From the NCBI GenBank assembly GCA_020724505.1, contig DYGV01000012.1, positions 1 through 47,429 of the forward strand: DNA of 47,429 nucleotides. Direction: 5' to 3'. Below, piece after piece: positions 1 to 47,429 of the stretch. Position numbers and translations under genes: made by a program. Below the pieces are notes generated by a model. The model saw nothing but the letters and a program-made list of their open reading frames with translations. It ran no database searches and was not told the origin of the DNA. This DNA comes from Anaerolinea thermophila (GTDB lineage Bacteria; Chloroflexota; Anaerolineae; Anaerolineales; UBA4823). Position 1 is the stretch's first letter, and each line of letters starts with the position of its first letter.

Positions 1-1962
1 CTGATAACAGGCATAGGCTATTCGTCCATCGGTTGGGGAAACCGCCGGGTATTTCGCCTCGATAATCTCACCCGGTACATCAATGGGAAACACCTGACCC
101 AGGTCGCTCATGAATATTTTGTAGAGGAAAAACGCCTTACGATCTGTTTCATAATGCATAAAAGCTGCCCAGCTATCATCGCCCGCCCAAGAGGCGTTGC
201 CGGAAAAGGGAAAACCATCCCCTTTGATGGGCTTGATTTGTCCAGGAGAATAGATATTGAATTGGAGCAATTCCCAGCGATTTCCACTAAGATCCTGCTT
301 GCCACTGGCCAGGGCAAGCCCGCTGCTTACCGCGCAGCGCGGCACGCCGATCAATGAGTACCCCGGCCAGGTTAATGCCTGGGGCGCGCTTCCATCTTGC
401 AACCGTTTCATGTAAATGGTCTGGAAATTTGTGCGGCTGGTATCTTGCGCTTCATACATGATTGCCGTGTTGCCATCGCACCATTCCGGCCACCAGGCTA
501 GGTCATGCGTCCCATCCGTTACGACCAATGAGGGCGCGCCAAAAGCGGGATGAGCATTGGAAGGGTCTACCACATATTGTATTCCCGTGCTAGGCGAGAA
601 CCAATATTGATCGCCGCGTACCGTAACAATGTAAATTTGATCTTTCTCATCCCCACCGTGGTCAGATACAAATGCAATTTGGCTTTCAGGCAAGGCTGCA
701 AGTATAGCCCCTGCCATGGGGGGAATTGCCGCCGTGTCCGTGGGCAGCGAAACCTGGGTAGGCGTCTCACTGGGCAGAGCCGGAGCAACCGTTGGTAGGG
801 GGGTAATCGTATGGGTAGAAAGCGCTCCCGGTATCGGCTGCGTCGGTTCTGGTGTGGGCTTAGTTTGTTGTCGGACGATGAAGTTATAGATCACAATTCC
901 AGCCGCCAAAAGACCCACCAGCGCCAATCCTAAGGCAGAGACTGCAGCGATCGCCAGATTGCGCGTCGTCGCTGGAGTTGTAGGTTCATTTCTCGGCTTC
1001 GAAACGGGCAGAACCACCGGAGGCGGCGACTGCAAGGGCGATGAAGAGAGGCGTTGATAATCCGGGGCATTCGCAGTTGCCCTTCCGGAGGGGAAAGCCG
1101 GTTCGAGGGGCGCGCCGCGCATATCAATTTGGGCAGTTCTGGCCACTACCGGTGACTCGCCCTGCAACGCGTTCTGGAAAGAGCGAACACTTTGAAATCG
1201 CATTTCGCGCTTGGATTGCATGGCCTGAGTGATCGCCGCGCTGACATGAGGTGGAACTGCAGGGTTGACCTGGTGCGCAGGCTTCAGAAGCGGAGCGTTG
1301 CCGGTCATCAAGTCCACGCTGTCGGGCGGAGTTATTCCGGTGAGAAGGTGATAGAGCGTGGCGCCTAAGGCATACACATCGCTGCGCTCATCGGTTGCCC
1401 CCTGGCCATATTGCTCAGGAGGCGAGTAACCAGATGTAACCGCCCGCGCGCCGACGGTGGTGCGCATTTGAGGATTGTACAGCTTGGCAATGCCAAAATC
1501 CACTAAAACCGCTTTACCCTGGGGGGTGATGCGGATATTGGCCGGTTTAATATCTCGATGGATGATGGGAGGATCCTGCTGATGGAGATAAGATAACGCA
1601 TCGCATACCTGGCTGATCCAATGGATCACCTTTGCAGTATCGGCAGGGCGGCCTGTGCGCGAAATCCACAGATCTAAATCATCTCCTTCAATATAATCCA
1701 TCACTAGATATTGCCCCTGTCCGCTGATGATGAAATGATCGGTGACCCGAGGCAAGTTTGGATGGCTGAGGTTTGCCAGGATGCGCGCCTCGCGCACAAA
1801 CTGGCGGCTGACTTCCCCCGAAGTTTCCAGGTTTTCTTTCAGCGCGCATCCCCGATCCAGGTTAATATCCCAGGCGTAATATACCGCGCCGAAGCCACCC
1901 TGCCCCAGCAAGCGGATAATTCGATAGCGGCTATTAATCACAATGCCCGGCGCTAACGGCAT
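1..1962 (-). CDS. Hanks-type Ser/Thr protein kinase with one TM helix and a large extracytoplasmic C-terminal region; the 3' end runs off the window
   Basis: Minus-strand frame is open from ATG at 1960-1962 to position 1 (654 codons). GGAGG lies 5 nt upstream (complement of 1968-1972). Translation shows MPLAPGIVINSRYRIIRLLGQGGFGAVY (Gly loop), HRDIKPANI, DFG and GYSPPEQ. A Pro-rich linker and TM segment AIAAVSALGLALVGLLAAGIVIY follow, then more than 250 aa of ectodomain. The ORF is absent from the track because it has no stop in the window. Confidence 0.88.
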   Translation of the reverse strand, partial: MPLAPGIVINSRYRIIRLLGQGGFGAVYYAWDINLDRGCALKENLETSGEVSRQFVREARILANLSHPNLPRVTDHFIISGQGQYLVMDYIEGDDLDLWISRTGRPADTAKVIHWISQVCDALSYLHQQDPPIIHRDIKPANIRITPQGKAVLVDFGIAKLYNPQMRTTVGARAVTSGYSPPEQYGQGATDERSDVYALGATLYHLLTGITPPDSVDLMTGNAPLLKPAHQVNPAVPPHVSAAITQAMQSKREMRFQSVRSFQNALQGESPVVARTAQIDMRGAPLEPAFPSGRATANAPDYQRLSSSPLQSPPPVVLPVSKPRNEPTTPATTRNLAIAAVSALGLALVGLLAAGIVIYNFIVRQQTKPTPEPTQPIPGALSTHTITPLPTVAPALPSETPTQVSLPTDTAAIPPMAGAILAALPESQIAFVSDHGGDEKDQIYIVTVRGDQYWFSPSTGIQYVVDPSNAHPAFGAPSLVVTDGTHDLAWWPEWCDGNTAIMYEAQDTSRTNFQTIYMKRLQDGSAPQALTWPGYSLIGVPRCAVSSGLALASGKQDLSGNRWELLQFNIYSPGQIKPIKGDGFPFSGNASWAGDDSWAAFMHYETDRKAFFLYKIFMSDLGQVFPIDVPGEIIEAKYPAVSPTDGRIAYACYQ

Positions 1963-2098
1963 ACTGACCTCCTGGTATATTTCGCGGCCCAAGCATGGAC
2001 GATCTCTTTATCATCCTTAAGTCAATTTTAATTCCAAAACGGTGAAACAACTCTCATTCTGACGAATCCAGATTCACCGGGAAATCAGGCATAGCGAT

Positions 2099-2971
2099 TT
2101 ACTCATTGAAAGAAAAAGTGGACTCGGCGTAATAACGGATGGCGTTTGCTGCCATGCGCTCCATCCACCATTCATCCAACCATTCTCGTTTGCGCTCTAT
2201 CGGCCAATCCGCCATCAAAATACCTATTGGGATATTGATATTCAACGCCCTTGCAGGTATTACGTGTCGGGTGATTCCGCTGGGCACTTTGTAATCATTC
2301 ATCGCCGCATGAAGAATATCAGCAGGTTTCAAGCGCGGGAAAACCACTAAAGCGGTGATCTTGGGATAATACGGTTTTTGAATCTCCCAGATGTCATTCG
2401 ACGCTCGAAAGATATCCGCCTTCCCTCGATAAGCATCCACCAATCCGTTCAACGTTCTCAAATCCCTTTTAGCACCCTGGGGAGATCGCACCAACCGAAC
2501 TCCGCTCTCGCAAATGATGTAAGCCAGCGCCTCATCTGTTTCCAATGAGCGACGAGCTTGCTCTAATGTACAGGTTTCTAACTGCATCCCCGCCAACTGG
2601 GTTAAAGCCTGCTCAAAATCATCTAACGCCATGCCGGAGACAATATGATACCAGGTATCGAGAATCACCCCGGGATCGTCATAACTAACTACCTGCGCCA
2701 CAATATGTGGAATGCCAGCCATCGCAAATGCCAATACTCGATTGGAGCCATCCAAAACCACATATCTGCGATTCTCCTCGCCCTCTTGGCCAGACGTCGA
2801 ATCTGGAAGAGGCGCCACCACTGGCGGGTTTTTCAGGTATCCTTCTTCGAGGATCCGGCGGCTAAGCCTCTGCACCCGGCGCGGATCGTGATCCTCATGC
2901 GGCGTGAGGCGATTGACAGTCAGGACTTGCAGCACAGGAAGCGCAGTGCTGTCTTGCATACCAACCTCCAA
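2099..2971 (-). CDS. Hypothetical protein with an N-terminal ParB/sulfiredoxin-like fold
   Basis: 290-aa ORF. The N-terminal LTPHEDHDPRRVQRLSRRILEEGYLKNPPVV...VVLDGSNRVLAF resembles the ParB-N/Srx DGxxR-type motif. It sits 11 nt downstream of pfkA on the same strand. Confidence 0.45.
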   Translation of the reverse strand: MEVGMQDSTALPVLQVLTVNRLTPHEDHDPRRVQRLSRRILEEGYLKNPPVVAPLPDSTSGQEGEENRRYVVLDGSNRVLAFAMAGIPHIVAQVVSYDDPGVILDTWYHIVSGMALDDFEQALTQLAGMQLETCTLEQARRSLETDEALAYIICESGVRLVRSPQGAKRDLRTLNGLVDAYRGKADIFRASNDIWEIQKPYYPKITALVVFPRLKPADILHAAMNDYKVPSGITRHVIPARALNINIPIGILMADWPIERKREWLDEWWMERMAANAIRYYAESTFSFNE

Positions 2972-2982
2972 TGAATTCCAGG

Positions 2983-4098
2983 CTAATCGCCCAGACAGAT
3001 ACCCAAATCGCGGGCGGTCAGAATCACATCTGAATCCAATGGCACGCTCTTCATGCGCCTCGTAGCCTCTTCCAGAGGCACATATCGCACAGTTGGCGGA
3101 TCCAACGCGACCATCACACCTCGTTGACCGTTCTCCAGCGCGCGGACAGCAGCTGCCCCAAACCGTTGGGCGATCAAGCGATCAAAAGAGGTAGGCGAAC
3201 CGCCGCGTAAGAGATGCCCCAGAACGACCAGCCGGGTCTCTTTACCCGTCAACTCTTGCAATTGTTGGGCGACCTTTTCCCCAATGCCGCCCAACCGCTC
3301 TGCTCGGCCAACCTCTCTACTGATTACAGAAACGGATCCACCCTGTGGCTTTGCCCCTTCTGCCACCACGACGATTGAAAAATTCCTTCCTTGCCTCTCT
3401 CGGTCGAGGATTTTCTGCGCCACTTTATTCAAATCGTAGGGGATTTCAGGAATCAAAATGGCATCTGCCGAGCCGGAGATGCCGCTTTCCAGGGCGATCC
3501 AGCCGGCGTAACGCCCCATGACTTCGACGACGATTACTCGCCGATGCGAGGCGGCGGTGGTGTGTAAACGGTCCAGGCATTCGGTCGTGAAGGACACCGC
3601 AGTGTCGAAACCAAACGTGATGACCGTACCGTCCAAATCATTGTCAATGGTTTTGGGCACCCCTACCACCCACAGCCCTTTCTGAGAAAGGACATTTGCG
3701 ATCGTCATAGAGCCATCCCCGCCGACGGAGATCAAAGCATCCAGGCCGCGCATCAGAAAAGCGCGAATTAATTCATCCGAACGATCAACCTCTACGACAG
3801 AACCATCCAATTGCCTGACCGGAAATTTAAGCGGGTTATCCCGATTTGTAGTACCTAAAATAGTTCCACCTAGATGAGTAATTCCACGCACACGGTCGCG
3901 CGTCAAGCGGATGAGACCGCCCTCGATAAATTGCTCCGGCATCAACAAACCGTTGAAGCCATCTCGAATGCCATAAACTTCCCAACCGCGATTCAAAGCT
4001 GCCAACACCGCAGCGCGAATGACGGCGTTCAAACCAGGCGCGTCTCCACCGCCAGTGGTGATCGCAATCCGCTTGATCTCGCTCGTTTGCGCGTGCAT
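2983..4098 (-). CDS. pfkA: ATP-dependent 6-phosphofructokinase
   Basis: 371 aa with TTGGGDAPGLNAVIRA, SVGGDGSMT (GGDGS is typical of the ATP-dependent type), PKTIDNDL and MGRYAGWIA motifs. Confidence 0.9.
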   Translation of the reverse strand: MHAQTSEIKRIAITTGGGDAPGLNAVIRAAVLAALNRGWEVYGIRDGFNGLLMPEQFIEGGLIRLTRDRVRGITHLGGTILGTTNRDNPLKFPVRQLDGSVVEVDRSDELIRAFLMRGLDALISVGGDGSMTIANVLSQKGLWVVGVPKTIDNDLDGTVITFGFDTAVSFTTECLDRLHTTAASHRRVIVVEVMGRYAGWIALESGISGSADAILIPEIPYDLNKVAQKILDRERQGRNFSIVVVAEGAKPQGGSVSVISREVGRAERLGGIGEKVAQQLQELTGKETRLVVLGHLLRGGSPTSFDRLIAQRFGAAAVRALENGQRGVMVALDPPTVRYVPLEEATRRMKSVPLDSDVILTARDLGICLGD

Positions 4099-4549
4099 GT
4101 GCTTTTCCCTTAATTTGACTCAAGCGGCACCTGAGCGCATCGAGGCGCGCCAGATGTCATTTTATATCACCCGTATCACTGCGAGAGACCGTTGTGCATT
4201 CTCTCGAACTTGCCTATATAGGCACTATTTCCTTATCTATACGATTATACATTGCTCTGATAACCTTGCCTGAAGATTAAAATGTCAATCCCTGATGGAG
4301 GCAGCTTTTTGATCGCTCAAACAGGGCGAAGCCTATTCGCAATATGACAAATGTCATACCTCACACATGACATTTGACACATGAAATCAGACTGCCAACT
4401 TCGTATGATGGTATTGGACAATTGAATATGCCGGAGTAATCCAGACAATTGCTGGCAAGTATCCTAACCTTCGAGTTAGAGAAGCGGAAAGAGCTCAAAT
4501 GCCAGGTAGAACCTGAATGTAACAGGAGAAGGATTACTCCGGCAATTTT

Positions 4550-6277
4550 TCATTCATCCAGTGCCCCAACCTCGCCCAAATAGCCCATCTCAACCAGACC
4601 ATCGAGGATTTTCTCAAGCGCGCCCTGCTTTACAACAATCGCAGTTGGGCTTAGCGTCTCTCCCAAATATCGCGCTAACCGAGTTTTTCGCAACCGATCT
4701 ATCAATTCCGGTTGTTTCACCCGAAGCACCAGCAACTGATCCACACGCGCTGCGCTTCCTTCAGCTTCCCAGCGTTCCAAAGCCTGGATCAGTTTTGGCG
4801 GCGCTGGCTGCGCATGTCGCAGAAGCAGTCCTCTCAATTGTGACACCCGTAATCCCTGCCTTTGCGCCCTCGTCAGAGATTTCGGCGATATACGATAATG
4901 ATAAAAATCCTGGGAAATGCCCTCCCATTCCGCAAAACGCGCTGCCTGATAACGGATTGATCTTCTGGTAAGCGCCGGAATTCTCAACCTCCCTGCTGCG
5001 ACGACTTGAAAGTGATCGCTCTCGGGCTTCAGTCCTGGCGGCGCAGAGAGGCTGAGCAGATGCTGCGCCCAACGGCTGAAACGAAATGAAGTCGCGACCG
5101 GCGTTTTTCCCACCTCAGGTGCAGCCGGCAGGCCGAGATCCACAATGCCCAACCAATACAACGGTCCACCAATCATGAAGCGGATTAATTCCCCCTCAAT
5201 ATTATCCCAATGCTCAAATCCACGCAGATATTCACCGCTGGTTAAATCTCTTAAATACCAGCTATCGTATTCCCCAGCAGAACGCAGAAAATCCGCTTCG
5301 GTTTGCCGAACGGCGTTCACCAGCGAGCTCAAACTCCAAAAAGGTCGTGCCGAAGGGTCATCTCCTTCGGTCAATGCCCCTGGAATAGTGGATAGAAAAT
5401 CCAGGATTGCGCTGCGTGCGCGCAAAGGATCGTTCTTCCATTCCCCTTCTGCCGCTAAGGATGGGATTTGGAATAAATCGTTGAAAACTGCGCTGCGCAA
5501 CCAAGCGCGCGTCAGCCACAATAGGGCCTCGCCCCGCTCTGCTTCTAAGAAACGACGAACTGCATCCGGCTGAGGCGCGCCGCGTTCATCCAGCAATTGC
5601 GCCTCAGCCAGCAAAATCTGAAGGGCATCCAATGTGAGCGGATAAGGGAGAAATGGGTTCGCAACCAGAAAATAACTCGAAGCTTCACCGGCATGGCGCG
5701 GCAGGCCTTTCTCCCGCTCTCCACTGCGTAACGCCACCAGCAAGGTACAGGCGTCATCCAAAATATGATCGTTCGACGGAATCACATAAGATCTTTCCGC
5801 TGGCGTTGCCAGCCGACCCATTGGCGATTTTCTTTGCACATCTGCGATTGGGATGAAAGGAAGCAAATCCTCAGGGATGTAGGCAAATTCTTGCGGACCA
5901 AAAGGGGTGTCGAAAAAACCTCGTCCCACCAAACCACGATACCAAAGCGCCTCTGCTGTGCTGGCGTGCGAGTTGAGATAGGGCTTCTCGCGATCTCGCC
6001 GGGCTGCCCCCATCTCTCTCACCGCCCCGTAACGCCTCTCGAAAACCGCCCAGGGTAAGCGGCCTTCGTTGTGCGCCAGCTCACCAAGCGCCACGCGCGC
6101 GCCCTCCGGCAATATTGCCAAACATTCGTTTACCGTCTTTTCATTGAGCAAAAGCGACGTCAAACGCTGTACGCCCACACGAGCATCCGGCGCGCTAAAT
6201 TCAATCCCCCATAATTCGGCAATAATCTTCAAGTGACCCAGGTCGCGCCCCTGTAAGCTTTGTACTAGATCCGGCAT
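4550..6277 (-). CDS. Hypothetical protein; the C-terminal region resembles the XPB/Ssl2 N-terminal (Helicase_C_3-type) domain
   Basis: The track ORF 4550..6499 overlaps the upstream gene by about 210 nt. The internal ATG at 6275-6277 (MPDLVQSLQGR...) lies 11 nt after that gene's stop and removes the overlap. The C-terminal pattern YRISPKSLTRAQRQGLRVSQLRGLLLRHAQPAPPKLIQALERWEAEG...LLVLRVKQPELIDRL...LDGLVEMGYL matches my memory of the XPB-N domain layout. Confidence 0.5.
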   Translation of the reverse strand: MPDLVQSLQGRDLGHLKIIAELWGIEFSAPDARVGVQRLTSLLLNEKTVNECLAILPEGARVALGELAHNEGRLPWAVFERRYGAVREMGAARRDREKPYLNSHASTAEALWYRGLVGRGFFDTPFGPQEFAYIPEDLLPFIPIADVQRKSPMGRLATPAERSYVIPSNDHILDDACTLLVALRSGEREKGLPRHAGEASSYFLVANPFLPYPLTLDALQILLAEAQLLDERGAPQPDAVRRFLEAERGEALLWLTRAWLRSAVFNDLFQIPSLAAEGEWKNDPLRARSAILDFLSTIPGALTEGDDPSARPFWSLSSLVNAVRQTEADFLRSAGEYDSWYLRDLTSGEYLRGFEHWDNIEGELIRFMIGGPLYWLGIVDLGLPAAPEVGKTPVATSFRFSRWAQHLLSLSAPPGLKPESDHFQVVAAGRLRIPALTRRSIRYQAARFAEWEGISQDFYHYRISPKSLTRAQRQGLRVSQLRGLLLRHAQPAPPKLIQALERWEAEGSAARVDQLLVLRVKQPELIDRLRKTRLARYLGETLSPTAIVVKQGALEKILDGLVEMGYLGEVGALDE

Positions 6278-6288
6278 ATTGCCATAAA

Positions 6289-7206
6289 TTATGCCACTAC
6301 TTCGAGCTGCCCAGGCAAAATGTTGACCTCCAATTGGTGAACATCCACTCCCCAACCGGCAAATATTTCCCCATCGGCGTGAATCACCAAGGGGCGATCT
6401 GCCTGGATGGACATGCGTTGAAATTCTCCCAGATGAACCTGGCTGAAACGGCCATGGCTTCCACGCATTACTTCGGGTAAAAGACGAAACATCATCCATC
6501 GCGAAACGCGATCAATACCGGCGTAATGCAGCACGCCATCGTCCACGCGGGCTGCGGGTTGAACGTAGAAACCACCTCCTTCGCGTCCGCCATTACACAA
6601 CACCAACAACAACATCCGCCGTTCCCATTTTTCCAGCTCAGTTTCCACCTTGAAATTCGGCGCTTCGTGGTTAAGTAGAATGGTCTGAATCACTGCCAGC
6701 AAATAAACCAGAAAACCCCGCAGTATACGAAAGCGCCGTGAACGGATCGTTACCGTTGCGTCGAAACCAATGCCCAACGTATTCGCCCAATATTCCTGCC
6801 GACCCAAATTATCTTGCAAGACCCCCACATCCACGCGCTTAGGCTTTCCGGTAAAAATTTGTCTCAAGGCTTGATAAGGATCGCGCGGCATCCCCACTGT
6901 GAAGGCAAAGTCATTGCCCGAGCCCAGTGGCACCACACCCAAACGCGGGCGTAGTTCGGGCGGCAACTGCATCAACCCATTCACCACTTCGTGCGTGGTG
7001 CCGTCTCCTCCCGCAGCAATGACTAACTCATAACCCTGTTCCCCAGCCAAGCGCGCCAGCTCCATGGCATGGGTGGGATAAACGGTTCCAGCCCAATCTG
7101 CCCCGCCATATTCCTCCACCACCGGGCGTAAATCACGCGCCGCGATCCAGGCGCGACCCAAATCCGCATTGGGGTTTACGATCAGTTTTACTCGATGCAG
7201 CGGCAT
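6289..7206 (-). CDS. Diacylglycerol-kinase-family lipid kinase (YegS/BmrU-like)
   Basis: AAGGDGTTHEVVNGL and VVPLGSGNDFA motifs of the DAGK catalytic domain. The ATG at 7204-7206 is preceded by GGAGAAG, so I prefer it over the TTG at 7218. Confidence 0.85.
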   Translation of the reverse strand: MPLHRVKLIVNPNADLGRAWIAARDLRPVVEEYGGADWAGTVYPTHAMELARLAGEQGYELVIAAGGDGTTHEVVNGLMQLPPELRPRLGVVPLGSGNDFAFTVGMPRDPYQALRQIFTGKPKRVDVGVLQDNLGRQEYWANTLGIGFDATVTIRSRRFRILRGFLVYLLAVIQTILLNHEAPNFKVETELEKWERRMLLLVLCNGGREGGGFYVQPAARVDDGVLHYAGIDRVSRWMMFRLLPEVMRGSHGRFSQVHLGEFQRMSIQADRPLVIHADGEIFAGWGVDVHQLEVNILPGQLEVVA

Positions 7207-7289
7207 AGTCTTCTCCAAAGCAAGAATAAAATATTCAATCGGAACAGCCTTATGAACTGTTCTTCTCTAATTGCAGCTAGAAATAGGCT

Positions 7290-8057
7290 TTAATAGCGGG
7301 CTTTCAGCGTTGAAGCTGGCAACGCCACTTGTCCTTCTTCGGGATCGCCGAGCAAGGTGATCTGATCGGGGTGAAAAGCGGCTTGCCAGGCAATATACGC
7401 AGCAATCAGCGCATCTAACTCGCCTGGTGAATACAATGTCTCCAGGGGTAAAACACCGTTCATCAGGCGATGTCGCGTAATTTCTTCAAAGATGCGCATG
7501 GGGTCCGGCACATCTACCTGAAATTCATACAAGATCAATTGACGTTGGATTCGTCCTTCCAGGCTATATTTGGGTAGCGGACGGGAGCCAATCAGCGCCG
7601 CATACCCTGCATACGGATAGACTTCCAGGCTTTGTCTCTCAGCGCCGTCCTTTGGGTAAGCAACATAGCCCAATGCTTCCAGACGGCGAAATAAGGTGAA
7701 GCCATTGCGCATCCAATTGGGCGCGCTGGACTCATCCGCCGGAGTCTGAGGGATGCTGAAGTTATGCTGGCGCAGCAGGTAATCTGCCAGGCGGAAGTTC
7801 TCCCATCGCCCCGGATTAGGAGGAGGGTTCAACGATTGTCGCACCTCAGGCCGCGCCATCACCCCCTGATTCGCGCGCCGCGGGGCGCATACCGCCAAAA
7901 TAGCCTGGCGTTGACCTGCAGCAAACGCTAATACATCTTCCATGCTGCCATGATCCAAAGCCAGCAACCGCTTCTCATGATCTAAAGCCGCGTAAACGAA
8001 GGGTTTCTCCCCTGCCGTTGGATCCACCCCGATAAAAGATGAGCTTGCGAACAGCAT
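7290..8057 (-). CDS. Hypothetical protein (possibly an RNase-H-like fold); function unknown
   Basis: 255-aa ORF with an AAGGA RBS upstream of the ATG at 8055-8057. No motif that I can assign confidently. Confidence 0.5.
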   Translation of the reverse strand: MLFASSSFIGVDPTAGEKPFVYAALDHEKRLLALDHGSMEDVLAFAAGQRQAILAVCAPRRANQGVMARPEVRQSLNPPPNPGRWENFRLADYLLRQHNFSIPQTPADESSAPNWMRNGFTLFRRLEALGYVAYPKDGAERQSLEVYPYAGYAALIGSRPLPKYSLEGRIQRQLILYEFQVDVPDPMRIFEEITRHRLMNGVLPLETLYSPGELDALIAAYIAWQAAFHPDQITLLGDPEEGQVALPASTLKARY

Positions 8058-8229
8058 TTTTGTCCTTTATAGTCCAGCGCTAATCCCGGAAGAATGGTGC
8101 AAAATTATTAAAGCTATATGAGCAACCTTTGTCAAGCCCCAATTCATCGCCGACGCGCAAGAAGTTGCCGGGGCATTTGCCGATAAAAATCTATGGAAAA
8201 TTATCACGCCATTTACCAGACAACCTTCT

Positions 8230-8258
8230 TTGACGGAATGCGTGCAATATACTATACT
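8230..8258 (+). promoter_or_regulatory. Sigma70-like promoter candidate for the aldehyde dehydrogenase/CoA-transferase operon
   Basis: TTGACG (8230-8235), a 17-nt spacer, then TATACT (8253-8258), 119 nt upstream of the ATG at 8377. Confidence 0.35.
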
Positions 8259-8376
8259 ATATTTAGGCTTCGAGTCTTTGTCTTCCACTTCAGCGATCGC
8301 AGCCACATTTCTGTCATTTCACAGATCCATAGACTTTGGCGAAAACCGTCTTACCGAATTCCTCAAGGAGAAACCT

Positions 8377-9944
8377 ATGACCGAAAAATTCAAACTGACC
8401 TATGCCACCATGTTCAACCCCCCTGAAGAACTACACACCCAATTCGAAACGGCGTTAGCAAAGACTCGGGCGAAACTGGGCGCAGAATATGGGATGATCA
8501 TCAATGGCAAAGACGTCTTTGCAGACGAAAAGTTTGAAGACCGCACGCCGATCAACACCGATGTCGTTCTGGCAGTGATGCAGAAAGGCAATGAAAAACA
8601 CGCTCAGGCAGCGCTCGATGCCGCCCGCAAAGCCTTTCCGATCTGGAGCGGTATGGCATGGCAAGAACGCGTCCGATTGCTGAACAAGGCTGCGGATATA
8701 ATCGAGGAGCGCATCTTCGAACTGGGCGCTGCTATGGCGCTGGAGGTTGGGAAGAATAGAATGGAATCTTTGGGCGATGTCCAGGAAACCGCAGACCTGG
8801 TACGCTACGCCTGCTATCAGATGGAAAAGAATGACGGATATATTGTCGAAATGGGCAAAGACCCGCTGATCGGATACAACGCCACCAACATCTCGATGTT
8901 GCGACCTTATGGCTTGTCATTAGCCCATTCAACTTCCCGGCTGCGTTGACAGGCGGCCCGGTTGGCGCAGCATTGGTCACTGGCAACACCGTAGTGATGA
9001 AGCCCGCCACCGATACACCCTGGATTGTACGCTTGCTGGCGGAGTGCTTCCGCGACGCAGGTCTGCCAGAAGGGGTGGTTAATTTCGTTACCGGGCCCGG
9101 TCGCACGCTTGGACAGGCGCTCATCGAAAGCCCCGAGGTGGATGGCGTTACCTTTACGGGTTCCTATGATGTCGGCATGAAGATCTTCCGCGATTTCGCC
9201 GCCAGAAAATGGGTGCACCCCACCATTCTGGAGTTGGGCGGGAAGAACCCGGCCATTGTTTCACGCCATGCAGATCTTGAACGCGCGGCTACTGGCATTG
9301 TACGTTCTGCTTTCGGGCTTCAAGGGCAGAAATGTTCAGCATGCTCACGTGTCTATATTGAAGAACCGGTTTATGACGCGCTGGTCGAAAAGCTCGTCGC
9401 TCTGACCCAAAAACTCACCATTGGCGATCCAACCGACCGAGCCGTTTTCCTGGGGCCCGTGATTAACCAGAATTCTTATAATGATTACAAGCACTTCTGC
9501 GAAGAACTTTCGCAGGCTGGCGAAATCCTGACCGGCGGCAAGGTGTTGACCGACGGCGAATTCGCCAAGGGGTACTTCTGCACCCCCACTCTGGTGGCGA
9601 ATGTTCCGCTAACCCACCGATTATGGAAGTATGAGATGTTCCTGCCCATCACCACGATTGCTAAAGTGGAAAACCTGGAACAGGCAATGAGAGAAGCCAA
9701 TGACGTAGACTATGGGCTGACAGCAGGTTTCTATGGCAGCAAGGAAGAGGTCAAATGGTTCTTCCAGAACATCCAGGCTGGCGTAACATATGCCAACCGA
9801 CCGCAGGGTGCTACCACTGGCGCCTGGCCCGGCTTCCAACCCTTTGGCGGATGGAAAGGCTCTGGATCGAGCGGTAAGAACGCTGGCGGTCATTATTATT
9901 TGCCGCTGTACATGCACGAGCAGATTCAGACGCTGATTGATTGA
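8377..9944 (+). pseudogene. 1-pyrroline-5-carboxylate (glutamate-semialdehyde) dehydrogenase-type aldehyde dehydrogenase, reading frame broken near 8908-8913
   Basis: AAGGAG RBS, then ATG 8377 (MTEKFKLTYATMFNPPEEL...). Frame 1 reads ...NISMLRPYG and then hits a stop at 8947-8949. The sequence continues in another frame from 8910 as WLVISPFNFPAALTGGPVGAALVTGNTVVMKPA...ELGGKNP...FGLQGQKCSACSR (catalytic Glu and Cys motifs). Confidence 0.8.
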
Positions 9945-10006
9945 GTCGGGTAACCAACACTTACAGCGAAATCAGGCTGAGAAATTCGAAACTAGGCAAA
10001 AGTTTC

Positions 10007-10036
10007 CCTCCGGGAGGATCATCACCCTCCCGGAGG
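10007..10036 (+). terminator. GC-rich hairpin downstream of the dehydrogenase (possible terminator or attenuator; no T-tract)
   Basis: CCTCCGGGAGG (10007-10017) pairs with CCTCCCGGAGG (10026-10036), leaving an 8-nt loop. It lies 62 nt after the stop at 9944 and 20 nt before the next start. Confidence 0.3.
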
Positions 10037-10055
10037 CATACTCTATGAGGGTCGC

Positions 10056-10958
10056 ATGACAAAATTAATCCCGCTAGCCCAAGCAATCCAACAATATGTG
10101 TTTGACGGCGATGTGGTGTACGCTGCCGGTTTCACACACCTCATCCCTTTCGCCGCCGGGCATGAGATCATCCGTCAGAAACGCAGAGACCTGACGCTGG
10201 CGCGCGCCACACCCGATTTAATTTACGATCAAATGGTCGCCGCGGGGTGCGCCCGCAAAGTAATCTTTTCGTATATGGGAAATCCCGGCGTGGGTTCATT
10301 GCGCATTATTCGTGCCGAACTGGAAGCCGGACGACTGGAATGGGAAGAATATTCGCATTTCGCCATGATCTCTCGCCTGCAAGCCGGCGCCGCCGGCCTC
10401 CCTTTCATGCCCATGAACCCCACCGCCGCCGAAGATCTGGAGAAGGTCAATCCGCAGTATCGGACTGTGATGGATCCCTATTCCGGTCGGCCGATCGTAG
10501 TCGTACCAGCGCTCAAACCGGATGTGGCAATAGTACATGTGCAACGCGCTGACGTCCACGGCAACGCTCAGATTTGGGGCATCATCGGTGAACAGAAAGA
10601 AGCCGCTTTTGCCGCCGAGCGGGTCATCCTCACCGCCGAAGAAATCGTTTCCGAAGAAGTTATCCGCTCAGATCCCAACCGCACCCTGATACCCGGATTT
10701 ATCGTGGATGCGGTCTGCCATGTACCTTATTGCAGCCACCCATCCTACACCCAGGGCTATTATGATCGCGATAACGTATTCTATTTGGAATGGGACAAGA
10801 TCAGCCAGAGCCGCGATCAGGTTAACGCCTGGCTGGATGAATGGGTGTATGGCGTAAAAGACCGCGCCGAATATTGGGAGAAACTCGGACCGCAAGTCCA
10901 TGAACGCCTGCGCGTGCCAGAACTGCTTAGCTATCCGGTTAATTACGGGAAATATTAG
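10056..10958 (+). CDS. CoA-transferase subunit A (glutaconate/3-oxoacid CoA-transferase family)
   Basis: 300 aa. The N-terminal layout MTKLIPLAQAIQQYVFDGDVVYAAGF...LTLARATPD...FSYMGNPGVGS is typical of family I CoA-transferase alpha subunits. It is paired with a beta-type subunit at 11861. Confidence 0.8.
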   Translation: MTKLIPLAQAIQQYVFDGDVVYAAGFTHLIPFAAGHEIIRQKRRDLTLARATPDLIYDQMVAAGCARKVIFSYMGNPGVGSLRIIRAELEAGRLEWEEYSHFAMISRLQAGAAGLPFMPMNPTAAEDLEKVNPQYRTVMDPYSGRPIVVVPALKPDVAIVHVQRADVHGNAQIWGIIGEQKEAAFAAERVILTAEEIVSEEVIRSDPNRTLIPGFIVDAVCHVPYCSHPSYTQGYYDRDNVFYLEWDKISQSRDQVNAWLDEWVYGVKDRAEYWEKLGPQVHERLRVPELLSYPVNYGKY

Positions 10959-10983
10959 ACAATCACGGGTCGTTCCATCGTTT

Positions 10984-11838
10984 ATGATCCCCGCTTCGAA
11001 TGTAGCGATCCCCTATGATGATTTTGGCGGCGAAGGCATAACAGCGCATTTTGCTCATGCCAATGGCTACCCACCGCTGGCGTATCAACCACTTCTAAGT
11101 ATGCTGAGTGGAAAATTCCGCGTGTTGGCGATGCGCCAGCGGCCTCTTTGGACTCAATCCAACCCCAACTCCCTGAAAGATTGGAGGCTCTTCGCCGCTG
11201 ATTTAGCGTGTTTTTTAGATCAGCATCGTCTCTCCGGCATTATTGGGATCGGTCACTCTTTTGGAGCGATCGCTACGCTGCGTTTGGCCTTGCAGCAACC
11301 AGGCAGATTTTCAGCCCTGGTATTGATTGACCCTGTGTTGTTCCCACCGATGATGATCTTGTTTTGGAATTTGCTCTACAAATCCGGGCTTGGATGGCGC
11401 TTTCATCCTTTGGTTCGCGGGGCACTGCGCCGACGGAGAGCCTTTGAAAGCAAGGTCGCCATGTTCTCTAATTATCGCGCGAAAGTGGTGTTCAACCGCC
11501 TGAGCGACGCCGCGCTACAAGCCTATGTTGCTTCGCTGGCGTGTGAGCAAACTGATGGAAGCGTCTCCTTGTGCTATCCGGCAGAGTGGGAAGCGCGCAT
11601 TTATGTCACCAGCATGTTGGCGGATATGGAGATTTGGCGAAATCTCTCCACTTTAAAGCCTCCTGTGCTCTTCATTCGCGGCGCAATGACGGACACATTT
11701 TGGGAAAGCACGGCTCAGAAGGTCAAACAACGTCTGCCAGCCGCGCAAGTAATCAGCATAGAAAATGCCGGCCACCTTGCACCTTTAGAAAAACCCGAAG
11801 CTGTTTATCAAGCTATTGTGGACTTTATCTTTGGCTAG
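10984..11838 (+). CDS. Alpha/beta-fold hydrolase
   Basis: The ATG at 10984 lies after the upstream stop. Nucleophile elbow GIGHSFGA, plus HFAHANGYP at the N-terminus and ENAGHLAPLEKPE at the C-terminus (the catalytic His region typical of the family). Confidence 0.8.
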   Translation: MIPASNVAIPYDDFGGEGITAHFAHANGYPPLAYQPLLSMLSGKFRVLAMRQRPLWTQSNPNSLKDWRLFAADLACFLDQHRLSGIIGIGHSFGAIATLRLALQQPGRFSALVLIDPVLFPPMMILFWNLLYKSGLGWRFHPLVRGALRRRRAFESKVAMFSNYRAKVVFNRLSDAALQAYVASLACEQTDGSVSLCYPAEWEARIYVTSMLADMEIWRNLSTLKPPVLFIRGAMTDTFWESTAQKVKQRLPAAQVISIENAGHLAPLEKPEAVYQAIVDFIFG

Positions 11839-11860
11839 AATGTATTATGGAGATATTACA

Positions 11861-12640
11861 ATGCAAACAACGCAAACTTTCACCTCCGCCGAACTTATGA
11901 TCGTCAACGCCGCTCGTCTGCTGCGCGACGGCGATGTAGTGTTCGTCGGGGTAGGACAGCCAAACCTGGCTTGTAACCTGGCGCGGCGAACTCATGCACC
12001 CAATCTGCTTATGATCTACGAAGCCGGCGTGATTGGGGCGCAACCATCTCGGTTGCCGCTCTCCATCGGCGACCCCACGCTGGTGAGCGGTGCTGCCGCC
12101 GTGTGTTCCATGTATGATATTTTCGCACTCTATTTGCAGCGCGGAAACGTGGACGTAGGCTTCATGGGTGGTGCACAGATTGATCGCTTTGGCAATATTA
12201 ACGCCACCGTCATCGGCAGCTACGATCACCCTAAAGTGCGTTTACCCGGTTCTGGTGGATCGAAAGAAATCGCCGCCTGGGCAAACCGTTGCTACATCAT
12301 GACCCCGCATCAAAAACGACGTTTTCCAGAAAAATGCGATTTCCGGACTTCTGCAGGGTTTCTTTCTTCGCGCGCGGAAAGAGAAGCGTATGGGTTGCGG
12401 GGTGGCGGCCCGCAGGCAGTAGTCACCGATATCGGGATCCTCGAACCCGATGAGACGGGAGAATTAATCCTTACAGCATTGCATCCCGGCAGGACGGTTG
12501 AGGAAGCAAAAGAAAACACCGGTTGGGCGCTAAAGGTATCAGGTCGTCTGCGCATAACGCAACCCCCAACGGAAGAAGAACTTCGCATCTTACATCAAGA
12601 ACTTGACCCACAGGGTATTTACCTGGGCGCATCCGGTTGA
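11861..12640 (+). CDS. CoA-transferase subunit B
   Basis: ATG 11861 is preceded by GGAG. SAELMIVNAARLLRDGDVVFVGVGQPNLA...GGAQIDRFGNIN...LPGSGGSKEIA matches the beta-subunit pattern. Confidence 0.8.
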   Translation: MQTTQTFTSAELMIVNAARLLRDGDVVFVGVGQPNLACNLARRTHAPNLLMIYEAGVIGAQPSRLPLSIGDPTLVSGAAAVCSMYDIFALYLQRGNVDVGFMGGAQIDRFGNINATVIGSYDHPKVRLPGSGGSKEIAAWANRCYIMTPHQKRRFPEKCDFRTSAGFLSSRAEREAYGLRGGGPQAVVTDIGILEPDETGELILTALHPGRTVEEAKENTGWALKVSGRLRITQPPTEEELRILHQELDPQGIYLGASG

Positions 12641-12682
12641 TAGGAACCGATTGAAATGGCAATACGGCCAGCTTGTTGATAG

Positions 12683-13300
12683 TCAGGGCAGCCAAAAACC
12701 AAATAGTTCTAATGGGTCGGCTGGTTCTGTATCATCGTCGTTGTCTTCGGTCGAACGAAACGTCGGCGTGGCAATTGGACGGGAGAAATGATACATTCCT
12801 GCCAGGCAAAGCCGATTCCCGGCGGCGTCGAAGGCACTAACCTGCCAGTTATACAACCCTCCTAATGGCAACGAGTATAGGCTGCGCTCATAGGTGGTCT
12901 GGCTTACGCGGTAAGTCTCAAACCGCCCGTTCGGCAGCACAAATAATATTTCGTACTCAACCGCGCCGGGCATAGCCTCCCAGGAAAAGACGACTTTTTC
13001 TCCATCTGCCAACAATTCTCCATCCGGCGGAGAAATCAAGCTTAAGCAAACAGAGGCAGAAGGAGTAGCCATTGGGCTCTCTTCGGTCTCAGTCGGTGGA
13101 AGCATCTCAATCGTAGGGGGTGGCGACGGTATGGCGGAGGCGGTGGCGGTGGGGGAAGGCGTCAACGTCAATGTTTCCTGTATCGTTTGCGTCGGTGTGA
13201 AAATGGGCGCAGCAGTGAAGGTGACATCAGCCCGATTGGGAAGATTGCACCCTGCCACGCCAAGCAACAAGACCCATGCCACAACGAATTCCCGGTGCAT
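12683..13300 (-). CDS. Putative lipoprotein with a Pro/Thr linker and a beta-rich C-terminal domain
   Basis: MHREFVVAWVLLLGVAGC carries a lipobox (VAGC). It is followed by a TPTQT...PSPTATASAIPSPPP linker. Start uncertain: the track ORF begins at 13345. Confidence 0.55.
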   Translation of the reverse strand: MHREFVVAWVLLLGVAGCNLPNRADVTFTAAPIFTPTQTIQETLTLTPSPTATASAIPSPPPTIEMLPPTETEESPMATPSASVCLSLISPPDGELLADGEKVVFSWEAMPGAVEYEILFVLPNGRFETYRVSQTTYERSLYSLPLGGLYNWQVSAFDAAGNRLCLAGMYHFSRPIATPTFRSTEDNDDDTEPADPLELFGFWLP

Positions 13301-13370
13301 GGGCAACAGGCCATAAAAGACGTCCTTCGCCCACCTGAGCAACAATGCTCACCTCGAAGCATTCATAGCA

Positions 13371-16300
13371 TTACTGAAAAGTGATTTTCTCCAGGCGGAT
13401 ATTTTCAGCGCCCACCAGTTTTGCCAAACGATCCAACAATTCCTGGCAAATCCCACAAGCCAGATTTGGAAATTCCAGCAGGAAGAAACGACCTCGTTCG
13501 TACACTTGCACGGCAAAACGGTCGTTTCCCGGATAAGACAAGATGATCCCATGGATGCGCCGCAGACGCAGCACGTCTCGAGCTTTGTCGCCGCTCGAAC
13601 GCAAGATGACCGTCAGCATACGCACCTCGCCTGGGTCAGTCTCGCTCTGAAGCGGAGATACCAAATAAGGGGGGATCCCCATCGGGCGTTCAGCCATTGC
13701 TCTGGTTGCCGGCGGGCGCGCCGGGGGGTTTGCCACAGGTGGAATCACGGGCGCTTCGGGAGATGGCTCGCTCAAAGCGATGCTCGGCTGCAAGGAAACA
13801 GAAGCATGGGCAGGGTTTGCGGGAGGCGAGATAGGCGGAGGATCGTCCTGCGATACATCAGCGGCCTTTTCAAAGGGTTGTTGCGCCGCTGGCGCGGCTA
13901 ACGGCCAGTCCAATTCCCATGGCGGAGTCTCAGGCTCTGGCGGGAGTGAATCATCTGCACTGAACGGAATTTCACCCTTGAAAATTTCATCATCCAAAGA
14001 GGGCTCATCGGGCAGGCTAGCAGCAGGTTTGCCTTCCTTCACCATCTCTCGAGACGACGGTCGTGAATCGGCCGAATGAATACGCGCTGAACCGGAAACA
14101 GGTTGAGGCTTTGCCGGGCTTTGCAAGGCTTTTTGATGAGGGAAAATATTCTCAACCTTCTCAGCACGCCCAGCATCGCCCTCCGCGCCACTCTCCACTG
14201 AAACCTTTTTCGCAAATTCTGTGACGATATTATCCACCAGGATTTTCGGCTCCGAGGTGCTTAGATCCACTCTACCATCCACTAGCACAATACGGTCCAC
14301 TTCGACCAACCCCGACAGGCGTTCCCAATGACGCGGGAAGATGACCAGCTCGATAGCTCCTTGTAAATCCTCCAGGGTTACAAAAGCCATACTTTGACCT
14401 GAACGGGTTTGGTGATGGCGAATACGAGTGATGACGCCCACCACACGCACATGCTCATCCTGCGTGGCTTCCGAAAGCTGACCAGAGTAATGCGTTACGA
14501 CTTCCCCCAGATCTTTCATCACCGGGCTAAGCGGATGATCGGATACATACAAACCGATTAATTCTCGCTCCCAGTTCAGGATCTCGCGCCGACTGACCTG
14601 GCTTTTCGTTTTTGGTAAATTGATTTCTTCGACCAGGCCAGGATGGACCCCAAACAGGCTCATCTGCCCCGTCTCTGCGGCGCGATGATGCGAAGCGCTA
14701 ACCGCAATAATCCGATCCAGCGCTTCTAATATCGCGATGCGGGAGCCCAGGGTATCCAAGGCGCCCACTTTGGTCAGGCATTCCATAGCCCGCCGCCCCA
14801 CCTGTCGCAAATCCACGCGTCGCGCCAGATCGTTCAAATCAACAAAGGGACCCTCTTGGCGCGCTTTTAAAATCGCCTCCACCGCCCCTTGCCCCACATT
14901 CTTCACCGCTCCCAATCCGAAACGAATGACCGAGCCGCCATTCTTACAATCTTCAATAGAAAAATCCCATTCACTGGCATTAATGTCCGGGGGCTCCACC
15001 GGTACTCCCATGCGGCGCGCGTCGGCGACATACAGCGCTACCTTACTGGTGTCGTTTTTCGAAACCGAGAGCAGCGCAGTCATATACTCGACCGGATAGT
15101 GCCGTTTGAGATAAGCGGTTTGCACCGCGATAACGCCATAATCTACCGCGTGACTTTTATTGAACCCGTAACGCGCAAACTCCTCCCAGTCATCAAAGAT
15201 TGCGGCCGCGGTTTCCGCCGAAATGCCATTCTTCAGCGCCCCGTCAATAAACTTCTGACGGTGGGCATCCAGCTTATCGCGCATCTTTTTCGCAATCGCT
15301 TTACGCAGATCATCGGCTTCTGGGGCGGTATACCCCGCCAATTTCATCGCCGCAAACATCAACTGTTCTTGATAGACTGGATAACCGTAGGTCTCCTTGA
15401 AAATATCTTCCAACCAGGGATGGCGATATTCAACCTTCTCCTCGCCATGCATTCGGCGGATATAACCCGGGATGAAGTCCATTGGGCCAGGGCGAAAAAG
15501 CGCCACCATGGCAATCACATGTTTCAGCTCCTTGGGCTTCATCTCAATCAGCCACCGACGCATCCCGGATCCTTCAACCTGAAAGACGCCAGCCGTTTCG
15601 CCTCGACCTAATAACTCATAGGTCTCCGGGTCATCCGTAGGGATATTATCCAACGTAAAACGTATTCCATGGCGTTGATAGATGAGATCACAAGCTTTCG
15701 CCATGATGGTCAACGTCGCCAGGCCCAGGAAGTCCACTTTGAGCAACCCCAACGAATCAAGCACGTTCATCTCGAACTGAGTGACCGTCTTGATCGGGCT
15801 ATCGCCGGCAGCATTGCCAGTTGGACGATGCAGTGGAATATATTCGATGATCGGTTTATCCGTGATAATCACGCCCGCGGCATGGGTGCCGGCGTTTCGA
15901 ACCACCCCCTCCATCTTGCTTGCAGTGTCAATCAGCTCTTTTAGATAAGGCGCTTCCTCATAAACCTGCTTAAACTCATTCACCTCTTGCAAAGCCTGCT
16001 CAATCGTGACGGGCTTGCCGGGAATATTCGGGATAAGTTTCGCGACCCGATCCACTTCGCTGAGGGGGATATCCATCACCCGCCCCACATCGCGTATTGC
16101 AGCCCGCGCACCCAGCGTGCCAAAAGTGATGATCTGAGCAACCTTATCGTCTCCATAACGACGCGCCGTATATTCCAGCATTTCAGCCCGCCGGTCATCA
16201 CGAAAATCCAGATCAATATCTGGCATCGAAATACGCCCTGGGTTCAAAAACCTTTCGAAAATCAAGCCATGTTCGAGGGGGTCCACCAGAGTAATCTCCA

Positions 16301-17408
16301 GGGCGTAAGCCACAATCGAACCCGCCGCCGAACCGCGCGCGTTGTACCAGATCCCTTGACTGCGCGCGTAACGACACAAATCCCAGACGATCAAAAAATA
16401 GGTATCAAACCCCATTTGGTGGATCACGCTGAGCTCATAGTCCAGCCGTTCGCGCACTCGCCTATCGGCTGCTCTTGCGCCATAACGCCGTTGTAGCCCC
16501 TCTTCGCACAAAGAGCGCAGATACCCCTCGGCGGTGTATCCCTCCGGTAAAGGAAATTCAGGTAAGTGATAACCCTTAAAGCCCAAATCTACATCGCAGC
16601 GCTCGGCGATCAGCAGAGTGTTCGCCAGTGCATCTGGCACATCCGCAAAAATACGTCGCATTTCCTCCGGGCTGCGCAGATAATAACTGTTATCTGTCAT
16701 GCGCATCCGGTTGGGGTCGCTAATCAAAGAGCCGGTTTGGATCGCCAATAAGATGTCTTGCAACCGTGCGTCTTCTGGCTCGATGTAATGCACATCATTG
16801 GTAGCCACAAAACTCGCCTCATACCGTCGGCCTAATTCAATCAACTGCCGATTGATGCGCTCCAATTCAGGTATATCGTGTTGCTGTAACTCAAGGAAAA
16901 AGCGTTGCTTGCCAAATACCTCATAATACCAATCCAATTGGCGGCGCGCAACTTCCAGGTTTCCTTCGGCAATCAACCGCGGCACTTCAGCAGACATGCA
17001 GCCGGAAGTACAAATGATACCCTCTGCATGTGCAGCAAGCAACTCATGATCCACACGGGGGTAATAATAAAAACCATCCAATTGCGCCTTGGAGGCTAAT
17101 TTCAACAGATTCTGGTAGCCTGTTTGATTCTCGGCCAACAGCAGCAAATGGGTTGATTTCTTATCAGACTGGGGATCACGCGAGGACATTCCACGCGGCG
17201 CAAGGTATGCCTCAATACCAATGATCGGTTTAATCCCCGCCTTCTTCGCCGCATTATAAAAATCTATCACCCCAAACATGGTGCCATGATCGGTCAATGC
17301 CAGGGCAGGCATACCCATCTCTTTCGCCCGCGCCACTAGCTTCTTGATATTACTGAAGCCATCAAGCAATGAGTACTCAGAGTGGACATGCAGGTGAACG
17401 AATGACAT
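13371..17408 (-). CDS. dnaE: DNA polymerase III alpha subunit with about 300 aa of extra C-terminal sequence
   Basis: MSFVHLHVHSEYSLLDG (PHP domain), a collinear Pol IIIa core, an OB-fold region, then a Pro-rich low-complexity segment and a small terminal domain. Confidence 0.95.
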   Translation of the reverse strand: MSFVHLHVHSEYSLLDGFSNIKKLVARAKEMGMPALALTDHGTMFGVIDFYNAAKKAGIKPIIGIEAYLAPRGMSSRDPQSDKKSTHLLLLAENQTGYQNLLKLASKAQLDGFYYYPRVDHELLAAHAEGIICTSGCMSAEVPRLIAEGNLEVARRQLDWYYEVFGKQRFFLELQQHDIPELERINRQLIELGRRYEASFVATNDVHYIEPEDARLQDILLAIQTGSLISDPNRMRMTDNSYYLRSPEEMRRIFADVPDALANTLLIAERCDVDLGFKGYHLPEFPLPEGYTAEGYLRSLCEEGLQRRYGARAADRRVRERLDYELSVIHQMGFDTYFLIVWDLCRYARSQGIWYNARGSAAGSIVAYALEITLVDPLEHGLIFERFLNPGRISMPDIDLDFRDDRRAEMLEYTARRYGDDKVAQIITFGTLGARAAIRDVGRVMDIPLSEVDRVAKLIPNIPGKPVTIEQALQEVNEFKQVYEEAPYLKELIDTASKMEGVVRNAGTHAAGVIITDKPIIEYIPLHRPTGNAAGDSPIKTVTQFEMNVLDSLGLLKVDFLGLATLTIMAKACDLIYQRHGIRFTLDNIPTDDPETYELLGRGETAGVFQVEGSGMRRWLIEMKPKELKHVIAMVALFRPGPMDFIPGYIRRMHGEEKVEYRHPWLEDIFKETYGYPVYQEQLMFAAMKLAGYTAPEADDLRKAIAKKMRDKLDAHRQKFIDGALKNGISAETAAAIFDDWEEFARYGFNKSHAVDYGVIAVQTAYLKRHYPVEYMTALLSVSKNDTSKVALYVADARRMGVPVEPPDINASEWDFSIEDCKNGGSVIRFGLGAVKNVGQGAVEAILKARQEGPFVDLNDLARRVDLRQVGRRAMECLTKVGALDTLGSRIAILEALDRIIAVSASHHRAAETGQMSLFGVHPGLVEEINLPKTKSQVSRREILNWERELIGLYVSDHPLSPVMKDLGEVVTHYSGQLSEATQDEHVRVVGVITRIRHHQTRSGQSMAFVTLEDLQGAIELVIFPRHWERLSGLVEVDRIVLVDGRVDLSTSEPKILVDNIVTEFAKKVSVESGAEGDAGRAEKVENIFPHQKALQSPAKPQPVSGSARIHSADSRPSSREMVKEGKPAASLPDEPSLDDEIFKGEIPFSADDSLPPEPETPPWELDWPLAAPAAQQPFEKAADVSQDDPPPISPPANPAHASVSLQPSIALSEPSPEAPVIPPVANPPARPPATRAMAERPMGIPPYLVSPLQSETDPGEVRMLTVILRSSGDKARDVLRLRRIHGIILSYPGNDRFAVQVYERGRFFLLEFPNLACGICQELLDRLAKLVGAENIRLEKITFQ

Positions 17409-17567
17409 GGGCTTAAAGATTATAGCATGGAAGCATACAGGCTAACTTTAAAACATAAGCCCGGCAGCTTAAAATTTTAGCGCATGCGTCCGCTGCGACA
17501 ACGCCCTAAACGCCTCGCGAATGTGGAGGCTTGATTGCATTCCTATAAAAATCACTGAAAGTTGAAT

Positions 17568-17906
17568 TTATCCGCCGCGCCGTCGTTTGTCGCGCTCGCC
17601 TTTATGACGCTGCCGGCGCTCAAGGACATAATCATCATACTCATCATAGTCATCGTCCTCGCCCAGGTCGCCATAAAGCGGGTTGACCCGTCCACCCTTT
17701 TGTGGTTTGCCCTTCTTCAGGTTAGCGGGCTGACCGTTGCGTCGCATTCCATTCCGTTTTCGAGTAGGCAATTCCAACTCGAAGGGATTCAAAGAGACAA
17801 CCTGCAAATTCGCCAAACAGGTGGGACAGGTAACCGGTTGATTCAGCTTGGGGGAAATGCCGAGGGTAATGATGTCTTCACAAACAGGGCATCGTGCTGA
17901 GGCCAT
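17568..17906 (-). CDS. Small zinc-ribbon protein; the N-terminus is LysW-like and the tail is highly charged
   Basis: CPVCEDIITLGISPKLNQPVTCPTCLANLQVVSLNPFELELP has CxxC...CxxC spacing and an L-x-V-V-x-L-x-P tail like the LysW carrier protein. The rest is acidic (GEDDDYDEYDDY) and then basic (RRQRHKGERDKRRRGG). Confidence 0.6.
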   Translation of the reverse strand: MASARCPVCEDIITLGISPKLNQPVTCPTCLANLQVVSLNPFELELPTRKRNGMRRNGQPANLKKGKPQKGGRVNPLYGDLGEDDDYDEYDDYVLERRQRHKGERDKRRRGG

Positions 17907-18073
17907 ATGAAAAACTCGCTATACTGTCAACCTCAAAAATACGATGGCATGAATTATACCAGCTTGATAGGCTTTAGGTATTAAAAAAACCGCTCTCTTT
18001 ATAACCAACTTGCTTCCTGGAGAATCACCATCGTTTCGCAGACTTGCTGAATTAATGGCTTCCAATCTTCTTG

Positions 18074-18082
18074 TGCTATAAT
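18074..18082 (+). promoter_or_regulatory. Extended -10 promoter element candidate upstream of secA
   Basis: TGcTATAAT at 18074-18082, 22 nt upstream of the secA ATG. GAGG RBS at about 18092-18095. No good -35 element seen. Confidence 0.3.
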
Positions 18083-18103
18083 CCAGCGACGTGAGGTACC
18101 TTC

Positions 18104-21100
18104 ATGCTTAAAAGACTTATCCGTGTTATTGGGGGCGACCCCAACAAACGAGAAATAGACCGATTATCGGAGATTGTGGATCAGATCAACGCCCTTGAGC
18201 GCAAGTTTGAGGCGCTCAGCGACGCAGCGTTATCTGAAAAGACCAACGAATTTCGCGCTCGCCTGGCAGATGGCGAAACGCTCGATGATCTGTTGCCCGA
18301 AGCCTACGCTGCAGTGCGCGAAGCTAGCAAACGCACGCTAGGACTGCGCCACTTCGATGTTCAACTTATCGGCGGCATCGTACTCCATGAGGGCAAAATC
18401 GCCGAGATGCGCACCGGCGAAGGTAAAACGTTGGTGGCGACGTTGCCCTTATACCTTAACGCTCTGACCGGCCGAGGCGTACACCTGGTCACTGTGAACG
18501 ACTACCTGGCGCGCCGCGATGCCCGCTGGATGGCGCCAATTTACACCATGCTCGGTATGACTGTGGGCGTCTTACAAATCGCTGCTCGTACCGAGAATGG
18601 CAAAAAGGCTTTTATCGTGGATCTGAACCGTTCTTCGCCTCATGAGGATCAACATCAATTGCGCATGGTGCCGCGGCAGGAAGCCTATCTGGCAGACATC
18701 ACCTACGGAACCAACTCGGAATTTGGCTTTGATTACCTGCGCGACAACATGACCATGCGCCTGGATGAGCGAGTCCAACGTGGCCATTATTACGCCATAG
18801 TGGACGAAGTTGACAATGTGTTGATAGATGAGGCGCGAACCCCGCTCATCATCTCTGGCCCAGCACACGATGAAGCCGAGTGGTACATCCGCATGGCTCA
18901 GATCGTCAAAGCTTTGCGTCCAGAAGATTACGAAATCAACGAAAAAGATCGTACGGTCACGCTGACCGAGATCGGTGAAGGGCACGTCGAAGAATTACTC
19001 AATATGCCACTGCGCGATCCGGATCGCCCGGAGGATGTTACACTGGAGCAGGCCCGCATGTTGGGGTATCTGGAACAGGCGCTGCGAGCACAGTTCCTGT
19101 ATCGCCGCAATAAAGACTATCTGGTTCAGGCGGGCAAGGTCATCATCATTGATGAATTCACTGGTCGCATGATGCCCGGACGACGTTGGTCTGATGGTCT
19201 GCATCAGGCGGTGGAAGCAAAAGAGGGCGTGAAGGTGCAGAGCGAATCGGTCACCTACGCCACCATCACGATTCAGAACTATTTCCGCATGTACGAGAAA
19301 CTGGCTGGTATGTCCGGCACAGCCATCACCGAAGCGGAAGAGTTCGATAAAATCTATAAGCTAGGTGTCATCGCCATACCCACCAATCTTGAATATCTGG
19401 CGCAGAAACCCGAATCCGGGCTTAAGGTGGTCGAAGCGCGGGATGAATCCGGATACCGCTATCAATACTACGCACGAGTTGATGACCCGGAAGAGAAACC
19501 CGTCTTTTGGCGACGCAAAGATTATCCCGATGTCATCTACCGTACGCAAGAAGTCAAACTGCGCTCGATTTGCCGCGAAATCCTACGCTACCATGTGCTT
19601 GGACGGCCGTTGCTAGTCGGCACAACCTCCGTCGAATTATCTGAGCGATTATCCGCGCGATTGCGGGCTGAACCTTTGCGCCGTCTGGCTCAAACCATAT
19701 TATTGCGAGATGCATTCGTGCGCATCCATAACATCCAGGAAGACGGCCGTCAAATCTCAGAACTAAGCTTCCTATACGCCGCGCCGCTCGCCGATCTAGA
19801 CCAAGGCGCCATGCGCAAACTGGCGCGCGAGTTGGGTATCCCCTTCAACCCTGAAGACCCGATCAACCTGAAACGGTTGCTAGAGATATTCGAACTGCCG
19901 GAAACTTATCAAGATCGCTTGGCTGCGGTCTTACAGGCCGGCATCCCACACCAAGTGTTGAATGCCCGTAAGCATACCGAGGAAAGCCAAATCATCGCCG
20001 GCGCCGGCGCATTTGGTGCAGTGACCATTGCAACCAACATGGCTGGACGCGGCGTTGATATTAAGCTGGGCGGCGAATTAGCAGAAGAAATCCTTTCTGC
20101 GGTCAACCGCGTCTTGCACCGCGCTGGTTACTCAAACGCTTATGATATGACCCACCAGGAACGGCGCCAGGCATTGCTCGAACTGGGGCCAGATGGGTAT
20201 GGCATCTATGACGCCGAAATCCAATACTTCCTTCGCTATGTGGACGAGATGGAGCAAGTGAAAGCACTGGGCGGTCTACATGTGATCGGCTCAGAACGTC
20301 ATGAAGCGCGCCGCATTGACAATCAGTTGCGCGGACGCGCGGCACGTCAGGGCGATCCTGGTTCCTCCCGTTTCTACTTATCCATGGAAGACGACTTGAT
20401 GCGCCTCTTCGGCGGCCAACAGGCAGACGCGATGATGCAGCGGTTGAAAGTGGATGATGCTTTGCCGCTGGAGGTCGGGCTGGTGGGACGGTTGATCGAA
20501 CAATCGCAAACTCGCGTCGAAGGCGCAAATTTCGATATGCGCAAGCACCTGCTGGAATATGACGATGTGCTTAACACCCAGCGCGCTCGCATTTACGGCC
20601 AACGCGACCGCATCTTCACCAAAGACGACCTCACCGAGGATGTTACCAACATGCTTCGCGAGGAGCTGGCACGTCGCATCCCCGAAGCGCTCAACGACGA
20701 GGGTGGACCCTGGAAATTGCTGGCCTGGCTGGATCAGATACAGCCAACCATCCAACTCGGAGGTTTTTATTTCCCTTCGTTCGGCCTGCGCCTGCTGCTG
20801 AATAGCATTCTGGAAAGGTTGGGGGGACAGATTACTAAGGATTCGCTGCGAGAAATTTTGATCCAAATTTCGGAAGATGCGTTGCTGGCAGAAAAACAGC
20901 ACCACATGCAGGCGATTCTTGAAGCCCTGGAAGTTGGTGAAACTCGTCTCGAGTCACAAATTGAAGATCGTCTGGAAGCTATAGACGCTTTCTTCGAGAG
21001 CCTATTGCATGGCGACGAGACAGAAATTCGCCGCCCCGCGGATTTGCTGAACGAACTATCGAATCTGGCGCGAATGCCCATCAAACTACCTCCGGAGGAT

Positions 21101-22216
21101 TTGCGCAACATCCTGGAATCTCCCGAACCCGTGCGCAATGCAGTGCGCCAGCAGGTGGAACAAGCCTTACGAATTCAAGCCATTGGGCGTATCGTCGGCG
21201 CCGCCGAGCGACGTATAGATGAGGTGCTGGATCTGAACGTGACTCGCTTGGCAGAATACAGTTGGTTGGAAACGTCCAATCAAATCATGCAGGCCGTGGA
21301 AGATGCTCTGGATAAACGTCGTGAGCGCTATCTGGGAACTGGTGGACAGATCCTCAAGGATATTGACGCCATGCTGGAGAATCTACCGCCGACGATTCAT
21401 GAGCAGGTAATTCTGGCTATTCTCCTCCAACTGCCTCAAGGCGCACGCGCCCTCTTTGACAAACGCACCCATCGTCGCTACTTCCAACGCACTCAACGCA
21501 TGACCTTTGTATATTCAGCTGCCAAATACCTGGAGGGCTTAAAGCCAAACGAAGTCACGGAACAGGTGTTGGAACATTTAGAAGCCGCCCAAAGGGCAAT
21601 TCGCCTCGCCTGGGGACAAGGCGAATTTGCCCGTTTGAAAGACTTTTCTCTACTTGAACTGGAAAGCGAGGCACGAAGCAGCATACTTCGTTCCTTGAAT
21701 ATCGGTGAAGACGACGAACTGGCGCGCCAACCACTCAGCGTTTTTCCAGCGGAAGAGAAACAGATCGTGATTGATGAGCTAGGGCGACGGGTACTGACAG
21801 GAATCTATCGGCAGCTTCTCCTGAGTGTAATCACCGAATTATGGGTGGATTACCTTACTCAAATGGAGGCATTGCGCGTCTCCATTGGATTGGAAGCCTA
21901 TGCGCAGCGAGACCCCCTCGTACAGTACAAAAACCGCGCCGCAGAACTTTTCCAGAACTTGCAGCGTGACATCCGCCTGGGCGTCATTTCCCGCATGTTC
22001 ACCTACCGCCCCCGCGACCTTAGCCAAATGCAAGCCAACGTTGCCCGCCAAGAGACAACAGCCTCGGAAGACGAAGAAACACTCGTTACCGTTCAAGAAA
22101 CGGCTGCCGATGATGGGTTGGCTGCGGAATCTGTTATATCCAAAGACCAACTAGCCAGAAGTGATGCTCAGACATCCAATAACAGCGGAAAAAAGCGCAA
22201 GCGACGCCGGAAATAA
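18104..22216 (+). CDS. secA: Preprotein translocase ATPase SecA, unusually long (1370 aa)
   Basis: MLKRLIRVIGGDPNKREIDRL..., Walker A MRTGEGKT, DEVDNVLIDEARTPLIISG, TNMAGRGVDIKLGG and LRGRAARQGDPGSSRFYLS. The scaffold helix LEYDDVLNTQRARIY and the terminal WVDYLTQMEALRVSIGLEAYAQRDPLVQYK are separated by about 420 aa. Confidence 0.95.
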   Translation: MLKRLIRVIGGDPNKREIDRLSEIVDQINALERKFEALSDAALSEKTNEFRARLADGETLDDLLPEAYAAVREASKRTLGLRHFDVQLIGGIVLHEGKIAEMRTGEGKTLVATLPLYLNALTGRGVHLVTVNDYLARRDARWMAPIYTMLGMTVGVLQIAARTENGKKAFIVDLNRSSPHEDQHQLRMVPRQEAYLADITYGTNSEFGFDYLRDNMTMRLDERVQRGHYYAIVDEVDNVLIDEARTPLIISGPAHDEAEWYIRMAQIVKALRPEDYEINEKDRTVTLTEIGEGHVEELLNMPLRDPDRPEDVTLEQARMLGYLEQALRAQFLYRRNKDYLVQAGKVIIIDEFTGRMMPGRRWSDGLHQAVEAKEGVKVQSESVTYATITIQNYFRMYEKLAGMSGTAITEAEEFDKIYKLGVIAIPTNLEYLAQKPESGLKVVEARDESGYRYQYYARVDDPEEKPVFWRRKDYPDVIYRTQEVKLRSICREILRYHVLGRPLLVGTTSVELSERLSARLRAEPLRRLAQTILLRDAFVRIHNIQEDGRQISELSFLYAAPLADLDQGAMRKLARELGIPFNPEDPINLKRLLEIFELPETYQDRLAAVLQAGIPHQVLNARKHTEESQIIAGAGAFGAVTIATNMAGRGVDIKLGGELAEEILSAVNRVLHRAGYSNAYDMTHQERRQALLELGPDGYGIYDAEIQYFLRYVDEMEQVKALGGLHVIGSERHEARRIDNQLRGRAARQGDPGSSRFYLSMEDDLMRLFGGQQADAMMQRLKVDDALPLEVGLVGRLIEQSQTRVEGANFDMRKHLLEYDDVLNTQRARIYGQRDRIFTKDDLTEDVTNMLREELARRIPEALNDEGGPWKLLAWLDQIQPTIQLGGFYFPSFGLRLLLNSILERLGGQITKDSLREILIQISEDALLAEKQHHMQAILEALEVGETRLESQIEDRLEAIDAFFESLLHGDETEIRRPADLLNELSNLARMPIKLPPEDLRNILESPEPVRNAVRQQVEQALRIQAIGRIVGAAERRIDEVLDLNVTRLAEYSWLETSNQIMQAVEDALDKRRERYLGTGGQILKDIDAMLENLPPTIHEQVILAILLQLPQGARALFDKRTHRRYFQRTQRMTFVYSAAKYLEGLKPNEVTEQVLEHLEAAQRAIRLAWGQGEFARLKDFSLLELESEARSSILRSLNIGEDDELARQPLSVFPAEEKQIVIDELGRRVLTGIYRQLLLSVITELWVDYLTQMEALRVSIGLEAYAQRDPLVQYKNRAAELFQNLQRDIRLGVISRMFTYRPRDLSQMQANVARQETTASEDEETLVTVQETAADDGLAAESVISKDQLARSDAQTSNNSGKKRKRRRK

Positions 22217-22229
22217 AGCGAGGTCCATC

Positions 22230-23267
22230 GTGATCAACGAACGCCCACCCGATTATTATCGCTCGTTGCCGAAAATCGAACTTCATCGGCATCTGGAAGG
22301 CTCCCTCCGCATCAGAACTTTACTGGAGATTGGGCGCGCACACGGCGTTCCTATACCCGGCACCGGACGTTTACGCGAGTTGGTGCAAATTGGGGATGAA
22401 GACACGCTGACTTTCGAGAACTTTCTTTCAAAATTCCAAACTCTGCGCATGTTTTATCGCTCTCCAGAAGCGATTCACCGAATTACTCAGGAGACGATCG
22501 CCGATGCAGCCGAAGACAACATCCGCTACATGGAATTACGCTTCACCCCCATTGCGCTCAGCCGGGCTGAGAATTTCCCGCTGGCTGAAGTCATGGATTG
22601 GGTTATCGCAGCGGCTGCTGAAGCGCAAAAAAAATACCCCATAAAAGTCCGGCTAATTGTCAGTGTGAATCGTCATGAAAGCGTAGACCTGGCGTCGGAG
22701 ATAGTCAAACTGGCAATTGATCGGCGCGATCAAGGTATTGTCGGTATTGACCTGGCAGGGAATGAAGCCGAATTTTCGGGGATGGCGTTTCTAGGAGTGT
22801 TTAAAGAAGCCCGCCAGGCAGGAATGATGATCACGATACACGCTGGGGAGTGGGGTGGAGCCGAAAATGTGCTCAATGCCATTCTGTACCTGGGCGCCGA
22901 TCGGATCGGACATGGCGTCCGGGTAATGGAAGACCCAGAGGTGGTAGCTTTAGCGCGAGAAAGAGGCATACCTTTCGAAGTGTGTGTGACAAGCAACTAT
23001 CAATCCGGCGTGGTGCCATCGGTCGCAGTTCATCCACTGACGCGTATGATTCAAAATGGTTTACGAGTCACGTTGAATACCGATGATCCAAGCATCTCGA
23101 AGATTACGCTTTCAGATGAATACCGATTAGCAGAAAACGAGTTAGGCCTCGCCCCCGAAACTTTACGCAATTGTGTGATTACAGCAGCCCAGGCTGCTTT
23201 TCTTCCACAGGAAGAGCGCGATCAGCTCGTACAAAATATTCTCGAAAATTATCCATTGATAGCTTAA
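22230..23267 (+). CDS. add: Adenosine deaminase (copy 1)
   Basis: LPKIELHRHLEGSL, ITIHAGE and TLNTDDP motifs. The GTG at 22230 lies after the secA stop with AAGCGAGG upstream. The track ORF start at 22161 would overlap secA by 56 nt. Confidence 0.85.
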   Translation: MINERPPDYYRSLPKIELHRHLEGSLRIRTLLEIGRAHGVPIPGTGRLRELVQIGDEDTLTFENFLSKFQTLRMFYRSPEAIHRITQETIADAAEDNIRYMELRFTPIALSRAENFPLAEVMDWVIAAAAEAQKKYPIKVRLIVSVNRHESVDLASEIVKLAIDRRDQGIVGIDLAGNEAEFSGMAFLGVFKEARQAGMMITIHAGEWGGAENVLNAILYLGADRIGHGVRVMEDPEVVALARERGIPFEVCVTSNYQSGVVPSVAVHPLTRMIQNGLRVTLNTDDPSISKITLSDEYRLAENELGLAPETLRNCVITAAQAAFLPQEERDQLVQNILENYPLIA

Positions 23268-23329
23268 CCACCCCACATATCAAGGCGGCGTAGATAGGTG
23301 TTGAAGGTCTCGGCAGGCTAAATCGGCGT

Positions 23330-24103
23330 TTATCGCGTTGCAGCCTTGCGCTCCCATTCAGCGACACAATCATGTAAAAATTCTCGAATGCCAACATCCG
23401 TAATGTCGCTGACCGCCGCGAATTGAACGCCGTCCACCACCACATACATTCCGCCGCCTGGCAAGTCAACCAGCTTGATGGTTCGCCCCGCAAATGGAGA
23501 ATCCGGCAAGCGTCGTTGGACGATCTCATCTACCTGCGCCACGATACTTTTTGCCCGAACGGGCGTTTCCTTTGGCGTTTCCCTGCTTATTACGCGGGCT
23601 AAAATATCCCCCACCTCCAGGCTGGGTGGCTGAACTTCTGAAGGATAGTCAACCACCGCCGGCGACGCATCAGCAGGCAATTTCAAAGTTGGAGGTAGTG
23701 CATTGACCTGCTGCTTCAACGCCTCCGGCCGTTCCACAGCTTCCATCTCTTGCGCCGGCATTTTCGCGCTGAGGGATACCAGACGATCAGGTTGATCGTC
23801 CACTCCTAACCACAGTTCTAGTTCATCGTGTAATTTTTTCAGCGTTTCCACCTGGCGAGCATCAAGATCCGCACGCGAACGGTAGATCTTGCCCTCGAAT
23901 TCCAGGAAAATGCGATCAGAGCGTCGGTCTCTCCAAATGCGGGCGGCTTCAACTTGTTTTTGGCTCTTGGGGCTGCCAGAACCAACCGGCGTCTGTGGGG
24001 CGCGTAATCCTGCCAGTACATAACCAATCGCCGCGCCAACGAACAGGCTTATGACGCCGATCAATAGAACCGCGATAACCGTGTTCAAAAAATCTGAAGT
24101 CAT
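23330..24103 (-). CDS. Membrane-anchored hypothetical protein
   Basis: 257-aa ORF with an N-terminal TM segment VIAVLLIGVISLFVGAAIGYVLAGL. No recognisable catalytic motif. Confidence 0.55.
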   Translation of the reverse strand: MTSDFLNTVIAVLLIGVISLFVGAAIGYVLAGLRAPQTPVGSGSPKSQKQVEAARIWRDRRSDRIFLEFEGKIYRSRADLDARQVETLKKLHDELELWLGVDDQPDRLVSLSAKMPAQEMEAVERPEALKQQVNALPPTLKLPADASPAVVDYPSEVQPPSLEVGDILARVISRETPKETPVRAKSIVAQVDEIVQRRLPDSPFAGRTIKLVDLPGGGMYVVVDGVQFAAVSDITDVGIREFLHDCVAEWERKAATR

Positions 24104-24182
24104 ACTCGCCGCGCCTCGAGTTTAGATCTCAATTTCAATTATTATAGCATTCCAACGCCGCGTCATACACCTTACAAAGGCT

Positions 24183-25001
24183 TTACAATCGCTGACAATT
24201 TGGGCAAAAGTGGGCGCTCCGCTGACCGATTACAATTCGCTGGATAGCTTCGCCGCATTCCCGGCAAGGTTGACCCGTTCGTTGGTAAACCCGAAAATAA
24301 TTTTGAAACTCGCCGCCGCGATATACCCAGTCAATGCTTGCTCCATTGCGTTGGATGCCCTCTTCGATCACCGCGCGAATAGCCCGCCACAAACGCTCCG
24401 CATCAGCTGCACTCACCTGATTCGAAAGCATCAGCGGGTGCAGACGGGCTAGATTTAACGCCTCATCGGCGTAAATATTGCCCAGCCCAGCCAGGAAAGT
24501 TTGATCCAATAACAGAGGTTTCAAGCGCCGGCGATGAGCATGTAAGCGGCGATACAAATCCTGGGCTTGGAAAGCATCGTCCAACGGTTCTGGGCCAAGG
24601 TCTGAAAGGATTGTCTCTTTCTCCGCAGTTAGCCAGAGGCGGCCAAATTTGCGTGCGTCTATAAACGCCAACCGTTGACCGTTTTCGAACTCTATTGCCA
24701 CGCGACAATGCGTGGCTACCGGTTCTCTGTTTTCTTCCACCACCAGATCGCCACTCATGTGCAAATGGATTAGCAACGCATCCTTCGACAATTCAACGAT
24801 GAGGAATTTACCGCGCCGGCCAATATCAACCACTTGCTGACCGATCAATCGCCTTTTAAATTCATCCACTCCGGGCATGACAAGGGAGCGCGCCCATAGG
24901 ACTTGGGCGCTTTCGACATTCCAACCTAAAATACTGGGCAAGGTCGCGCCGCCACGACGCAAATTCTGACGGATAGTTTCGACCTCTGGCAATTCTGGCA
25001 T
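24183..25001 (-). CDS. mutM: Formamidopyrimidine-DNA glycosylase
   Basis: N-terminal MPELPEVET, a helix-two-turn-helix region, and a C-terminal zinc finger CRECGEAIQRIVIGQRSAHFCPNCQ. Confidence 0.92.
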   Translation of the reverse strand: MPELPEVETIRQNLRRGGATLPSILGWNVESAQVLWARSLVMPGVDEFKRRLIGQQVVDIGRRGKFLIVELSKDALLIHLHMSGDLVVEENREPVATHCRVAIEFENGQRLAFIDARKFGRLWLTAEKETILSDLGPEPLDDAFQAQDLYRRLHAHRRRLKPLLLDQTFLAGLGNIYADEALNLARLHPLMLSNQVSAADAERLWRAIRAVIEEGIQRNGASIDWVYRGGEFQNYFRVYQRTGQPCRECGEAIQRIVIGQRSAHFCPNCQRL

Positions 25002-25007
25002 GAATGG

Positions 25008-25556
25008 CTAATCCTGGCCTTCAGCGGACATCCACTCCTCACGCAATATACTCATCCGGATAACATCCCAGTATCTGCCATTCCGAAACTCCCCCTGGCG
25101 ATCACGTCCTTCAACCACAAATCCTGCCTTCTGATAAGCGCGCATAGCGCGTGGGTTAGTCTCATACACTCGCAGGAAGACTCGGTTCAAATTGAGCATT
25201 TCAAAGGCATGGCGCAATAACAATTTCAAAGCTTCTGTGCCATAACCTTGATTCCAATAAGCCTTATCGCCAATGAAAATCCCCAGCTCTGCAACTCGGT
25301 TGCGCCAATCAATATTCATTAAGCTCAGATTGCCGATCATTTTCCATCCATCCCCTTCGGGGATTTCAATGACCATTGGGCGCTCATCCGGCGGGCGCTT
25401 GAGCATTCCTTCATACCACTGCCGTTCTTCTGCCATGGATAATGGGCGATACATCTCCAGGTTGGCTATGACCTCTGGATCATTCAACCAGGCCACGAAC
25501 TGAGGTAAATCCTCATTTTCTACGCCGCGCAAACGAATGCGTTTGCCGTAAATCAT
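25008..25556 (-). CDS. GNAT family N-acetyltransferase (RimJ/RimL-like)
   Basis: 182 aa. IGNLSLMNIDWRNRVAELGIFIGDKAYWNQGYGTEALKLLLRHAF...NPRAMRAYQKAGF is the typical acetyl-CoA binding core. Confidence 0.8.
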   Translation of the reverse strand: MIYGKRIRLRGVENEDLPQFVAWLNDPEVIANLEMYRPLSMAEERQWYEGMLKRPPDERPMVIEIPEGDGWKMIGNLSLMNIDWRNRVAELGIFIGDKAYWNQGYGTEALKLLLRHAFEMLNLNRVFLRVYETNPRAMRAYQKAGFVVEGRDRQGEFRNGRYWDVIRMSILREEWMSAEGQD

Positions 25557-25575
25557 CCTGCACCCTTCAATATCG

Positions 25576-26598
25576 CTAGCATTTTTTCAATAATTCTTCC
25601 ACTGCTTCCCATGGGGAAAGTTTACGCTGTGTCAATAGATCCAACGTGAGCCAGTATTCCTCTTCCGCAACGCGTTCACGCCAGCGCGACATTAACGTCT
25701 CGCGCAGCAATAAATCCAGCTCCGAGCGTAATCGAGTGCGTTCCCTGAGCATCAGATTGCCCGAATCTTTTAGATATTGATAGTGAAGCTGGATTTGCTC
25801 GACCAATTCCGGCAGCCCCGCCCCTTCTGTCGCCACAGTGCGCACGATTGGCGGTATCCAATGATTGCCTGTAACCTCCGGCGTCGAAAAAGATAGAACG
25901 GGTATTTCATGACCAGGTTTAGGTTGATGATTTTCAAATACATGCGCCGCCGGATGGCCTAGTTGCAACATACTACGCAAGGCTCGCTCTGCAGCCTCAA
26001 CACCCGGCTGATCGGCTTTATTGATGACCAGAATATCCGCGATCTCCAAGATTCCAGCTTTGATCGCCTGAATATCGTCGCCCAATCCCGGCGTTTCAAC
26101 AACCAACGTGGTGTGCGCCAGGCGCGCTATATCCACCTCTGCCTGTCCTGCGCCCACCGTTTCGATCAAGATAATTTCATAACCGGCTGCATCCAGCGCC
26201 TGCACTACGCCAGAAGTGGCTGCGGCGAGCCCACCCAGCGATCCGCGAGAGGCCATGGAGCGGATAAAGACTCCCGAATCGCCTGCCAGGTCACGCATCC
26301 GTACACGATCGCCTAATATAGCGCCGCCGGTGAACGGGCTAGATGGATCCACTGCCACGATGCCCACCCGATACGAGCGGGTTGAATCAGAGCGCCGAAA
26401 ATGCAAAGCAAGCTGATTCACCAGCGAAGACTTTCCCGTTCCAGGAGCGCCGGTAACTCCAATAATATGCGCTTTGCCAGTTTGAGGGAACAATGCTTTT
26501 AAACCGGCTTTGCCCTCTTCGGTGTTATTCTCAATGTGAGTTAACAACCGCGCCAAAGCCAGGCGATTGCCTTGCAACACATCCTGCGCCAAAGTCAT
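25576..26598 (-). CDS. meaB: Methylmalonyl-CoA mutase-associated G-protein chaperone MeaB/ArgK
   Basis: P-loop GVTGAPGTGKSSLV, ETVGAGQAE and INKADQ (NKxD) motifs; 340 aa. Confidence 0.9.
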   Translation of the reverse strand: MTLAQDVLQGNRLALARLLTHIENNTEEGKAGLKALFPQTGKAHIIGVTGAPGTGKSSLVNQLALHFRRSDSTRSYRVGIVAVDPSSPFTGGAILGDRVRMRDLAGDSGVFIRSMASRGSLGGLAAATSGVVQALDAAGYEIILIETVGAGQAEVDIARLAHTTLVVETPGLGDDIQAIKAGILEIADILVINKADQPGVEAAERALRSMLQLGHPAAHVFENHQPKPGHEIPVLSFSTPEVTGNHWIPPIVRTVATEGAGLPELVEQIQLHYQYLKDSGNLMLRERTRLRSELDLLLRETLMSRWRERVAEEEYWLTLDLLTQRKLSPWEAVEELLKKC

Positions 26599-26616
26599 AG
26601 ATACTCGAAGAGTGAT

Positions 26617-27039
26617 TTATGATGAAACGACCTGTTCAGATTTCCCGGCGGTCAGCTTGCGAATATCCTCGATAATTGTATCCGTCAGCGTTCCGGGTCC
26701 GTACACGCCAGCCACGCCCATTTCCAGCAAGCGTGGAATATCTTCATCTGGGATAATACCGCCAACAAACACCTTAACGTGTTCCTGACCGTTCTCTCTC
26801 AGTAATTCGAGAACGCGCGGCACCAACGCCATATGCGCTCCAGAGAGAATAGACAGACCAACCGCGTCAACATCCTCTTGTAAAGCACTTTCAGCAATCA
26901 TCTCAGGCGTCTGTCGCAATCCCGTGTAGATCACTTCCATACCGGCGTCGCGCAAGGCGCGAGCGACCACCTTTGCGCCTCGATCGTGTCCATCTAATCC
27001 GGGTTTTGCCACCAAGACGCGGATTTTTCTTTCAACCAT
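26617..27039 (-). CDS. Cobalamin-binding (small) subunit/domain of methylmalonyl-CoA mutase
   Basis: [34 protein letters not shown] contains the DxHxxG B12-binding motif, followed by GLSILSGAH. The ATG at 27037-27039 is preceded by GAGGAAGGAAG, so I prefer it over the TTG at 27054. Confidence 0.85.
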
Positions 27040-27087
27040 GTCTTCCTTCCTCAAAATAATGGATATGAGATTGGTCCGCGTACCATA

Positions 27088-28446
27088 TCAGGGTTGCGGC
27101 GAAGGTTCTGGATAAGGATAGGGGTTGTTTTGCTCCTCCAGGATGCGCCGCGCCTGCTCTATTAATGGGCGCGCCAGATTAATCGGACGCAGCGCATTGA
27201 TAAACCCCCCCACTGGCACGCATACATCGCGTTGATCAACGTCGCCGTCCCCATTGGTATCGGCGATAACGCGGCAATCTACCAGTTCGCCAGAACGCTG
27301 ACCATAGCCAAGCTGAGTAGGCACAGCCACCAATCGCCCATATTGATCCATGGCCATTCCTCCACTGGTGCCACCGGAAATCGCCGCCGAGGTCTTGATA
27401 AAGGCCGGCTCAGTCAATTTACCTGTGATCGTAAAACCGCCCACATCGCCGCGTGTTAAAGTAATCGTTTCGCCGCCAATTCCTGGATAACCCAGAATAA
27501 TGAGCGGGTCGCCAAGTTTTAATTGGCTCGAATCGCCCAACGGCACATATGGCAGGTTCAAAGTTGTGGGATCAACGGGTTTCTGTTTAATGTCTTTGAT
27601 AATTTGCAGCACTGCCAAATCCAAATCTTCATCAATCACGATTGGTTCGGCATAATAGAGATCCGGCGGGGGTAAGGCTGGGTCCTCGGTGATGGAGATG
27701 ATCCATGCATCCGGGCGAAAATCCTGCCCCGGAGTGACCAAATGGGCGTTCGTCAGGATCAACCCATCCGGCGAGACAATGCTACCCGATCCACTCCATG
27801 CGTCGCGCAAATAGCTAGAGTGCTTCAGTTTAGCAGTGATTTTAACCACCGCAGCATAAGGGATAACCACCGGCGTTGGGCTTTCAGTGGGTGTTGGGAG
27901 GATGATTTCAGGAGTGAATGTGGGTTCCGGTGAAGGAACCACGGTCAACTCAGAAGCCGCCTGGGCAACAGGCATCTCAAAGATTATGCGAAAGCCGCTC
28001 ACGGCTTGAAGCTCACCGTTCGCAGCCACAACCTTGAGATCGCCTACTATATCGTCCGTCTGACGAGGGAGCAACGTAATTTCAAACTCTCGCTGATCTC
28101 CCGGCCCCATAAGAAATCCGATCTGATAGCCGGTTTCGTCCTCATAATCCGTGTGGTTTAACGTCCCAGGTAAAATTGATACCACCGCCGCTGACTGTAA
28201 AACCGACTTCGGCAACCGAATTTCATCAATCGAGATATACTCGTGAGTGTCATTTCGCACCGTCAGGATCAGTGGGGTATCCTCCCCCACAGTCGCGATT
28301 GGTGGGGATTGAATGTATGTATGAATGGTTCCCTTGGGGGATAGATTCAACCTCTCGCCAAACAAAAAATACGCTGCGATGGTCACCAGGGCAAAGGTTA
28401 CCACCCCCATTGCGATCAGCGCTAAAACCATACCGCGGTTTTTCAT
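27088..28446 (-). CDS. Membrane-anchored trypsin-like (S1) serine protease
   Basis: N-terminal TM segment. Catalytic triad contexts: LILTNAHLV (His), DLDLAVLQI (Asp) and ISGGTSGGMAM (Ser). No PDZ domain is evident. Confidence 0.8.
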   Translation of the reverse strand: MKNRGMVLALIAMGVVTFALVTIAAYFLFGERLNLSPKGTIHTYIQSPPIATVGEDTPLILTVRNDTHEYISIDEIRLPKSVLQSAAVVSILPGTLNHTDYEDETGYQIGFLMGPGDQREFEITLLPRQTDDIVGDLKVVAANGELQAVSGFRIIFEMPVAQAASELTVVPSPEPTFTPEIILPTPTESPTPVVIPYAAVVKITAKLKHSSYLRDAWSGSGSIVSPDGLILTNAHLVTPGQDFRPDAWIISITEDPALPPPDLYYAEPIVIDEDLDLAVLQIIKDIKQKPVDPTTLNLPYVPLGDSSQLKLGDPLIILGYPGIGGETITLTRGDVGGFTITGKLTEPAFIKTSAAISGGTSGGMAMDQYGRLVAVPTQLGYGQRSGELVDCRVIADTNGDGDVDQRDVCVPVGGFINALRPINLARPLIEQARRILEEQNNPYPYPEPSPQP

Positions 28447-28551
28447 ATTATGAATTTTAATCGCTTATGGCTGTCAGCGCAAGCATACAAGCTTCTGCGA
28501 CCAGCTATTGCACAGTATAATTCAGTAAATGCAAATGAATTTGTATTGACA

Positions 28552-29229
28552 ATGATCAAAATAGACCGCATCATACGCTCCAATCGCAAAACCGTTGCCT
28601 TGATAATTCAATCAGATGGAAGTTTATGGGTACGTGCGCCGCTCAGAAGCGACCGCCGGGAAATAGAACGCATCGTACAAGAGAAGGCCGATTGGATACA
28701 ATCGCGTAAGCGAAAAATAACGTTAGAATATTCAGCTACCAGACCTTACCAATTCAAAGAAGGGGAGGCTATTTATTACCTTGGCGCAACCTATCCGCTA
28801 GTCATTTCGGATGAAATGGGGAACTATCTAAAATTCGATGCTCAACGATTTTTGATCTCGCGCCAGGCGTTGCCCTATGCTCCCCACATTTTCACACGTT
28901 GGTATCGTCGGCAGGCGCGTGAAATCATCGGCAGACGAGTTGAAGCGTTAAGCGAGCTTTACGGATGTAGTTATCATAGGATCCGCATCACCAGCGCGCG
29001 CAGCCGCTGGGGGTCTTGCGGGGCAAAAGGTACGCTTAACTTCACCTGGCGGTTAGTTATGGCGCCATCGCCGGTGATTGACTACGTAATTACTCACGAG
29101 TTGATGCATTTGAAGATCAAGAACCACTCAAAGGAGTTTTGGCGCGCCGTGGCAATGTGGATTCCCGAATACAAAAATTCCAAAAATTGGTTGCGTATCA
29201 ATGGCCAGCGATTGATGCAGCTTCTTTAA
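28552..29229 (+). CDS. YgjP-like (DUF45/M48-related) metal-dependent hydrolase
   Basis: HELMHLKIKNHSKEFW (HExxH plus NHSxxFW), SRWGSC, and the N-terminal RSNRKTVALIIQSDGSLWVRAP. The ATG at 28552 fits the family's N-terminus. The track start at 28450 is a likely over-extension. Confidence 0.8.
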   Translation: MIKIDRIIRSNRKTVALIIQSDGSLWVRAPLRSDRREIERIVQEKADWIQSRKRKITLEYSATRPYQFKEGEAIYYLGATYPLVISDEMGNYLKFDAQRFLISRQALPYAPHIFTRWYRRQAREIIGRRVEALSELYGCSYHRIRITSARSRWGSCGAKGTLNFTWRLVMAPSPVIDYVITHELMHLKIKNHSKEFWRAVAMWIPEYKNSKNWLRINGQRLMQLL

Positions 29230-29318
29230 AAACTATGAAAGCCATGCTTCGAGTTAGAGGGAAGAAAAACTAAGGTAGAATAATACTGTACCGACGATCT
29301 TTATCAGGAGATGGCTCG

Positions 29319-30707
29319 ATGCGCTTTCAAATATTACTCATCCGCGCGCTTATTTCTGCGACGATGGTACCTCTATTCATAGCAGGCTGCAGCTTGGCTC
29401 AAGTCCCCAGCGTCGCGCAACCCACAACCACCCAATCTCAACCTACCGCAATCGGCTCGCCTGAGTTGCAGCCAACCACCCCAGCTGCAGTAATTGCCAG
29501 TCCAATCGCCATCGCCTCTCCTGCAATAACCGAAAGTTCACCTGAAAAGACCGTTGCCGCCCCCAGCGAATCGCCTGTTGCGACGACTGTCGAAACGCTG
29601 ATCCCGCCCAGCGAAACGCCGCCTATTTTAGGCCCTCAGCTCGCTTTCCTCAGAGAAGGCGACATCTGGCTCTTGGATAGTCCAGATAGCCAACCTTATC
29701 AATTGACCATCGCCGGCGACATCCTGAGCTTCGCCTGGTCGCCGGATGGCGAGCGACTGGCGGCATTCAATGGTCGCTCGCTGTGTATCTTCCAGCGCGA
29801 CGGCAGCATCCGCACCGGTTGCCTGGAACTGGGCCTGAACGAAACGCAGTCACAAATCGAACGCCGTATCGTCTGGTCGCCGGACCAGAATTGGATCGTC
29901 CTTTGGAATCCAGTCAATCCATGGGACGAAGATTCCATTGGTTGGTTGATCGTCGCTTTAGATACGACCAACGCCATGTACCGCATTCAAGATCCAGTAG
30001 ATTGGGGCGCTTCGCTCGCCCCCAATAACGAAATCGGTGGCATCATCGGACAACCACTCTTCCTCTCCGACAATCGCCTGGTAGGCACCCTCACGCATCG
30101 CTATCTCTGCTCTTCGGGTGGATGTCACTATCATCTATTCGAATTCAACCTAAATCAGCCGGGGTTCACGCCTTATCCCAATAACCCTCAGGAGGGATGG
30201 AGTGAAGGTCAAAATCTGGCGTTGTCCAAAGATGGGCGTATTTTGACAAATTACGGGGCATTCTTTCTGAGCTGCGAATCTTATATCACTTTCGTAGATA
30301 ATTTCGACCTCAATACACAAACCCGACAGACTTTCAATCTGGAGCAACAGGCAGTCGCAGGTCTGGCTTTTTCCCCAGATCATCAGGTGGGCATTCTTGC
30401 ACGCACGGCTGGATGCAGTTCGCCAGATCAGGCGCCCTGGAATCAGACGTGTGGATTATCCCAGGGATTCGAGGTGTTCTCGATGCAACGTTGGGAATTG
30501 GTCAGCGGCGAGTTCAGCGATCTACCCGCCGGTATCGCACCAGCCTGGTCGCCAGATGGTCAATGGATAGCGTTTCAATCTTGCTTGCAAGAACGAAATG
30601 GCAATTGGGAGCCCGACGCAAACACGTCCTCTACTATTTACGTTTTGGATCCCAGCGGTGCAGTGAGGATGATTTCTCCTGGAGCAATGCCCTCCTGGCG
30701 ACCATAA
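29319..30707 (+). CDS. Lipoprotein with a PD40/TolB-like beta-propeller region
   Basis: The signal peptide ends in the lipobox FIAGC. A Pro/Thr/Ser-rich linker follows, then repeated WSPDGERLA, WSPDQNWIV, FSPDHQ and WSPDGQWIAF motifs. Confidence 0.65.
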   Translation: MRFQILLIRALISATMVPLFIAGCSLAQVPSVAQPTTTQSQPTAIGSPELQPTTPAAVIASPIAIASPAITESSPEKTVAAPSESPVATTVETLIPPSETPPILGPQLAFLREGDIWLLDSPDSQPYQLTIAGDILSFAWSPDGERLAAFNGRSLCIFQRDGSIRTGCLELGLNETQSQIERRIVWSPDQNWIVLWNPVNPWDEDSIGWLIVALDTTNAMYRIQDPVDWGASLAPNNEIGGIIGQPLFLSDNRLVGTLTHRYLCSSGGCHYHLFEFNLNQPGFTPYPNNPQEGWSEGQNLALSKDGRILTNYGAFFLSCESYITFVDNFDLNTQTRQTFNLEQQAVAGLAFSPDHQVGILARTAGCSSPDQAPWNQTCGLSQGFEVFSMQRWELVSGEFSDLPAGIAPAWSPDGQWIAFQSCLQERNGNWEPDANTSSTIYVLDPSGAVRMISPGAMPSWRP

Positions 30708-30776
30708 CCAGGGTATGTTAAAAGCTCGCGTCATTGCTTCGCAAGTCTCAGTACATTGACAACTCAAACGACAACA

Positions 30777-30811
30777 CCAGCAGCGTTGGTTAGAGCCATC
30801 AACGCTGCTGG
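30777..30811. terminator. 12-bp perfect hairpin between convergent genes
   Basis: CCAGCAGCGTTG (30777-30788) pairs with CAACGCTGCTGG (30800-30811). It is followed on the plus strand by CAGAAAAAA. The geometry is non-canonical for either strand. Confidence 0.3.
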
Positions 30812-30824
30812 CAGAAAAAATTCG

Positions 30825-30980
30825 TTAATCGGGGCGATTAACAATGACTAATGCCGCGATCACTCCAGGCACCCAACCTACCAGGGTTAGGATCGTCGTG
30901 ATCAAGATTGAGCCGCAGCCTTTGTCCAGCACGGCTAATGGAGGAAACAAAAGGCATAATAAAACCCGCCAGATACTCAT
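30825..30980 (-). CDS. Pmp3/YqaE-family small hydrophobic membrane protein (51 aa)
   Basis: Not in the ORF track because it is shorter than 60 aa. The minus-strand translation MSIWRVLLCLLFPPLAVLDKGCGSILITTILTLVGWVPGVIAALVIVNRPD matches the family pattern (PPLAV...ILTLLGxxPGxIxAL). Confidence 0.7.
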   Translation of the reverse strand: MSIWRVLLCLLFPPLAVLDKGCGSILITTILTLVGWVPGVIAALVIVNRPD

Positions 30981-31259
30981 ACTTCAGAATCCTTTCTTTG
31001 CTAAGGTGGTTCTTGCGCTACATACTTGCGCACATTGAATTTCAACTATTTATACGTAGATCGTGGTAAATCGTCGCGCCAGGGTTACATGCCACTCAGG
31101 GGATGGAGATTTATAAATGCACAAGGCGCTGCGCCTCCTCAAGGAGAAATTTATCAATCCGGCGCAGATTTCAATAACCTTTGTGATTTTTGCTTTGCCT
31201 TTATAATTGGACGTATGAGTTGGCGTGGCACGCATGAGCGACAATGGAAGCGGATAGGT

Positions 31260-32726
31260 ATGTGGTCGTTCCTTCTTATTTGGGTTATTTTATCAACATG
31301 CAATATGCCGAATCGCCTCGGAGACCTGATTCGCAGCGCCGCATCTACGCGCACCCCAACAACCACGCCATCCGCAACCCCTTCCGTGACGCCAACCTTC
31401 ACGCTGACTCCTACCTCCACCTCAACGCCTACCCCAACCGTCACGCCGACCTCCACCCCAAGGACACCAACAGCTACTGTCACGCCCACCACTCTTCCTC
31501 CCTCACGGACGCCGGCTCTCAATCAAATCACTGCTGGACAGGATGCCTGGAAATTGATCTCCATTGATTTTCTAGACTACATCAGCGCAATCGGAAGACT
31601 ATTCTATCCACCTGAACGCGATGGTCCCCTGTCCACCTATATCTATTTGCGTTTAAACTTCGCTTGCCAGTCGGGCAAGTCTCTCATCGAACTTTACACA
31701 GGTTATGATATGGGTCTGACTTTTATTTACAGACCCAGCGGTTATACAGACGTTTATATTGAAGATTATCAAGGGCGCAGGTATCTGGTGAATCTCATTG
31801 GGGCATGTTGGTTGGCAGCGCCGCTGCCCCGCGCCCGACAGGCAGATCCCTACTACACCCTGGCGTTCAAATCTCTGCCCCCGCTTAAGATCTTTCCAAC
31901 GCAAACCTCTCTCGCCGGGCAATCTCCTCTCGCCTTCGTTTCGGAGCGAGACCTAAATCCGGAAATTTATGTTCTCATGCCGCCTGGAAACTCAGCAGAC
32001 GATCAAGCGCAGCGGCTTACCATTAATTCTTACAGCGACACACAGCCCAGTTGGTCCCCAGATCACAAATTTCTGGCCTTTACCACGAACCGAGATGGCA
32101 ACAGCGAAGTCTATCGAATGGATGTCCATGGGCAAAACCTGCTCAATCTCACGCAAAACCCAGCCCAAGATGGCCGGCCAGCCTGGAACCCAAACGGCGA
32201 CCAAATCGCTTTTCACACAGATCGCACCGGCAATTGGGAGATCTTCGTCATGCGCGCAGATGGTAACCTGGCGCTCAATCTCACCAACAGTCCGGATGCA
32301 GACGTAAACCCTTCCTGGTCTCCGGATGGACGCCAAATTGTTTTCCAATCCCACCGCGATGGAAATTGGGAGATCTATGTCATTTCGGTGGATGGCAGCC
32401 CGGCGCGCCGCCTCACCACGCATCCAGCAGAAGACGTAGCTCCTTCCTGGTCGCCTGATGGAAATCAGATCGCTTTCTGGTCGCGCCGCAACGCCGGTTG
32501 GGGATTGTATTTAATATCCCCTACTGGGGCAAATCTCAAATTACTGTTAGAATATCTAAACCCCGGTCCATTTGCTAGCCCTCCTGCTTGGTCGCCGGAC
32601 GGTCGTTATCTCATCTTCGCCACTCAGCGAGATGGGTATCTGGAACTCTATCGGCTCAGCATCGAATACCCTGAGCCGCAACGCCTCACCCACAACAACG
32701 CAAACGACTACGATCCAGATTGGTAG
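31260..32726 (+). CDS. TolB-like PD40-repeat beta-propeller protein with a Thr/Pro-rich linker
   Basis: At least 6 consecutive repeats of the type P(S/A)WSPDGxxI(A/V)FxSxRDGNWEIY. N-terminal hydrophobic segment MWSFLLIWVILSTC. Start uncertain (31215 or 31260; the track ORF starts at 31026). Confidence 0.75.
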   Translation: MWSFLLIWVILSTCNMPNRLGDLIRSAASTRTPTTTPSATPSVTPTFTLTPTSTSTPTPTVTPTSTPRTPTATVTPTTLPPSRTPALNQITAGQDAWKLISIDFLDYISAIGRLFYPPERDGPLSTYIYLRLNFACQSGKSLIELYTGYDMGLTFIYRPSGYTDVYIEDYQGRRYLVNLIGACWLAAPLPRARQADPYYTLAFKSLPPLKIFPTQTSLAGQSPLAFVSERDLNPEIYVLMPPGNSADDQAQRLTINSYSDTQPSWSPDHKFLAFTTNRDGNSEVYRMDVHGQNLLNLTQNPAQDGRPAWNPNGDQIAFHTDRTGNWEIFVMRADGNLALNLTNSPDADVNPSWSPDGRQIVFQSHRDGNWEIYVISVDGSPARRLTTHPAEDVAPSWSPDGNQIAFWSRRNAGWGLYLISPTGANLKLLLEYLNPGPFASPPAWSPDGRYLIFATQRDGYLELYRLSIEYPEPQRLTHNNANDYDPDW

Positions 32727-32828
32727 GCAAAGTCCGCTTGATTGCGGAATCATCCGCGTGTTTACCCATATGGGCTCATCAACTCCAGACCATGGGTAAA
32801 CCAAAGTGATACCGCCAAAGGAGGCGTG

Positions 32829-33380
32829 ATGCCCGCAACGGATCAGATCCGGATTTTAGAGGCTCAGCTTTACCAGGCGCGCCTGAACGTAGGACGCTTG
32901 CGTCGGGAGGTCTTCGAGCAAAAAGACCCTGCCAGCTCCCAGGCTCTGTTGGATGATCTGGCGACAGCCGAGGCCGACCTGGCAAAAAAAGAAGCCCAGC
33001 TCAGTCAGGCGATCCAGGCTAAACCCGGCAGCGGCCTCCTGGTAGAATTGGGAAAGCGCTGGTATTCCGGCACCCTACGTTCGGATACAACCGGACTGGA
33101 AGTAAAAGTGCACTTGCGCATGGCACAGGTTGCCACTTCAGTATATCACCTGCTTGATCCACAGAAGAATCCCCTCGTCACCTGCACCATTCAGAATTTC
33201 TCTGATAAAGTGCGCCGTTTGCGCATCACCTCCTTCATCGAGGATTATTCAGCTAAGGCCATTAAAACAGTCGAAATTGACCCCGGTCCCGACCCGGTGG
33301 AGGTGCATCAGCAGCCGACTTTGTTTCCACGGCTCATACGAGACATCCACGAGCTGACCCGCGCCACGCTGAATGTTTAG
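32829..33380 (+). CDS. Coiled-coil plus beta-rich N-terminal segment of a larger reading frame; ends at an in-frame TAG
   Basis: Strong RBS AAAGGAGG (32817-32824), then ATG 32829. MPATDQIRILEAQLYQARLNVGRLRREVFEQ...AEADLAKKEAQLSQAIQ is a predicted coiled coil. TAG at 33378-33380. Confidence 0.6.
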   Translation: MPATDQIRILEAQLYQARLNVGRLRREVFEQKDPASSQALLDDLATAEADLAKKEAQLSQAIQAKPGSGLLVELGKRWYSGTLRSDTTGLEVKVHLRMAQVATSVYHLLDPQKNPLVTCTIQNFSDKVRRLRITSFIEDYSAKAIKTVEIDPGPDPVEVHQQPTLFPRLIRDIHELTRATLNV

Positions 33381-33497
33381 GTTGAGGAACTCGGCGAGAT
33401 AGATGAACGCATCGAGTCGCACACCACTCATCCGATCTGGCTGCTGGCACGCACTACTGCTCCCCTAGCCGTACGGGACCCCAAGAGCGGCGAATGG

Positions 33498-34082
33498 ATG
33501 GATCTAAGCCGATATTTAGGCGCCTTCGTCACACCCAACGCCCCGGCGTTGATGGCGTTTCTGCGTCAAGCAGCGGCTCTTCACCCGCAAAAGCGCCTGG
33601 TGGGCTATCAAGGCGACCTATCGCAGGTGGAGCCGCAGGTGCGGGCGATCTTCGAAGCGCTCAAGCGCCAAGCTGAGATCACCTATGTTAATTCGGTGAT
33701 CGCTTTCAGCCCCGATCAAGGCGCGGCCAACCAGCGCGTCCGCTTGCCGCGCGAATGCCTGGAACATCATCAAGCCAACTGCATTGATGGAACGGTGCTT
33801 GTCGCCAGCCTGTTGGAAGCCATCTCCCTCAACCCAGCTATTGTATTAATTCCCGGCCACGCTTTATTGGGTTGGCAGACGTGGAACGACGAAACTGCGC
33901 AATGGCGCTACCTGGAAACCACAATGATTGGCTGGAGCACATTTGAGGAAGCGCAGGCAAGCGGCGAGGTGATGGCCGATCGCTATCGTAAATTAGCCAC
34001 CGATCATCAAGACAACTCCCTCTTCCGTTCATGGCCGTTGCGCACCCTGCGCGCTGAATACGGCATCACACCGTTGGAATGA
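33498..34082 (+). CDS. Papain/transglutaminase-like Cys-His domain segment, in the same frame as 32829..33380 and probably the C-terminal part of one gene
   Basis: Both ORFs are in the same frame, and the 117 nt between them (33381-33497) contain no stop. That stretch reads as ordinary protein ([39 protein letters not shown]). Candidate catalytic contexts are [22 protein letters not shown] (Cys) and [13 protein letters not shown] (His). Confidence 0.6.
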
Positions 34083-34114
34083 CCTCATAAGTCCTAAGGC
34101 CAAAGGAGAACAGA

Positions 34115-37100
34115 ATGGCAAATCCCCCGCCCCATTTTATTGTATTCGTACCCGGATATATGGGCAGCCGATTGCGCAATCGGCGAACGGGAGAATTGGT
34201 TTGGCTGGATATTCCTGGCCTGCTAAGAAACCCGTTCGATATTCCCGGCGCGCTAGAGCGCATGTTCGACCAGATGCGTTATCCAAACGATGATCTTATC
34301 CCTGACGGCATTGTGGATGAGGTTCTTTTCTTGCCCCCCTTGTTCAAACAAGAACAATACGGGCGTATGCTGGAAGCCCTGGCACGTATGGGCTACAACA
34401 CCACAGGTAAGCCGGCCACTGGCGAACTGGCTGCTTATACCTTCGCTTACGATTGGCGGCAAGATAATCGCATCTCTGCCCGTCAATTGGGGCAATTCAT
34501 AGAAAGCCTGGAAGAAAAACACCCTGGAGCTAAAGCGATTCTCATCGGTCACAGCAACGGCGGAATTGTCTCACGTTGGTACATTGAAAAAGAGGGCGGA
34601 AGTAGCCACGTATCGCGCCTCTTTTTGATGGGTTCCCCTTGGGACGGCGCTCCGAAGGCATTTCAGGTACTGCAAGATGGGTTGGAAGTGTTCTTGATGG
34701 GTATCTTCAACCGCTATGATAACCGTCTTCAAGACAAAATAAAATCCGCCGTGCTTAGTTTTCCATCGTTTTATCAACTTATTCCGGCTACAAACCCATT
34801 TCTCCACGATGCCAACGGCAATACGATTGATCCATTCACCGATCTCAGCTGGCTGCAAAACGAACGCCAACGCCAGATGTTGCTAGACGGCAAGCAATTC
34901 AATCAACAGTTAGGGACTACCCTCAGCGTGGAGACGCTGTGTTTCTTTGGAGTAAAAACCTGGACCACCACTGGCGGGTTGGTGCACCTCGGCCCGTCTG
35001 GGAGTTGGTCAAAGTTCGATTGGGAGCGCACCGAAGAGGGCGATGGCACAGTGCCCACGCGCAGCGCAGTACATCCTCAAGCCAGCCAGAAACTGCCTTT
35101 TGTTGCCTCGCATGGCGATATTTATGTTATCCCTCCTGTGCTCGAAAAAATGGAATTCGAGCTGTTGACGAAATACCGCTTGGGTGTGTTGGCGGAAGCA
35201 GTAACCCCGAATTTGACCATCCATTTTGAACCCGATCGTGACGTGTATCAGCCTGGCGAGGAGATTCATGTTTGGGCGACTGTGTCGCGACGCGATAGCA
35301 ACGATCCCATTGGCAATGCTCTCATAGACGTTCGATTGGAGTTGCGACAACCGCTGCCCAATTTTTCTCATGCCCCAGCCGATACCCTGCCCGCCATTCG
35401 GCTGCACGAGAGCGAACAAGAGGATGGTCGTTACGAAGGCGTGATGCAGTCGCCTCGCTCTTCTGGCTATTACCGATTGGTCGCTACGGTGAACGCGCCC
35501 GGGGAGGCATCGATTCCCCTGGAAGAACTCATCCTGATCGAAGGCGCGCCGGATTGGTCTTCTAGCGCCGGCGGAAGCGCGCCAGGCGCTTACCCGCCCA
35601 GCGGCTCTGGCAGCCAGCCGCCTCCACCCATCACCGGCGGTCCGATTTTCCGCTCCTGGGACGAACCCCCGCAAACGACCCCTTCTGATCAAGAATTTGG
35701 AGCATTTGCATCTGCCAGGCGTGCCATCCACGTTGAAATCACAGAGGGCAATGTTCACCAACCAATCCCCTTTGGCGAAGAGTTCACCCTAACCTTATAC
35801 GTGGATGAAAAAAACTCTGCCTTTAGCGTCCCTTTTCGCGAAGCTGGTCTGTTCTCGGATGAGCAAAGCCTGGTTCGTCTGATGGTGCAAGTGTCCAGCT
35901 CGGATTTCATCGTCCACACCCGTCAGCCGCAAGAGCTGCGCGTACCACGGCGCGGCCGCTCGCGCAATAAAGCCCGTTTCGATCTTGAACCGTTACATAG
36001 CGGTTCGAGTCGCGCAGCAGCTTTGATTTACAAAGACAATAACTTTGTCCAAGGGCTTGACCTGGAATTCAACGTGGCGGGAGACGAAGCAACCTCCAAT
36101 GCGCTAGTCAATAGACCAGCGATAAACCATCTTGAAGCGCTAGGGCGCCCGGTTGAAAATCTGGGGCTACTCAAGCCGCGTGATGTTCTGTTATTTATCA
36201 AAAATCGCGGCGAAGAGTTCGAAATGACATTAGTAGATCAAACCGTCAGCGAGGCTCGCTTACCCATCAGTTCGTTCCAGCTCAGCGGAATCATCACCCG
36301 GGCGCGCCAGGCCTTGTTAGATGTCGTATATCTGGCGAAAAGCCCGGCTGGTATCAGCGTTTTACGCGGACGCCCTCCTTCCGTAGACACCTTGCTGGCC
36401 TACCAGGCGGAGGTTGATATTCCAGAAGATGTGGCGCAACAAGCCCTGAAAATGTTGGCAGAAGCCGGCTTTTTGCTATTTCAGGACCTCTTCTATGGGC
36501 CTTCCGCCGGGTCAGATATACAGGCAATGGGCGAGCGGTTGCGCGGGCTGGCGAATAAATCGGCGCTCAAGTTACAAATCGTCTCTCAACATTTCTTCCT
36601 GCCATGGGGATTGCTCTACCTTGGGGAGGACTTGAGCCACATCCAGCCTGACCACTTTCTCGGATTACACCACATAGTGGAACACATACCTCTCCAGGCC
36701 AGCCCGCCGGTCTTTACCCCGGATATTCCCAGCCAGCCACGTTTGGCTGTCAGCGTCAATGTAGATTCATCCATAGACCAAGCCATGGGGCGCGATTTTG
36801 TCGCTCGTCAACTGAACTATTGGAAGCCGCTTCAACAGATCGGCGCAGCTGAGATAGCCATCCGTCAAACCGATCAGGAATGGTTAGAGGCTATGCGACT
36901 ACCAGCTGTAGACCAAATAATGTACTTCTATGGGCACGCTCTAACGCCGGCTATGGACGATCCGGCAAGCGCAGACAACGCTTCGCTAAGCTTTACCGAT
37001 AATAAAAAAGTTACGCTGCGCCAATTGCGCTTAAATGCAGCCGAAAAGCATCGCTTTCCTGGCGAGCCTTTAGTTTTCATCAATGCGTGCGAATCGGCGG

Positions 37101-37387
37101 AACTCTCTCCTTTATTCTATAGCGGATTCATGCCCTACTTTACCACGAAAGGCGCCAGAGGTATGATCGGAACAGAGTGCGAGGTGCCTGCGGTATTTGC
37201 CGCCGAATGGGCGCCTCGGTTTTTTGACCGCTTCCTCTACCAGGAAAAATCTATTGGTGAAATCTTTTTAGAATTACGCCGCGAGTTTTATTATCGGCAC
37301 AACAATATTCTGGGGCTTTTGTACGCCTTGTATTGCGATGGGGATACCCGAATTTACCCGGCGTTAGCCAGAACGGCGCCAGTTTAA
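34115..37387 (+). CDS. Multidomain protein: N-terminal LCAT/PGAP1-like alpha/beta-hydrolase lipase, Ig-like middle region, P/G/S linker, C-terminal CHAT (caspase-fold) protease domain
   Basis: RBS AAAGGAGAA lies before ATG 34115, 32 nt after the upstream stop. Lipase motifs: FVPGYMGS, ILIGHSNGG (Ser147, nt 34553-34555), GDGTVP and ASHGDIY. CHAT dyad contexts: MYFYGHA (His941, nt 36935-36937) and LVFINACES (Cys992, nt 37088-37090). Confidence 0.8.
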   Translation: MANPPPHFIVFVPGYMGSRLRNRRTGELVWLDIPGLLRNPFDIPGALERMFDQMRYPNDDLIPDGIVDEVLFLPPLFKQEQYGRMLEALARMGYNTTGKPATGELAAYTFAYDWRQDNRISARQLGQFIESLEEKHPGAKAILIGHSNGGIVSRWYIEKEGGSSHVSRLFLMGSPWDGAPKAFQVLQDGLEVFLMGIFNRYDNRLQDKIKSAVLSFPSFYQLIPATNPFLHDANGNTIDPFTDLSWLQNERQRQMLLDGKQFNQQLGTTLSVETLCFFGVKTWTTTGGLVHLGPSGSWSKFDWERTEEGDGTVPTRSAVHPQASQKLPFVASHGDIYVIPPVLEKMEFELLTKYRLGVLAEAVTPNLTIHFEPDRDVYQPGEEIHVWATVSRRDSNDPIGNALIDVRLELRQPLPNFSHAPADTLPAIRLHESEQEDGRYEGVMQSPRSSGYYRLVATVNAPGEASIPLEELILIEGAPDWSSSAGGSAPGAYPPSGSGSQPPPPITGGPIFRSWDEPPQTTPSDQEFGAFASARRAIHVEITEGNVHQPIPFGEEFTLTLYVDEKNSAFSVPFREAGLFSDEQSLVRLMVQVSSSDFIVHTRQPQELRVPRRGRSRNKARFDLEPLHSGSSRAAALIYKDNNFVQGLDLEFNVAGDEATSNALVNRPAINHLEALGRPVENLGLLKPRDVLLFIKNRGEEFEMTLVDQTVSEARLPISSFQLSGIITRARQALLDVVYLAKSPAGISVLRGRPPSVDTLLAYQAEVDIPEDVAQQALKMLAEAGFLLFQDLFYGPSAGSDIQAMGERLRGLANKSALKLQIVSQHFFLPWGLLYLGEDLSHIQPDHFLGLHHIVEHIPLQASPPVFTPDIPSQPRLAVSVNVDSSIDQAMGRDFVARQLNYWKPLQQIGAAEIAIRQTDQEWLEAMRLPAVDQIMYFYGHALTPAMDDPASADNASLSFTDNKKVTLRQLRLNAAEKHRFPGEPLVFINACESAELSPLFYSGFMPYFTTKGARGMIGTECEVPAVFAAEWAPRFFDRFLYQEKSIGEIFLELRREFYYRHNNILGLLYALYCDGDTRIYPALARTAPV

Positions 37388-37394
37388 GCTCCAG

Positions 37395-38408
37395 CTACCC
37401 CCCACTGCCGCGGCTTTGCACCTGCCGCCAGATGCGATCTTTCTGCTCAGCATCCAAGAAGGCTGCTTCCAATGCGTTCATTTGCATCTGGCGGATTTGC
37501 GAGGGGGTAAAACCCGCTGCAGGCGCAGCGACTTCATATTCATAACGCAAATCAATACCACTGATCCTCGGATCATCCGTGTTAAGCGTAAAGAGAATAT
37601 TGCGCTCTAAGAATATTTTTCCCGGATGGCTTCGGTAATCCGGAGTGGTCATGGTTTGTACATTACTGGTTAGGTTGCCTTCAACCGCAATCCGCTTGGC
37701 AGCCATCATATCTAACAAGTGCGCATCTTGGATTGCAGCGACGCCATGTCCGATGCGAACCGCCCCCAGTTTTTGGATCGCAGTCCAGATGCTATCCGGG
37801 CCGGCGCTTTCGCCCGCATGAACGGTAACGCGCCAGCCAGCGTCGCGGGCTCTTTTGAAATGCTCGATAAATAGCTCCGCCGGAACATTCGCCTCGTCGC
37901 CGGCAAGATCTAATGCAACGATGCGCTCGCGCTGGGTCAGCAACGCGTTCAACTCCTTCCAACCGATCTCCGCTCCGTAGGTGCGACTAATAATACCAAT
38001 CAGATTTACTTCCATGCCGAAATCCCGTTTGCCCGCATCGATCCCGTCGCAAACTGCTTCTACCACACCTGCTGGATCCAAACCATGTCCTTCGGCCATG
38101 AACCACGGACTGAAACGCAGTTCTACATAATCCAGTCCCTCTTTCTTCGCGTCTTCAACATTCTCATACGCTATTCGCCAACAAGCCTGATAATCCACCA
38201 ACGCCTGGATCATCCAATGAAATTTGCTGATAAACGCCATAACGCCGGGTTGAGGTTCTGTCACTTGAACAAATGGGCGCAAGCCCTCCACATCCCAAGC
38301 AGGAAGTTGCAGTCCATGCTTGCGGCCAATATCCAAAATGGTCTCCAGGCGCACGTTTCCATCCAGATGGCGGTGTAAATCAATGAGGGGCAGTCGAGGA
38401 TCAATCAT
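37395..38408 (-). CDS. add: Adenosine deaminase (copy 2)
   Basis: MIDPRLPLIDLHRHLDGNVRLETILDIGRKHGL, VTVHAGE and TLNTDDP motifs; 337 aa. Its stop is 7 nt from the stop of the convergent CHAT gene. Confidence 0.85.
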   Translation of the reverse strand: MIDPRLPLIDLHRHLDGNVRLETILDIGRKHGLQLPAWDVEGLRPFVQVTEPQPGVMAFISKFHWMIQALVDYQACWRIAYENVEDAKKEGLDYVELRFSPWFMAEGHGLDPAGVVEAVCDGIDAGKRDFGMEVNLIGIISRTYGAEIGWKELNALLTQRERIVALDLAGDEANVPAELFIEHFKRARDAGWRVTVHAGESAGPDSIWTAIQKLGAVRIGHGVAAIQDAHLLDMMAAKRIAVEGNLTSNVQTMTTPDYRSHPGKIFLERNILFTLNTDDPRISGIDLRYEYEVAAPAAGFTPSQIRQMQMNALEAAFLDAEQKDRIWRQVQSRGSGG

Positions 38409-38661
38409 ACACAGTCTCTCAACGATGAAAACTTCAGAAAAATGCTGAGTGTTCTAAATTGTCTAAAAACAAGCGGCCGGCGCGCAAAAACGAAATTAAG
38501 CCATTTAGCGCTAATAAAACAGGCAAAGTATAGGCATAATTGCGGGCGTCATATTGCCTTGTGACGATTATAAAACAAAATACTGACGTTTATCACCATC
38601 TCGAAATAACAATATATGTTATATTAGATCAAGTTAGTCCAGCAAAATAGAAAGAGAAACC

Positions 38662-39108
38662 ATGAAACCACTCACAAAAGCCTGCCTGTTTCTAGCTTTG
38701 TCTGCTGTTTTCTTACTCTCTGCTTGCGCCAGCGGAGTTGGTCAAAACAACCCGGAAAATGAATTTAAAATGGCCCCATTGGATGGGATGCCCAACGAAG
38801 TGCGTACAGCTCCTGCCCAGGTGCAACAGGCATATCAATTCGCCGCCGCAAATTCAGAGATCATGACCCAAATACCCTGCTATTGCGGCTGCGGCGAAAT
38901 GGGACACACTTCAAATTATGCCTGTTATATCGGCGGCAAAAATGCGGATGGCTCATTGATCTATGACACTCATGCCCTGGGTTGCTCCATTTGCGTGGAC
39001 ATCACCCTTGACACAATGCGTCTGCTGAAAGAAGGCAAGAGCGTCCCTGAAATCCGTGCCTACGTAGATCAAACCTACGCGCAGTATGGCCCTTCCAATA
39101 TGCCATGA
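38662..39108 (+). CDS. PCYCGC-motif lipoprotein
   Basis: Signal peptide plus lipobox LLSAC, the literal motif QIPCYCGCGEMGHTS, and further Cys pairs (YACY, GCSICVD). Confidence 0.75.
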   Translation: MKPLTKACLFLALSAVFLLSACASGVGQNNPENEFKMAPLDGMPNEVRTAPAQVQQAYQFAAANSEIMTQIPCYCGCGEMGHTSNYACYIGGKNADGSLIYDTHALGCSICVDITLDTMRLLKEGKSVPEIRAYVDQTYAQYGPSNMP

Positions 39109-39130
39109 TTCTCGGAAGGGATCGTTTGGC

Positions 39131-39607
39131 ATGTACTCAACTCAAATTCCAGTGAAAATCGTTCGTTCGTGGCCCTGGATAGCGATCATTGCATCCATTC
39201 TAGTGATCGCTTTCACGCCATTGCCTCTCAAAGCTTCGCAACCTGTTGCCAGGACCGTTCGAGTTGAAGCGCGCAGCTTTGAGTTTTCACCCTCTGTTAT
39301 CCATGTCGAGCAGGGTCAACAGGTGACGATAGAGCTGATAGCCACTGATGTCGTCCATGGCATCTATGTTGACGGTTATGGCCACGAAATAATTGCAAAC
39401 CCAGGGCAAACAGCAACCTTGACCTTTATCGCAGACAAATCAGGCTCCTTTCGCCTGCGCTGTTCAGTCACCTGTGGGGCGTTGCACCCGTTTATGATCG
39501 GCAAACTCAACGTTGGCGTCAATCTGCTCTTTTACCGCGCCATTGGTCTTTCAGTTCTTGCTGGTTTGGCCGGTTTTATGCTATTCCGCCCGCGAAATGA
39601 GCAATAA
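39131..39607 (+). CDS. Membrane-anchored CuA-type cupredoxin (cytochrome oxidase subunit II-like soluble domain)
   Basis: N-terminal TM segment, then DVVHGIYVDG...GSFRLRCSVTCGALHPFMIGKLNV. This is the H...C-x3-C-x3-H-x2-M CuA ligand pattern, with spacing like ba3-type subunit II. RBS GGAAGGGA lies before ATG 39131. Confidence 0.7.
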   Translation: MYSTQIPVKIVRSWPWIAIIASILVIAFTPLPLKASQPVARTVRVEARSFEFSPSVIHVEQGQQVTIELIATDVVHGIYVDGYGHEIIANPGQTATLTFIADKSGSFRLRCSVTCGALHPFMIGKLNVGVNLLFYRAIGLSVLAGLAGFMLFRPRNEQ

Positions 39608-41036
39608 CAAACCTGAAGAAGGATGCTCCCTCGTTGTTACAAATGACTTGTCAATGCAGCAATTGAAGCTTATGCGCATCGAACTGACACGCTATTCCAT
39701 TATCCGTTCTCTAATGTTAAGTCGCTGGCCGCAATTTATCCTGACCAGCCTGGCTTTGACCGGTTTTCTCCTGGCAATTCTCACCGGCTGGTTTGGAACT
39801 CCAGTGGGCAGCCGTAATTTTTCCATCATTTTTGTATGGATTGCTTGGTGGGCGATTCTGATGCTGATTGCGGTACCATTCTTTGGGCGCGGCTGGTGCA
39901 GCATCTGCCCTATTCCCGCTCCGGGCGAATGGTTGCAACGCGGCGCGCTGCTCCAACCCAATGGTAAAGGCGGGCTGTCATTGGGTAAGCGTTGGCCCAA
40001 TAAATTCCGTAATATCTGGCTACAAAATGGCGCGTTCTTGCTTGTTGCCCTCTTCAGCATAATCGTGCTTACCCAACCTCGGTTTACCGCGGTCGTATTG
40101 ACTGCATTTCTATCTATAGCCGTTGCAACCAGCCTGATTTTCGAACGACGCGCCTTTTGCCGCTATTTGTGTCCGGTGGGTGGATTTATTGGACTATATT
40201 CGCAACTCGCGCCGATAGAATTGCGCGTCAAGGATGCGGCGATTTGCGCCTCTCATAAGACCAAAGATTGTTACAACGGCAATCTCCGAGGCTATGGCTG
40301 CCCCTGGCAGGTTTTTCCGGGTGGGTTAACAAAAAACACTCATTGTGGGTTGTGCATGGAATGTTTGCGCACCTGCACAGAGGATAATATCCTGGTTCAG
40401 ACGCGGCCTTTTGCTCAGGATCTCATACTTCCAGGTGGACGACGGCTCGACGAAGCATACAAAGCGTTTATCATGCTGGGATCAGCTTTGGTGTATATGA
40501 GCGTCTTGCTGGGGCCATGGGGCAGCTTAAAAAGCGCCGCCTATCAGATTGGTTCAGCTCCCTGGTTTGCTTATGTTGCTGCATTTTTGGTTTTTGTTTT
40601 GGCAGTTGTGCCGGGCTTATTCTCCGTGGCGGTGCTGATTGGCCGCCGGTTGGCCGGATTACGTTACAATGCGCGGCGTTCCGTGATTAACTTCGCCTAT
40701 GCGCTGATTCCTCTGGGGTTGGCCGCCTGGATTGCCTTCAGCCTTTCCTTCGTTTTTGCCAATTTAACCTATTTAGCTCCTGCGTTGTCGGACCCCTTCG
40801 GCTGGGGCTGGGATCTGATCGGCGCAGCAGGGGTTGGTTGGTCGCCGCTTTTCACAGAAACAGTCCCCCTCATGCAAATCGCCATCCTTACAATAGGATT
40901 ATTTGGTTCGATCTCCATTGTGCGTCGTATTGCCGCAGAGGGTGTCTCAAAAACAGCCGCCTTGTATCAATCCATCCCCATCAGCTTGTTCTGCGTGGGA
41001 GCAACGATCCTTATCCTCACCCTGTTGATTGCATAA
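39597..41036 (+). CDS. Polytopic membrane polyferredoxin of the NapH/NosR/CcoG type
   Basis: CSICPIP and FCRYLCPVGG (CxxCP-type motifs), a ferredoxin-like CGLCMECLRTC plus CASHKTKDC, and multiple TM helices on both sides. The ATG at 39597 overlaps the upstream stop by 11 nt. Confidence 0.7.
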   Translation: MSNNKPEEGCSLVVTNDLSMQQLKLMRIELTRYSIIRSLMLSRWPQFILTSLALTGFLLAILTGWFGTPVGSRNFSIIFVWIAWWAILMLIAVPFFGRGWCSICPIPAPGEWLQRGALLQPNGKGGLSLGKRWPNKFRNIWLQNGAFLLVALFSIIVLTQPRFTAVVLTAFLSIAVATSLIFERRAFCRYLCPVGGFIGLYSQLAPIELRVKDAAICASHKTKDCYNGNLRGYGCPWQVFPGGLTKNTHCGLCMECLRTCTEDNILVQTRPFAQDLILPGGRRLDEAYKAFIMLGSALVYMSVLLGPWGSLKSAAYQIGSAPWFAYVAAFLVFVLAVVPGLFSVAVLIGRRLAGLRYNARRSVINFAYALIPLGLAAWIAFSLSFVFANLTYLAPALSDPFGWGWDLIGAAGVGWSPLFTETVPLMQIAILTIGLFGSISIVRRIAAEGVSKTAALYQSIPISLFCVGATILILTLLIA

Positions 41037-41060
41037 ATCGAGATCTCGGACGAATTCGCT

Positions 41061-42167
41061 TTGACACAAGTTTCACCTGTATCAAGAAAGTTGCATCTAA
41101 ATAAAGAATGGCTGGCGCGCTCCTTTATTATGGGTTTGATATTAGGTTTATTTGCGACGGTTGTTGGCGCGCGCTGGTTGGATCGCCATAAAGTCATCGA
41201 AATTCACGCTCGCATGCCTGAAAACGGCGGGTGGACGCCTGCTGACTTATCTGTTAAAGTTGGCCAACCGCTGCGCTTGCGCTTGGTCTCGGACGATGTC
41301 ACGCATGGATTTGCTGTGGGGCAGACTGCATGGGAGGCGCTTGACCTCTATCCGGGAAAGCCAGTAGAAACTACGTTAATTTTCGACCGACCGGGTAAAT
41401 ATGTCTTTTACTGCACTCGCTGGTGCGGCATCAATCACTGGCGTATGCGTGGCGTAATCGAAGTATATGGCGACGCTTCAACCATGCAAAACTCGGATAC
41501 GACTACTCCTGAGTCGCCATTATATCGTCGACTCGCAATTGATTTGGACGCGCCACATGACGCCTTTGTGATCCCTGAAAGCCAACCTATTGCCCGCAAA
41601 AATATAGCGTTGAATGTAAGGTTACCGGCTAAATACCTGCTTAGGGATTATTATCTGGCGACCGCGCCGTCGAGCGCCTGGCAATCTCTACGCGAGGAAC
41701 CCAGCCTGGCGTCCCTTTCAGATCAACAGATCTGGCACCTGGTCGCAAGCCTTTGGCGAAGGCAAACCAGTCAAAATGAGCTCAAGGAAGGAGAAAAACT
41801 TTACCGTACAAACTGCGCTGCCTGCCACGGCGAAACTGGCGCAGGCGACGGAGTTATGGCACGCTGGCTAGCCGCATCCGCGGCAACCGAAGCACCGGAC
41901 GCAGAACATAGTCAGCCCAGCAATCAACATACTCCAGGCGAGACGGTTATCATCGGTCATTCAACCGTAGTGCCGACGGATTTCACCAACCCGCATACCA
42001 TGCTTGGAGCAAGCCCAGCGCTGCTGCAAGGCAAAATCATTCGCGGCGGGATGGGTACAGGCATGCCCTATTGGGGTCCAATTTTCACTGAAGAACAAAC
42101 CTGGGCGTTGGTTGCCTATCTTTGGACTTTTCAATTCGATTATTCACAAGTGGAGACGAACGAATGA
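41061..42167 (+). CDS. CuA-type cupredoxin fused to a C-terminal class I cytochrome c domain
   Basis: DDVTHGFAVG...GKYVFYCTRWCGINHWRMRGVIEV is a CuA ligand pattern. CAACHG is a heme c CXXCH site and GMPYWG holds the Met ligand region. Start uncertain (TTG 41061 or ATG 41130). Confidence 0.75.
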   Translation: MTQVSPVSRKLHLNKEWLARSFIMGLILGLFATVVGARWLDRHKVIEIHARMPENGGWTPADLSVKVGQPLRLRLVSDDVTHGFAVGQTAWEALDLYPGKPVETTLIFDRPGKYVFYCTRWCGINHWRMRGVIEVYGDASTMQNSDTTTPESPLYRRLAIDLDAPHDAFVIPESQPIARKNIALNVRLPAKYLLRDYYLATAPSSAWQSLREEPSLASLSDQQIWHLVASLWRRQTSQNELKEGEKLYRTNCAACHGETGAGDGVMARWLAASAATEAPDAEHSQPSNQHTPGETVIIGHSTVVPTDFTNPHTMLGASPALLQGKIIRGGMGTGMPYWGPIFTEEQTWALVAYLWTFQFDYSQVETNE

Positions 42168-42670
42168 GCATCCGATCAAGACCTAAGACAAAACAAAGCC
42201 AACAACGTTCACCCTGGCCCTTGGTTTTCATTTCATCTGGAGTGTTGTTATTGGTTGTAGTCGCCGCCTTGAGCTTGCGCGGCGCATCTGATGATAAAGG
42301 CGTCCCTGCTTTGGAAGTCAGCCAAATACAGGCCACGCCAACTGCCAGTATAGAGGGGCTTAAGATCAACTTCGGAGATATGCCTGTTAACACCAGCGAG
42401 GCGATTCTGAACATCCAGGTGACGAACGCCGGCGATGGCGTTCTACGTTTCACTGATGCGCCCTATGTGGAAATTGCCGACGGATGTTGACCACCCACGC
42501 CGGTCATCGGTGCGATGACGTTACAACCCGGAGCTTCAACTAACATTTCCATCAAGTTTCACATGACCAGCGGAATGGGTGGCCCTCATGACTTCCGGCT
42601 GCATTTGAAGACCAACGATCCTGATCAACCAGACCTGGTGGTTACAATCTTATCAAATTGGGTGGAATGA
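42164..42670 (+). CDS. Membrane-anchored DUF1573-like beta-sandwich protein interrupted by an in-frame TGA at 42488-42490 (Sec candidate or nonsense mutation)
   Basis: The start ATG overlaps the upstream stop (ATGA at 42164-42167). An N-terminal TM segment is followed by LKINFGDMPVNTSEAILNIQVTNAGDGVLRFTD...EIADGC-TGA-PPTPVIGAMTLQPGASTNISIKFHMTSG...LKTNDPDQPDLVVTIL. The frame stays open from the TGA to TGA 42668-42670. Confidence 0.5.
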
Positions 42671-42689
42671 AATCCTAAGTTAAGAATAC

Positions 42690-42715
42690 GGCGATGCGCA
42701 GGGCTGCGCATCGCC
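42690..42715. terminator. Bidirectional hairpin terminator between convergent genes
   Basis: GGCGATGCGCAG (42690-42701) pairs with CTGCGCATCGCC (42704-42715). It lies between the stop at 42670 (+) and the stop at 42723 (-). Confidence 0.5.
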
Positions 42716-42722
42716 GTGTCTT

Positions 42723-43502
42723 CTACTTAATGAAAGAGTCGATTACTTGCTGGAAAGCAGAAAACGGCTGCGCGCCAACCAAAGGCGTGCCGTTTACCAG
42801 GAAGCTTGGAGTGCTGCGGACGCCAATCTGCTGCGCCAGAATCGAGTCGGACTGAATAAGTTCCGTATATTTACCTGAATCGACGCATTGGTTAAACGCA
42901 GTCGTATCCAACCCAATTTCAGCCGCGAACTGCTTCAAGTTCTCTTTGCTAAACGCGCCCTGATTCTCCCCGCTTTGCTCGGCAAACAGCTTATCGTGAT
43001 ATTCCCAATATTTACCCTGATCCGCGGCACATTCCGCTGCTTCAGCAGCCCAGGTCGACTCTTCGCCTAAAAATGCATAATTCCAATAGCCAAAGCGAAC
43101 CTTGCCGGTGTTTACGTAAGTCTCGTCAATCAGATGCTCCACGTCTGTGGCAAATTTGCCGCAATAAGGACACTGGAAGTCGCTGAATTCTATAATTGTT
43201 ACTGGCGCGTTCGCGTCCCCCTTAAAGTGACGCGTGTTATCGCGCAGATAATTCATGAGTTCTGCGCTGCTGGCTTGCCGCGTGGCTGCCAACATCGCCT
43301 CTGCAGAGGCCGTAGCTTTTGCCGCCTGAGCCTCTGGGCCAAATTGGCCGCGCCCCACATAACCCAGAAAAGCCCCGATTGTCAGAGCAATCAGACCTAC
43401 TACCACCATAGACATCAAGTTGCGATTTCCTGTGGCTTGAATCGGTTCTTCAATAATCGCTGACGCCGGCGGTTGAACATCGCTTTCATTCAAATCTTCC
43501 AT
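42723..43502 (-). CDS. DsbA-family thiol:disulfide oxidoreductase, membrane-anchored
   Basis: TM segment, then IIEFSDFQCPYCGKF (CPYC thioredoxin-fold active site) and the C-terminal GVRSTPSFLVNG (cis-Pro loop). Confidence 0.85.
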   Translation of the reverse strand: MEDLNESDVQPPASAIIEEPIQATGNRNLMSMVVVGLIALTIGAFLGYVGRGQFGPEAQAAKATASAEAMLAATRQASSAELMNYLRDNTRHFKGDANAPVTIIEFSDFQCPYCGKFATDVEHLIDETYVNTGKVRFGYWNYAFLGEESTWAAEAAECAADQGKYWEYHDKLFAEQSGENQGAFSKENLKQFAAEIGLDTTAFNQCVDSGKYTELIQSDSILAQQIGVRSTPSFLVNGTPLVGAQPFSAFQQVIDSFIK

Positions 43503-43647
43503 TTCGTTACTCTCATCCTCTCGTTATCTGTTGGAGTCTATTGCGCTGATTATATCAGACGGGATAAAACGGATTAGCTTCTCTGCCATTTTCTGATTCA
43601 ACACTTAAACTTTGCCTCATTGCTACGTTGTATAATCCTGCTCAACG

Positions 43648-44709
43648 ATGACGCGAAATCTAATACGCAAATTTCCGGGCAAGCGGAATGGATGTTTTGG
43701 GCTTATTGCTCGGGGGTTCTTGGGATTACTCATTCTCTTGATGATCCTCGTTCCGCTTGGGATGATTTACCAATCGGCTGCGCTCAAGCGAGATGCTCAA
43801 CGTTATCCGTATCCAGGAGAACTGGTAAATCTTGGAGAATTCCGCCTGCATATATATTGCGTTGGTTCAGGTAGTCCAACGGTCGTGTTAGAGGCGGGTT
43901 TGGGCGATGGTTCATATATCTGGGGGCAGGTTCAAAAGAAAGTGGCGTTTTCCACCCATGTCTGTGCTTATGATCGGCCAGGGTTAGGCTGGAGCGACTT
44001 TGTAAACCGTCAGTTTCGGCGTCAAGCTGTGGCGGAAAACCTGCATACCCTGTTGGTGAATGCAGGCATCTCCGGACCATACATCCTTGTCGGACATTCG
44101 ATTGGGGGTATTTATATACGTGCGTTTACACAGAAATACCCTGAAGAAGTTGCAGGGCTGGTTTTTGTTGATTCATCGCACGAGAATCAAAGCGTTCGCA
44201 TGGATGGGGGACGGATGGGACCCAGCAAGATGTTAGATTATATGTTGGCGCTCTGCGATGTTGCGGCGCCGACAGGCATATTTCGCATCTTTGGCGTCGC
44301 CAATGCGTTGATGGAAGACACCGGACTACCCATAGAGTTACAGCAAGCCGCCATTGCAACGCTGAATCGCAATACTTACTGCAGAACCATTGCAAATGAG
44401 ATGAACACCTCCGATAAGGATACCAGCCTAAGCTCTGGCCCGCCTAATTTGGGGAATATCCCACTGATCGTGCTGGTTGCAGGTAGTGGCATTGGCAACC
44501 AATCCAATAGCGCCGCCCCAGGCGTCGGGCCTGGCTCTCAGGGTCGCGGCAACCAACGTTGGCTGCGTTTGCAGGATGAACTGGCGCATCTTTCTACCAA
44601 TAGCCGGCAAATCATCGCCGAAGGCAGCAGTCATTACATTCATCTGGATCAACCCGAGTTAGTGATCCGGGCTATACTGGACGTCTTGAAAATGGCTCGC
44701 TCAGATTGA
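43648..44709 (+). CDS. Membrane-anchored alpha/beta-fold hydrolase
   Basis: N-terminal TM segment, GSGSPTVVLEAGLGD, nucleophile elbow LVGHSIGG, and the C-terminal EGSSHYIHLDQPE (His region). Confidence 0.8.
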   Translation: MTRNLIRKFPGKRNGCFGLIARGFLGLLILLMILVPLGMIYQSAALKRDAQRYPYPGELVNLGEFRLHIYCVGSGSPTVVLEAGLGDGSYIWGQVQKKVAFSTHVCAYDRPGLGWSDFVNRQFRRQAVAENLHTLLVNAGISGPYILVGHSIGGIYIRAFTQKYPEEVAGLVFVDSSHENQSVRMDGGRMGPSKMLDYMLALCDVAAPTGIFRIFGVANALMEDTGLPIELQQAAIATLNRNTYCRTIANEMNTSDKDTSLSSGPPNLGNIPLIVLVAGSGIGNQSNSAAPGVGPGSQGRGNQRWLRLQDELAHLSTNSRQIIAEGSSHYIHLDQPELVIRAILDVLKMARSD

Positions 44710-44759
44710 TTTCGACCTCAAAATACGGCCAGGTATCATAGACGACCCCGAATTAATGC

Positions 44760-44788
44760 TTGTCAACCCAACAGCTATCGTGTATAAT
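44760..44788 (+). promoter_or_regulatory. Near-consensus sigma70 promoter for tRNA-Val
   Basis: TTGTCA (44760-44765), a 17-nt spacer, then TATAAT (44783-44788), 14 nt upstream of the tRNA 5' end. Confidence 0.5.
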
Positions 44789-44802
44789 CAGCGGCGCACT
44801 CC

Positions 44803-44877
44803 GGGCGCGTAGCTCAGTTGGTCAGAGCGCACGGTTCACATCCGTGAGGTTCGGGGGTTCGAGCCCCTCCGCGCCCA
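44803..44877 (+). tRNA. tRNA-Val (anticodon CAC)
   Basis: Manual cloverleaf: acceptor GGGCGCG/CGCGCCC, D arm GCTC-AGTTGGTCA-GAGC, anticodon arm CACGG-TTCACAT-CCGTG (U33, CAC, A37), T arm GGGGG-TTCGAGC-CCCTC, discriminator A. CCA is not encoded. Confidence 0.9.
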
Positions 44878-44881
44878 TCAA

Positions 44882-44908
44882 ATACCCCGCTGGTTGGCGG
44901 GGTATTTC
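44882..44908 (+). terminator. Intrinsic terminator after tRNA-Val
   Basis: ATACCCCGC (44882-44890) pairs with GCGGGGTAT (44897-44905) around a 6-nt loop, followed by TTCGTGTT. Confidence 0.6.
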
Positions 44909-45076
44909 GTGTTAACTGCGAGTAAGTTGATTCTTAATTTGGATGATGGTTAGCGTAAGTTTTGCGGCAATCACAGGCCGAATTACGAAAAACGGTCTAA
45001 AACAGAAAGAATTTTCGTGCCTTACCAACTGAATCCGGATCCTGTATGCTCATGATCATTTCCGATCAAGCGAGGA

Positions 45077-45617
45077 ATGGTTATGAACAGCGACGAAAGC
45101 GAAGTTCAACACACCCAGCATGCCTTTCTGGTGGCTTGGGGCTGGGTTGGCGAACACATCGGCCTGATCTGGCGACTCCTGGCAGTGCCTTTGAAACAGA
45201 AACGCTATCATCATACGCCCCAGGGCAAAGTCCTGGAATTCCTGGTGGTCATTCTGGGTGGGCTGAAGTATTTGCAAGAAATCAGCCTGTCGTCCATCCC
45301 CTGGATAAGGACCCGGTGGTGGCCCAAGCCTGGGGACAGGAGAGCTGGGCGGACTACAGCGGGGTGAGCCGCACCCTGAGCGGGCTAGTGGGGAGGAAGC
45401 TCGTCAAATCGGGCAGGTGTTGGAGCAGATCACTCATCCCTACATCGCAGCCGAGTTGCAGTTGCTGCGCTCACAGGGGAAACGCATCCGTTATGATGGC
45501 GATCTGACCGGCATTCCGGTCTCCATTACCAGCCGGAGTTACCCCAATGCAGCCTACGGACAGATGGACGATGAAATTCGGCTGGGATTTCAGGCTGCCC
45601 TGGTCAGCCTGCTGACC
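45077..45617 (+). pseudogene. Degraded, 3'-truncated DDE transposase fragment (IS4-family-like); at least two frameshifts
   Basis: The homologous reading hops through three frames. The segments are MNSDESEVQHTQHAFLVAWGWVGEHIG...GKVLEFLVVILGGLKYLQEISLS, then VHPLDKDPVVAQAWGQESWADYSGVSRTLSG, then EEARQIGQVLEQITHPYIAAELQLLRSQGKRIRYDGDLTGIP...GFQAALVSL. The AWGQxxWADYSGVSRTL block matches my memory of IS4-type transposase N-terminal regions. The fragment ends exactly at the first CRISPR repeat. Confidence 0.6.
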
Positions 45618-47429
45618 GGTCCACCCCCACGCGTGTGGGGAAAACTTGATGTGCAAGTCAGATACGATGATGATGTGCGGTCCACCCCCACGCGTGTGGG
45701 GAAAACTCCTCCTAAACAATAGATGTAATCAACCCATTTGGTCCACCCCCACGCGTGTGGGGAAAACGGTACGTGTGCGGTGATGCGCGATGAAAGTACA
45801 GGTCCACCCCCACGCGTGTGGGGAAAACGTTCCCATGTTGGTAGTGGGAAGCGCCCCACAAGGTCCACCCCCACGCGTGTGGGGAAAACGTTAACCATGC
45901 GTCGCTGCCGCTACCATATCCCGGTCCACCCCCACGCGTGTGGGGAAAACTGATCGTTCCATTCCCCGCCCTGTCGCCGACCGGTCCACCCCCACGCGTG
46001 TGGGGAAAACCACATTTCCGCTAAGTTGCTTGACGATTAGCGCGGTCCACCCCCACGCGTGTGGGGAAAACGCGACAATGATATCAGGAATGGTTGCTGC
46101 AAAAGGTCCACCCCCACGCGTGTGGGGAAAACAGAAACAACTAAAGTCGCTGGTCGTCGGGGTAAGGTCCACCCCCACGCGTGTGGGGAAAACGTTTGCC
46201 AGCGCTAACACGTTGGCCAGGTCACGGCTCCACCCCCACGCGTGTGGGGAAAACGTGGAAATGCGGTCGTTATTGCGGTGGATGCCAGGTCCACCCCCAC
46301 GCGTGTGGGGAAAACCACTCAATCGTCAAAATTCCTGGCTCACCAGGCGGTCCACCCCCACGCGTGTGGGGAAAACATGATTATCCAGATGCGCAGATTG
46401 TTTATGGCCGGTCCACCCCCACGCGTGTGGGGAAAACAATAGATGTGTTGACAAGCTCCATTGGTGAATAGGTCCACCCCCACGCGTGTGGGGAAAACAT
46501 ATGCTGGCAATGCCATTGAATCATGGTCATAGGTCCACCCCCACGCGTGTGGGGAAAACTCTACACTATTCTTCAATTCTAGTACCCCCTCAGGTCCACC
46601 CCCACGCGTGTGGGGAAAACGCCGCACATTTGGTGCAATGAAATGGGCTGATAGGTCCACCCCCACGCGTGTGGGGAAAACGTTATCGTGCAAGGCATAC
46701 CGGCGGGGCGATCCGGTCCACCCCCACGCGTGTGGGGAAAACTTCCACCTTCCGCATATCCACCAGCAAATTTACGGTCCACCCCCACGCGTGTGGGGAA
46801 AACTCCATCACCTGGCCGCCTGAAACATTCGATGATGGTCCACCCCCACGCGTGTGGGGAAAACCCGAAAATGACCAGACCGATCCGATCGTCTCACCGT
46901 CCACCCCCACGCGTGTGGGGAAAACCCGCGGCTATCAGAACGCCCATAATCCCCATAAGGTCCACCCCCACGCGTGTGGGGAAAACGATAATATTTCCGC
47001 CTGCACCTGATCCTGTTCCGGTCCACCCCCACGCGTGTGGGGAAAACACCTATTACGCCAACCGCTGCTGCTAATGGATAGGTCCACCCCCACGCGTGTG
47101 GGGAAAACGCAATGAGCGATGTTGCTATTCCAGAACCCTAGGTCCACCCCCACGCGTGTGGGGAAAACGAATTTGCTGCATTGGCACGTGTCCACGGTAA
47201 AGGTCCACCCCCACGCGTGTGGGGAAAACTACCAGCGGGGCGTTATGGCTTGTTCTATGAGGTCCACCCCCACGCGTGTGGGGAAAACAGCCTGATTGCG
47301 CTCTTCTCTGGTCATCTGTTCGGTCCACCCCCACGCGTGTGGGGAAAACGAACATTGCGCACAAGGAATGTAAAACTCACCCGGTCCACCCCCACGCGTG
47401 TGGGGAAAACACGATGCAACCATCATCAA
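45618..47429 (-). CRISPR. CRISPR array with 30 repeats, type I-E-like, continuing beyond the window end
   Basis: The 28-nt repeat is GGTCCACCCCCACGCGTGTGGGGAAAAC on the plus strand and GTTTTCCCCACACGCGTGGGGGTGGACC on the minus strand. It recurs at 61-nt periodicity (26 intervals of 61, two of 60, one of 59) from 45618 to 47410, followed by a partial spacer. The internal palindrome is CCCCAC/GTGGGG. The minus-strand form starts GTTTTCCCC and ends GGGGGTGGACC, like I-E repeats, so the strand call is an inference. Confidence 0.95.

Follow-up and report, generated by a model that had tools for sequence, protein, structure and literature searches.

The closest described relatives of the locus analyzed here pair a caspase-like protease with an alpha/beta-hydrolase. 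Kaur et al. 2020 (eLife, PMC7159879) state that the caspase domains of VMAP ternary conflict systems always occur with a neighboring alpha/beta-hydrolase gene. In a preprint by Evans et al. 2025 (PMC12642450), the alpha/beta-hydrolase is a zymogen made toxic through cleavage by a caspase-like protease: LcCaspase of Lysobacter capsici cuts at two R|G sites in LcHydrolase, which yields toxic fragments. The same source reports a 'constant effector, variable protease class' pattern for MBL effectors.

Our locus lies in a 47,429-nt stretch of Anaerolinea thermophila DNA (contig DYGV01000012.1; hereafter the window). An initial annotation, made without database searches, called a single 1090-aa open reading frame at 34115-37387 (+ strand) that joins an LCAT-group lipase to a CHAT protease, and this was borne out. 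The gene begins with ATG behind its own Shine-Dalgarno sequence (AAGGAGA), 32 nt 3' of the stop codon of an upstream gene, here termed the partner. An AlphaFold2 model of the protein (mean pLDDT 81.6) has five parts, namely alpha/beta-hydrolase, beta-sandwich, linker, two beta-sandwiches, and CHAT protease; the pair of beta-sandwiches is additional to the domains first called. The proposed catalytic residues (S147, D310, H333, H941, and C992) have their codons where that annotation put them and are invariant in 31 aligned homologs, down to 43% identity. Fusion homologs number 44, about 35 of them full length, and across the family Pfam LCAT is matched in 31/31 members and CHAT in 30/31 (best E = 6.5e-16). 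Judging from the invariant residues and the fold matches, both enzymes look active. Neither the fusion nor the partner sequence has a signal peptide or an N-terminal hydrophobic stretch.

Residues 1-355 (34115-35179, +) form an LCAT/LPLA2-like alpha/beta-hydrolase domain of the phospholipase/acyltransferase type, with catalytic S147 (AGC, 34553-34555, +) in ILIGHSNGG, D310 (35042-35044, +) in EGDGTVP, and H333 (35111-35113, +) in ASHGDIY. Pfam LCAT (PF02450) matches with E = 6.6e-13, its 49 bits lying above the gathering score of 21, and Foldseek retrieves lysosomal phospholipase A2 and LCAT (E ~1e-15, TM 0.62-0.66) and the T6SS lipase Tle4 (4r1d, Tle4-Tli4 complex, E = 1.5e-11). In the alignment to LPLA2, S147 corresponds to the catalytic Ser165 and GDGTV to DGDGTV (D310, Asp327 region). 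The domain thus shares with LPLA2/LCAT and Tle4 the fold, an AHSxGG-type nucleophile elbow, the Ser-Asp-His triad, and the GDGTV motif, but is only 18-21% identical to them in sequence. It also differs in being part of a bacterial, cytoplasmic protein fused to a protease, which lacks a signal peptide and any glycosylation context. An Ig/MG-like beta-sandwich follows at residues 360-478 (35192-35548, +; modeled strands 361-475, weak MG2 match). It also accompanies the lipase in stand-alone relatives of about 485 aa, which are matched by the ig1 HMM, and the triad is invariant throughout the family, these stand-alone proteins included.

The disordered linker (residues 479-533, 35549-35713, +; pLDDT 24-34) is rich in P, G, S, A, E, and T; like the preceding sandwich it is as first described, the model now setting the limits of both. 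It is hypervariable across the family (28% mean identity, 58-162 aa long). A strictly conserved cleavage motif was not found in the linkers of the 31 members, and about 13 of the 31 carry a loose motif GG..R..DEP (here GGPIFRSWDEPP); directly after the linker comes a near-invariant R536. The linker is where the two fused modules meet, and it is a candidate cleavage region.

The second module (residues 535-1090) opens with the two beta-sandwiches (537-716, 35723-36262, +), which were recognized from the AlphaFold2 model and from conservation and carry a conserved basic strand, LRVPRxGxSRNKARFD. Together with the CHAT domain they make up one unit, and they are probably DUF7363-like, DUF7363 being matched by 2/31 family members. 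The CHAT caspase-fold cysteine protease domain itself (720-1085, 36272-37369, +) has catalytic H941 (36935-36937, +) in YFYGHA and C992 (37088-37090, +) in FINACES. Pfam CHAT (PF12770) scores 20.6 bits here (E = 3.4e-4), just below the gathering score of 24; the family-wide matches noted above and a Foldseek match to the separase protease domain (E ~1e-8) uphold the assignment. This module recurs in 321 representatives at E<=1e-30 with swapped N-termini (short helical domains, a TIR+CHAT combination, cupredoxin-like domains) and is a platform for interchangeable N-terminal domains.

Where did the fusion come from? It is restricted to some 40 protein clusters of Anaerolineae/Chloroflexota, and both halves have unfused relatives. 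The stand-alone lipase+Ig proteins are 50-65% identical to residues 1-478 of the fusion. In Singulisphaera such a gene is directly followed by one for a 441-aa CHAT protein, flanked by STAND NTPases and a transposase. Homologous LCAT-like lipase genes that are convergent to a CHAT-partner gene pair occur in Kribbella, Streptomyces, and an actinomycete MAG, with the triad kept in 3/3. The fusion lipase matches the Kribbella lipase at E = 3e-21 (28% identity), and Anaerolineae and actinomycete lipases are 26-29% identical. These comparisons indicate that the fusion arose from two separate genes. The association is not universal among lipases: for one close stand-alone relative, no CHAT gene and no partner gene lies within 8 kb, and of the 80 distant lipase loci sampled only 10 had CHAT or partner nearby.

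How does the fusion compare with the known caspase/alpha/beta-hydrolase module? [quoted passage not shown] The principle by which proteolysis licenses a latent death effector would carry over to the fusion directly. The differences are that the fusion is one polypeptide with the lipase N-terminal; that its hydrolase is of the LCAT/LPLA2 type, about 355 aa with an appended beta-sandwich, whereas LcHydrolase is about 33 kDa and its family domain, DUF7379, is matched by only 1/31 fusion-family members; and that there is no sensor domain fused to the protease and no conserved R|G pair. A sensor domain (STAND NTPase, TPR, WD40) was found neither in the fusion protein nor in the adjacent cytosolic genes. 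The locus moreover adds a constant transglutaminase-like gene that is undescribed in the accessible text of PMC7159879 and PMC12642450. The initial annotation knew of no characterized protein covalently joining a lipase to CHAT. For the fusion as such this holds, in that we found no mention of LCAT together with a CHAT domain in the literature searched, but the pairing of a caspase with a neighboring alpha/beta-hydrolase was already described.

That annotation also invoked Craspase and gasdermin-activating proteases, and no link to either was found. CRISPR-linked CHAT proteins (the type III-E Craspase TPR-CHAT and the type III-B SAVED-CHAT cascade) share the CHAT fold, the His-Cys dyad, and site-specific cleavage of a partner protein, the last being a proposal in the case of the fusion; the fusion, however, has no TPR or SAVED domain and no nearby cas genes. 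A CRISPR array (29-nt repeat, 32-nt spacers) is present at 45618-47411, 8 kb away with respiratory genes between, and neither gRAMP/Cas7-11 nor Csx29/30/31 nor cas genes were found near the fusion. EACC1-caspase and bacterial gasdermin-protease systems resemble the locus in having two genes, with a small conserved 'constant' gene beside a caspase-like protease that carries variable fused domains, but the partner is a soluble 417-aa transglutaminase-fold protein rather than a gasdermin or the ~115-aa single-TM EACC1.

The partner (32829-34082, +) had been read as two open reading frames; it is a single gene of 417 codons with an in-frame TAG at codon 184 (33378-33380, +). In contig L006 (99.97% identical) the codon is TTG (Leu) and the 417-aa gene is unbroken, so that the TAG is a nonsense polymorphism relative to L006. 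With three further SNPs, two synonymous and one missense, it makes a cluster of four in 27 bp; lying in such a cluster in a metagenome-type assembly, it may stem from a minor strain or be an artefact of the consensus. If real, it may leave the module defective in the strain of the window. The protein is predicted to consist of a helical hairpin (4-63), a beta-sandwich (70-225), and a transglutaminase-like Cys-His domain (227-417) with C318 (33780-33782, +), H344 (33858-33860, +), and E363 (33915-33917, +); the model has pLDDT 90.6, and Foldseek gives weak matches to LapG, PNGase, Rad4, and transglutaminases (E 3e-3 to 1e-2). At least 1172 homologs occur in at least six phyla, none assigned to a Pfam family, with C318 and H344 invariant and 54% mean column identity across phyla.

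Residues 144-357 of the partner are homologous to the N-terminal domain of NCBIfam 'anti-phage protein ProA' (NF058533, E = 2.7e-26), a family of Hhe-like DUF4011/DUF3320 SF1 helicase proteins of about 1700-1900 aa. The motifs A-x-C-[IL]-D and G-H-[AS] are conserved, and identity to the N-terminus of a bona fide ProA from Acinetobacter soli plasmid pGFJ1 is 32%, with Cys and His retained. The partner differs in lacking the helicase/nuclease part, in its N-terminal helical hairpin, and in being a stand-alone, protease-coupled 417-aa protein. At 91 bits, where the cut-off is 1500, it is not itself a ProA.

The partner travels with the fusion, a co-occurrence that the initial annotation proposed to check: it adjoins it on the same strand in 9/10 distinct fusion loci, lying upstream with a gap of 26-122 nt in the five loci with called genes. 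A census of neighbors within 3 kb, over 54 partner loci whose two flanks each extend 3 kb or more, found a CHAT gene in 28/54, an astacin-like protease in 23/54, and neither in only 9/54, so that 45/54 have one or the other. Further neighbors are SIR2, CHAT-STAND NTPase fusions, TPR-S, SH3-muramidases, and an NNH2/nSTAND3/FGE-sulfatase protein, and integrase or Rep genes adjoin some loci. The effectors are swapped in modular fashion around the partner, which often also adjoins an effector that lyses or depletes NAD (lipase, SH3-muramidase, or SIR2). Muramidases and SIR2 are typical death effectors.

We read the locus, with moderate confidence, as a cytoplasmic module of two genes that serves conflict or programmed cell death in a filamentous bacterium of the Chloroflexota (Anaerolineae), with a protease-licensed lipase. 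The lipase would be latent in the uncleaved protein. Upon infection or damage, for which the partner may be the sensor, the CHAT domain would become active and cleave in cis or trans, candidate targets being the linker or lid-like lipase loops and/or the N-terminal helical hairpin of the partner. The freed phospholipase would then hydrolyze membrane phospholipids and kill or lyse the cell. The original suggestion of a protease-gated, membrane-attacking lipase in defense or cell death fits both the comparative data and the precedent of the two-gene modules.

Could the fusion instead have a developmental or housekeeping function in a multicellular filamentous bacterium, in regulated lipid remodeling or as a cell-division or filament-fragmentation factor? 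CHAT would then work as it does in HetF, which serves cell division and heterocyst development in cyanobacteria, and acyl chains would be remodeled or transferred by the LCAT-like domain without killing; enzymes of the LCAT family have acyltransferase as well as phospholipase activity. NCBIfam 'cell division protein HetF' matches L092, a related CHAT protein that stands alone, below threshold (E = 1.2e-16), the fusion family is vertically distributed within Anaerolineae, and PADLOC models match neither fusion nor partner. The setting points the same way: the locus is in core chromosome and not in a defense island or mobile element, it is syntenic among relatives at 55-100% identity, DnaE, SecA, PFK, and cytochrome oxidase genes lie around it, and G+C is uniform. 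The initial annotation expected variable or defense-island surroundings and named conserved housekeeping ones, with no expression phenotype, as evidence against its own reading, and this core location goes part of the way toward that evidence. (The PD40/WD40 proteins encoded upstream of the locus are one lipoprotein and one membrane-anchored protein.) We nevertheless consider this function rather unlikely, given that the unfused modules adjoin STAND NTPases, SIR2, TIR, transposases, and integrases, that the core domain of the partner is also that of an anti-phage family and muramidases and SIR2 are among the partner's neighbors, and that distant relatives keep the two genes together in otherwise altered surroundings. 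Decay of the module in the genome of the window, with the partner a pseudogene and the fusion a relic, is quite improbable. The TAG, in a gene intact in L006, would suggest it, but the LCAT-CHAT frame is intact with all catalytic residues and at nt 36788 has the consensus G, from which L006 departs, the TAG may be a variant or artefact as noted, and loss in one strain is uninformative about the function of the family.

Two further explanations assign the partner a different part. It could be the protease-licensed effector, a zymogen that loses its N-terminal hairpin to the adjacent protease (CHAT here, astacin-like elsewhere), like factor XIII, TG3, or microbial pro-transglutaminase, with the lipase as an accessory: a second effector or membrane-targeting module uncleaved by CHAT. 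The partner's place beside proteases of two unrelated folds in those 45 loci would suit this, as would its conservation, far above that of the CHAT and lipase modules. PNGase and transglutaminases have Cys-His-Glu spacings resembling its 26 and 19 residues, and its sandwich-plus-core layout matches animal transglutaminases, weakly, over ~380 aligned columns. The arrangement also mirrors the MBL-effector pattern reported in PMC12642450. Still, we regard this as improbable: no cleavage site was identified, Foldseek support for the fold is weak, and three distant lipase loci (two on short contigs) have a partner-like gene with no detectable protease. In ProA, too, the related domain is the N-terminus of a helicase-nuclease without a protease, which argues for a sensor or regulatory role over that of protease substrate. 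An exported, Tle-like interbacterial phospholipase with the upstream gene as its immunity protein recalls the Tle4 match and the tight two-gene arrangement, but is highly improbable. Signal peptide, secretion-system genes, and toxin-trafficking domain are all absent; the partner, unlike fast-evolving immunity proteins, is exceptionally conserved with an enzyme-like invariant Cys-His pair, and is found with many non-lipase neighbors. Moreover, the strain of the window combines a broken partner with an intact lipase gene, a state that could not be tolerated if the partner were an essential immunity gene.

By analogy, the fusion is most likely the single-chain form of the caspase plus alpha/beta-hydrolase, protease-licensed death-effector module, with a constant partner added. 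Three features are new relative to the known modules: the covalent joining of the two enzymes, a lipase of the LCAT type, and the partner as a third component.

The fusion protein of 1090 residues is encoded on the forward strand at 34115-37387, from an ATG start preceded by an AAGGAGA Shine-Dalgarno sequence. The initial annotation, made from sequence alone, had read it as an LCAT/PGAP1-like lipase joined to a CHAT protease, and this assignment is borne out by profile and structure searches. The Pfam LCAT model (PF02450), which has a gathering score of 21, matches the window protein at 49.1 bits (E=6.6e-13), and it matches all 31 aligned homologs when these are scanned singly (best E=2.7e-17). 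For the Pfam CHAT model (PF12770), whose gathering score is 24, the whole protein scores 20.6 bits and its isolated C-terminus 23.1; 30 of the 31 homologs, again scanned singly, match at E<=1e-3 (best E=6.5e-16). An AlphaFold2 model built with the 31-sequence alignment as input has a mean pLDDT of 81.6 (mostly 80-96 in the lipase domain) and consists of an alpha/beta-hydrolase (residues 1-355), a first beta-sandwich (360-478), a disordered linker (479-533, pLDDT 24-34), two further beta-sandwiches (537-716) and an alpha/beta CHAT domain (720-1085). The catalytic residues named earlier proved to be correctly placed. They are S147 (34553-34555, within ILIGHSNGG), D310 (35042-35044, within EGDGTVP), H333 (35111-35113, within ASHGDIY), H941 (36935-36937, within YFYGHA) and C992 (37088-37090, within FINACES), all on the forward strand, and all five residues are unchanged in the 31 aligned sequences.

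The lipase part has the Ser-Asp-His triad and G/A-H-S-x-G elbow of the LCAT/LPLA2 enzymes (Ser165/Asp327/His359 in LPLA2). When it was searched against PDB sequences, S147 fell in the column of LPLA2 Ser165 (the S165A mutant entry, 4x92, has Ala there) and EGDGTV aligned with DGDGTV of LPLA2; the equivalence of H333 to His359 is inferred from order and motif. Foldseek against the PDB returned LPLA2/LCAT structures (4x97, 4x90, 4x92, 5txf and 4x96; E 1e-15 to 8e-12, target-normalized TM 0.58-0.66) and also the type VI secretion phospholipase Tle4 (E=1.5e-11). Profile, triad and modeled fold thus place the domain in the LCAT/LPLA2-like group, and phospholipase A/acyltransferase activity is predicted. 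For the C-terminus, Foldseek gave moderate matches to the separase protease domain (5fby, E=1.6e-8; 5fc3, E=6.6e-8; target TM 0.40). In the model H941 comes after strand 935-940 and C992 after strand 986-992, so that the dyad sits after caspase-like strands, and it is also kept in an alignment with a CHAT protein of Sorangium cellulosum (Myxococcota). The His-then-Cys order, the spacing of about 50 residues and the predicted caspase/separase-like fold are those of a CHAT domain. All the domains and catalytic residues proposed in the earlier reading thus held up. No signal peptide was found on the fusion or on its upstream partner, and promoter and terminator scans gave no more sites than shuffled sequence.

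A full-length search with the fusion found 44 relatives, of which some 35 are full length (42-89% identity); those with names are called 'CHAT domain-containing protein' and come from Anaerolineales or Anaerolineae metagenome-assembled genomes (MAGs). Across the 31-sequence alignment the mean identity to the window protein is 62% in the lipase, 47% in the first beta-sandwich, 28% in the linker, 42% in the middle beta-sandwiches and 53% in CHAT. The linker, rich in P/G/S/A/E/T, has between 58 and 162 residues; the search for a conserved cleavage motif in it yielded just a loose GG..R..DEP in about 13 of the 31.

Each half of the fusion has a much wider family of its own. A lipase-domain profile search found at least 1790 relatives, the nearest being stand-alone proteins of about 485 residues made of lipase plus beta-sandwich, 50-65% identical to residues 1-478 of the fusion. 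In Singulisphaera sp. Ch08 (locus L092) a 441-aa CHAT gene begins 34 nt after such a lipase, with STAND NTPases and a transposase around the pair. In Kribbella, Streptomyces and one actinomycete MAG an LCAT-like lipase gene is convergent to a CHAT-then-partner pair; these three lipases match Pfam LCAT at E 1e-13 to 1e-15, all keep the triad, and that of Kribbella matches the window protein at E=3e-21. Caspase-type protease and alpha/beta-hydrolase are thus fused in the window, encoded by adjacent genes in L092, and found in one locus in three others (L055, L057 and L062). Of 80 distant lipase relatives sampled from metagenomes, seven had a CHAT gene nearby and three a partner-like gene. When the 'beta-sandwich + CHAT' module (residues 535-1090) was searched against 1.84 billion representative proteins, 321 relatives were found at E<=1e-30. 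Most have 670-800 residues, with a short N-terminal helical domain and an acidic or proline-rich linker ahead of the module; about 22 of the best 150 have at least 1050 residues, as in the lipase-fused architecture, and others carry a TIR domain plus an extra CHAT domain, or cupredoxin-like N-termini. Because the N-termini vary in this way, the CHAT clade can be regarded as a platform with exchangeable N-terminal parts, the LCAT fusion being one lineage-restricted solution. By these comparisons the fusion unites two modules that occur separately elsewhere.

The gene upstream of the fusion was the less expected result. ORFs 32742-33380 and 33498-34082 are one gene of 417 codons (32829-34082, forward strand), split in the window by a TAG at codon 184 (33378-33380). 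Over 23,273 nt the window differs by 8 SNPs (99.97% identity) from contig DAOUMK010000060.1 of GCA_034411655.1, where codon 184 is TTG and the gene is intact. Four of the SNPs lie within 27 bp (33374-33400): two are synonymous, one is missense and one is the nonsense change TTG to TAG. Strain variation seems a better account of this cluster than random error, and it suggests strain-level recombination or a mixed-population consensus. In relatives as distant as 47% identity, orthologs of 386-419 residues immediately precede the fusion gene, with a gap of 26-122 nt in the five loci that have called genes. Co-occurrence of the fusion with this partner, another point left to be checked, held in nine of ten distinct fusion loci, where the two genes adjoin, sometimes in reversed order.

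The partner belongs to a family of at least 1172 homologous protein clusters, none of which has a Pfam domain or an informative name, spread over Chloroflexota, Actinomycetota, Myxococcota, Planctomycetota, Acidobacteriota and Desulfobacterota. A locus scan with one genome per species gave 120 confirmed loci. The best 80 include Chloroflexota (Caldilineaceae, Anaerolineales, Chloroflexia), actinomycetes (Nonomuraea, Actinoplanes, Kribbella, Streptomyces, Gaiella), Myxococcota (Sorangium, Anaeromyxobacter), Planctomycetota, Acidobacteriota and others. The 53 best-scoring full-length homologs, which come from several phyla, have a mean column identity of 54%; in these, C318 and H344 never vary, and at least 90% have E363, with PNGase-like spacing. 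The partner of the window matched neither Pfam nor PDB sequences. Its model (pLDDT 90.6, pTM 0.89) predicts a helical hairpin (residues 4-63), then a beta-sandwich (70-225), then an alpha/beta domain (227-417). Foldseek gave weak matches (E 3e-3 to 1.6e-2) that point again and again to proteins of the transglutaminase fold: LapG (4u65_E), PNGase (2f4m), Rad4 (2qsf), TG2/TG3/FXIII and BDI_1141. The partner is therefore a candidate for the transglutaminase-like/papain-fold Cys peptidase superfamily.

What genes does the partner keep company with? Custom HMMs for CHAT, lipase, astacin-like and muramidase proteins were run over the best 80 of the 120 loci, and the 54 of these with at least 3 kb on each side were counted. 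A CHAT gene lies within 3 kb of the partner in 28 of the 54 and an astacin-like metalloprotease in 23, while nine have neither, so that 45 of 54 (83%) adjoin a protease belonging to either of two unrelated folds. Thirteen of the 23 astacin loci add a protein of about 1000 residues with SH3 and N-acetylmuramidase domains. The astacin, muramidase and LCAT assignments are backed by Pfam. For instance, Desulfonema limicola has an NNH2/nSTAND3/FGE-sulfatase protein, CHAT, a beta-propeller, HSP70 and the partner, near RadC, SNF2 and SSB genes; Actinoplanes has TPR-S, CHAT, DUF7363-CHAT and the partner; a Pyrinomonadaceae MAG has SIR2, CHAT, the partner and astacin, near an integrase and a Rep gene; and in a Thermoanaerobaculia MAG the partner is followed by a CHAT-STAND NTPase fusion.

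A recurrent cassette in Caldilineaceae and other Chloroflexota has the order astacin-like metalloprotease (about 270 aa), partner, SH3-muramidase protein of about 1000 aa, the N-terminal 500 or so residues of the last being unannotated (loci L018, L022, L023, L025, L028, L030, L031, L033-L037, L039, L040, L043 and L048). The cassette seems to represent the same system in a form that lacks CHAT and has an effector lytic to the cell wall. In L048 (Caldilineaceae) the gene two downstream of the partner (L048:12230-15739, forward strand) encodes 1170 residues that begin with a Peptidase_C14 caspase domain and end with a DUF7379/LCAT-like alpha/beta-hydrolase, an independent caspase-hydrolase fusion in the reverse order to that of the window.

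Residues 144-357 of the partner match the NCBIfam model of 'anti-phage protein ProA' (NF058533, length 1903) at E=2.7e-26 and 91.4 bits. The match covers just profile positions 43-243, and since its score is far under the equivalog cut-off of 1500 bits, the homology is at the domain level only. The partner is thus not a full-length ProA; it shares the N-terminal domain of that helicase-nuclease of about 1700-1900 residues. A tblastn search found a partner-like domain on 67 plasmids, where it forms the N-terminus of large DUF4011/DUF3320 proteins. One of these, Acinetobacter soli pGFJ1 (L174, record 18093-23249), encodes a 1718-aa ProA that scores 1771.6 bits against the same cut-off; over its N-terminus it shares 32% identity with the partner and keeps the Cys and His motifs, its helicase part matches anti-phage protein Hhe (NF042953) at 762 bits, under that model's cut-off, and its gene lies among HipA, HigB and HicAB toxin-antitoxin genes.

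In the window the locus lies in the core chromosome, with genes for DnaE, SecA, PFK, an HtrA-like protease, YgjP, two adenosine deaminases and cytochrome oxidase, and the G+C content is uniform throughout. The order Fpg, MeaB, B12-binding, Trypsin_2, YgjP, PD40, Pmp3, PD40, partner, fusion, adenosine deaminase is kept in relatives at 55-100% identity (YgjP is missing in L001, an Anaerolinea relative at 55%); in farther relatives this synteny is gone and the two-gene unit alone remains. The variable or defense-island setting sought as a check on the proposed defense role was not found for the fusion itself; unfused relatives occur near STAND NTPases, SIR2, transposase or integrase genes. Likewise, no sensor (STAND or vWA-MoxR NTPase, WD40, FGS) was found fused or adjacent to the fusion protease, although sensors do adjoin its unfused relatives. 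L001 also has a gene for a Peptidase_C11 (clostripain-like, caspase-fold) protein (L001:13316-14551, reverse strand) that is inserted, with a histidine phosphatase gene, between fusion and adenosine deaminase. Two further genes of the window deserve mention. SecA (18104-22216, forward strand) is unusually long at 1370 residues, with insertions of about 115 and 110 residues relative to Pfam SecA_DEAD and P-loop_SecA. An aldehyde dehydrogenase is apparently in two overlapping forward-strand ORFs (8230-8949 and 8946-9944), the second covering Aldedh positions 146-457 only; the split may reflect a frameshift, a pseudogene or an error of assembly.

Several neighbors and known systems were weighed as clues to function and set aside. 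The upstream PD40/WD40 proteins might be sensors, but one is a lipoprotein (LIAGC), the other has a membrane anchor and a T/P-rich linker, and they are missing in distant loci. The downstream adenosine deaminase might be a third component, but it is syntenic in close relatives only and is linked by descent alone. It is one of two paralogs less than 15 kb apart (22161-23267, forward; 37395-38408, reverse), and the copy beside the fusion matches the ADA part of the PADLOC CARF-ADA model, without a CARF domain. PADLOC matched, besides this, just SIR2 in locus L011 and, weakly as SAVED_CHAT, the CHAT protein of L092; none of its models matches the fusion, the partner or, apart from that weak match, the related CHAT and lipase proteins. 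A CRISPR array runs from 45618 to 47411 (forward strand), to the window end, with 30 copies of the 29-nt repeat GGTCCACCCCCACGCGTGTGGGGAAAAC and 32-nt spacers at a period of 61; no copies would be expected by chance, and the ORFs listed at 45590-47074 are probably artefacts of the array. A link of the fusion to CRISPR is disfavored because the array is 8.2 kb off, respiratory and redox genes lie between, and no cas genes are among the annotated ORFs of the window. Type III-E Craspase is likewise a poor fit, as the fusion has no TPR domain and the window no cas genes (Cas7-11/gRAMP, csx30/31). Phage origin is countered by the absence of the partner from IMG/VR in a pattern scan, and by the four distant lipase relatives on viral contigs having neither CHAT nor partner nearby.

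The closest known kind of protein or system is the pairing of caspase and alpha/beta-hydrolase. As described in two reports, a caspase domain in VMAP ternary conflict systems always has an alpha/beta-hydrolase gene as its neighbor (Kaur et al. 2020, PMC7159879), and LcCaspase cuts LcHydrolase at two R|G sites to give fragments that kill E. coli (Evans et al. 2025, PMC12642450). The window shares with these modules a caspase-superfamily protease genetically coupled to an alpha/beta-hydrolase, here covalently. It differs in that its protease has no fused or adjacent sensor and that the 31-sequence lipase alignment shows no R-G pair with strict conservation. DUF7379, possibly related to LcHydrolase, matches one of the 31 fusion members and the C14-caspase fusion of L048. 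The initial annotation knew of no characterized protein joining lipase and CHAT. Our literature search likewise found no paper joining an LCAT with a CHAT domain, but the protease-hydrolase logic and the domain pairing are already known; what is new is the covalent LCAT-CHAT fusion and the partner family.

We lean, if only slightly, towards reading the fusion as a covalently joined, LCAT-type variant of this caspase-hydrolase logic with a new constant partner, and we infer the functional steps. In the likeliest mechanism, a trigger would cause the CHAT domain to cleave in the linker, predicted at residues 479-536, or in lid-like loops of the lipase, predicted at 69-77 and 192-201; cleavage would free or unmask a latent lipase, and the freed lipase would hydrolyze membrane phospholipid and so kill the cell. 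A dominant logic of bacterial immunity now taking shape is that of death effectors licensed by proteases (gasdermins, EACC1, Pepco, MBL nucleases and alpha/beta-hydrolases), with parallels to the caspase pathways of animals.

The partner may be a sensor, a regulator or a second protease-licensed effector. In being tied to two unrelated classes of protease it resembles protease-licensed effectors. ProA, on the other hand, has a partner-like N-terminal domain but no protease, which favors a role in sensing or regulation, and the broken partner beside an intact fusion gene in the window strain speaks weakly against an essential antitoxin. Highly conserved yet without a Pfam model, tied to two protease folds and homologous to the N-terminus of ProA, the family suggests that bacterial conflict systems of multicellular lineages share a module not described so far, and it is the most interesting by-product of the analysis. 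A wider joint reading, possible but on balance doubtful, is that the family marks an undescribed, widespread protease-coupled conflict system in which the partner would be the constant sensor or executioner, with CHAT or astacin-like proteases and lytic effectors (LCAT-type lipase, SH3-muramidase, SIR2) interchangeable; on this view the LCAT-CHAT protein of Anaerolineae would be a self-contained 'caspase-lipase' executioner, freed by autoproteolysis to destroy the membrane.

A natural single chain of caspase-like protease and phospholipase would be a compact model for the proteolytic gating of a membrane-attacking lipase and for its cleavage site, and could help find the lipid substrate, which is still not known even for the characterized LcHydrolase. 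The fusion also serves as a 'Rosetta stone', linking LCAT-type lipases, its CHAT clade and the transglutaminase-like partner as one functional unit. If the joint reading is true, the LCAT-CHAT executioner would represent a new class of death effector parallel to caspase-gasdermin.
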